Below are positions 1-38,683 of a DNA stretch of 38,683 nucleotides, piece after piece. A program made the position numbers and the translations under genes. Positions within the stretch are counted from its first letter, which is position 1; each line of letters begins with the position of its first letter. The notes under the pieces are model-generated. The model was given only the letters and a program-made list of their open reading frames with translations, was not told the origin of the DNA and made no database searches. The DNA is from Octopus bimaculoides. Lineage: Eukaryota. The stretch is from contig NC_068986.1 in assembly GCF_001194135.2 (NCBI RefSeq), positions 62,397,178-62,435,860 on the forward strand, given 5' to 3'.

Positions 1-187
1 TATATTTAAAATTAAAATTTAGATAGGAGACTTTAAAATGTAGTATCCAAACCTTGTTTTGGATATGTCCCTAGTAGAGTGCCTTGAGAGCACATTCACC
101 ACTCACAGCTGTCAGGTGTCATCTGCAGTACTGCAATTTCATCCCAGGATCTACATAAGGAATTCCTCGGTGCTTATTTAATATATT

Positions 188-1965
188 TTAAATGATTCAT
201 AGGGAAGACAGAGTACATTTTAAGCTTATTTAGCACATTTGTTTCAGTTTACATCTGCACTGCTCCCTAGTAGGTGAGGAATGATATAATGGAATTGAAT
301 GCACCCTACAGTGCAGGAGAAACCTCATCAGGTTATGTAATATGTTATAATATGTACATTTCGCTACTGTGTGTGGCAGGTTGAAGTTGGTAGGATGTGT
401 GTATTTATAGTAGTTCACATCCTGCCTCATTAATAGATTTGTGAACTTCTTTAAATGCATGCATCCTACCAAATTCATCCTGCCACTCACAGTAGCAAAA
501 TGTACATATTATAACACTGTAGTGTATTATGTAACCTGATGAGGTTTCTTCTGCATGGTAGTGTGTATTCAATTCTTTATATCACTAGCAGTATAGCCCA
601 GCGCTGCTCGAGATTAAGCTAGGATTATTAAGTGATCAAGTGCTTTATTTCAAACCAAAATAAGTAACATGGACATCAGATTTGAGCGAAATCCGTTGAA
701 ATTGGTTTGGCTGAAAATGGTTTGCTGGCAATTTGATTGGGAAATCCCATAAGGAATCAGTTTATCGGTTATTTCCACTCATTGACTGCTTTTTTTAAAG
801 TTGCATTAGAGATCTGCATAGGAAAAGGTTGATCTGAAGGTTTGCATTGGGGATGTGANNNNNNNNNNNNNNNNNNNNNNNNNNNNNNNNNNNNNNNNNN
901 NNNNNNNNNNNNNNNNNNNNNNNNNNNNNNNNNNNNNNNNNNNNNNNNNNNNNNNNNNNNNNNNNNNNNNNNNNNNNNNNNNNNNNNNNNNNNNNNNNNN
1001 NNNNNNNNNNNNNNNNNNNNNNNNNNNNNNNNNNNNNNNNNNNNNNNNNNNNNNNNNNNNNNNNNNNNNNNNNNNNNNNNNNNNNNNNNNNNNNNNNNNN
1101 NNNNNNNNNNNNNNNNNNNNNNNNNNNNNNNNNNNNNNNNNNNNNNNNNNNNNNNNNNNNNNNNNNNNNNNNNNNNNNNNNNNNNNNNNNNNNNNNNNNN
1201 NNNNNNNNNNNNNNNNNNNNNNNNNNNNNNNNNNNNNNNNNNNNNNNNNNNNNNNNNNNNNNNNNNNNNNNNNNNNNNNNNNNNNNNNNNNNNNNNNNNN
1301 NNNNNNNNNNNNNNNNNNNNNNNNNNNNNNNNNNNNNNNNNNNNNNNNNNNNNNNNNNNNNNNNNNNNNNNNNNNNNNNNNNNNNNNNNNNNNNNNNNNN
1401 NNNNNNNNNNNNNNNNNNNNNNNNNNNNNNNNNNNNNNNNNNNNNNNNNNNNNNNNNNNNNNNNNNNNNNNNNNNNNNNNNNNNNNNNNNNNNNNNNNNN
1501 NNNNNNNNNNNNNNNNNNNNNNNNNNNNNNNNNNNNNNNNNNNNNNCAAACACACTATTTCTTTTTTTCTTTCTTACTCTTTCTCTCTGTATGTCTGTCT
1601 CTCTGTCTCTCTCTCTCTCCTTCACGCACGTACGCACAGATTTGACTTCGCCATGTCAACAAACTTCAAAATTGGTAAAAGTTTATCGATTTTTACAGCT
1701 ATACACGGCTGCCTCTGAGAGAAATATTTGACGAAAACGCAGGTAGGGTCATGAACAATGTCCTCCTAAAATTGGAGCGACATGCGTGCTAATTTGTGGA
1801 CGTGCATAAACTACATTCGCGTACACACACACACACACACACATCCTCTCTTTTATAGATATAGATTCCTCACCTACTAGGAAGAAATACAGATGTAAGC
1901 CGAAACTATCGTCATGCTAAATATAAATCTTACAATGCATTCTGTCTTCCCTATCAATCATTTAA
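188..1965. mobile_element. Fold-back MITE-like element interrupted by a nested insertion
   Basis: Left arm ~188-397 is inverted-complementary (~80%) to the right arm 461-584 + 1866-1965. TTAA at both outer ends. Confidence 0.7.
585..1865 (+). mobile_element. Non-autonomous Helitron/HINE (Lep1/DINE-1-like) element containing an assembly gap
   Basis: 5' (A)CTAGCAGTATAGCCCAGCGCTGCTCG, 3' (CA)n..TTTTATAGATATAGA(T), internal (CT)n. Splits the MITE arm at an A|T step with no target-site duplication. Confidence 0.55.
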
Positions 1966-1976
1966 TACATACATAC

Positions 1977-2010
<34 letters not shown>

Positions 2011-2115
2011 TTCTTTTATTTTTTCTTTTCTTTTTCTTGTTTCAGTCATTTGACTGTGGCCATGTATATATATATGCATATGTATATTTGTATGTATATT
2101 CATATGTATATAGCT

Positions 2116-2550
2116 GCGGGAGTGGCTGTGTGGTAAGTAGCTTGCTTACCAACCACATGGTTCTGGGTTCAGTCCTAATGTGTGGCACCTTGGGCAAGTG
2201 TCTTCTACTATAGNNNNNNNNNNGCACCTTGGGCAAGTGTCTTCTACTATAGTCTCAGGCCAACCAAAGCCTTGTGAGTGGATTTGGTAGATGGAAACTG
2301 AAAGAAGCCTGTTGTATATATACATATATATGTATGTGTGTATGTTTGTCTGTGTTTGTCCCCATCACCATCGTTTGACAACCGATATTGGTGTGTTTAT
2401 GTACCCGTAACTTAGCGGTTCGGCAAGAGGGACTGATAGAACAAGTACTAGGTTTACAAAGAATAAGTCTTAGAGTTGATTTGTTTGACTAAAGGCACTG
2501 CTCCAGCATGGCCACAGTCATATGACAGAAATAAAAGAATAAAAGAAAAG
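2116..2550 (+). mobile_element. tRNA-derived SINE (CORE-like block)
   Basis: A-box-like TGGCTGTGTGGT, B-box-like GGTTCAGTCC, caccttgggcaagtgtctt block, A-rich tail. Contains a 10-N gap with duplicated overlap. Confidence 0.8.
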
Positions 2551-2561
2551 AATATATATAG

Positions 2562-2731
2562 GCACAGGAGTGGCTGTGTGGTAAGTAGCTTGTTTACGAA
2601 CCACATGGTTCCAGGTTCAGTCCCATTGTGTGGCACCTTGGGCAAGTGTCTTCTACTATAGCCTCAGGTCAACCAAAGCCTTGTGAGTGGATTTGGTAGA
2701 CGGAAACTGAAAGAAGCCCATCGTGTATATG

Positions 2732-2762
<31 letters not shown>

Positions 2763-2976
2763 ATATGTTTGTGTGTCTGTGTTTGTCCCCCTAACATCGC
2801 TTGACAACCGATGCTGGTGTGTTTAGGTCCCTGTAACTTAGCAGTTCGGCAAAATAGACCGATAGAATAAGTACTAGGATTACAATGAATAAGTCCTGGG
2901 GTCGATCTGCTTGACTAAAGGCGGTGCTCCAGCATGGCCACAGTCAAATGATTGAAACAAGTAAAAGAGTAAAGAG
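2562..2976 (+). mobile_element. tRNA-derived SINE, tandem second copy
   Basis: Same family as 2116-2550, head-to-tail. Confidence 0.8.
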
Positions 2977-3543
2977 TATATATATTTTTTATCTTTTACT
3001 GGGGCACTGCCTTGAATTTTTTACTTACAACTGTGAGTTATTCCTGCACAGTTGTGCCTATATACATCTAGACAGATTGCTTTTAATGGCATACAGGCAT
3101 ACAGAAACAATATAGCAAAGAGGTCAATACCTCTTTGCTATATTGTTTCCCTCATTGATTTTCCTCTCCTCATTATCCTGATGAACTTTAACTTATTCTT
3201 CTGCTTATAACTGACATTAAATATTTTGCTCAAGAACACAACCCGATGTCTTTATAACTAATCAGTTGGAAGGTCAGTGCAAGTGCATCTGAAACTCTAA
3301 CCTTACTGATGGCCATTACATCTACATTAAGTGATTTGAGGTCCTTTAGCTTGTGACCTTGCTTCTAAGTCAACTCTGGGTTACTCATTGGAAACCTGTA
3401 TCCAACAACATTATTGTCCACAGATTATGTATCAAAAATAAGAATAAAAACTAATAAACCAATATCCTCAACTTAACTCATGAGCAGTTAATTAACTGAC
3501 TATATCAGCTATAGAGAAAGTGTGACAAATAAAATATACTTAC

Positions 3544-3663
3544 CAAGACAAAAATGGTTGTCAATGAGCTGAAATCCTTTGAAGCAAGAACATTTGTAAC
3601 TTCCATCTATATTGTTACATATTTGATGGCATAAACTGTGGTTGTTCTGACATTCATCAATAT
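3544..3663 (-). CDS. Internal coding exon, calcium-binding EGF-like domain (most 3' exon seen in window)
   Basis: Acceptor tttttctttattgttattcAG (3665-3664), 120 nt, phase 1-1, donor G|GTAAGT. Peptide [40 protein letters not shown]. Missed by the ORF track. Confidence 0.92.
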
Positions 3664-5810
3664 CTGAATAACAATAAAGAAAAAGCAGATGAGGATAACA
3701 TATAACTTGCTTCTAGGAAAGGGCAGATTGCATGAAGTGTACGTAAGATGTGTGATACTTGCAAAATAGTTATATTTTAGCATTAAATTTTGGATAACTG
3801 CAGATTGAAGCAATAACCTCATGCATGAGAAGCATGTTGACAGGGTAGTTGAGAGAGTGACTGACCATTAAAGGCATCACTTGATATGTACAAGAATTGC
3901 AGCTGTGTTGTCATGGCTATGTAATTTGAATGGATGACATCTTTTAGATGAAAAATGTACTTTATGCTGCAGGTGGAAGATACATGAGAAGATTAGAGAA
4001 GATAAAGAAAGAAGTGGCATGGTTTAGTCTCAGCCTGTGATTACTAAACAGATGTCACAGGTTTGAAAAGTATAGTGGTATGGGGCTTTAGCATACCCAG
4101 CCAATCCACTTAGTACTGGAAAATGAATGCTAGAACGATGATAATGATAATAATGATCCATTGCATACCAGAATTCATTATCTTCAGCAATTTTCATAAG
4201 GGACAATTTTTCTCATGAATAATTCCAAACTCAACAGATCTAAGTTCTGAGTTGTTAATGTGGGAAGTAAGTTATATGTGTTGAAGTTGTTCTTGAAATA
4301 ATTAATAATTGTATTGTAATAACGTTTTAACATAGAATAAACTGTTGTACATCAGCCATCATACATAGAATTGTATAGAACTATTAGAAACAGACTTCTG
4401 AATAATGGAAAGGTAAACTGAGATGATTGGAGGATCTGGTCTAAAGCTATGTTCTATAGTAGTTTTTCTTTATCACTGGCGTATGCTAACACAAGCAAAC
4501 AATTTCTAAATTTTATAGTACAGTTGTTACTTAAAGCAGCATGTTATTCCTTCTCTGCATTGTGTATTTATTGCTAGGTGGACTGGGTCACTTGAGAATC
4601 AAATATTTTGGTCACAGATGACAATAATAGGTATAATCTGCCAACTCTTATGGCTAGTTATCTAATACTTAAATGACTTGCTCATTCACAGTACCTAAAA
4701 AAGTATGTATTCATCATCATCATAATTTAATGTCTATTTTCCATGCTAACATGGGTTGGATGGCTTGACAGGAACTGGCAAGGCCAGGGGCTGCAGACTT
4801 TATTTATTCTTAGTAATCTCCTTGTAAAAATTACATTATTTATGGGACATTTAAATATGTTTTGAACAGAAAATATTTTTCTCATCTTCCAGTTTCATAA
4901 GTAAACTCATGACATTTACATTGGTATTGTCACACAACCTGTATGTATATAGTTCTGTAATTTCCTTTAATGTTTATAACTATTAAATGTATCTTTTTAG
5001 TTTAGTTTATGTGAAATGTATTTTCATATTCTTAGTAGAATTTTCAACTTCTGTTAACATTTTCTAATAATAGGATAATTTTATTCAGTTGAATTCATAG
5101 TCCACCATCCTCCCTCTCTTATTTATTGTTATCTTTGTAGCCTCTTCCTCCTAATCATTGCAATCACCATCACTATCCTCTCCTCGTTATTACCATTTGA
5201 TATTGGATTATACAGTCTAATATTGAATTAAACATGGTAGTCCATTATCAATAACAATGTATTGACATGCACATTAGAGAAAGCAAAAGGATTAGTTTCA
5301 GGAATTCATATGGAAAAACTTTAAACTAGAATGAACTCTTCTCTCACTTTGAAAGCCCAGGTTGAGAGTTGAATTTGTGAACTTTGATTTATTATTCAGA
5401 AAAAGTTTAAAAAAAAAAAAAAAATGGAAAAAAACTCATTTGAAATGATAAAACTAATCTCATATTTTTAATGAATTTTTTTCTTAATACAAGAGAGAGC
5501 AAATCTATGAAATATTATAGGTGGCCTCTCCCATGATGATATGGCAGATGCGAAATAAAATGACATAAATCAGAGAATTCTTTTATTTTTTTCATAAAGT
5601 GTATTTATGAAAAATTTTGTTTCTAGCAATGATTTTCAAAATTTATTAAAAACTAAAAATGAAATAAACAAACAAATAAAATCCTTTCTTTTGTTACTTT
5701 AATCAAATAATCCTTTGATTTTTTATTATTGTTAGGAAAGTTTAATGTTAAACTCTATTAATGAAGTGATTTAGAGCTGTAGTTGAGATGTGTATCAAAT
5801 TATCAACTTA

Positions 5811-5918
5811 TACACACATGTACACACACACATGTACACACACACATGTACACACACACATGTACACACACACATGTACACACACACATGTACACACACA
5901 CATGTACACACACACATA
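5811..5918. repeat. ~14-bp minisatellite (ACACACACATGTAC)n
   Basis: About 7 near-perfect units of (AC)n punctuated by ATGT. Confidence 0.9.
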
Positions 5919-7250
5919 TTCCCATACACACGAAAGCAAAGAAAATAATAACAAAATTGAGAAAAGCTTTGGTGGCCCTGTAGTCCAGACACAAGATAAC
6001 TCATAATTTTAAAACAGAATTTTGATGAGAATTGAAAATTTTAGGGGATATCTTAAGATCTGACAACATACCAGGGTATTGAAATGACTGCTATTCTAGA
6101 TTATGTTTTGATAGAGTTTACTTAACTCTGTCTTTATGATATTGTGAGACAGCTACTTCACATGTCACATAAGATGTGACATTTGACTAAATTAATTTCC
6201 CAATACACTGTCATGGCATGAAAACTACAAATGCCATTATATCAAAGTATATTATGTGTGTGTGTTTAAAACATATAGAGTCTTTTGGTGGAATAAAACT
6301 TAAAATTTTTTTGTGGATTAGTTACAGGAGGAACAGCAGAGACTGCTGGGGGGCGGAGTTTATGATATGTAGCCTGAATGATTGCAATAGAATGTACTTT
6401 GCAAAAGGCACCCAGGAGCCTGGTGATGATGGATGATAACATTTACCTAAGAACAACAATAGTCGTTCACAGTTTCCATTTACCAAATTTCAGTTACAAA
6501 GCTTTTGTCAACCCAGAGTTATGAGGGAAGACACTTGACTAATGTGCCATGCAGTGGGATTGAACCAAAAATCACATAATTGTGAAGCTACCTTCTTATT
6601 GCATTATTTATACAAAAATATCCTAAATGTATATATTACCAAGCCTTATACAAATTAAAATATATTATTGAATATATCTACACTACTGAAACTATATAAT
6701 TATAACCTCTGGACTTGCTAGCTTGTATACCTAAATATTTGGTAGCACATCTAAATTATTCATACATATGTGTTTGGGTGATGTATGCAAATTATCTGTG
6801 CTGGTAGAGGAAAACTACATTTATAATTAGGTATACTGAATTTATTGGTTTTATTCCTTTATCGTTGTTTAGTTTATAATCCAACCGGTCATAACCATCC
6901 CACTTGTAAATCTAGAACTATATTATCCAACAAGTCTTTCCTTTTTAAGACGAAGTGTAATTTGAGTGATAAGGTGTTGTTTGGGTGTTATTCTTAGCCA
7001 GTCAAATGTTTATATAGAGGTTAATTCATATAATTGTCTTATATTGGAGATTAACTGCTGACAGCTGACTCAATCGATTCTGAATTACAAAAATCTATAA
7101 GCAATATGCTTAGCTCTGCTTTATGCAGTGTAATACAAATGAAAAACAGTCGACTGGTAATGTCATTATAGTGTAAGATATAATGCATTGTGATACTTGT
7201 TCCAACTCTTTGCATACTGAATATAAATCCTACCAAAATCAAATTTGCCT

Positions 7251-7252
<2 letters not shown>

Positions 7253-7306
<54 letters not shown>

Positions 7307-7970
7307 CATCCTCATCCTCATCATTTAACGTCTATTTTCCATGCTGGTATGGGTTGGACAATTTGACTGGGGACTGGCAAGCCAGGAGGCCGCACCAGGC
7401 TCCAATCTGATCTGGCAATGTTTCTCCAGCTGGATGCCCTTTCTAGCATTAGCCACATTGGCCACAACTACAATTTCTATTTGATTTGATTTGATTTTGA
7501 TTTTACTTGACCCAATAGGTCTCCTCAAGCATGGCATGTCGCCTGACGATTCAAAGGTACTTTTTAAATGGGCTGGTTATGCAACACTGGTGTAGGCTAC
7601 GGCTGTGATCTCACTTCGCTTGCCGGGTCTTCTCACTCACAGCATATCTCCAGAGGTCTCCAGTCTTTCATCATTGCCTCGGTGAGGCCCATCATTCAAA
7701 GGTCATGCTTCACCACCTCATCCCACATCTTCCTGGGTCTCCCTCTTACACAGATTCCTTCTACTGTTAGGGAGTGACACTTCTTCACACAGCTCTCCTC
7801 ATTCATACACAGCATATGACCATACCAGTGCAGTTGTCTCTCTTGCATATCACATCTGATGCTTCTTATGTCCAACATTTCTCTCTGGGCGCTTACATTT
7901 TGTCATGTGTGCTCACCGACATTACACATCCAAGCCTACACATGTCTTCAGCAGTCACAGCTCATGGTTA
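7253..7970 (-). mobile_element. RTE-clade LINE 3' fragment
   Basis: RT C-terminal peptide QERQLHWYGHMLCM.EESCVKKC..VEG...RGRPRKMWDEVVKHDL; (ATG)n tail at 7253-7323. Confidence 0.85.
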
Positions 7971-8610
7971 ATAAAAAAAATTGCAGTCACGGCCCAAGGT
8001 CAATTAAAAAATATAGGTCCTGGTCTGATACAACCTTTTCTCTCTGTAGCTGTCACATCCTGGATATTCTGCTGGGACAAGGGTGGGAGAACAGAGGGGA
8101 TGTTTGCTTATGACTACATAGGTACCTAAAATAATTAGCAAAAGCAAGGTACACATTCCCAACTTATCCTTGATTCTGAGTTATGGCTGTAGATAACTAA
8201 AACGGTTGAGAGCTAAATCTCTGATGTATAAGATACTAGGCTGTTGTATATAGCTTTCCTTGTGGAAGAAATAGACTCAGTACTGCAAACCAATTCTGTA
8301 GTACTCTTGATGTCAACAGCAGAAAATTATATCAACCTATGAAACCATGAACTTGGCCATGACAGCTAAGTTATATTGGCCATGGACATATGAAGTACTG
8401 ATGAAACAGCATGAATGAATGGCTGTTGGTTGGTTAGTCATCTATTGACTAAATCATGTTTGACCTCGAGTCCTAAAAGTGATGAATCATGAAATACTTA
8501 AGTTCCAATGCTTAAGTCCACTTAGCCATAAATGGGAATCTTGAGGAATCAGGCTTCATTGTTATAATCAAAAGATTGTTTATATTTTGAGTGTTTTAAA
8601 GAAAACCTAC

Positions 8611-8730
8611 CTAAACAGTTTGTAGTGTTAACTAGTGTATATCCAGAGTTACACGAACACTTGTAGCTTCCATCAGAATTAATACAGTTCTGTTGGCATC
8701 CACCATTTCTTACTGAGCATTCATCAGTAT
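8611..8730 (-). CDS. Internal coding exon, calcium-binding EGF-like domain
   Basis: Acceptor tttctctgttttAG (8732-8731), 120 nt, phase 1-1, donor G|GTAGGT. Peptide [40 protein letters not shown]. Confidence 0.93.
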
Positions 8731-8929
8731 CTAAAACAGAGAAATATATAAGTCTTGTAAAAAATGCTAAAAATTGAAAGAGAAAACAAAATGAATGAGA
8801 GTGTTTCATAACATTTAATTGGTTCCTTGAAACAATATAAAGACAACATCATTCCCTAATTTCCAAGAGACTTCTATAAGCCAGTGCCTAGCACATGTTT
8901 TAAGGTGTAAAGATAAATTTCACATTCTG

Positions 8930-9670
8930 GAAGGATGGTGCACAACTGCAGGTAATATTCCTATCATGTATGGAAGACCATCAGATGTTCTTGGGTGGTA
9001 GACTTAATCCATTATTCTGTTTAACACCACTACTTTGCTTTGAATGTCTTTAATGAGGTCTCACAATGATGCAAGCATTTAAACCAGGTTTCCAGTCATG
9101 TGTCATGGTTCTTTTTTCTTCACCAGTCTCAGAGACCCCACAAAATGGTTATGGGCACTGCCCCTTCTCATCTGACTAAGCCATAAAAATTAAAAGTAAA
9201 TTCTCTTTACCAATTATGAATTTCATTATGAAAAATTCATAAAGTTCTCAGTTGATATTCATTCAAATCATTTCTCACTCTTACCAACAGCTACCATAAG
9301 CATGTGCATATATTCAAACACATGTCAACCTTCATTAATGGAACCCACTTCATAGTGTTCTTTCTCTCAACAATCCAATGAAATTCTTCTGACTTCAGTC
9401 TATTTCCTCAACCCCCATTTATTTGTTACACAATTAATCTGCATTACATTTAACCTCCAAACAATTATAAAAATGCAAAAGTTTCCTCTCAATAACATTA
9501 ATGTTAGAATCCGTAATTGGAACATAACTTCTGAATTCTAATGATTTTTCAAGAAAGGATTTTGTTGTAGATGGATAGAACTCTACTACATTGAATTGCA
9601 TGAATTCATAAAGGTGTTTATCAATTATGCAACTGAATCCCTTGATAGCTATTATTTCATAATGCAAGAA
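8930..9670 (-). mobile_element. Old Penelope-like RT relic
   Basis: ORF 9434-9667 contains FMQFNVVEFYPS..LEKSLEF....I....VIERKLLHF, resembling the PLE RT block FDIVEFYPS..LL.KAL.F..RKSLLF. The remainder is heavily decayed. Confidence 0.45.
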
Positions 9671-10269
9671 AATTGGCCTATTTAATATTCGAGGGGAGCT
9701 GGTTGATTACTAGCACCACTGGTACTTATTTCACTGACCTTAAAGGGATGAAAGGCAAAGTCAACCTCAGCAGAATTTGAACTCAGAACATAAAGACGCC
9801 CAGCATGCTAATGATTCTGCCAGCTTGCCACCTTAATGGCCTTTTTAATATAAAAAATTGATAAACTCTAAAATATTTTTACTGGCTTTACTTGCCTTAC
9901 CTTTTCCCATATCTATTAATCTACATTTGATGTCAACAAGAAATTCATTTTTAGGATATTTAACAGTAATGTATATACTTCATGTGACACTAATATTTCT
10001 ACACTGTTGTTTGTTTTTTTGGCTGGTACTTAATTTTTTTTGCTTTTAAATTAATAGTATAGTAAGTTTTAATCATTTAAAAAAATTTTAAACTTTGTTG
10101 CTTATTTTGAAATAAACTTATGTTTATTTCAAAGCAAAAATCATATAATACAACCATTTTGAAGCACTAATTTTTATCTACTGATTTATGCTAATGGTTG
10201 CTTTGCCTCATTACTTTAAATTGTCAAATTAAATAAGAAAAAAAGAACCAAATTCAAGTGATTTCATGG

Positions 10270-10795
10270 GGTGAGTTCAAAATAGTTAGACAAAGCAGTG
10301 GAAATTGCTGACTATATCAACCAAGTATTTGGTCAGGGGTCTGTCAACAAAGTACAGGTTGAACTTGGTTCCCAAAATCTCAAGAGCTTTGATGATGGGA
10401 AAGGTTGCAGATGGCCTTCTGTGATTGAGAACAATCAACTGAGAGTAATTATTGAACTTCATCCACGCAAAATAATGCAAGAACCTGAAGAATAACTTCT
10501 CATTGACCATTCAACAGTTGTTTGATATTTGCATCACATGCAGATGTAAAGAAAGCTAAAAAATTGGTGGTGTAAGAGTTGTATGAAAAATAGTTTTGTC
10601 ATGATGTTTGCTCTGCACATCTTTTGCATGTTAAGAATGATTAATTTTCTGATTGCATTGTGATATGTGATGAAAATGGATTCTATACAACAATTAGTGA
10701 CATTCTGCTTAGTGACTGGATTGAGGTGATGCATGAAAACACTTTTCCAAATCAAAAGTACACAAAAAGAAGACAGTGGTCAGTTTCATATCCAT
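10270..10795 (+). mobile_element. Degenerate mariner transposase relic
   Basis: Frameshifted peptide EIADYINQVFGQGSV..GRWPSVIENNQLRVIIELHPRK..IDHSTVV..IVICDE..KHFSKSKVHKKKTVV matches the Mos1-type HTH and the first catalytic Asp region. Confidence 0.7.
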
Positions 10796-11230
10796 TACTA
10801 TTTCTTGAATCCTGGCAGGTTTACTGGGTGGGTTGGTAGGGTAGAGATGACTGGGGGAAAATGATAGAGTGAAAGATAAGAGGGGTTCAGGGGTAGGGGT
10901 TGAAGTAGGTATGTGGGGGCATTGAACATGATAGCAGATAAGTGAAGTGTTAATGATGGAGAACAAAACAACAGAAAGATGATTGGTGAAGACAGTAAGC
11001 AGGGGAAAATAATGGGAAATGGAAGTGATATGCATCTATTCTGCTCTCAGATGACAGATACGTGATAGGTGTTGGTGAGGAGATGGTTGACAGGCAGAAA
11101 GGATGCAGGTGGGCATGGGACAGAGTTGCTTTCAGACAAGTATTAATCAAGGTGGTTTAGGAGCGGTAGGTATCTCAGTCCTTTGTCTTCTTTGTAAACC
11201 TCAGTGTCTTGAGATTGGCCTTTAGTACTA

Positions 11231-12084
11231 TACATAAATAATGAAGCTAAAGCACGCAGAGTAAACCTGCTTGGCAAAGATTGACCTTGAATTCTGCTGT
11301 GCATGTACACTAAGTTTTAATGTTCTAGCTCACTTCTGCTATTTACAGCAGTGTTTGGAAGGAAGGTGTGTAGCGTGTGATCATCACATTGACCATAACA
11401 GAGAAAGTTGTCATGGTGATACCTGCTCAAAGTTGCAGAAAGTGTATGGAGAGGAGTGTATGAGCAACACACAAGTGTACGAGTGGTTCAGATGTTTCCA
11501 AGATGGCTGAAAAAAATGTTGATATTGATGAATGTTCTGGGAGACTCGCAGCCAGCAGAACTGAGAAAAACATTACAGATGTGTGTGCAGCTGTGAGGGG
11601 AAATCATCGAATTACCATCTGTGAGTTATCAGAGAATGTGCAGATTAGTTATGGTTCTGTTCAGTCCATTATAACTGAAAATTTGAGTATGAGATGTGTG
11701 TCTGCCAAGTTTGAGCCAAAACTGCTTTCAGTCGACCAATAAGACACTCAGATTTCAGTCGCACAAGATCTCCTTGATTGTGTCAAGAACGATGAAATCT
11801 TTTTGAAAACTTTGCGTAAGTCTCTCACCAGGTATCATCAAGCTTTTGACAAAATTTAATGCAGATTCTCTGCTCAACTTCCTGTCATGGTCAGTGTGAC
11901 AATCATATGCTACACACCTTCCTTCGAAGCATTGTTGTAAACAGCCAAAGTGAACTAGAACATTAAAACTCAGTGCACATACACAACAAAGTTCAAGGTC
12001 AATCTGTGCTGAGTGGCTTTACTCTGTGTGCTTTAGCTTTGTTACTACGACAACAGCCTGGATACTTATTGATCAAACCATGTA
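11231..12084 (+). mobile_element. Non-autonomous mariner (Tc1/mariner) derivative with long inverted ends
   Basis: TA flanks at 11229-30 and 12085-86. Interior encodes a mariner N-terminal HTH region (KVYGEECMSNTQVYEWF..GR..SRTEKNI..AVRGNHRITICELS..ISYGSVQSII..VSAKF.PKLL). The right ~270 bp is an inverted copy of the left end; no DDD domain. Confidence 0.85.
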
Positions 12085-12096
12085 TATATATATATA

Positions 12097-13228
12097 TCAT
12101 CATCATCATCATCATCGTCGTCGTTTAATGTTCACTTTCCATGCTGGCATAGGTTGGATGGATTGACTGAGGACTGGCAATCCAGAAACCTGTACCAGGC
12201 TCCAATCTGATCTGGCAAATTTTCTACAGCTGGCTGCCCTTCCTAATGCTAACTACTCCAAGAGAGTAGTGGGTTCTTTTGACATGCCACCAGCATGAGG
12301 GTCACTTAGGCAGTACTGGCATCAACCATGCTTGAATCATGCTTCTTATATGTCACTGGTGCCAGTCAGGCAGCACTGGCATCAGCCACGACAATGACTT
12401 CACTTGACTCAACAGGTCTTCACAAGCACAGTTTATTACCCATTGATTGAAGAGTACTCTTAAATGGCCTGTTATGCTGCACTGGCATAGGCCACAGTTA
12501 CGGTTTCACTTCTCAAGCATAGCATATCTCCAAAGGTCTTGGTCACACATCATTGTCTCCGTGGGGCCCAACATTTAAGGGTCGTACTTCATCACCTCAT
12601 CCCAGGTCTTCCTTGGTCTACCTCTTCCACTGTTAGAGTGTGACACTTTTTCACACAACTGTCCTCATCCATACACAACACATGACCATACCAGTACGGT
12701 CGTCTCTCTTGCACACCACATCTGATGCTTCTTTTCCCTCGTGACACTTACACTCTGTTGTGTATGCACACTGACATTACACATCCAGTAGAACATAGTA
12801 GCTTCATTTCTTTCAAGCTTATGCATGTCCTCAGCAGTCACGGCCCATGTTTCACTGCCACATAGCATGGCTGATTGCACGCATGCATCATACAGTTTAC
12901 CTTTTACTCTGAGTGAGAGGCCATTTGTCACCAGCGGAGGTAGGAGCTCTCTGAACTTTGCCCAGGCTATTCTTATTCTAGCAGCTACACTCTCAGAGCA
13001 TCCATCTCTGCTACTGACTTGGTCACCCAGGTAATGGAAGCTATCACCTACTTCTAGTTTTTCCCCTTGGCATATGACGGAAACTGTTTTCAGTACATTT
13101 TCAGTGTTTATTGCCCCTTAGCATTTGCCACACACAAAAAATATCTTCCCAGTTAGCCTTCCTTTGATATTGCTGCCCCTCTTATGTGCCCATAGCTTAC
13201 ACCGGGTACATCTTATGGAGTTTCTACT
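12097..13228 (-). mobile_element. RTE-clade LINE 3' fragment
   Basis: GLSLRVKGKLYDACVQSAMLCGSETWAVTAEDMHKLERNE; (ATG)n tail at 12097-12122. Confidence 0.88.
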
Positions 13229-13253
13229 GATTGAGCAGTAGATATATATATAT

Positions 13254-14880
13254 TGTTGAATTTGGGGATGGTCATGTTACCAATTTAGCCAATGAAAACA
13301 CATGCACTATATATATGGTGTTCACTTGCTTCAGCTTTATTTTATATTAATTGTATTTCAGCCAGAGTTCTTTCATCACACTTCTGTAACCCCATCAGCG
13401 GTCCTTTGCTTTCTTCTTTCTTTTTTGTGTCTCTCCTTATTAACAATCTGCTATTTTGAATTCCTGTTGTATGTGTCTCTATTTGCACATGTGTATATCC
13501 CTGTGTGTGTCTATGTTTAGTAAGTGTGTGTGTAGGAATGTGTATGGTACCTGCATTATATCCTCTGTTTATTCACATTCATTTAATTTACTTGGATCAG
13601 AGTATATAAAGGAGCCATGAGGAAATTTGAAGCTATCATATGTAATGACAGGAATGGGATTTGCTCACCCTATAGGAGCAAGTCATGGAATATCATTGAA
13701 AGGACTAAGAAGAAAATAAGGAAAGCCAACTCATGGTATGATAGCCACAAATATCAGAGGCGAAATGGCATACCACTTTAGAAGGGCCCTAGACAAGCTT
13801 AAGCTAAGAATTAAGGTTGTAGAAAGGCTAGGTAACCCTATCAAATCCCTAATTGGTAGAACCTAGCCTTTTAGTAGAACACCCTGTACTGATAGGAACT
13901 GTATTGTATGTAGATTTAGCCCACATACAAACTGTAAAGCTAGGAATGTAGTCTATAGTATAAGATGTACAGAGGGACAGTGCAGAAACAAGGCAACAAC
14001 GTACATAGGGGAGACAGCATGGAGCATAGAAGAGTGGGTGAACGAGCATTGGAGGGAACTTAAGGAAGAGAAGAACTCATCGGTTCTATACCAGCACACC
14101 AAGTAGAAACACAGGGGCTCACTCAACAACATAGAAGTTGAAATCTTGTCCACACATAGAACAGACATAATGCTTAGACAAATTACAGAAGCTACATACA
14201 TAATAGTAGATAAACCTAGCCTAAATAGAAAACTAGAATGGAACACTAGCACCCCTCCACACATACACCACAACCTATGACAGTATAAGATCCCCATAAA
14301 CTAATAATATGAAACTAATACAATACACAGATAAATAAATGGAATTAAATAATTATATACATAAACAAAATAAATTAATTTAAATTAATACAAAAAAAGT
14401 GAAATGTAAAAGTAAGTAGATAAAAACAAATGAATAAAATAAATAAAAGTAAATTAAATGAATGTGAATAAACAGGGATACTGATAATGTAAATACCATA
14501 CACATTCCCACACACACTAAACATAGACACACACAGGGATATACACATGTGCAAATATAGACACACACAAGGATATATGCATGCACAAATAAAGACACAT
14601 ACAACAGGAATACAAAATGGCAGACTGTTAGTAAGGTGAGACACAAAAAAGAAAGAAAAAAGCAATGGACTGCTGATGAGGTTACAGAAGTGTGATGAAA
14701 GAACTCTGGCTGAAATATAATTAATATAAAATAAATCTGAAGCAAGTGAATACCAAATATATAGTGCATGTGTTTTCATTGGCCAAACTAGCAACATGAC
14801 CGTCTCCAAATACAACAATATCTGTTTCAACACACAAATTCACATCAAGAATCTTGCAAAATGAATATATAAACGTATAA
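13254..14880 (+). mobile_element. Penelope-like retroelement fragment (GIY-YIG end) with inverted 3' copy
   Basis: 13604-14290 is a decayed homolog of the endonuclease region at 38141-38683. 13254-13600 is an inverted copy of 14440-14820. Confidence 0.8.
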
Positions 14881-14885
14881 ACGAG

Positions 14886-16227
14886 CAAAGTCTTAGTAAG
14901 TAGGAAGGCGAACAAATCACAAATTCCTTCAGGTAGATGGCTCTGCTTGATCTGTAGCAAAGGCGTAGGTAGAAACTCCAGAAGATGTACCCAATGTAAG
15001 TTATGGACACATAAGAGGTGCAGCAATATCAAAGGAAGGTTAGCTGGGAAGATAGTTTTTGTGTATGGCAGATATGCAGAGGTGTGATAAACACTGAAGA
15101 TGTACAGACTACAGATACCATCACATGCTAGGGGGAAAAACTAGAAGTAGTTGATAGTTTCTATTACCTAAATGACCATTTGAGTGTGGCTGATGCCAGT
15201 GCTGCCTGACTAGCACCCACATCAGCGGCAGGGGTGGTTGCTCTGAGAGTGTAACTGCTAGAATAAGAATAGTCCGGGCAAAGTTCAGAGAGCTCCTATC
15301 TTTGCTGGTAACAAATGGCCTCTCGTTCAGAGTAAAAGGTAGACTGTATGATGCCTATGTGCGAACAGCCATGCTACACGGCACTGAAACATGGGCGGTG
15401 ACTGCTGAGGATATGTGTAGGCTTGAAAGAAATGAAGCTAGTATGCTCCACTGGATGTGTAATGTGTGCATACACATTAAACCCTGAGAGAAATGTTGGA
15501 CATAAGAAACATCAGATGTGGTGTGCAAGACAGATGACTGCACTGGTATGGCTATGTGGATGAGGACATCTGTGTGAAAAAGTGTCACACTCTAACAGTG
15601 GAGGGAACCTGTGGAAGAGGTAGACCCAGGAAAACATGGGATGAGGTGGTGAAGCATGACCTTCAAACGCTGGGCCTCATAGAGGCAATGAGAAGTAACT
15701 AAGACCTTTGGAGATATGCTGTGCTTGAGAAGACCCAGCAAGCCAAGTGAGATTGTAGTCATGGCCAATGTCAGTATCACATAGCTGACCTGTTTACAAG
15801 CACCCTTCAGTCGTTGGTCAATATGCTGTGCTTGTAAAGACGTGTTGAATCGAGTAAAATCGTAGTTGTGGCCAATGCCTGTGCTGCCTGACTGGCACCC
15901 ATGCCAATGGCATGTATAAAGCACCATTTGAGTGTGGCTGATGCCAGTGCTGCCTGACTAGCACCCACATCAGCGGCAGGTAAAAAGCACCATTCAACCA
16001 TGGGTGATGCCAATGCCACCTGACCGGCTCCTGTGCCTGTAGCATGTAAAAACACCCACTACACTCTTGGATTGGTTGGCATTAGGAAGGGCATCCAGCT
16101 GTAGAAACCTTGCCAAATTAGACTGGTACCTGGTGCAGTCTCCTGGCTTGGCAATTCTCAGTCAAATCATCCAACCCATGCCAGCATGGAAAGCAGACAT
16201 TAAACGACGACGATGATGATGATGACA
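14886..16227 (+). mobile_element. RTE-clade LINE 3' fragment
   Basis: GLSFRVKGRLYDAYVRTAMLHGTETWAVTAEDMCRLERNE; 3' UTR repeats and (GAT)n tail. Confidence 0.88.
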
Positions 16228-16229
16228 AG

Positions 16230-16230
<1 letters not shown>

Positions 16231-16279
<49 letters not shown>
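16231..16279. repeat. (CA)n microsatellite
   Basis: Direct reading; similar tracts at ~1980, ~2740, ~20003 and ~29340-29460. Confidence 0.95.
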
Positions 16280-16282
<3 letters not shown>

Positions 16283-17134
16283 TGTATCTACATATATGTA
16301 CCCATATATACATTCATGTAGGTATATTTTATTGATACCTAGGAATATGTATATATTTATATATATGTGTACACATATGTGTGTCTGCATAGACATACAT
16401 ACATATATGTATGCATACATATTGCTATATTAATACATTGCTTATATCTCAAAATAGATGCATGTACCTGTGCAAAAATACATAATTTTCATGCAAACAT
16501 CTGGATGTATAGGTAACATATTTAATTATGTGTATGCATGATTTACATTCAATTACATATAAAAACCACACTAGAAACAAATTAAAAAGTCCTAATAAAT
16601 ATTTATAGTAACATATATTTTTCCCAAAATACCTACTTTTATTTTTTTCAAGAGATGGCTTCTAACACCATCACCAAATTTAACTTCTGTCTGATCTAGT
16701 CTATGTGACCAACTATATTATCTGCAAGCATTCTTTTGTGAACTCTAAAATGTCGCAAAAACCAACCTTATATACAAAAAATGCAGTGACTTAAAGCCAA
16801 CACTTCTATTTATACCCTTACTTCCACACCTGACCAAACCCTAGACAAAAAAATTTTGCTCATCAAACCAAAATAAATCTAGCTATATCTTTTTTATCAA
16901 CCAACATTCTGCAAACATTGTACTCTATTCCCTCCCTTCCTACACAAATACTTCTATCTACCAATACCACATCTAATTACTATTCACATAGCTTCACCAC
17001 CCAACTCCCAAAAAGAAAACCTTCGCCAAAGACTATTTAAAACCAAAAGGAACATAAGTAAATTAGACTCTGATGAAGGTGAGTGAGCAGGTCAAAACTT
17101 CAAAGTCACTGTCAATCTTTTCCTTGCAAAAGCA

Positions 17135-17290
17135 TGGCTGCATGGTTAAGAAGCTCACTTTACAACTATGTGGTTTCAGATTCAGTTCACTGTATGACAC
17201 TTTGGACAAGTGTCTTCTACAATAACCCTGGGCTAACCAGTGCCTTGTGGGTGAATTTGGTAACAAAAACTGTGTAAGCCCATCATATAT
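17135..17290 (+). mobile_element. Partial tRNA-derived SINE
   Basis: catggctgcatggttaagaagc..ggacaagtgtcttctac..gtgggtgaatttggta matches the head of the 2562 family. Confidence 0.65.
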
Positions 17291-18471
17291 CATCATTATC
17301 ATCATTATTGTTTAATGCTCATTTTCCATGCTGGCTTGGGTTGCATGGTTTGACAAGAGCTGCAAGCTTAAGGACTGCACCAAGCTCTATTGTCTTCTTT
17401 TGCATGGTTTATACATTATACAACTGGATACCTTTTCTAATGCCAACCACTTTACAGAGTGTACTGGGTGCTTTTTATATGGCACCAGCATGTGCAGGGT
17501 CACCAAGTAATTTTCAAGACAAAGACCCCTTGACTGGGAGGAGAAGTAGTATTGAGAGAGGTGGCTGTGTGGCAGCTGATGAGAGGTTAAAAGAATAATA
17601 GAGGGATAGAGAGAGGAGTTTTGTTGTAGAAGAGAAACAAGAATACCACAGTTGTAAAAGAAAAGAGAGACTTAAGAAGATAGATAGATAGATAGTTAGA
17701 TAGGGAGAAAGAGAAAGAGAGAGAGATGGTAGTGGAGATATGTCAGGATATTCGAGGGACAGTTGGGGGTGAATACAAGTGAACTGATACTGAGGGATGG
17801 GCTGGGTGAGTGGGCAGTTGGAATTGAGAAGATAATTTCATAAAAATGTGAGAAGAGATGGGATAGAGATGACTGTAGTAAGTGATGGCTTGGAGGGATG
17901 GTGATGATGGTAAATATGTAAGGGCACAAGGAATGACAGCAGGTAACAAAGGTGTTAAGGATTGAACATAGCAGAGGGGAGAACAGTGGCTGAAAGCACA
18001 GAAAAGTGTCGACTGGTGGAAGACAATCATAAATGGAGGTGGTTCTGGGGTGAGGAAGAGGGAAGGTAACCAAAGAGAGAAGATGTTATGTGCCTCTTCT
18101 GTTTTTGGGGGATTATGGTAGCTGAATAATACCACAAAGAGAGAAGTGATCAACGTTAGGGGATAGGATGTGAAAGGGATGCTTGATGGAACAGAGAGAA
18201 TGGAGGTGGAGTATAACCCTGCATGTACAAGCATTTACCAAGGTGGTTTTGGGATATCAATTTGGCTGTAGTAGGCAGTACAACATAGTGCCAGACATCT
18301 CAATTCTTCATCCACTCCACTGTAAGTACAATATCTTGAGATCAGCCTTCAATACTTTGTTCCATGTCTTCCTGGCTCTCCCCACTTTAAGTGATTGACA
18401 CTTCTTTATGCAACTATCTTTGTCCATATGAATTACATGACCAAACCATTAACCTTCCTGTGATTCCAGTA

Positions 18472-18472
<1 letters not shown>

Positions 18473-18548
<76 letters not shown>
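18473..18548. repeat. (TA)n microsatellite
   Basis: Direct reading. Confidence 0.95.
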
Positions 18549-18551
<3 letters not shown>

Positions 18552-18680
18552 TGTTACTGAATGAACCAGACTATTGGATGTTGTTATACATGCTAGTTAC
18601 AATGCGCTTTCTCGTATTGTAGCTTTTGAATGATGCCACCCCACTGGCTCGGTGAGCAGGCCAACATTCCCCCTGAACAT

Positions 18681-18863
18681 AATGGCAGTCTATTATAGGA
18701 TTACTTATTTATAGCTGAGCAGACATACAAACAAACCCACATACACACGTGTGTTTATGTGTATGTATATAATATATACATACACATAAACACACGTGTG
18801 TATGTGGGTTTGTTTGTATGTCTGCTCAGCTATAAATAAGTAATCCTATAATAGACTGCCATT
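18681..18863. repeat. Perfect 183-bp palindrome ending at an N-gap
   Basis: 91-bp arms exactly complementary around position 18772. Confidence 0.9.
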
Positions 18864-19629
18864 NNNNNNNNNNNNNNNNNNNNNNNNNNNNNNNNNNNNN
18901 NNNNNNNNNNNNNNNNNNNNNNNNNNNNNNNNNNNNNNNNNNNNNNNNNNNNNNNNNNNNNNNNNNNNNNNNNNNNNNNNNNNNNNNNNNNNNNNNNNNN
19001 NNNNNNNNNNNNNNNNNNNNNNNNNNNNNNNNNNNNNNNNNNNNNNNNNNNNNNNNNNNNNNNNNNNNNNNNNNNNNNNNNNNNNNNNNNNNNNNNNNNN
19101 NNNNNNNTATATATATATATATATATTACCTGAAATGTATACATACATTATGTATATACAAATGTATATATATACATTACCTGAAATGTACAATATTATA
19201 TATCCATTATGGCCAATCTCACCTGCTGGTTTTGTGCTAGGGATTTAACAGAGTGTTAGGTAACAATTTGATTATGTAACCCTATGCCAATATGGAAGTT
19301 GCCAATATGGAATGAAATATGGTGACTGCTCTCTATTGTTTGAAACTGATTAAGATCAGCTGTAATGGATATATATACAATACTGTACACTTCGGATAGT
19401 ATACCCACTCTATTGACAGATATAAAAATGCATTTTTTCCTGACTTATGGACTCTTAGATAACTTACACAGACACATGTATATATCATTTCATTTCATTT
19501 CAAAGTTTCAGCTCAGAGCTGCGGCCATNNNNNNNNNNNNNNNNNNNNNNNNNNNNNNNNNNNNNNNNNNNNNNNNNNNNNNNNNNNNNNNNNNNNNNNN
19601 NNNNNNNNNNNNNNNNNNNNNNNNNNNNG

Positions 19630-19750
19630 AGGAAGGAGATGAAAAGGCAGAGCTGTTCGCGGGAGAGGGAGGTGGCTCTTATACAGTCATCTATGTAACG
19701 ACCGTATAGTTCCGGGTCGGACCGGAGAATTGGGAGAATACTTGGGCCTA
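19630..19750 (-). mobile_element. Penelope-type reverse transcriptase fragment with YIDD motif
   Basis: Peptide PELYGRYIDDCIRATSLSREQLCLFISF next to an N-gap; GC-richer than its flanks. Confidence 0.7.
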
Positions 19751-19975
19751 CACACACACTTGTGTGTGTGTTTGTTTGCTTGCGTTCCCATTATTTGACA
19801 AGTGGTGTTGATTAATTTATGTCCCTGTGACTTAGCAGTTTAACAAAAGAGACTAATAGAATTAGTATCAAGCTTCAAAAATAAGTACTGGGATTTTTTT
19901 TCAACAAAACCCTTCAAGACAGTGCACCAGCATAGTTGCAGTTCAGCGACTGAAACAAGTAAAAGATAAAAGATA
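19745..19975 (+). mobile_element. 3' half of tRNA-derived SINE
   Basis: ttatgtccctgtgacttagcagtt..gcaccagcatagttgcagttc..gaaacaagtaaaaga. Confidence 0.65.
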
Positions 19976-20000
19976 CACACTCACATGCGCACGTGCGCGT

Positions 20001-20036
<36 letters not shown>

Positions 20037-20166
20037 ATAAATATAATTATACTCAAACTCTCTACACCCTTGCTCTTTCACACACACTTACATAGGACAT
20101 GAACACATGCAAATATATTCTAGGAATTATGAAATTGCATTTTGTTGGATTGGGATATATGATTTA

Positions 20167-20264
20167 TTATGGAAGTTCTGCTGCAATATCCAACATGTCA
20201 AATATATCAAATAATTCTCTTTGGTCTTTATTCTTGAGTTTATCTACTTGCTTTATAGAGTTTT
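20167..20264 (-). CDS. Candidate alternative terminal exon of host gene
   Basis: Strong acceptor ttattttcttcaaaattttcAG. Phase-1 frame (E)NSIKQVDKLKNKDQRELFDIFDMLDIAAELP followed by TAA TAA, with AATAAA overlapping the stops. No family recognised. Confidence 0.3.
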
Positions 20265-20636
20265 CTGAAAATTTTGAAGAAAATAAAGACACTAGCCTTA
20301 CAAAATAACCCAATCCATGCTAGTTGGAATGTGGGAGATGGTCAGGAAACAAATTTTCTTCCATGACAGTGATACTGCTGATGGTAATGATGATAATGAC
20401 GATGATCATGATGATTATGAATATATTGATGATGAATAGGGAGATGGTAACTATGATGATAATGACAAATGATTTTTTTTTCATAAGGAGTAATGGAAAA
20501 ATTGTTTTTTTCCTTACATTTTCTCCTTATAAAACATCTAACTATATTGAAATTCTTAAATCTTGGCTACTTAGAGAATTGTAGCGAAGCAAATAACAAA
20601 TGCATAAATAAAAAAATTAAAAACAAGAAGTTTTAC

Positions 20637-20750
20637 TGATACACATATTCAGCTTTTGATATCCAGCATTGCATATACAAATGTAACTACCATCAGTATT
20701 TCTACAGCTATGTTGGCATCCCCCATTAGCAGTTGAACATTCATTGATGT
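20637..20750 (-). pseudogene. In-frame cbEGF exon with non-canonical acceptor (probable skipped or pseudo-exon of host gene)
   Basis: 114 nt open frame (D)[37 protein letters not shown]. The acceptor position reads ttttacttcGC instead of AG, and the donor A|GTAAAA is weak. Not in the supplied ORF track. Confidence 0.8.
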
Positions 20751-21739
20751 GCGAAGTAAAACACAATAGAATTTACAGTAAAAAAATTCTATTTTTGCAA
20801 TATATATGCAGAAATTATTATTAATATTACAAGAGAAAATATGATAAATACATGTTTATATCATTACTTCCTAAGTAAGTCTCGCCATTGTGGTTGTTTG
20901 GAACTAAGTACAATTGGATGCTTAGCCAGAATGGATCATCAGGGAATACTTTATTGAATTATGTTACATACATATGTACATATCTACATACATGCATTCA
21001 TGTATATATATCTACATATGTATGTGTAAATTATCATCACCTTTTTTCACTTTATTTTTCCCCATGCACATTGTGCCCAGATTGGCTAATTCAGGAAAAA
21101 AATCATATCTTGAGTTAAAATAATCACCTGATAGTGGTTGAGGGCTCATTTGAACCACAATTTTAAGGGCTATCAGCTAGAATGAAAATTATTTGTTTTT
21201 CCTTTGTTTATGGGGATCTGGGTTCAAATAACCAAATCAAGGCATATCGACCAAAATTACCCTTTTGGTGTATTGCGGTTAAAAATGATTATCTGGCAGG
21301 GGCTTTTAAAGGCTCCTCATTTACTCATTTTTTTTTTTCTCTTTTGAGGGTTTGATTTGACTTACACTTTCATCACCCTGCAATGATTTTCTACTCTCTG
21401 AAAATTAATCTTCAGAAGCCAAAATTGCAATTCTGCACTTTGTTTTGTCCATTTTGTCCAATAGCCCAACTTCTCAGTTTCACTTTCTATGTAAAGTTTG
21501 CCATTTTGCTGACACAGTATTTTTTCCTCACTTGTTTGGTGCTTCACCTTCCTATTGGTCATTCTCTCAAAGCTGTTATCAATTGCTGTTGTGCCTTGTT
21601 GTGTGCTTGCATTTTGTTTGCTTGTTTTGGGAGTATGTGTGCATCAACAGCGATACTGAATCATTACAACATGTTTGGGCCAATTGCCATGGGTTGTTGC
21701 AGTTTCATCTGTTTGGGTTGTTCTTATGACTTGTTTTCT

Positions 21740-22124
21740 TTTATTTTTTATTCTTTTACTTGTTCCAGTCATTTGACTGTGGCCATGCTGGAGCACTGCC
21801 TTTAGTCAAGCAAATTGACCCAAGGACTTATTCTTTGTAAGCATAGTACTTATTCTATCAGTCTCTTTTGCTGAATCGCTAAGTTATGGGGATGTAAACA
21901 CACCAGCATTGGTTGTCAAGCGAAGTTGGGGGACAATCATAGACACACACACACATATACGATGGGCTTTTTTCAGTTTCCATCAACCAAATCTACTCAC
22001 AAGGCTTTGGTCGGCCTGAGGCCATAATAGAAGACACTTGCCCAAGGTGTCACACAGTGGGACTGAACCCGAAACTATGTGGCTGGTAAGCAAGCTACTT
22101 ACTACACAGCTACTCCTGCATATG
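21740..22124 (-). mobile_element. tRNA-derived SINE nested in the Transib element
   Basis: Full copy of the 2562 family on the minus strand. Candidate TSD tgttttct at 21732-39 and 22125-32. Confidence 0.85.
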
Positions 22125-22193
22125 TGTTTTCTCTAATTTGAGCTCAGGGTGACAAAGCCAATTTTATGCTGATGTATTTTCTTTATCTTTTAG

Positions 22194-24346
22194 GTAGAAA
22201 ATCAATTCAAAATGAAGTGGAATAACAAAGAATCATTGAAACTATTTCTTTGTTATACCAAGCATTTGCCTAAAAACATCAAGAAGGGCAACAAATGTAA
22301 TGAAGTAGCGACCATGTTCATAGAGAATCTTCCAAAGCCACCTCCAGACCATTGGTGTATCAGTATGAAATTCTTGAGAATGTTGGATTCAAAACCTTGC
22401 AATAGGAGTTCTCAAGATGATGTGTCCAAATGGAAATATTTGGTTTTCTTTGAGCATGTTCAAGCATCAGATGAAACAAAGAAACCAAGAGGTAGACAAA
22501 GTGTAACCCTCGGTGATGTACCTTGTTTGAGAAAACAATGTTGATTTTGAAAGATGTGCTTTGTTGGGTAGAACAATTTGCTGAGGAACAGAATGTAACA
22601 AAAGAAGTTGCTCTGCAGATGGTAGTTGAATGCAATCAGACTTGGCATTCCTCTGTTAAGCCAACGAAATGCACAATTCCTGTTGACAATGCAGTAGCAT
22701 TAGTATATAATGATAATTTTTCACTGCATCAATATGAAATGATTAGAACATTGTGTCTCCCGCATGGTGTAGTATTCCTGACTAGAAACAAAGTAGATTG
22801 CGTAAAAAAGAAGTTTCATACTACTATTTCCAGTTATCAATTGAAATCGTCAGTGGACACAACTAAGTTAATCAATGAAACAGTTGCAACATTGATCAAA
22901 TTGAGTGAAACTAAACCAAATCATGAAGAAGGCAGTTACCACTTAGTAGGAGAGTTTGATGTCGATGGATCAGAATCTCATAAAATTCACCAGCAGTTGA
23001 TCAACACTTCTCTTGCAACAGAAGAAACTGCACATCTCATTCCAACAAAGAGTAATTCTTTTGTGTTGTCTAGTTACTGTCCTCTTCAGTTGCACTACAA
23101 TGATAGTGTTCTTTGGACAAACCCAGTGCCAAACAGCACCAGTTTTGCATGTCCTGTGTCACTTAACAGGTGTGTTGAGGAATGAGATGTTCTTGCTGTT
23201 GAACTTGAACCATCTTTTGAAGTGATAAGGGGTGAGTATCAGTCAAATGTTCTTGATGACAAAATTATCACTGTCCATTGCAAAACAGAGTGCTCCAGGG
23301 TTGATGGAAAAACGGTCTCCCACCTTCAAGGTGATAGTGGAGCATTCTGTTATCTGTGTCATACATCATGAGCTGATGCAAACAATGTTGGAGTGATATC
23401 TGAAGGTTTTGATATTACCAAGGACTATGCTTCTTGCAAAACAGCATGGGAAAAGCTGTCAGCTGGGGACATTGCCTATTTGAGTAGTGAGAGACAAGAA
23501 CAATGTTATGAGAACGTCATCAAAGCTGATCTTTTTTGTTTTTCAGTTCTTCACTTTAAGCTGCAATCATTGGATTTTACACAGAAAATTTTCTACCACC
23601 CCGTTGGCAGTCAGAAGATCGGGAGTGAGACAGCAAATCTTAATGTGATGCGATTTGTGGGTCGAGTCAAAAAGAATGCATTGATGCTATCCATTCCAGT
23701 ACAGGAATGTTAATGGACATACCAAGTTGTTCAGGGGGAAACATCAATACTGGTCCCCTGGCTGATCAGTTCTTCAGTCTGGTTCACCATGATACAATTT
23801 GTTCATTGATTCTCAATGAGGAAGATTGACAAAACTACTGGATCTTTTTGTCATTCATGAACACCATGCTCACTGTTATGCAATCAGTTAATGCAGCAAA
23901 GAAAGTGCGAGTTGATGTGTTGAAGTCACTGGGCATAGAGCTGATGATGCACATGAAGAACATGTTCCTTAATGAGAAGGGGGCAGCCTTGGGTGATGAT
24001 CATTCCATCTTTCCACTCAATGTGTGCATACAGCTGGCAGCTCTTTGTGTTAAATGGTAGCCAATCAATTGCTAAATGGAATGCGAGTCCAGTGGGGAGT
24101 TGGAATAAACATGTAAGGTCATTTCTAAGTGGTCCTTCTGCAAGATCTTGCCAGCTTTCAATCGAGGATAACATCCATGACATTTTCAGAAGAATGTCCA
24201 TCATGTTGCATCCAGCAATTGCTTTGAAATGTCCCAGCCTAAGTTGTTCTGTTTGTGGTGTAGTTGGTCACACAGCTCGTTCTTCAAAACATAAGGTGTT
24301 TGCTTTGACAGAAGAACAATCAGTAATCAAATCACTATATTACTGA
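22194..24346 (+). pseudogene. Transib/RAG1-like DDE transposase pseudogene (~717 codons reconstructed)
   Basis: Joins ORFs 22212-22544, 22523-23185, 23393-23713, 23848-24060 and 23972-24346 via frameshifts near 22535, 23670 and 23985 and in-frame TGA at 23183, 23369 and 23827. Motifs: RGRQ..VEQFAEEQ (NBD-like), VALVYNDNFSLHQYEMIR, EFDVDGS (D 22964), WTNPVPNSTSFACPV, VDGK (D 23303), GAFCYLC, SVLH, GGNINTGPLADQFF, PWVMIIPSFHSMCAY, WNASPVGSWNKHVR (expected catalytic E is GGG at 24095) and CSVCGVVGH (24245-24271). A phase-0 acceptor tttctttatcttttAG precedes 22194. Confidence 0.88.
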
Positions 24347-24407
24347 CTGGTCCATGTTACACATATTTATCGTTTGGCATTGTTGTTCCAATATTTGTTG
24401 TGAATAA

Positions 24408-24620
24408 GGTGGTTAGCTGGCAGAAGTGTGAGCATGCTGGGCAAAATGCTCAGTGGTATTTTGTCTGTCTTTATGTTCTGAGTTCAAATTCCCCTGAGGT
24501 TGACTTTGCTTTTCATTCTTTCAGGATCAATAAATTAAGTACCAATTGCATACTGGGGTTGATCTAATTAACTGGTCCCCTCCCCAAAAATTTCAGGCCT
24601 TGTGCCTATAGTAGAAAAGA
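24408..24620 (+). mobile_element. Second SINE family nested in the Transib element
   Basis: tctgagttcaaattc..gactttgcttttcattc..aagtacca body. 17-bp TSD atatttgttgtgaataa at 24391-24407 and 24621-24637. Relatives at ~9680-9840, ~30200-30310 and ~33470-34010. Confidence 0.85.
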
Positions 24621-25714
24621 ATATTTGTTGTGAATAATAAGTGATCAGTTTTCACAATTTAGTGTAAATGATTCTGATTTTCTTTGTGAATCATGGTGGT
24701 AGGATAGGGCAGGGTGTTTCATGGCTTTTTCCTTGGGGCGGGGGTAGACTACAATAAAGTTTCAATCAAGGATTTGTTGGGAATATTTTCTTTTTGTTAT
24801 TTCGTATTTTAGCCCTTCTTCAATTTCGGCGTAAGCAAGGCGATATCCTCCAAACTGGAACCTGACCTTCCTAATCAGATTTTTACCCCATAAAATTGGC
24901 TAAATACCAAAAAAAAGTGCGTTTATGATCAATTATTTCAAGAAATTTATCAGGTTTTGAGTTCATTTTATGTTTCTTGTTTTTATACTTGTTTAGTCAT
25001 GTTGGGAGTCAATAACTACTGATTTTACCCAATTTTTGTTGGTTTTGATGTTTGACACCCAAATTGGAATTATACTTTCTGTGTAGCTTTTTAACCCCTT
25101 TGAACTGATTTTTTTCCCACAGTTTACATAAAATGTTGAGGATGTCAAATATGTTAGCCCTTAATATGTCAAAATTTGTCCTTTTTTAAAGATGATCAAG
25201 TTTGAAGGGGTTTTACCAAAAATTTGAATATTTCTATTAAAAACTCAAATTCTTCATGCATCCCCTATTTTCTCAAATTTATGTTGGCCTATGCACTCTA
25301 GACTGTAACTTGAGTGAAAGACAATAAAAAATGCTTCTAAATAAGTTCAAACAGAGGTTAAAAATCTTTTTTTTTTTGTGAAAGGGAATATGCTTAATCT
25401 TATGATACTCCAAAAAAACGTAAATTTTGTTAAATTGGCTGACTTTAAAGAGTTATAAAAATTTAACCATACATTATTTTAAACTCAGGTTTTTTGCTTT
25501 GTGATCTCTTGAGTTTAGAGAATCAGAAAATATGCATTTTAAACATCTGGGAGAAGTTTCCAAAAATGATAGATTCCCACTCTGGGTACAATGTGCCATG
25601 CTTGCATTGGTTGGACAGTTTTCTTCAGCTCAGTGTATCACCACTTGTATCACCACTTGTATCACATCTTTCACTAATTCTTCCTCTTCATTTTATTTGG
25701 CTTGCTTTGCACTT

Positions 25715-26150
25715 TATTATCTAACTGTCATCCCCTATATGCTTCCTCTCTTGTACACTACAACTGATTTGTCTTTTTACATTCAGTTTTCTCTCAGCTC
25801 ATTGTGCTTTGTTGTTGTTCATGCTCACTGGTATCACACAGACAGAGGAACATTCTAAGCTCATTTCTTTCCACCTATTACAGATGCTCTGCACTGAATG
25901 TCCATGTTTTCCTACAAACAATATCTCACTTTGTGCACAAGCATAGTGCAATCTGTTTCTTCTGGAGAGAGAATCCCTTTGTTGCCAGTGGAGGTAATAG
26001 CTGCATAAATCTTTCTCACCCCATTCTTATCCTGGTTCTTATGCTTTTGGAGCATTCTCTTTTATTCTCCACAGCTAATTAGTTCACATTGGTAACGAAA
26101 GCTATCAACTACTTTTATGGAACATTCTGAGCATCTGAAAGAACTTATTT
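25715..26150 (-). mobile_element. Older degenerate RTE LINE fragment
   Basis: Diverged match to the same RT region (cactggtatcacaca.., tttgttgccagtggaggtaatagc.., gctatcaactact). Confidence 0.55.
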
Positions 26151-26757
26151 CTTGGTTACTTCTTACTAGTGCTGTATGTCATGTCTGCTACATACAAAGT
26201 CCTTAATCTTTTTCAGATTGCCCATAATCCCACAATGTTTACATTTAATATATTGCTATAGTAATTCTTACCATTGCTCTTTTTGAAATTAATTTTTTTA
26301 GTAATAATAACTTTTCCTCACATTATTGTTATAATTTCATTTGATTGAAAATTATTCTCAGCTTCCTCTCAACTGTATGTTTTGTCTAGAGAAGGCAGCC
26401 TTGGAAAAAATTTTCCAAAATTATTATTTTTTCTCAATCAGTGAATAATTATCATACAAAATATTGTCTATTAGATGGTCAAAGTTCTCAACAGCTATGA
26501 GTGAACTACATTTTACTGAGGAGGTTTAATAAAACTCAAATAAGTTCAGAGTCATCAACTATACCTCCCGATAATAGAACACTTTTCATGTATCTCCATT
26601 TAATTTTTGGCCAGTTGAAAATCTGTGAGTTCTCTCCCTTGTCTGTTTTGAAATTAATTTTTTAGCACTAATTACTTTCTTTCTCATTATGGTTATAATT
26701 TCAAAAAATTGAAAATGTTTTTCTGCTCATCATCTCAAGTACAGTAGCCAGTGCTTC

Positions 26758-26793
<36 letters not shown>

Positions 26794-26837
26794 CGAGGTC
26801 CTTGGATCTTATAATTATCTATCTGTCTATCTATCTC

Positions 26838-28230
26838 ATCATCATCATCATTTAACGTTCATTGACCATGCTGGCATGGGTTGGATGGTTTGACTGGGCT
26901 GGCATGCTGGAAGGCTGCACCAGATTCCAGTTTGATGTGGCATGGTTTTCTATGGCTGGATGCCTTTCCTAATGCCAACCACTCTGAGAGGTAATGGGTG
27001 CTTTTACATGCCACCGGCATGGGTGCCATTTGCATGACACCAGGGTGCATTTACATGCCACCATCACGGGTGCTAATTTGTGTGACACTGGTATCTGCCA
27101 CGACTGCAATTTTGTTCGACTTGATGGATCTTCTTCTCAAGCACAACATAATGCCAAAGCTCTTGGTCATTGCCTCTGTGAGGCTCGACACTCAAAAGGA
27201 ACTTAGCCCCTGTGCTTCCATGAAGCTCAATGCTCAAGGAACTCAGCTACCGTGCCTCCGTGAGGCCCAACGTTCAAAAGATGTTCTTTACGTACCACCA
27301 GCATGGGTGCACTTGGCTTGATGGGTCCTCTCAAGCACAGCACATTGCCAAAGGTCTCAGTCACCAATCATTGCTTCTGTGAGGTTCAAAGTTCAAAGAT
27401 TATGCTTCACCACAACGTCCCATGTTTTCCTAGGTCTACCTCGTTGTGAACTACATATTGTCCTATTACGTGAGGGATCCACAGTTAGACAGCAGCACTT
27501 TTTTTACACAGCGGTCCTTGTCCATATGCATCACATGACCATACCAACACAGTCGTCTCTCCTGCACACCACATCTGATGCCTCTTATGCTTAACTTTTC
27601 TCTCAAGGTGCTTACACTCTGTTGAACATGCACACTGACATTGCACACCCAGTGAAGTGTGCTGGCTTCATTTCTTTCAAGCCTACGTATGTCCTTGGCA
27701 GTCATAACCCTTGTTTCACTGCCATGCAGCATAGCTGTTCGTACACAGGCATCAAACAATCTACCTTTTGCTCTGAGAGAGAGGCCCTTTGTTGCTAGCT
27801 GGCATAGGAGCTCTCTGAGCTTTGCCCAGCCTAATCTTATTCTCACAGTTACACTCTCAGAGCATCCACCTCCACTACTAACTTGGTCACCTAGATAATG
27901 GAAGCTAGCTACTGACTCTAGTTTGCCCCCACTGGCAGTTGATGGAGTCTATTTTCTGCACATTTTCAGCGTTTATTGTACCTGTACACCTTCCAAATAC
28001 AAAAGTTAGTTTCCCTGTTAACCTTCCTCTGATGTTGCTATACCTTTTATGTATCCAAAGCTTACACTGGGTGCATCTTATGGTGTTTCTACCTACACCT
28101 TTTCTACAGAATGAGCAAAGCCATCTACACGAAGGGATTTGTTATTTGTCTGCCTTCTTACTTACTAAGACTTTGGTTTTTGCTAGGTTAACTCGAAGGC
28201 CCTTTGATTCTAGACCTTGCTTCCACACCA
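26838..28230 (-). mobile_element. RTE-clade LINE 3' fragment
   Basis: ORF 27466-27846 RIRLGWAKLRELL..GLSLRAKGRLFDACVRTAMLHGSET..RRLCWYGHVMHMD; upstream Cys-rich SICRKGVGRN..C.QCKLW block. Confidence 0.9.
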
Positions 28231-29404
28231 AAAGGTGTATATATATATATATATATACACCTTTTCTAATCCTCATAAACGTGCCCACTATACATCATAT
28301 TTTAGGAATCTTAAAGAAGCACCTTGCAAATTTGATAGCAGTATACCTACTAATAAACTCAATATTGAATTGGCTAATATAGAGGTACCTGGACACTTAG
28401 TTAATGGCAATGTTCCCAGACCCACCACTTGAAACCCCAAATCCAGGACCTCTCCTATGGTGATGCTAGACAAAGGTAAATAATCTGATTTCATCCACCC
28501 TTCACCCTCAATATTCAAAGTAGATTACTGAAATTGTATCTTTTGCAACTTTAGAGAAGCACTTTCTCACATCTAGTTATATAGGAATATTTTTCAATCT
28601 CTACTTCATTAAGTTGTCATGCTCAACTACATCTGATATAGCTGCTGTGCATCCTGCTGTAGAAATCATGCTAAAGCAGACATTGGAGTTTGGTGCAGTC
28701 CTCTGGCTTGCCAGCTATTGTCAAACCATCCAACACATGTCAGCATGAAAGATAAACATTAAATGATGATAATGATAATGGTAGTGTGGCAGTAGTGCAT
28801 TCAACTAAATGTCTTACAATATTTATTTTGATGGTTCTATGTTCAAAGTTCAAATCCCTCTGAAGTTTAGTCTTATATTTCTCCAAATGTAATGAGGTAA
28901 ACACTATAGCTTTATATTAAATAGTTGGTAAGAAGCTTTTGCAGATGTTAAAGGTTTATGAAACTGATAATCAGTTTGAGTTTCTGTTGATTAACATGTG
29001 TTGATAACCTAAGCAGTGAGAGAATTTAAAAGGTTGCAGATTTATAGAGGAATGATTGAGAAAAGTGTTTAGTGTGAATCCTCAAGGGATGAAACACAAT
29101 GAGGAGGATGCAAAAAAGAAAGACAAGTTTATCAAGTAGGTTGAGTGTAAGATGGAAGTTGCTTGTTAGCTCAAAAGGTAGAAGCTATTCTTGCCATGGC
29201 AAAAGATTCAGAGAAGAAAGTGTGCATCTATGAACAAGTGGTGGTAGTGTGTTTGAGAGATTAGAAGCTTTTTTGACCATGTCTTGCCATGAAACAAAAG
29301 TACAGTAGATATTATTGACTGTGCACGCATGCGCGTGCATGCACACATACACACACGCGCGTGCACACACACACACACACGCGCGTGCACACGCACACAC
29401 ACAT

Positions 29405-29452
<48 letters not shown>

Positions 29453-30294
29453 GCATGCACACCTAACATATTCTAACAGGGCAAATTATTTATCTATTTC
29501 TTACACCGAGAAGGGTCAATGCTCATAGTTTTGTGATCTTTTTAGATTAATAGGGATAACTGGGCTAAGTGTTAAGGTGATTGTATGCTAATATGTGTCA
29601 TAATTTACAGAGTATTAATCTCATCTTTAGATATGAAAGATAATTCAAAATTCACAGCTACACTATGTTTCAGAAGGATTGATCTATGATCATCATTTGG
29701 TGTATTATTCTTGAATGTGTAAATAATACCAGACAAAATTCAAATTATGAATTCCTTAAACTATGGACACATCTTGGAATAATAACTGTCAAAAAAGAAA
29801 CTGACTGAAACTGCAGATTTAAATATTGTAAAATCTTTCATCTCTAATAATGAGATTTGGAAACAATTGTAATATTATTAATAAACAGCTATGCTAATTG
29901 TTAATCTTTGTTAAATCATCAATTTTGAGGGATTTCACTTGTTATCTCTGTTCTTTTCATCCTGGACTTTTTTGGCAACTACCCCCACATCATCCCAATC
30001 TTTCTTTAAATGCAGCAACGAGCATTCCCGTTGTTGAAAATTTTGATATCTTAATTTTGTTATCTTTATCAAAGTAAATAATTTGTAGGAGGGAGCCATA
30101 GTAAATTGATTTGGTCCAAATACATTACTGGTGCTTATTTTACCAACCACAGAAAAATAAAGGAAATATCAATTCCTCTAGAGTCACAACAGGATTTTAG
30201 AATCAAAACTCTTGTGATATTTAGTCATAGCTCTTTACATTCTGAGTTCAGATTGTGTTGAGATCAACTTCATCTTTCATTCTTTCAGAGGTTA

Positions 30295-30410
30295 GTAAAT
30301 AAGCACCAGTCAAATACTTAAACCTGTCAAGAGCCCTAGGACTCAGAAGGCTGTAAATAAGCACCAGTCAAATACTTAAACCTGTCAAGAGCCCTAGGAC
30401 TCAGAAGGCT
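30295..30410. repeat. Perfect 58-bp tandem duplication
   Basis: gtaaataagcaccagtcaaatacttaaacctgtcaagagccctaggactcagaaggct occurs twice, head to tail. Confidence 0.95.
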
Positions 30411-31893
30411 GGAACTTAACCCACAGGATGGGATGTTAGTCTGTTGCTGGGTTAACTTTCCAGTTCTTACTGGAATTCACTTACACCTGAGTGAACTGGA
30501 GCAATGTGAAATGAAGTGTTTTGCTCAAAAACGCAATGAACTGCCCAGTTCAGGGATTGAAATCGCAATCATAAGAACATGAGTGAAAGACTCTAAAAAC
30601 TAGGTCACATGCCTTTACTATCAGTCAAGTACTGAGCACAATTTGATACTCTGATGAAGCATCCTTGATGTGAATGGAATTATAATAACAAAGATGCATT
30701 CTGAATATAGTGAGATGGAACTAAATACTGAAAGGCATTTAGAGAGGAGCCCTACCATTTCTGCTACTCCCTACCTCTTATATCTATGAAAGCATTTCTC
30801 ATACCATCCAGTGACAATGTGACATCCTAGTATTAACCTTTAAAATGCAGATGTAACTTAATTCATGCAAGAGAAACTTAATCACATTCGATTCTGAGAT
30901 AATTATGATGGGGTTGACTAAAAAAATTCCAGTAATCTTTTTCAGAAGAACATTATTCTCAACATTACTGAAAGTACAAAGGATTTTGGTTACTAAGTAT
31001 TTCACCTGTGAGCAGATGTTAAGTTTGTGGCAGGCTCAAATACACTTTTTTATTGAGTAAAGTTCTCAAACGTTCTGCAGGAATGCAGCACTTCCGTCAA
31101 TAATTTGTATTCTAAGTGCAAACTGAAGCCATCGTTGTGAACTACATATTGTCCTATTATGTGATGCTTAAGTTTCAGATATATTGTTGTGTTATATCCT
31201 TTCCCTAAATATTTTATGGCTATTTTGTTCTTCAGAATTTTACAGTAGTTATCCATCTTCATTGAAGTTGATTCATTGTTCTATTTCTCTGCTTCTCATT
31301 CCCCTCTCTATCTCTCTCTCACACACACACACGTACTCAATTTCTTTTCTCAAAACTTGTACCAAACATTACATCTTTCATGTCATCTGCTTTATAGTAT
31401 TATATCATCTTTTATTTAATACTGCATTACACTAAGCTCTTCATTTTCAAACTTCACTTTGATCCCCTTCACCAATCTTTGTCTCCCCTCTATATCTGAA
31501 ACTTAAGAGAGTCATGGCTGTGTGGTTAAGAAGCTTGCTTTGCAACCATTAGGTTCCACTGTGCTGTACCTTGGGCAAGTGTCTTTTACCATAGCCCTGG
31601 TTTGACCAATGCTCTTGGACCAAATTTGGTAAACTGAAACTGTGTGGAAGAATTGTAGATTGAACGAATCAATACATAGAATAATATAAATATTATTAAA
31701 ACATGCAATAATTAGTCTAAAAAACATTTAATTCTTAATTACATTTTCAGCTCTGACGCTATGATTTGCTGAATTTTCAGTTTTTATTCCCTAATATTTC
31801 AGAAATTAATTTTTCTACCAGTAATAACCTAAATAACAACATTCCTAATTATTGATATTTTTAAGATCCATAATTCTATAATAATTAACTTAC

Positions 31894-32016
31894 CAACACA
31901 CTGTTTCCCATTCTCCATCAGTCTGTAGCCTGTCCTACATTGACATTGATAACTCCCAATAGAGTTCTCGCAAATTTGTTGACAGCCACTATTTTCGATT
32001 GAACATTCATCAATGT
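31894..32016 (-). CDS. Internal coding exon, calcium-binding EGF-like domain (host gene; most 5' exon seen in window)
   Basis: Minus strand: polypyrimidine tract + ctAG acceptor (32018-32017), 123 nt, phase 1-1, donor G|GTAAGT. Peptide [41 protein letters not shown] has 6 Cys with EGF spacing and the D-x-D-E-C / C-x-N-x-x-G-S-Y Ca-binding consensus. Confidence 0.92.
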
Positions 32017-32489
32017 CTAGTAAAAAAAAGAAAAGAAAAGAGAGACTGATGTCAGGAACTGTCAAGTTGGAAACAGGGTCTGTGCTCTCCAAGACCAATC
32101 AGGTTGATAAAGTTAATGTTTTCCTTAGACCATTGCAAGTCAGCAGTTACAAGATAAACAGGAAATGAAGAAAATTCCTGAGGGTTGACATTCTGGGAAG
32201 AAAGGACTGAGCATGGTTAGTGGGATCAGGGTGAATACAATATGGGTAACCAGAGGAAGAGAGAGACTGATGGCATATTTCCTTTAGATGAAAGAAAGTA
32301 ATTATAAAACTTGATATGATTTTCTTTTAAACTTTTCTGATCACTGGGTCAGTGATTATCTTTAGGTTTTATATTTTAACTACATGGATGAGAGAAATTA
32401 CTTGTTAGTCTATTACAGGTAGCTAATCTTGCCAAAAGAATTGAACTCTATACAGTTAGTAAAATACTTGTTAATTACATTGTCTTTCT

Positions 32490-33240
32490 ACTGATGCTCT
32501 TAGTGTCATTGCTTAACTCAGGCTCCAGATAACAGAAGCGTCTAAGTATCTCCACTGGCATTTGATGAAATCTATTTTCTGTACATTTATAGTGTTTATT
32601 GTACTTATACATCTGCCACATACATCGACTACTTTCTCTATTAACCTTCCTCTGATATTGCTGTACCTTTTATGATCTCCATAGCTTACACTAGATAAAC
32701 GTTATGGCGTTTCTACCTACACCTTTTCTACATATCATGTAGAGCCACCTCACAAGTGATTGAAATTCTATAAGTTTTCAAAGGCGAATAAGCATTGACA
32801 GCTAGCAAGCCAAGCTACTCCAGACTGATGAAGAGCAATGACTCTGAAACTAGTCTCTGGATGCTGGCTTTGCTAGGTGGAGGTGCTTATCTCCCCTGTT
32901 TGAAAATTTAAGGACACAGAACACTTGTGTCACATAGCCAACTGGAAACTTTGTTTTCTGGGGCTAAATAGCAGTAGCATTCTTCCCTTTACTGAGACTA
33001 ACTACCACATTAAGTTGGCAACAAATCATCACTTTACTTACTTTGGTCTTTGCTAAATTAACTCTAAGGCCCTTCGATTCCTGACCATGCTTCTACACCT
33101 GAATTTTTTTCTCTAGCTCAGGTAGTGACTCTATAAGAACAAATTCATCAGCATAGAGGAACTCCTAACGACAGCCTGTGTAAAATTCCTCTGTTATAGC
33201 CTAGAGGACTATGATGAACAAGAGAGGGCTGAGGACTGAT
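32490..33240 (-). mobile_element. Degenerate RTE LINE fragment interrupted by a ~260-bp hammerhead-bearing insert
   Basis: RTE similarity at 32490-32760 resumes at ~33023 (ttacttactttggtctttgctaaattaactctaaggcccttcgattc). Confidence 0.65.
32819..32861 (+). ncRNA. Type I hammerhead ribozyme motif
   Basis: Stem I TCCAGA/TCTGGA, core CTGATGA (32825-31), stem II AGAG-caatga-CTCT, GAAA (32846-49), short palindromic stem III ACTAGT, GUC cleavage triplet (32853-55). Stem I extends via ctagcaagccaagc / gctggctttgctag. Confidence 0.85.
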
Positions 33241-33469
33241 CCTTGGTAAACTCCTACTTGTATACTGAATGATACTTGTTTATAGTTTTTATAATGTATT
33301 ACTTATTCTGAAATTTATTACAAATTGTCAACCATAGTTTTTATTTGTTAACTAGAATGGACTAGAATGTTGTTGCCACTGCTGCTGCTGTTGTCATCAT
33401 TGTTGTTGTTGTTGTTCTTCTTCTTCTTCTTATCATCATCATCATCATCATCATCATTATTATTATTAA

Positions 33470-34010
33470 GGAAATGAACTGACAGATTATTAGAGTGCTG
33501 GATAAAATGCTTAATGACATTTTTCATAGTTACTCATATTTTGAGTTCAAATTCTGCTAAGGCCATCTTGCCTTTCATCCTTTTGGAGTTGATAAAATAA
33601 GTACCAGTGGAGTACTACCCTACAGAAAACAAAAAAATATAAATAAATAGAATTCAGGCCTATAATAGAAAGAATTACTCGTGTGATAGATTGGCAAAAT
33701 TGTTAAAGTATCAGACAACATGCTTTGTAAGTAGTTTTTCCAGATCTTTATATTCTGAATTCAAATCCTGCTTGGTTAGCATTGCCTTTCATCCAACAAG
33801 TGATATTATTACTGTTCTGGACAAAATACTCAGTGGTGTGTCTTCTGGCTTTTTACGTTCTGATTTTGAATGTTGCTGAGGTTGATTTTGCCTTTCATCC
33901 TTTTGGGGGTTGATGAAATAAGTACCAGTTAAATAATGGTATTGGTGTAATTGACTATATCATTCCCCAAAAATTTCAGGCCTTGTGCCTATAGGAGAAA
34001 GGATTATTGT
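33470..34010 (+). mobile_element. Cluster of three partial copies of the second SINE family
   Basis: Repeated ttcaaattc..gcctttcatcc..gataaaataagtaccag blocks at ~33540, ~33760 and ~33860. Confidence 0.7.
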
Positions 34011-35647
34011 CTTTATTATTTAATCACAGGGTGAGGGAAAGTACCCATTATGTTAACAGATTTTCCTTAAATATCTTAGTATTTACAATACTGTTTTCTG
34101 CATTGAAAGCCTTTTACTATCAACTGTTTACTTGCAAAATATGAGCTCAAGTCTTAACAAAGTTAATTTTGTCTCTTTCTTTGCCTGAAATAGATTAAAT
34201 AAATACCAATATCAACAAGTAACTGATATTGATTCAATTCAATTAACTCTACTCCTGTGCAAATTTGCCCTTTATTGCAAAAGTTAAAAAAATTTTTTGG
34301 CACTACACACACAGTATACTATTTTGCAGATGATATGAGAGATAAACATTATTCATTCATGGAATGACTTGAAGGTCTATTAGAAAAACATGTTTTAGTA
34401 GTGGAGATTCTTTGGTTTTATTTTATTGCTTACTCTATTTGAAGAGATAAAACTAAAGATAAAATATCATTCTTAAATGAAGATATAAAACATTTTGCTG
34501 ATATGATACACTAGTCTTCCTATGTGCTTGACATGATTACCAGAAGCTTCTAAAAGATTTTAGGATGTTGCTCATGATAATGATAGCCCAATAGTTTTAA
34601 AATGCATCTGATACTAAGAGGTACTAAAAGAAATCTGATACAGATTTATGGAAAATTGAAAGATGTAACCAACTTGCTGAATATACTTTGCTAAAACTCT
34701 CAAAAGCTTTTCAATTATATACATATAATCTGTGTGTGTGTGTGTGTTTGTACGTGCGTGTGTGTATGCGTGTGTATGTACAAGAGTGTCTATCATATGT
34801 ATGTATGGATGGATGGATGGATGGATAGATGTACATATGTATGTATGATTTTAAACTGCATCTGGTAGTTGGGCTCTAGTTTGAGAGTTCTAAGGTTTTG
34901 AAGAGGCTGGAACCACCTCTTAGCCACAAGTTTACTCAGATCTGGAGCAATAGCACTTGTCAGGGTTCCAGCTATGGGTTAACTAGCATATGTGATGACA
35001 TTCCATCTGAGTGTGCAGACACACAAATACCCCTGGTTGGTGTTAGGGCATGTAGTAAAAGCCATTGGGGATGAGAGGCCCTTAGCTGTTTCCACAGCAT
35101 CCTTCTAGGAGAGGGATAGTCTGATGTAAAAACAGCTTTTTCATGAGATTACTGACCATCTGGCTTTCGCCTGTCATTAGGCACTAATCACAGAAACTCA
35201 GAGAGTGGCATTCATGTTGTACAAGCATTTATCACTGTAACCCAATGATGTACACATGTCTCTTTATGGCGACTTAGTTGATAGCTTTTGATTGTTTTTA
35301 AATACTTCTAATTTCAGATGAGATGTTGTATTTTCTTTTCCTTTATGCAAACTATCACATTTAGTTTCAACACACTGTCTGTGCACACATACATACATAC
35401 ATGTGTGTGTGTGTGTGTACTTTTTTTAAAGCTGCAAAATCTTCACAAAACTGTTAATCAGAGTTTCATGGGAATTCGTCAGACACTTATGATGGATACT
35501 GAATTAAAATTGTGATGGTACATGTAATATAATATGATCTAATATAATTCAATTCAATAAACAAGCATTTAAATTGATTGGGTGGCTAATTTTCGAAACA
35601 TTACTGTGTATTTTTTGTTACAAGTTGGGTGACTAAGGGATATGAAA

Positions 35648-37110
35648 ATTAACTGCTAGCATGGGTTGGACGATTTGACTGAGGACTGGTGAACTGGAAG
35701 GCTGCACCAGGTTCCGATCTGATCTGACGGAGTTTCTACAGCTGGATGCCCTTCCTAACGCCAACCACTCCGAGAGTTTAGTGGGTGCTTTTACGTGCCA
35801 CCAGGACAAGGGCCAGTCAGGTGGTACTGGCAACAGCCACACTCAAAATGGTATTTTTTACGTGCCACCTGCACAAGAGCCAGTCAGGTGGTACTGGCAA
35901 CAGCCACACTCAAAATGGTATTTTTTACGTGCCACCTGCACAAGAGCCAGTCCAGCGGCACTGGCAACGACCTCGCTTGAATGTTTTTTTCACGTGTCAC
36001 CGGCACAAGTGCCAGTAAGGCGACGCTGGTAATGATCCCACTCAAATGGTGCTATTTACGTGCCACTGGTATGGAAGCTAGACAGCTGCTCTGGCAATGA
36101 TCATGCTCAGACGGTACTGTTAGTGCTCCAATGGCACAGGTGCCAGTCATCGAATTTGGTTCAATTACGATTTCAATTTCACTTGCCCCAACAGGTCTTC
36201 GCAAGCAGAGTTTAGTGTCCAATGAAGAAGAGGTTGGCATGGGTGCCAATCTACAAATTTAGTTCGATTTCGATTTCACTTGCCTCAACAAGTCTTCGCA
36301 AGCAGAGTTTAGTGTCCAATGAAGGAAAGGTACGAATAAGTGGGCTGGCTACATCCCTAGCAGAGGCCTTGCATTATGGTCTCAGTTGGCTTGCCGGGTA
36401 TTCTCACGCACTGCATATTTCCAAAGGTCTCGGTCACTAGTCATTGCCATGGTGAGGCCTAATATTCAAAGGTTGTGCTTCACCACCTCATACCAGGTCT
36501 TCCTGGGTCTACCTCTTCCACAGGTTCCCTCAACTGCTAGGGTGTGGCACTTTTTCACACAGCTATCCTCATCCATTCTCGCCACATGACCATACCAGTG
36601 CAATCATCTCTCTTGCACACCACAACTGATGCTTCTTAGGTCCAACTTTTCTCTCAAGGTACTTATACTCTGTAGAGTATGCACACTGACATTACACATC
36701 CATTGGAGCATACGCATGTCCTCAGCAGACACGGCCTATGTTTCACTGCCATGTAGCATGGCTGTTTGTACACATGCGTCATACAGTCTGCCTTTTACTC
36801 TGAGCGAGAAGCCCTTTGTCACCAGCAGAAGTAAGAGCACTCTGAACTTTGCCCAGGCTATTCTTATTCTAGCAGCTACACTTTCAGCGCACCCTCCCCA
36901 GCTACTAACTTGGTCACCTAGACAACGGAAGCTATCAACTACTTCTAGTGTTTCTCTCTGGAATGTGGCAATAGTTGTTTTCTCCACATTTTCAGTGTTT
37001 ATTGTTCCTGAGCATCTGCTACATACAAAACCTATCTTCCTAGTTAGCCTTCCTCTGATATTGCTGCCCCTCTTATGTGTCCATAGCTTACACTGGGTAC
37101 ATCTTATGGA
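35648..37110 (-). mobile_element. RTE-clade LINE 3' fragment with tandemly repeated 3' UTR
   Basis: ORF 36736-36987 LEVVDSFRCLGDQVSSWGGCAESVAARIRIAWAKFR..GSET; identical 67-bp tandem copies at 35812-35945. Confidence 0.9.
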
Positions 37111-37288
37111 TGTAGCCTTTTCTTATGGATGTACCCTTTTCTCCATAAATTCACCACACATCATATACAAGTATTACTTCACAAATTTATGCCTGTAAAC
37201 TACCACGAAAATATATGAAGAATCAACATTAGAAATCTTTATTGGAAACTACAAATTAAAGAATGAATCTACATTCAACCTTTTTACA

Positions 37289-37326
<38 letters not shown>

Positions 37327-37347
37327 NNNNNNNNNNNNNNNNNNNNN

Positions 37348-38683
37348 ATATACGTTTATATATTCGCTTTGCAAGATTCTTAGTGTGAAATCATGTGTTG
37401 AAACAGATATTGTTGTATTTGGGGATGGTCATGTTGCCAGTTTAGACAATAAAAACACACGCACTATATATTTGGTGTTAATTTGCTTCAGCTTTATTTT
37501 ATTTTTTACATTAATTATATTTCGGCCAGAGTTCTTTCGTTACACTTCTGTGACCTCATCAGTGGTTCTTTGCTTTCTTCTTTCTTATTTGTGTGTCTTT
37601 CCTTACTAACAATCAGCCATTTTGTATTTTGTATTCCAATTGTATTTGTCTTTATTTGCGCATGCATATACCCCTATGTGTGTCTATGGGAGTGCCCATA
37701 TTATCTGTATCCCCTGTTTATACACATTCGTTTAATTTGTTTTTATTTATTTGATCATGTGTTTATACCTACTTATTATTTTTTTTTCTATTGTTTCTTT
37801 TTTTGTATTTAATTTAATTTAATTTTGTTAACGTATATAGTTATTTAATTCCATTTGTTGATCTGTATATTGTTTTATATTTTGTTTATATTGTTATCAG
37901 TTTATGGGGATCTTATTCTGTCATATGTTGTGGTGTGTTAGGGGTGTGTGCTAGTGTTCCATTCCAGTTTCCTATTCAGACTAGGTGTATCTTCTATTAT
38001 GTGTGTAGCTTCTGTAATTTGTCTAAGTGTTACATCTGCTCTATGTGTGGACAAGATTTTAACTTCTATGTTGTTGAGTGAGCACCAGTGTTCCTGCTCG
38101 GCATGCTGGTACAGAACCGATGAGCTCTTCTCTTCCTTTATACGTAACGATAGGAATGGGATTTGCCCACTCTATAGGAGCAAGTCATGGAACACCATTG
38201 AAAGGACTAAGAAAAAAATAGGGAAGGCCAGCTCATGGTATGATAGCCACAAATACCAGAGTGTCATGTTCGTCGACACCACACCTAGAGGTGAACTGGC
38301 ATACTGCTTTAGAAGGGCCCTAGCCAAACTTAAGCTAAGAATTGAGGTTGTTGAAAAGCCAGGCAACCCTATCAAATCCCTAATCGGTAGAACCTACCCT
38401 TTTAGTAGAACCCCTTGCACTGATAGGAACTGTACTGCATATAGATTTAGCTCACAAACAAACTGTAAAGCCAGAAATGTAGTCTATAGTATAAGATGTA
38501 CAGAGGGATGATGCAGTACAAGACAACGACGTACGTAGGGGAAAGGGGACGGAACATAGGAGAACGGGTAAATGAACATTGGAAGGTACTTAAGGAAGAG
38601 AAGAGCTCATTGGTTCTGTACCAGCATGCCGAGCAGGAACACGGGTGCTCACTCAACATAGAAGTTAAAATCAGATAATACAG
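37348..38683 (+). mobile_element. Penelope-like retroelement (same family), inverted 3' segment followed by forward linker/GIY-YIG region; runs off window
   Basis: Peptides VMFVDTTPRGELA..VVEKPGNPIKSL..PC..CKARNVVYSIRC and YVGERGRNIGERVNEHW..LYQHAEQEH. 37348-38138 is the 3' end of the family on the minus strand, and 38058-38138 is inverted relative to 38591-38672. Confidence 0.85.

Follow-up and report, generated by a model that had tools for sequence, protein, structure and literature searches.

Among transposons, the RAG1 recombinase has its closest relatives in the Transib elements, whose ends presumably gave rise to the recombination signal sequences (RSS). Cutting by a nick-and-hairpin route has been shown for both HzTransib and RAG. 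The superfamily is defined by a 5-bp target-site duplication, a length found in no other eukaryotic DNA transposons, together with ends made up of a CAC heptamer, a spacer and an A-rich nonamer (consensus CACAATG, spacer, then AAAAAAATC), a transposase of ~700 aa and a length of 3-4 kb (Kapitonov & Jurka 2005, PMC1131882). RAG-like (RAGL) transposons do exist in molluscs, and the protostome RAGL terminus has the consensus CACTWMCAAACKTYKBB. The motif Cx2Cx3GHx4C defines the RAG1-like C-terminal tail (PMC7204232). It is also found in Subgroup I Transibs, for which asymmetric ends are reported (Tao et al. 2022), so the motif does not separate RAGL from Transib. A survey of mollusc genomes recovered only one intact Transib ORF (PMC10294476), and our literature search found no paper on a cephalopod Transib.

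Here we describe an element of 4,529 bp in an analyzed stretch of 38,683 nucleotides (the window). It lies within an intron of an EGF-repeat gene of Octopus bimaculoides, in antisense orientation to that gene. We read it, with a probability of about 0.93, as one ancient insertion of an autonomous Transib DNA transposon. The inverted repeats are 19 bp each, begin with CACATTG at both ends and are identical at 17/19 positions; on either side stands a perfect 5-bp duplication, CCATG (Table 1). The heptamer is one base away from CACAATG and likewise one base away from CACAGTG. A CAC pair of at least 17/19 with a perfect 5-bp duplication is observed once, versus 0/200 shuffles, in a search space of 3 kb on each side of the ORF, and the terminal-repeat pattern has no further occurrence within the window. 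The preliminary description had reported these same termini and this duplication, and direct reading confirms them. It had also called the element complete, which holds for the two preserved boundaries but not for the interior, where two nested repeats and a dead gene are found. Its placement of the insertion in an EGF-gene intron of an apparent mollusc is likewise correct, the host being a cephalopod with EGF exons on both sides of the element.

Table 1. Features of the octopus Transib element and its surroundings (window coordinates).
Feature	Position	Strand	Remark
Host cbEGF exon	8612-8734	-	next exon at 3545-3664
Host cbEGF-like exon candidate	20641-20763	-	~300 bp from the 5' end of the element
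Left target-site duplication, CCATG	21062-21066	.	direct reading; same as 25596-25600
Transib element	21067-25595		4,529 bp
5' terminal inverted repeat, CACATTGTGCCCAGATTGG	21067-21085	+	heptamer CACATTG at 21067-21073
A-rich second block of 5' end, GGAAAAAAATCAT	21094-21106	+	contains AAAAAAATC at 21096-21104
5' subterminal block, GGTTGAGGGCTCATTTGAAC	21136-21155	+	conserved at the DNA level (alignment, blastn)
Nested insertion 1, SINE-like, ~378 bp	21747-22124	.	in the 5' non-coding part; flanking duplication at 21732-21746 and 22125-22139
Transib transposase pseudogene, ~711 codons	22212-24346	+	tblastn with an intact relative
Frame segments	22212-22535, 22526-23683, 23665-23988, 23957-24343
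Catalytic Asp codons (retained)	22964-66, 23303-05
In-frame stops	23183-85, 23369-71, 23827-29
ZnC2 Cys codons	23348-50, 23357-59
ZnH2 first His	24014-16
ZnH2 second His, changed to Tyr	24029-31		H607Y
Catalytic Glu, changed to Gly	24095-97		E629G
Cx2Cx3GH zinc knuckle	24245-24271
Nested insertion 2, SINE, 212 bp	24408-24619	.	target duplication at 24390-24407 and 24620-24637; related copies in the window
Second block of 3' end, GGGAATCTATCATTTTTGG	25560-25578	-	GGAA begins at +19
3' terminal inverted repeat, CACATTGTACCCAGAGTGG	25577-25595	-	reverse complement of the plus-strand letters
Right target-site duplication, CCATG	25596-25600	.	direct reading
Host cbEGF exon	31898-32005	-	upstream of the insertion in gene orientation

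The calcium-binding EGF exons that flank the element lie on the minus strand, and the host gene is annotated as C1q-receptor-like (RefSeq model XP_052824743.1). The exon upstream of the insertion ends in MENGKQCV, the start of this model, and the exon candidate closest to the element is left out of it. The first exon listed in Table 1 shares 97.6% identity with XP_052824743.1 (over 41 aa) and 100% identity with UPI00071DD467 (over 47 aa), a member of the same 90% cluster. The exons thus identify the host as Octopus bimaculoides. No effect of the window copy on its host gene is apparent.

Two further insertions have lengthened the element. The first is flanked by an imperfect 15-bp duplication (13/15), and blastn places other copies of it in the window at 2115-2552, 2565-2973, 19816-19975, 17147-17290, 6470-6566 and 31553-31642. 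The second is bounded by a perfect 18-bp duplication, AATATTTGTTGTGAATAA, and has related copies at 33817-34008, 9720-9835 and 30232-30308. Subtraction of both inserts with their duplications (230 and 393 bp) from 4,529 bp leaves an original length of ~3.9 kb.

The transposase gene can be followed through four frame segments, defined by tblastn with an intact 715-aa relative as the query, which imply three frameshifts; three in-frame stops are also present. These lesions agree with the preliminary description, although its ~717 codons are better given as a conceptual product of ~711 aa, which spans 100% of the intact relatives. The DDE triad is complete in the family, and the window copy keeps only the two Asp residues, the catalytic Glu being replaced by Gly. 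The ZnC2 cysteines and the first ZnH2 His are still encoded, the second His is now Tyr, and 30 of the 162 family-invariant residues (18.5%) are altered. Given the frameshifts, the stops, these two substitutions and the changed invariant residues, the copy cannot move alone: judged by its codons, it is a long-dead fossil that encodes nothing functional. The same lesions count against a RAG1-like host gene that was domesticated or still works, a reading that would suit the one long ORF region and the intact relatives found elsewhere. The antisense intronic site, the two nested SINEs and the retention of inverted repeats and duplication also point to transposon debris, and we regard a host gene as extremely unlikely.

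A PDB search with the stitched protein yields a single match, the HzTransib transposase. The profile built from intact relatives aligns with HzTransib (6pqn) at E=2.2e-32 over residues 9-464 of 497, versus 2e-4 to 5e-3 for RAG1 chains; the corresponding scores are 115 and ~22 bits, and BbRAG1L is absent from the sequence matches of this search. The second catalytic Asp (D..K), the CxxC pair and the E..NK motif align with both HzTransib and RAG1, whereas in the family profile the first Asp (DG) aligns with HzTransib only. Foldseek with an AF2 model of one relative (P0001) returns 49 matches at E<=1e-3, all of them HzTransib, RAG1 or BbRAGL, and the match ranking just below has E=1.9. With a mean pLDDT of 60.7 and TM-scores of 0.26-0.40 the model is mediocre, so the support from fold lies in the Foldseek probabilities and not in good superposition. 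Against the Pfam RAG1 model (PF12940), relatives P0285 and P0265 reach 47 and 24.8 bits, respectively. The transposase is homologous to that of Transib and to RAG1, and the comparison of the repaired protein, suggested at the outset, gives nothing toward hAT, P or another superfamily.

The window protein itself has no match to the Pfam RAG1 model and no direct Pfam family match, as might be expected if it came from another DDE superfamily (hAT, P, CMC/Chapaev or Kolobok) and its CAC termini and 5-bp repeat were coincidental. Against this stand the sole PDB sequence match, which is a Transib transposase, the profile and fold searches, which yield Transib, RAG1 and RAGL only, and the Transib-unique 5-bp duplication (PMC1131882), which recurs in three relatives. 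We assign such an origin almost no probability.

A closer competitor is a RAGL/ProtoRAG-type pair of RAG1-like and RAG2-like genes, the latter decayed beyond recognition. Such transposons are present in molluscs, the Cx2Cx3GH knuckle matches the beginning of the Cx2Cx3GHx4C motif of the RAG1-like C-terminal tail (PMC7204232), and ~1.0 kb of non-coding DNA remains 3' of the ORF after the nested SINE is subtracted. The opposite (minus) strand of this region, however, has no ORF longer than 51 aa. In each of three related elements (L003, L010 and L006, a nearly full-length contig of ~3.3 kb) a single transposase gene is called, and there is no space for a kelch protein of at least 350 aa. The terminus is unlike the protostome RAGL consensus, and the profile scores and missing BbRAG1L match given above also favor Transib. 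A decayed RAGL pair is thus very unlikely. The Pfam RAG1 N-terminal families have no match in 13 family members, and no significant PDB relative is found for the N-terminal 150 aa. Since there is no RAG2-like gene, the element is a Transib proper and not a RAGL transposon. The preliminary description had assigned it to a Transib/RAGL lineage; profile, fold and ends uphold the Transib/RAG1 part, while the RAGL label does not survive the single gene, the lack of a RAG2-like partner and the lack of a RAG1 N-terminal region.

Twelve relatives of the stitched protein were recovered. They include intact proteins, 703-715 aa long, that are 44-57% identical to it over 99-100% of its length, and 2,996 related cluster representatives are found in the whole sequence library. 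Three related elements are complete: L003 (3,956 bp, perfect duplication TAATG), L010 (4,117 bp, perfect duplication CATCT, an intact 715-aa ORF and near-identical ends) and L011 (5,007 bp, perfect duplication CATTT). All three come from assemblies other than that of the window. Some relatives look intact, and elements such as L010 may possibly be active. The terminus core CAC[A/T][G/T]TGTGCCCAG is common to the window copy, L003, L010, L011, L008 and L002, and the exact RSS heptamer CACAGTG occurs in L003 and L011. Differing termini in other copies would have counted against the preliminary description; the three complete elements instead bear it out.

The ends of the element are two-part and asymmetric, and extend beyond plain 19-bp inverted repeats. 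At the 5' end the second block begins at +28 from the terminus, so that an RSS23-like spacer of ~21-22 bp separates it from the heptamer, and 22 bp lie between the heptamer and the AAAAAAATC run; the 3' spacer is RSS12-like, with ~11-12 bp. In the window copy the 3' second block is degenerate and matches the 5' one weakly (10/18 at the best shift), but it is clear in relatives; L002 and L006 keep it at the 3' end (GGGAATTTAAT.ATTTTTG). Judged by the best register shift, the distance from terminus to second block is 9-10 bp shorter at the 3' end than at the 5' end in 4/4 complete elements. DNA alignment shows that the exact AAAAAAATC run of the 5' end is not kept in L008 and L006, and part of this resemblance may therefore be due to chance. 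Farther inside, the GGTTGAGGGCTCATTTGAAC block is common to L006, L008 and L009, and is partly shared by L001 and L005.

With its 5-bp duplication, CAC termini, heptamer-spacer-A-rich ends, single ~700-aa transposase gene with DDE, ZnC2 and ZnH2 sites, and ~3.9 kb before the nested insertions, the element resembles the Transib superfamily as represented by HzTransib (6PQN). Unlike HzTransib, the window copy is no longer functional and contains nested SINEs, and its family has ~150 extra N-terminal residues with an invariant GRP motif, a C-terminal Cx2Cx3GH zinc knuckle, and ~34 more residues between the CxxC and the His of the active-site region (65 vs 31). Across the family this spacing is 62-75 residues, versus 31 in HzTransib; AF2 confidence in the region is below 50, and hhalign to an approximate RAG1 segment left it unaligned. 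In the window protein and its clade the knuckle is followed by TARSxRH, and the last Cys of Cx2Cx3GHx4C, present in Subgroup I, is missing; more distant relatives (e.g., P0018, P0093 and P0108) have the full motif.

By bit score, the family profile prefers MleTransib_3931 of Mnemiopsis to HzTransib (162.7 vs 119.4). The alignment with MleTransib_3931 runs unbroken from the CxxC-to-His region into the C-terminal knuckle (PVCKKCSGRGHIGRYC vs PtCSvCGevGHtars), although the sequence used was extracted from a PDF supplement by machine and may not be free of errors. In bit scores and alignment the family thus resembles a CTT1-bearing Subgroup I Transib (Tao et al. 2022), of which MleTransib_3931 is an example, and the likeness extends to the asymmetric ends; it may belong to this subgroup. 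As in Transib5 of D. melanogaster and Transib2 and N1-N3 of A. gambiae, the spacers differ by approximately one helical turn. Here, relative to the transposase gene, the 5' end has the long spacer and the 3' end has the short one; for these insect families the reverse is described (PMC1131882). The hosts also differ, being a cephalopod and marine assemblies here versus insects for the 12/23-like Transib families. With RAG1/RSS and RAGL (ProtoRAG) the family has in common a homologous catalytic core (Foldseek probability of 1.0), the CAC heptamer, the 5-bp duplication and a knuckle like that of the C-terminal tail. It differs in having no RAG2-like partner and no RAG1 N-terminal zinc-finger region, and sequence similarity to RAG1/RAGL is much lower than to Transib.

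An active copy of this Transib would encode, in a single exon, a transposase of ~711 aa with a DDE site of the RNase-H type, a ZnC2/ZnH2 site and the C-terminal Cx2Cx3GH knuckle. The protein would bind both ends through the CACATTG block and then the A/T-rich second block, which lies ~21-22 bp (5' end) or ~11-12 bp (3' end) off the heptamer. By analogy to HzTransib and RAG, cutting would follow the nick-and-hairpin route, and insertion into cuts staggered by 5 bp would have produced the CCATG duplication seen here. This chemistry is an inference, as are the parts played by the second block and by the zinc knuckle and any preference for pairing between end types.

The element is a new member of the Transib family and not a new kind of element; what is new is the set of three related elements with perfect 5-bp duplications and a shared terminus. 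The family-level result is the more useful one, combining ~12/~22-bp spacers in four elements with a knuckle like that of the RAG1-like tail and a long zinc-binding domain. Both the end structure and the protein features bear on the origin of the 12/23 rule and of the RAG1 DNA-recognition modules. Neither is new to Transibs (PMC1131882, PMC9435367), and the picture is extended and not changed. Since the mollusc survey yielded only one intact Transib ORF and our literature search no cephalopod Transib, a bounded octopus copy with intact relatives adds a lophotrochozoan data point. More speculatively, and we consider this rather doubtful, the window copy may be a fossil of a RAG2-less Transib lineage of cephalopods and other marine invertebrates that joins an RSS-type heptamer, ~12/22-bp asymmetry, an N-terminal region with the GRP motif (a candidate nonamer-binding domain), the knuckle of the RAG1-like tail and a zinc-binding domain of RAG1 length. 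If so, its intact members could offer the closest living model for the question of whether a 12/23-type pairing rule predates the acquisition of RAG2.

The insertion at 21067-25595 is real and correctly classified as a Transib transposon. The protein stitched from its reading-frame segments has a single PDB match when searched alone, the HzTransib transposase of Helicoverpa zea (6pqn, E = 3e-5). A profile of the family matches residues 9-464 of the 497 in 6pqn (E = 2.2e-32) and also retrieves many RAG1 chains (E = 2e-4 to 5e-3). The CxxC zinc ligands, the GGNTN.G and E..NK motifs, and the second catalytic motif (family smvDGkm vs TMIDGKI and tgyDEKl) align with both HzTransib and RAG1; the first catalytic motif (GkfgvDGsG vs KWGFDGAS) aligns with HzTransib only. 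An AF2 model of the relative protein P0001, built from a 9-sequence alignment, is mediocre (pLDDT 60.7). Foldseek analysis of this model identifies 49 matches at E ≤ 1e-3, all of them HzTransib, RAG1 or amphioxus RAGL (RAG1-like + RAG2-like transposon) structures, and the next match has E = 1.9. The profile and Foldseek matches thus bear out the Transib/RAG1 assignment of the preliminary description. The Pfam RAG1 core model exceeds its threshold on the distant relative P0285 (47 bits) and narrowly misses P0265 (24.8 bits, threshold 25). Pfam searches of the window ORF fragments and the stitched protein return no RAG1 match, only weak zinc-knuckle matches, and a PDB search with one 220-aa fragment gives only noise. 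An exhaustive library search recovers 2,996 related clusters, 291 of which have E ≤ 1e-30; the superfamily is large and widespread. None of the source annotations of 44 close relatives is informative, with two labeled only 'hypothetical protein'.

Martin et al. distinguish Transib from RAG1L by a second gene, the RAG1 N-terminal region and sequence closeness (PMC7204232). The window element contains no second gene; on the minus strand, ORFs 3' of the transposase reach 51 aa at most. In the relatives L003 (3,956 bp) and L010 (4,117 bp), as in L006, a near-full-length contig of ~3.3 kb, a single transposase gene is called. Pfam searches of family members and the PDB search reveal no RAG1 N-terminal region, and profile comparison places the family sequence far nearer to Transib than to RAG1. 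Gene content and sequence closeness make a RAGL very unlikely, and the window element is a Transib.

Both element ends are preserved (Table). Terminal inverted repeats identical at 17 of 19 positions and a perfect CCATG target-site duplication (TSD) had been proposed, and both are seen. The terminal-repeat pattern occurs at two places only in the whole window, which are the two element ends. Of the CAC...GTG pairs that lie no more than 3 kb from the ORF, one alone combines 17/19 identity with a perfect 5-bp flanking repeat, and no such pair arose in 200 shuffles. The pre-insertion site would read ...CACTTTATTTTTCC-CCATG-CTTGCATTGGTTGG..., with CCATG present once. The element spans 4,529 bp; minus both nested repeats it is ~3.9 kb, which agrees with the size of its relatives and falls inside the published Transib range of 3-4 kb (PMC1131882).

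The first nested repeat belongs to a SINE-like family of ~380-440 bp, with copies at 19816-19975, 17147-17290, 6470-6566 and 31553-31642. An adjacent pair of this family lies near 2.1-3.0 kb (2115-2552 and 2565-2973). ARAGORN detects no tRNA genes in the window. The nested 212-bp SINE, likewise a high-copy repeat, carries a B-box-like GTTCAAATTCC and has related copies at 33817-34008, 9720-9835 and 30232-30308. Its perfect 18-bp duplication suggests that it inserted well after the Transib did.

Features of the window copy, its host gene and its relatives (L003, L010, L011, L008 and L002 are contigs from other assemblies, with positions in contig coordinates)
Feature	Position	Strand, frame	Detail
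TSD CCATG	21062-21066, 25596-25600		read directly
5' inverted repeat CACATTGTGCCCAGATTGG	21067-21085	+	directly inside CCATG
3' inverted repeat CACATTGTACCCAGAGTGG	25577-25595	other strand	directly inside CCATG
Nested repeat 1	21747-22124		~378 bp, second high-copy SINE-like family, in Transib 5' region; flanking repeat 13/15
Nested repeat 2	24408-24619		212-bp SINE; perfect 18-bp duplication 24390-24407 / 24620-24637
Frame segment 1	22212-22535	+, 3	tblastn with intact relative
Frame segment 2	22526-23683	+, 2	tblastn with intact relative
Frame segment 3	23665-23988	+, 1	tblastn with intact relative
Frame segment 4	23957-24343	+, 2	tblastn with intact relative
In-frame stops (3)	23183-85, 23369-71, 23827-29	+	
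Catalytic Asp codons	22964-66, 23303-05	+	both kept
Second ZnH2 His	24029-31		Tyr in window copy
Glu of ESWNK, invariant in relatives	24095-97		Gly in window copy
cbEGF exons (4)	31898-32005, 20641-20763, ~8612-8734, ~3545-3664	-	
Window, best register shift			10 bp, 10/18 matches
Complete relative L003	2018-5973		TSD TAATG; best register shift 10 bp, 15/18 matches
Complete relative L010	3031-7147		TSD CATCT; best register shift 9 bp, 15/18 matches
Complete relative L011	2518-7524		TSD CATTT; best register shift 9 bp, 11/18 matches
Single ends			L008 (5'), L002 (3')

The + strand shows coding potential between 22212 and 24346. The three frameshifts and three stops of the preliminary description are reproduced by tblastn, which resolves the transposase ORF into four segments; its length estimate of ~717 codons gives way to a stitched product of ~711 aa. 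This product matches 12 relatives, some of which are intact proteins of 703-715 aa with 44-57% identity over 99-100% of its length. Because intact relatives cover 99-100% of the stitched length, the reading frame is a complete single exon. Substitutions affect 30 of the 162 family-invariant positions. The window copy is an old fossil and is dead: 'complete', as first used, applies to its boundaries only, between which lie two nested repeats and a defunct gene.

The element resides in an intron of an EGF-repeat gene, as first proposed, with minus-strand cbEGF exons on both sides. The segment at 8612-8752 matches UPI00071DD467 at 100%, and 3524-3664 matches it at 89% in an alignment that extends beyond the exon boundary. 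This entry shares a 90% cluster with XP_052824743.1, annotated 'complement component C1q receptor-like [Octopus bimaculoides]', which identifies the window as Octopus bimaculoides DNA. This RefSeq model splices the exon at ~31900 to that at ~8734, and the Transib lies within the resulting intron, antisense to the host gene. The exon candidate at 20641-20763 (minus strand), ~300 bp from the 5' end of the element, is a well-formed cbEGF module (Pfam EGF_CA, 33.5 bits). It is absent from XP_052824743.1 and is either a duplicate undergoing decay or an exon that is alternative or left unannotated. No effect of the window copy on the host gene is visible.

Contigs encoding relatives were scanned for ends with perfect 5-bp duplications, which yielded three further complete elements. 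The terminus CAC[A/T][G/T]TG[T/C][G/A]CCCAG is common to the window, L003, L010, L011, L008 and L002, and L003 and L011 carry the exact RSS heptamer CACAGTG. Different termini in other copies had been raised as evidence against the assignment; L003, L010 and L011 have the same terminus and perfect 5-bp TSDs. No complete termini were found in L001, L005, L006, L007 or L009, contigs that break off at the element ends or within them; L006 has both its edges some 10-12 bp within the inverted repeats. The 3,290-bp contigs L006 and L007 (Logan SRR33215970 and SRR33215978) both have such edges, as de Bruijn assembly of a repeat with differing flanks would give, which hints at a compact repeated ~3.3-kb element in the sample.

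Past ~15-19 bp, the 5' and 3' ends of the complete elements diverge consistently. Behind the terminal heptamer and spacer is an A/T-rich second block (GAGAAAAAAT in L003, GAAACAATTAA in L010, GGAAT.. in L011 and the window), which in all four complete elements stands 9-10 bp deeper inside the 5' end than inside the 3' end. The corresponding spacers are ~21-22 bp (5') and 11-12 bp (3'). The window 5' end reads CACATTG + 22 bp + AAAAAAATC, the layout of the published 38-bp Transib structure (PMC1131882). The exact AAAAAAATC 'nonamer' was dropped as a conserved feature, as what relatives preserve is a TCATA motif and the place of the A/T-rich block rather than the A-run. Several relatives also conserve a 20-bp subterminal block at the 5' end, GGTTGAGGGCTCATTTGAAC (21136-21155). 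In L010 (ENA ERZ25066843, a 1.18-Mb contig) the 715-aa frame is open, the CATCT duplication is perfect, the two ends agree at 14 of 15 positions, and a clean GAAACAATTAA block occurs at two spacings. Judged from sequence, it is an apparently intact, candidate active element.

The family differs from HzTransib in three respects: ~150 additional residues at the N-terminus, which include an invariant GRP motif, a CxxC-to-conserved-His distance of 62-75 residues rather than 31, and an added C-terminal Cx2Cx3GH knuckle. The equivalent distance in mouse RAG1, from C730 to H795, is 65 residues. The full Cx2Cx3GHx4C motif, which defines the RAG1L C-terminal tail (CTT* / CTT1; PMC7204232), is seen in more distant relatives. 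Against the family profile, the ctenophore MleTransib_3931, a sequence taken as machine-read text from the supplement of Tao et al., reaches 162.7 bits vs 119.4 bits for HzTransib, and its alignment is unbroken through the extra CxxC-to-His region and the knuckle. Asymmetric 12/23-like ends were already described for a few insect Transibs (PMC1131882), and Tao et al. report them in all of their 'Subgroup I' Transibs; the family fits Subgroup I in these features and may belong with it. The papers searched on Transib and cephalopods or octopus describe no such element, and the supplements of Tao et al. do not mention Octopus. Aligned by hhalign to an approximate RAG1 segment, the C-terminal third of the family alone is matched (probability 61%), and this comparison lends no support to an alpha11-alpha12 equivalence; the AF2 confidence in that region is below 50. 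The N-terminal region (GRP motif and helices) has no significant PDB match, which makes its identity as a nonamer-binding domain speculative.

Elsewhere in the window, a 126-aa ORF (27466-27846, minus strand) ends in ...RRLCWYGHVMHMDKDRCVKKV and may resemble the C-terminus of a LINE reverse-transcriptase ORF. A 187-aa ORF (37948-38511, plus strand) runs toward the window end and terminates in NVVYSIRCTEG, which may resemble the start of the GIY-YIG motif in Penelope-like elements. Pfam gives no matches for four other window ORFs, these two included. Short arrays of 47-67-bp units at 15867-16024, 26994-27088 and 35789-36066 have the related sequence ..TGCCACC.GCAC..G.GC.. and probably belong to a further octopus repeat family. 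N runs at 859-1546, 2214-2223, 18864-19107, 19529-19628 and 37327-37347, none within the element, mark the window as draft scaffold.

HzTransib and RAG nick, form a hairpin and then transfer strands into cuts staggered by 5 bp. By homology, an active member of the family would pair one long-spacer and one short-spacer end, excise itself and reintegrate, duplicating 5 bp of the target; the CCATG repeat is the trace of such an insertion. We infer that the knuckle may read the sequence beside the heptamer, as CTT* of the amphioxus enzyme does, that the GRP-containing N-terminal module may read the second block, and that the enzyme may prefer to pair a long-spacer with a short-spacer end. The combination of two-part asymmetric RSS-like ends with RAG1L-like transposase features is of moderate interest for the origins of RAG, and that interest resides mainly in apparently intact relatives such as L010, not in the window copy.

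Follow-up and report, generated by a model that had tools for sequence, protein, structure and literature searches.

The window analysed here is a stretch of 38,683 nucleotides from Octopus bimaculoides (contig NC_068986.1, positions 62,397,178 to 62,435,860 of the forward strand). It contains a Transib element of 4,529 bp (21067-25595), bounded by 19-bp terminal inverted repeats (TIRs) and flanked by CCATG, a target-site duplication (TSD) of 5 bp. Inside the element lie the remains of a transposase gene.

A sequence-only reading of the window had described this gene as possibly a RAG2-less relative close to the RAG1L proteins, carrying a segment that resembles the RAG1 nonamer-binding domain (NBD) and a C-terminal knuckle tail. 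All of the strings that it quoted were found in the window. The features of the element are collected in Table 1.

Table 1. Features of the Transib element and its transposase pseudogene (positions in the window)
Feature	Position	Strand	Evidence
Target-site duplication, left copy CCATG	21062..21066	.	identical CCATG abutting both termini
5' TIR block 1: heptamer CACATTG and adjoining TGCCCAGA(TTGG)	21067..21085	+	repeat and end-motif searches
5' subterminal A/T-rich block 2, AGGAAAAAAATCATATCTTGA	21093..21113	+	start: position 27, counted from the element's end
Transposase pseudogene piece 1: N-terminal helical domain and GRQ (ancestrally GRP) motif, 22491-22499	22212..22535	+	tblastn with P0001; alignment; AlphaFold2 residues 1-82, pLDDT ~95
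Pseudogene piece 2: NBD-like helices and start of DDBD, VALVYNDNFSLHQYEMIR (22694-22747)	22526..23706	+	tblastn; alignment
Piece 2, catalytic Asp residues	22964-22966, 23303-23305	+	alignment
Piece 2, in-frame stops	23183-23185, 23369-23371	+	translation
Piece 2, ZnC2 CxxC	23348-23359	+	alignment
Piece 2, zinc-domain insert	23405-23554	+	alignment
Pseudogene piece 3: region of the GGNxNTGPLA motif; in-frame stop 23827-23829	23665..23997	+	tblastn
Pseudogene piece 4	23957..24346	+	tblastn; alignment
Piece 4, ZnH2: His; second His replaced by Tyr	24014-24016; 24029-24031	+	alignment
Piece 4, catalytic Glu replaced by Gly	24095-24097	+	alignment
Piece 4, knuckle-like tail CSVCGVVGHTARSSKH	24245-24292	+	alignment
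Piece 4, terminal EEQSVIKSLYY; stop	24311-24343; 24344-24346	+	translation
3' subterminal block 2, TGGGAATCTATCATTTTTGGA (minus-strand letters)	25559..25579	-	begins at position 17 from the end
3' TIR block 1, CACATTGTACCCAGAGTGG (minus-strand letters)	25577..25595	-	repeat and end-motif searches
Target-site duplication, right copy CCATG	25596..25600	.	same CCATG outside the other terminus

A broken gene between intact ends

The transposase gene is interrupted by three frameshifts and three in-frame stops. When an intact relative (P0001) is compared with the window by tblastn, it matches as four pieces in three frames. Since neighbouring pieces touch or overlap one another, introns are rejected as the cause of the frame changes. 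Further lesions are the change of the catalytic Glu to Gly, of a ZnH2 His to Tyr, and of the GRP motif to GRQ. The window copy is an inactive fossil.

The TIRs of the element are intact. The left TIR, CACATTGTGCCCAGATTGG (21067-21085), is identical to the reverse complement of the right one (25577-25595) at 17 of 19 positions. As the sequence-only reading had observed, identity stops 12 bp beyond the heptamer. Both TIRs begin with an RSS-heptamer-like motif, CAC(A/T)(G/T)TG, as do those of two complete related elements, L001 (3,956 bp, bounded by TIRs and TSD) and L007. The window element has the heptamer CACATTG at its two ends, and the two relatives have CACAGTG; these relatives carry 5-bp TSDs of their own (TAATG and CATTT, respectively) and share with the window element its terminal 15-bp block, CACAGTGTGCCCAGA. 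The heptamer alone is not enriched across the window; the full 15-bp end motif, with at most one mismatch, occurs in the window solely at the two termini. Three relatives (P0003, P0006 and P0009) yielded no further TIRs, their contigs ending before the element does.

A candidate second, A/T-rich block is subterminal at each end. In L001 and L007 the best match between the 5' and 3' ends past block 1 is found at offsets of +10 (33 of 2000 shuffles) and +9 (52 of 2000), both nominally significant. In the window copy it falls at +10 and is not significant (1118 of 2000 shuffles). An offset of 9-10 bp for this block appears in all three complete elements, in DNA that is rich in A and T. The 3' block 2 of the window element is also conserved with the 3' ends of L007 and a further relative, L003.

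Between the TIRs of the window element and of L001 there is no other long open reading frame (ORF), in a search for long ORFs that could not reach a decayed short gene in the window. That the element carried a single gene, without a RAG2-like partner, is supported. This part of the sequence-only reading holds.

Domains of the transposase and its intact relatives

Intact relatives can be found in marine metagenome assemblies. They are about 710 amino acids long, show 44-57% identity, and come from contigs of ENA metagenome and other assemblies, TARA included. Searches gave 17 close homologues and, with a cut-off of E≤1e-3, 3,067 relatives counted as representatives; P0001-P0010 are apparently intact members of the clade. 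Their transposase core consists of the DDBD, pre-RNase H, RNase H with the D-D-E triad, ZnC2/ZnH2 and CTD. All seven residues of the triad and of the C2H2 zinc site are kept in the intact relatives, and the catalytic Glu is present in every one of them.

Pfam scans of the stitched protein, the intact homologues and the N-terminal residues 1-155 gave no family above threshold, RING/ZDD and zf-RAG1 included; the only matches below threshold are to RAG1 (PF12940) and zf-CCHC. In a PDB search with a single sequence, HzTransib was the sole match. FcoRAG1L, part of AanRAG1L, Mle6236 and the DNA of Mle3931 were taken for comparison from the supplements of Tao 2022, all with OCR noise. Sequence strings of the present family have no match in those supplements.

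The structure predicted by AlphaFold2 is that of a monomer. It was built from 87 sequences and has a pLDDT of 93.9 and a pTM of 0.80. The top Foldseek match is HzTransib (6pqx_A), with a target-normalised TM of 0.84 and an E of 4e-23. RAG1 chains give TM values of 0.62-0.78, and BbRAGL 0.75.

The proposed NBD-like segment is present in the window, as KPRGRQSVTLG (22482-22514) followed by ..LRK/(T)MLILKDVLCWVEQFAEEQ (22527-22591). It is stitched, however, across a -1 frameshift near 22535, with KPRGRQ..CLRK in one frame and MLILKD.. in another, and its motif reads GRQ where intact relatives have GRP. GRP is kept in nearly all full-length relatives, including P0109, a protein of the HzTransib clade. 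Taken alone, the NBD stretch aligns over 35 columns with an hhalign probability of 57% (P 1e-4), and scores -0.6 bits by HMMER. It also opens a collinear profile alignment that begins at GRP and reaches the knuckle with a probability of 99% and an E of 3e-18. A RAG1-type NBD has its GRPR/K motif ahead of helices that dimerise in an intertwined manner and bind A/T-rich DNA; in the structure predicted here, GRP is disordered and is followed by helices at residues 107-128 and 132-147. Foldseek alignments gain about 60-70 columns when the RAG1 chain contains the NBD.

The zinc domain contains an insert of about 35-50 amino acids between the CxxC and the LH motif on the ZnH2 side. This insert aligns with RAG1 and RAG1L, where it is equivalent to α11-α12 of RAG1, and is absent from HzTransib and P0109. 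The pre-RNase-H loop that is specific to RAG1L is present in the mouse (Mmu), Bbe and Fco proteins, and was not found in the family by alignment.

The tail, CSVCGVVGHTARSS(KH) in the window, has the pattern Cx2Cx3GH at the position seen in RAG1L, directly after the CTD. The sequence-only reading had pointed out that its final Cys is Ser, and had proposed comparison with a consensus of the genomic copies. The Ser is real in the window; in these alignments, though, it is a trait of the clade and not decay. Every clade member is missing the fourth Cys and has S, A, F, I, N or K in its place, so that the change is no lesion that a consensus would mend. In intact relatives a conserved His lies two to three residues past the missing Cys. 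Within the knuckle of this clade, the role of fourth zinc ligand has probably passed from Cys(+5) to His(+7/+8). After the knuckle comes a short conserved terminal helix in the intact relatives, and the architecture of the tail agrees with that of the published MleTransib_3931.

Placement among Transibs and RAG1L proteins

The profile of the family scores 190 bits against Mle6236, a ctenophore Transib of 'Subgroup I', and 120 bits against HzTransib, as compared with 24-27 bits against mouse RAG1, BbeRAG1L and the coral protein FcoRAG1L. With phmmer, Mle6236 again exceeds HzTransib (129 and 67 bits). Against the PDB, the profile matches HzTransib with an E of 1.7e-31 and RAG1 with an E of 1e-5; with the former and the Foldseek match, the identity of the core is certain. 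In a neighbour-joining tree, RAG1 and RAG1L group together at a bootstrap value of 100%, with the family outside this clade and within Transib diversity. The distances are saturated, and what is read from this tree is the support for the RAG clade, not its deep nodes, including the apparent pairing with the HzTransib clade. Subgroup I is sampled through a single OCR-noisy Mnemiopsis protein.

Judged by its sequence, the family is one more case of a kind of Transib that is already known, with ancestral features, and no close cousin of RAG1. It is not close to RAG1L because of the low scores to RAG1 and RAG1L, the fully supported RAG clade that leaves it out, the missing pre-RNase-H loop, and HzTransib as its best structural match. 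The suggested close kinship with RAG1L therefore falls. Transibs commonly have this tail: canonical Cx2Cx3GHx4C forms occur in 27 of 165 Transib representatives, spread over the tree, and the family lies amid them. The remark that the transposase is not of the minimal insect type fares better. A difference from the minimal HzTransib type is supported by about 157 extra N-terminal residues, which include the GRP/NBD-like segment, by the zinc-domain insert and by the knuckle. The ends differ as well, being bipartite with a second block that appears offset by 9-10 bp.

The nearest description in the literature is that of Subgroup I (Tao et al. 2022; PMC9435367), with MleTransib_3931 and MleTransib_6236 of Mnemiopsis and Transib-9_HM of Hydra. 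These elements share with the family a single gene, a 5-bp TSD, the α11-α12 segment, a GRP-containing NBD-like part, a knuckle tail of the CTT1 (CTT*) type with a terminal EE..A.I.S.YY/FF motif behind it, and, apparently, two conserved end blocks at unequal spacing. The family differs in its knuckle, which is a variant without the fourth Cys and with His at +7/+8, and in its end motif, CACAGTG/CACATTG plus TGCCCAGA.

HzTransib of Helicoverpa zea (PDB 6pqn and 6pqx, among others) is the best match among solved structures in both sequence (20% identity) and fold, with the same D-D-E and zinc ligands and the same class of TSD. Its solved chain of 497 amino acids aligns from residue 158 of the family onwards, offers nothing that corresponds to the N-terminal domain or to the GRP/NBD-like segment, and ends before the knuckle.

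BbeRAG1L of ProtoRAG and other invertebrate RAG1L proteins such as FcoRAG1L have in common with the family the RAG1 fold, a Cx2Cx3GH knuckle directly behind the CTD, a conserved TR2-like block beside the heptamer in the TIR, and the zinc-domain segment. RAG1L proteins also have a RAG2L partner, RING/ZDD, the C1-C3 N-terminal motifs and the pre-RNase-H loop, none of which the family has. RAG1L-B lacks GRP, and the fourth Cys is canonical in RAG1L; the family is the reverse on both counts.

Vertebrate RAG1 shares GGRPR/GRP, helices ending in ..EFA.., and then the DDBD (A..L....N..LS..QY..M.R). Its residues D600/D708/E962 and C727/C730/H937/H942 all align with those of the family, at an overall identity of 13-16%. 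The NBD of RAG1 is longer, with three helices as against two short ones in the predicted family structure; its tail is acidic and not a knuckle; and RAG1 needs RAG2, for which the element has no gene.

Mechanism, alternatives and significance

The region is very probably the gene of a Transib DNA transposon that was once autonomous and is now dead, with a single gene, no RAG2-like partner, and a RAG1/Transib core joined to ancestral accessory parts that have no counterpart in HzTransib (cf. PMC9435367, PMC10462144, PMC7204232). By analogy with HzTransib, BbeRAGL and RAG, the element would have moved by cut-and-paste transposition, with nick-hairpin cleavage at the CAC end, and would have duplicated 5 bp of its target at insertion. 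The knuckle tail may clamp the 8 bp that adjoin the heptamer (TGCCCAGA), like CTT* on TR2. The GRP/NBD-like segment may read the second A/T-rich block, which appears to lie deeper in the element at its 5' end than at its 3' end, by about one helical turn.

The accessory parts could instead resemble their RAG1 counterparts by chance or convergence, as an AT-hook-like basic stretch and a retroviral-type zinc knuckle without any NBD or CTT* role. The marginal scores of the NBD stretch on its own would fit this, as would a tail that lacks the fourth Cys and matches generic zf-CCHC models below threshold. Still, both segments lie where RAG1 and RAG1L would lead one to expect them, in one collinear alignment. 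GRP persists in nearly all full-length relatives, even in P0109; FcoRAG1L and 27+24 of the 165 Transib representatives have a knuckle at the same position; and conservation in the ends extends to the 8 bp that adjoin the heptamer and, apparently, to the second block. Chance or convergence is therefore unlikely.

The collinear order of GRP, the α11-α12-like segment and the Cx2Cx3GH tail could also mark the element as a RAGL-type relic, that is, a RAG1L relative that lost its RAG2L partner. This is less probable still. The scores, the bootstrap support and the absence of the loop, RING/ZDD and zf-RAG1 given above all speak against it, and neither L001 nor the window copy has room or an ORF for RAG2L. 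The features common to the family and RAG1L have, moreover, been reported as ancestral Transib traits (PMC9435367). As for a domesticated transposase serving as a host gene, nothing but the long pieces of reading frame speaks for it; given the intact TIRs and TSD, the frameshifts and stops (three of each) and the loss of catalytic residues, such a gene is scarcely credible.

All of the features that set the family apart from minimal HzTransib are known from published Transibs. CTT-CCGHC, NBD-GRPR/K and asymmetric TIRs have already been reported in Transibs (Tao 2022, PMC9435367; Martin 2023, PMC10462144). In the published view, insect-type Transibs have lost three parts that are ancestral to both RAGL and Transib: the NBD-like, the α11-α12-like and the CTT*-like. 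The family fits this view as a further Transib lineage that keeps all three parts together with bipartite, apparently unequally spaced ends.

The window copy itself, being a fossil, is of small import. A more speculative proposal concerns its clade, which is RAG2-less, includes apparently intact members, and combines the GRP/NBD-like segment and the putative His-liganded knuckle with a conserved 8-bp block and an offset second A/T block. Such a clade might, tentatively, stand in for the pre-RAG2 ancestor, with a 'RAGL0-like' dual mode of end recognition; the rewired knuckle seems not to have been described before. If this is true, the clade would be a natural and experimentally tractable proxy for that hypothesised ancestor. 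Its intact marine members could serve as a RAG2-independent model for how the work of end recognition is divided between the tail clamp and the NBD-like segment.

A dead Transib-type element and its relatives

A search for inverted repeats finds CACATTGTGCCCAGATTGG and its reverse complement, matching at 17/19 positions, with CCATG flanking both. A 15-bp end motif, sought with 0-1 mismatch, occurs in the window only at these two termini. From this, the unit is a Transib-type element 4,529 bp long, and its target duplication measures 5 bp. The plain heptamer shows no enrichment in the window, and tblastn finds a single copy of the element there.

Three-frame translation, and tblastn with P0001, the closest intact homologue, resolve the transposase into four collinear pieces in three frames. 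Neighbouring pieces overlap or lie directly end to end, so the changes of frame come from frameshifts; introns as their source are ruled out. Both catalytic Asp and two Cys are kept. The catalytic Glu has become Gly, the second His Tyr, and the GRP motif GRQ. Judged by its sequence, the copy is dead. The motif strings quoted in a sequence-only reading all occur where it placed them, but its "NBD-like" string joins two frames across the first frameshift.

Features of the element (window positions)
Feature	Position	Strand	Method
CCATG flanks	21062-21066, 25596-25600		
5' inverted repeat	21067-21085		inverted-repeat search
3' inverted repeat (reverse complement)	25577-25595		inverted-repeat search
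Transposase piece 1	22212-22535	+	tblastn
Transposase piece 2	22526-23683	+	tblastn
Transposase piece 3	23665-23988	+	tblastn
Transposase piece 4	23957-24343	+	tblastn
In-frame stops	23183-23185, 23369-23371, 23827-23829	+	
Catalytic Asp	22964-22966, 23303-23305		
Catalytic Glu, now Gly	24095-24097		
Second His, now Tyr	24029-24031		
GRP, now GRQ	22491-22499		

The stitched protein matches 17 database proteins, all from ENA or Logan assemblies, of which 8 are full-length (702-723 aa, 44-57% identity). At E≤1e-3 an exhaustive profile search returns 3,067 representative relatives; 291 of these pass E≤1e-30. In an alignment mapped onto mouse RAG1, the equivalents of D600, D708, E962, C727, C730, H937 and H942 are kept in every intact relative.

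Complete elements were found on two contigs encoding relatives, L001 (2018-5973, TSD TAATG) and L007 (8518-13524, TSD CATTT). Both terminate in CACAGTGTGCCCAGA, and the 3' end on a third contig, L003, carries CACATTG, as in the window. The L007 contig, 812 kb long, is eukaryotic and rich in repeats, and its Transib is surrounded by a Ty3/gypsy-type element, a Ty1/copia-type retroelement and a hAT/ZBED gene (1-3455, 15519-19475 and 19729-21434).

The earlier statement that terminal identity ends ~12 bp beyond the heptamer holds for the window, but a second A/T-rich block was overlooked. This recurs past the 15-bp block, as GTGAGAAAAAAT in L001 (12/12 match) and as TGGGAATnnAT in the other elements. 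On the 3' side it starts at position 16-19 and on the 5' side at 26-28. The window and L001 share a best 5'/3' offset of +10, and L007 has +9; the observed score is reached by 1118/2000, 33/2000 and 52/2000 shuffles for the window, L001 and L007, respectively. Recurrence at unequal spacing indicates that the family's ends are probably bipartite, with spacing differing by one helical turn. Such ends would resemble the "asymmetric TIRs" of Subgroup I Transibs and the 4/13-bp arrangement described for AanRAGL (PMC9435367).

A non-coding stretch ~60-100 bp inside the 5' end (21123-21170, ..TGGTTGAGGGCTCATTTGAA..) is conserved with positions 1-55 of L006, a contig encoding a homologue with 56% identity. 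It may act as a subterminal binding site or promoter.

Transib or RAG1L

The sequence-only reading proposed a RAG2-less relative close to RAG1L rather than a minimal insect-type Transib. Its first part holds, since no second long reading frame lies inside the TIRs flanking the window gene and no RAG2L-sized ORF was found in L001. Closeness to RAG1L is refuted on the reading's own terms, by a family lying inside Transib diversity with CCGHC tails scattered there.

A single-sequence search of the PDB matches only HzTransib (Helicoverpa zea), with no RAG1 or RAG1L. The family profile gives HzTransib 112 bits (E 1.7e-31) and mouse and zebrafish RAG1 ~27 bits; BbRAG1L is absent among the matches listed. 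On transcribed reference sequences, in part from the Tao 2022 supplement, the family HMM scores 190 bits on the Mnemiopsis Transib Mle6236 and 120 on HzTransib, and 27, 27 and 24 bits on mouse RAG1, BbeRAG1L and FcoRAG1L. By comparison, FcoRAG1L reaches 451 bits against BbeRAG1L and 244 against RAG1. A confident AlphaFold2 model of P0001 (87-sequence alignment, pLDDT 93.9, pTM 0.80) was searched with Foldseek, with TM normalised to the target. HzTransib 6pqx_A ranks top (E 4e-23, TM 0.84, 20% identity); RAG1 reaches TM 0.62-0.78 at 13-16% identity, and BbRAGL 6b40_A 0.75.

In a neighbour-joining tree (588 trimmed columns, 100 bootstraps), which is crude and has saturated distances, RAG1/RAG1L split off at 100% support. 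The window protein groups with P0001 and another relative, P0003, within Transib diversity, across which canonical CCGHC tails are dispersed. Tree and sequence scores agree on the deciding question, the separation of Transib from RAG1/RAG1L.

Accessory parts

That this is not a minimal insect-type Transib is borne out by an N-terminal part and a zinc-domain segment beyond HzTransib. HzTransib is alignable only from family residue 158. In the model, residues 1-82 form a confidently folded helical domain, followed by a disordered GRP stretch and helices 107-128 and 132-147. The conserved ~80-aa domain (window 22212-22460; P0001 1-82) comprises four helices and a short strand (pLDDT ~95), has no Pfam match and lacks a counterpart in HzTransib and the RAG1 core.

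Against an alignment of RAG1, BbeRAG1L and FcoRAG1L, profile-profile comparison gives a single collinear match that begins at GRP (residue 89) and ends at the Cx2Cx3GH knuckle (residue 688), at 99% probability and E 3e-18. The NBD piece by itself reaches 57% (P 1e-4, 35 columns), and Foldseek alignments are ~60-70 columns longer on RAG1 chains containing the NBD. Calling the segment after GRP NBD-like, as was done earlier, is therefore reasonable but not proven. GRP is not peculiar to the window clade, because P0109, a full-length HzTransib relative, has it. In the otherwise intact L001, an interruption of the frame, a possible intron or damage, falls exactly in this segment (3035-3133, ..KETRGRRSSEFI* then MDLISNECK..).

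Family members carry a ~35-50 aa segment between ZnC2 and the ZnH2 side; it aligns with RAG1 ITRSHAENLQRYEVW... and is lacking in HzTransib and P0109. Its counterpart in Tao 2022 is the α11-α12 region (PMC9435367). The pre-RNase-H loop specific to RAG1L is absent from the family. P0109, which belongs to the HzTransib clade, combines GGRP with a ..SLFLE-type helix at its terminus but has neither knuckle nor zinc-domain insert, a pattern which suggests stepwise loss of accessory parts.

Invertebrate RAG1L carries Cx2Cx3GHx4C as CTT*, which clamps TIR sequence adjoining the heptamer (PMC7204232). This canonical form occurs in 27/165 gathered proteins; another 24 lack the Cys at +5, ~20 of them from the window clade. 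The Ser in place of the final Cys was rightly seen, but it is a clade-wide trait and not a lesion, since every clade member lacks that Cys and reads C-x2-C-x3-G-H-[TS]-[AS]-R-S-x-x-H. Those lacking the Cys in this clade have His at +7 in 16 proteins or at +8 in 6, and the likeliest reading of the alignment is that the fourth ligand moved to this nearby His. The sister group retains the canonical tail (P0022, for instance, has GHTVRSC). Downstream of the knuckle the terminus is also conserved, with the motif EE..(I/V).S(L/F)(Y/F)(Y/F). An identical tail arrangement, CKKCSGRGHIGRYC...VIQEEDALVSSFFK, occurs in MleTransib_3931, a published Subgroup I element.

Subgroup I Transibs are reported to possess CTT1 (= CTT*), the α11-α12 region and asymmetric TIRs, and both subgroups a GRP-bearing NBD equivalent (Tao et al. 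2022, PMC9435367). Published work on Transibs (Tao 2022; Martin 2023) therefore already documents the combination flagged earlier. What the window holds is one fossil copy from a Transib lineage whose accessory parts are ancestral; the knuckle without a fourth Cys and the particular end motif are minor, clade-specific twists.

Elsewhere in the window

An assembly gap (a run of N, ~700 bases) occupies ~860-1560. A 187-aa ORF at 37948-38511 (+), without a Pfam match, ends in ..CTDRNCTAYRFSSQTNCKARNVVYSIRCTEG, which we take to resemble the Cys motif and the beginning of the GIY-YIG endonuclease domain in Penelope-like elements. Three tandem arrays (35789-36066, 15867-16024, 26996-27088), built of 47-67-bp units, have common GCCACC(A/T)GCAC-type cores; by their appearance they belong to a single family of short interspersed or satellite repeats.
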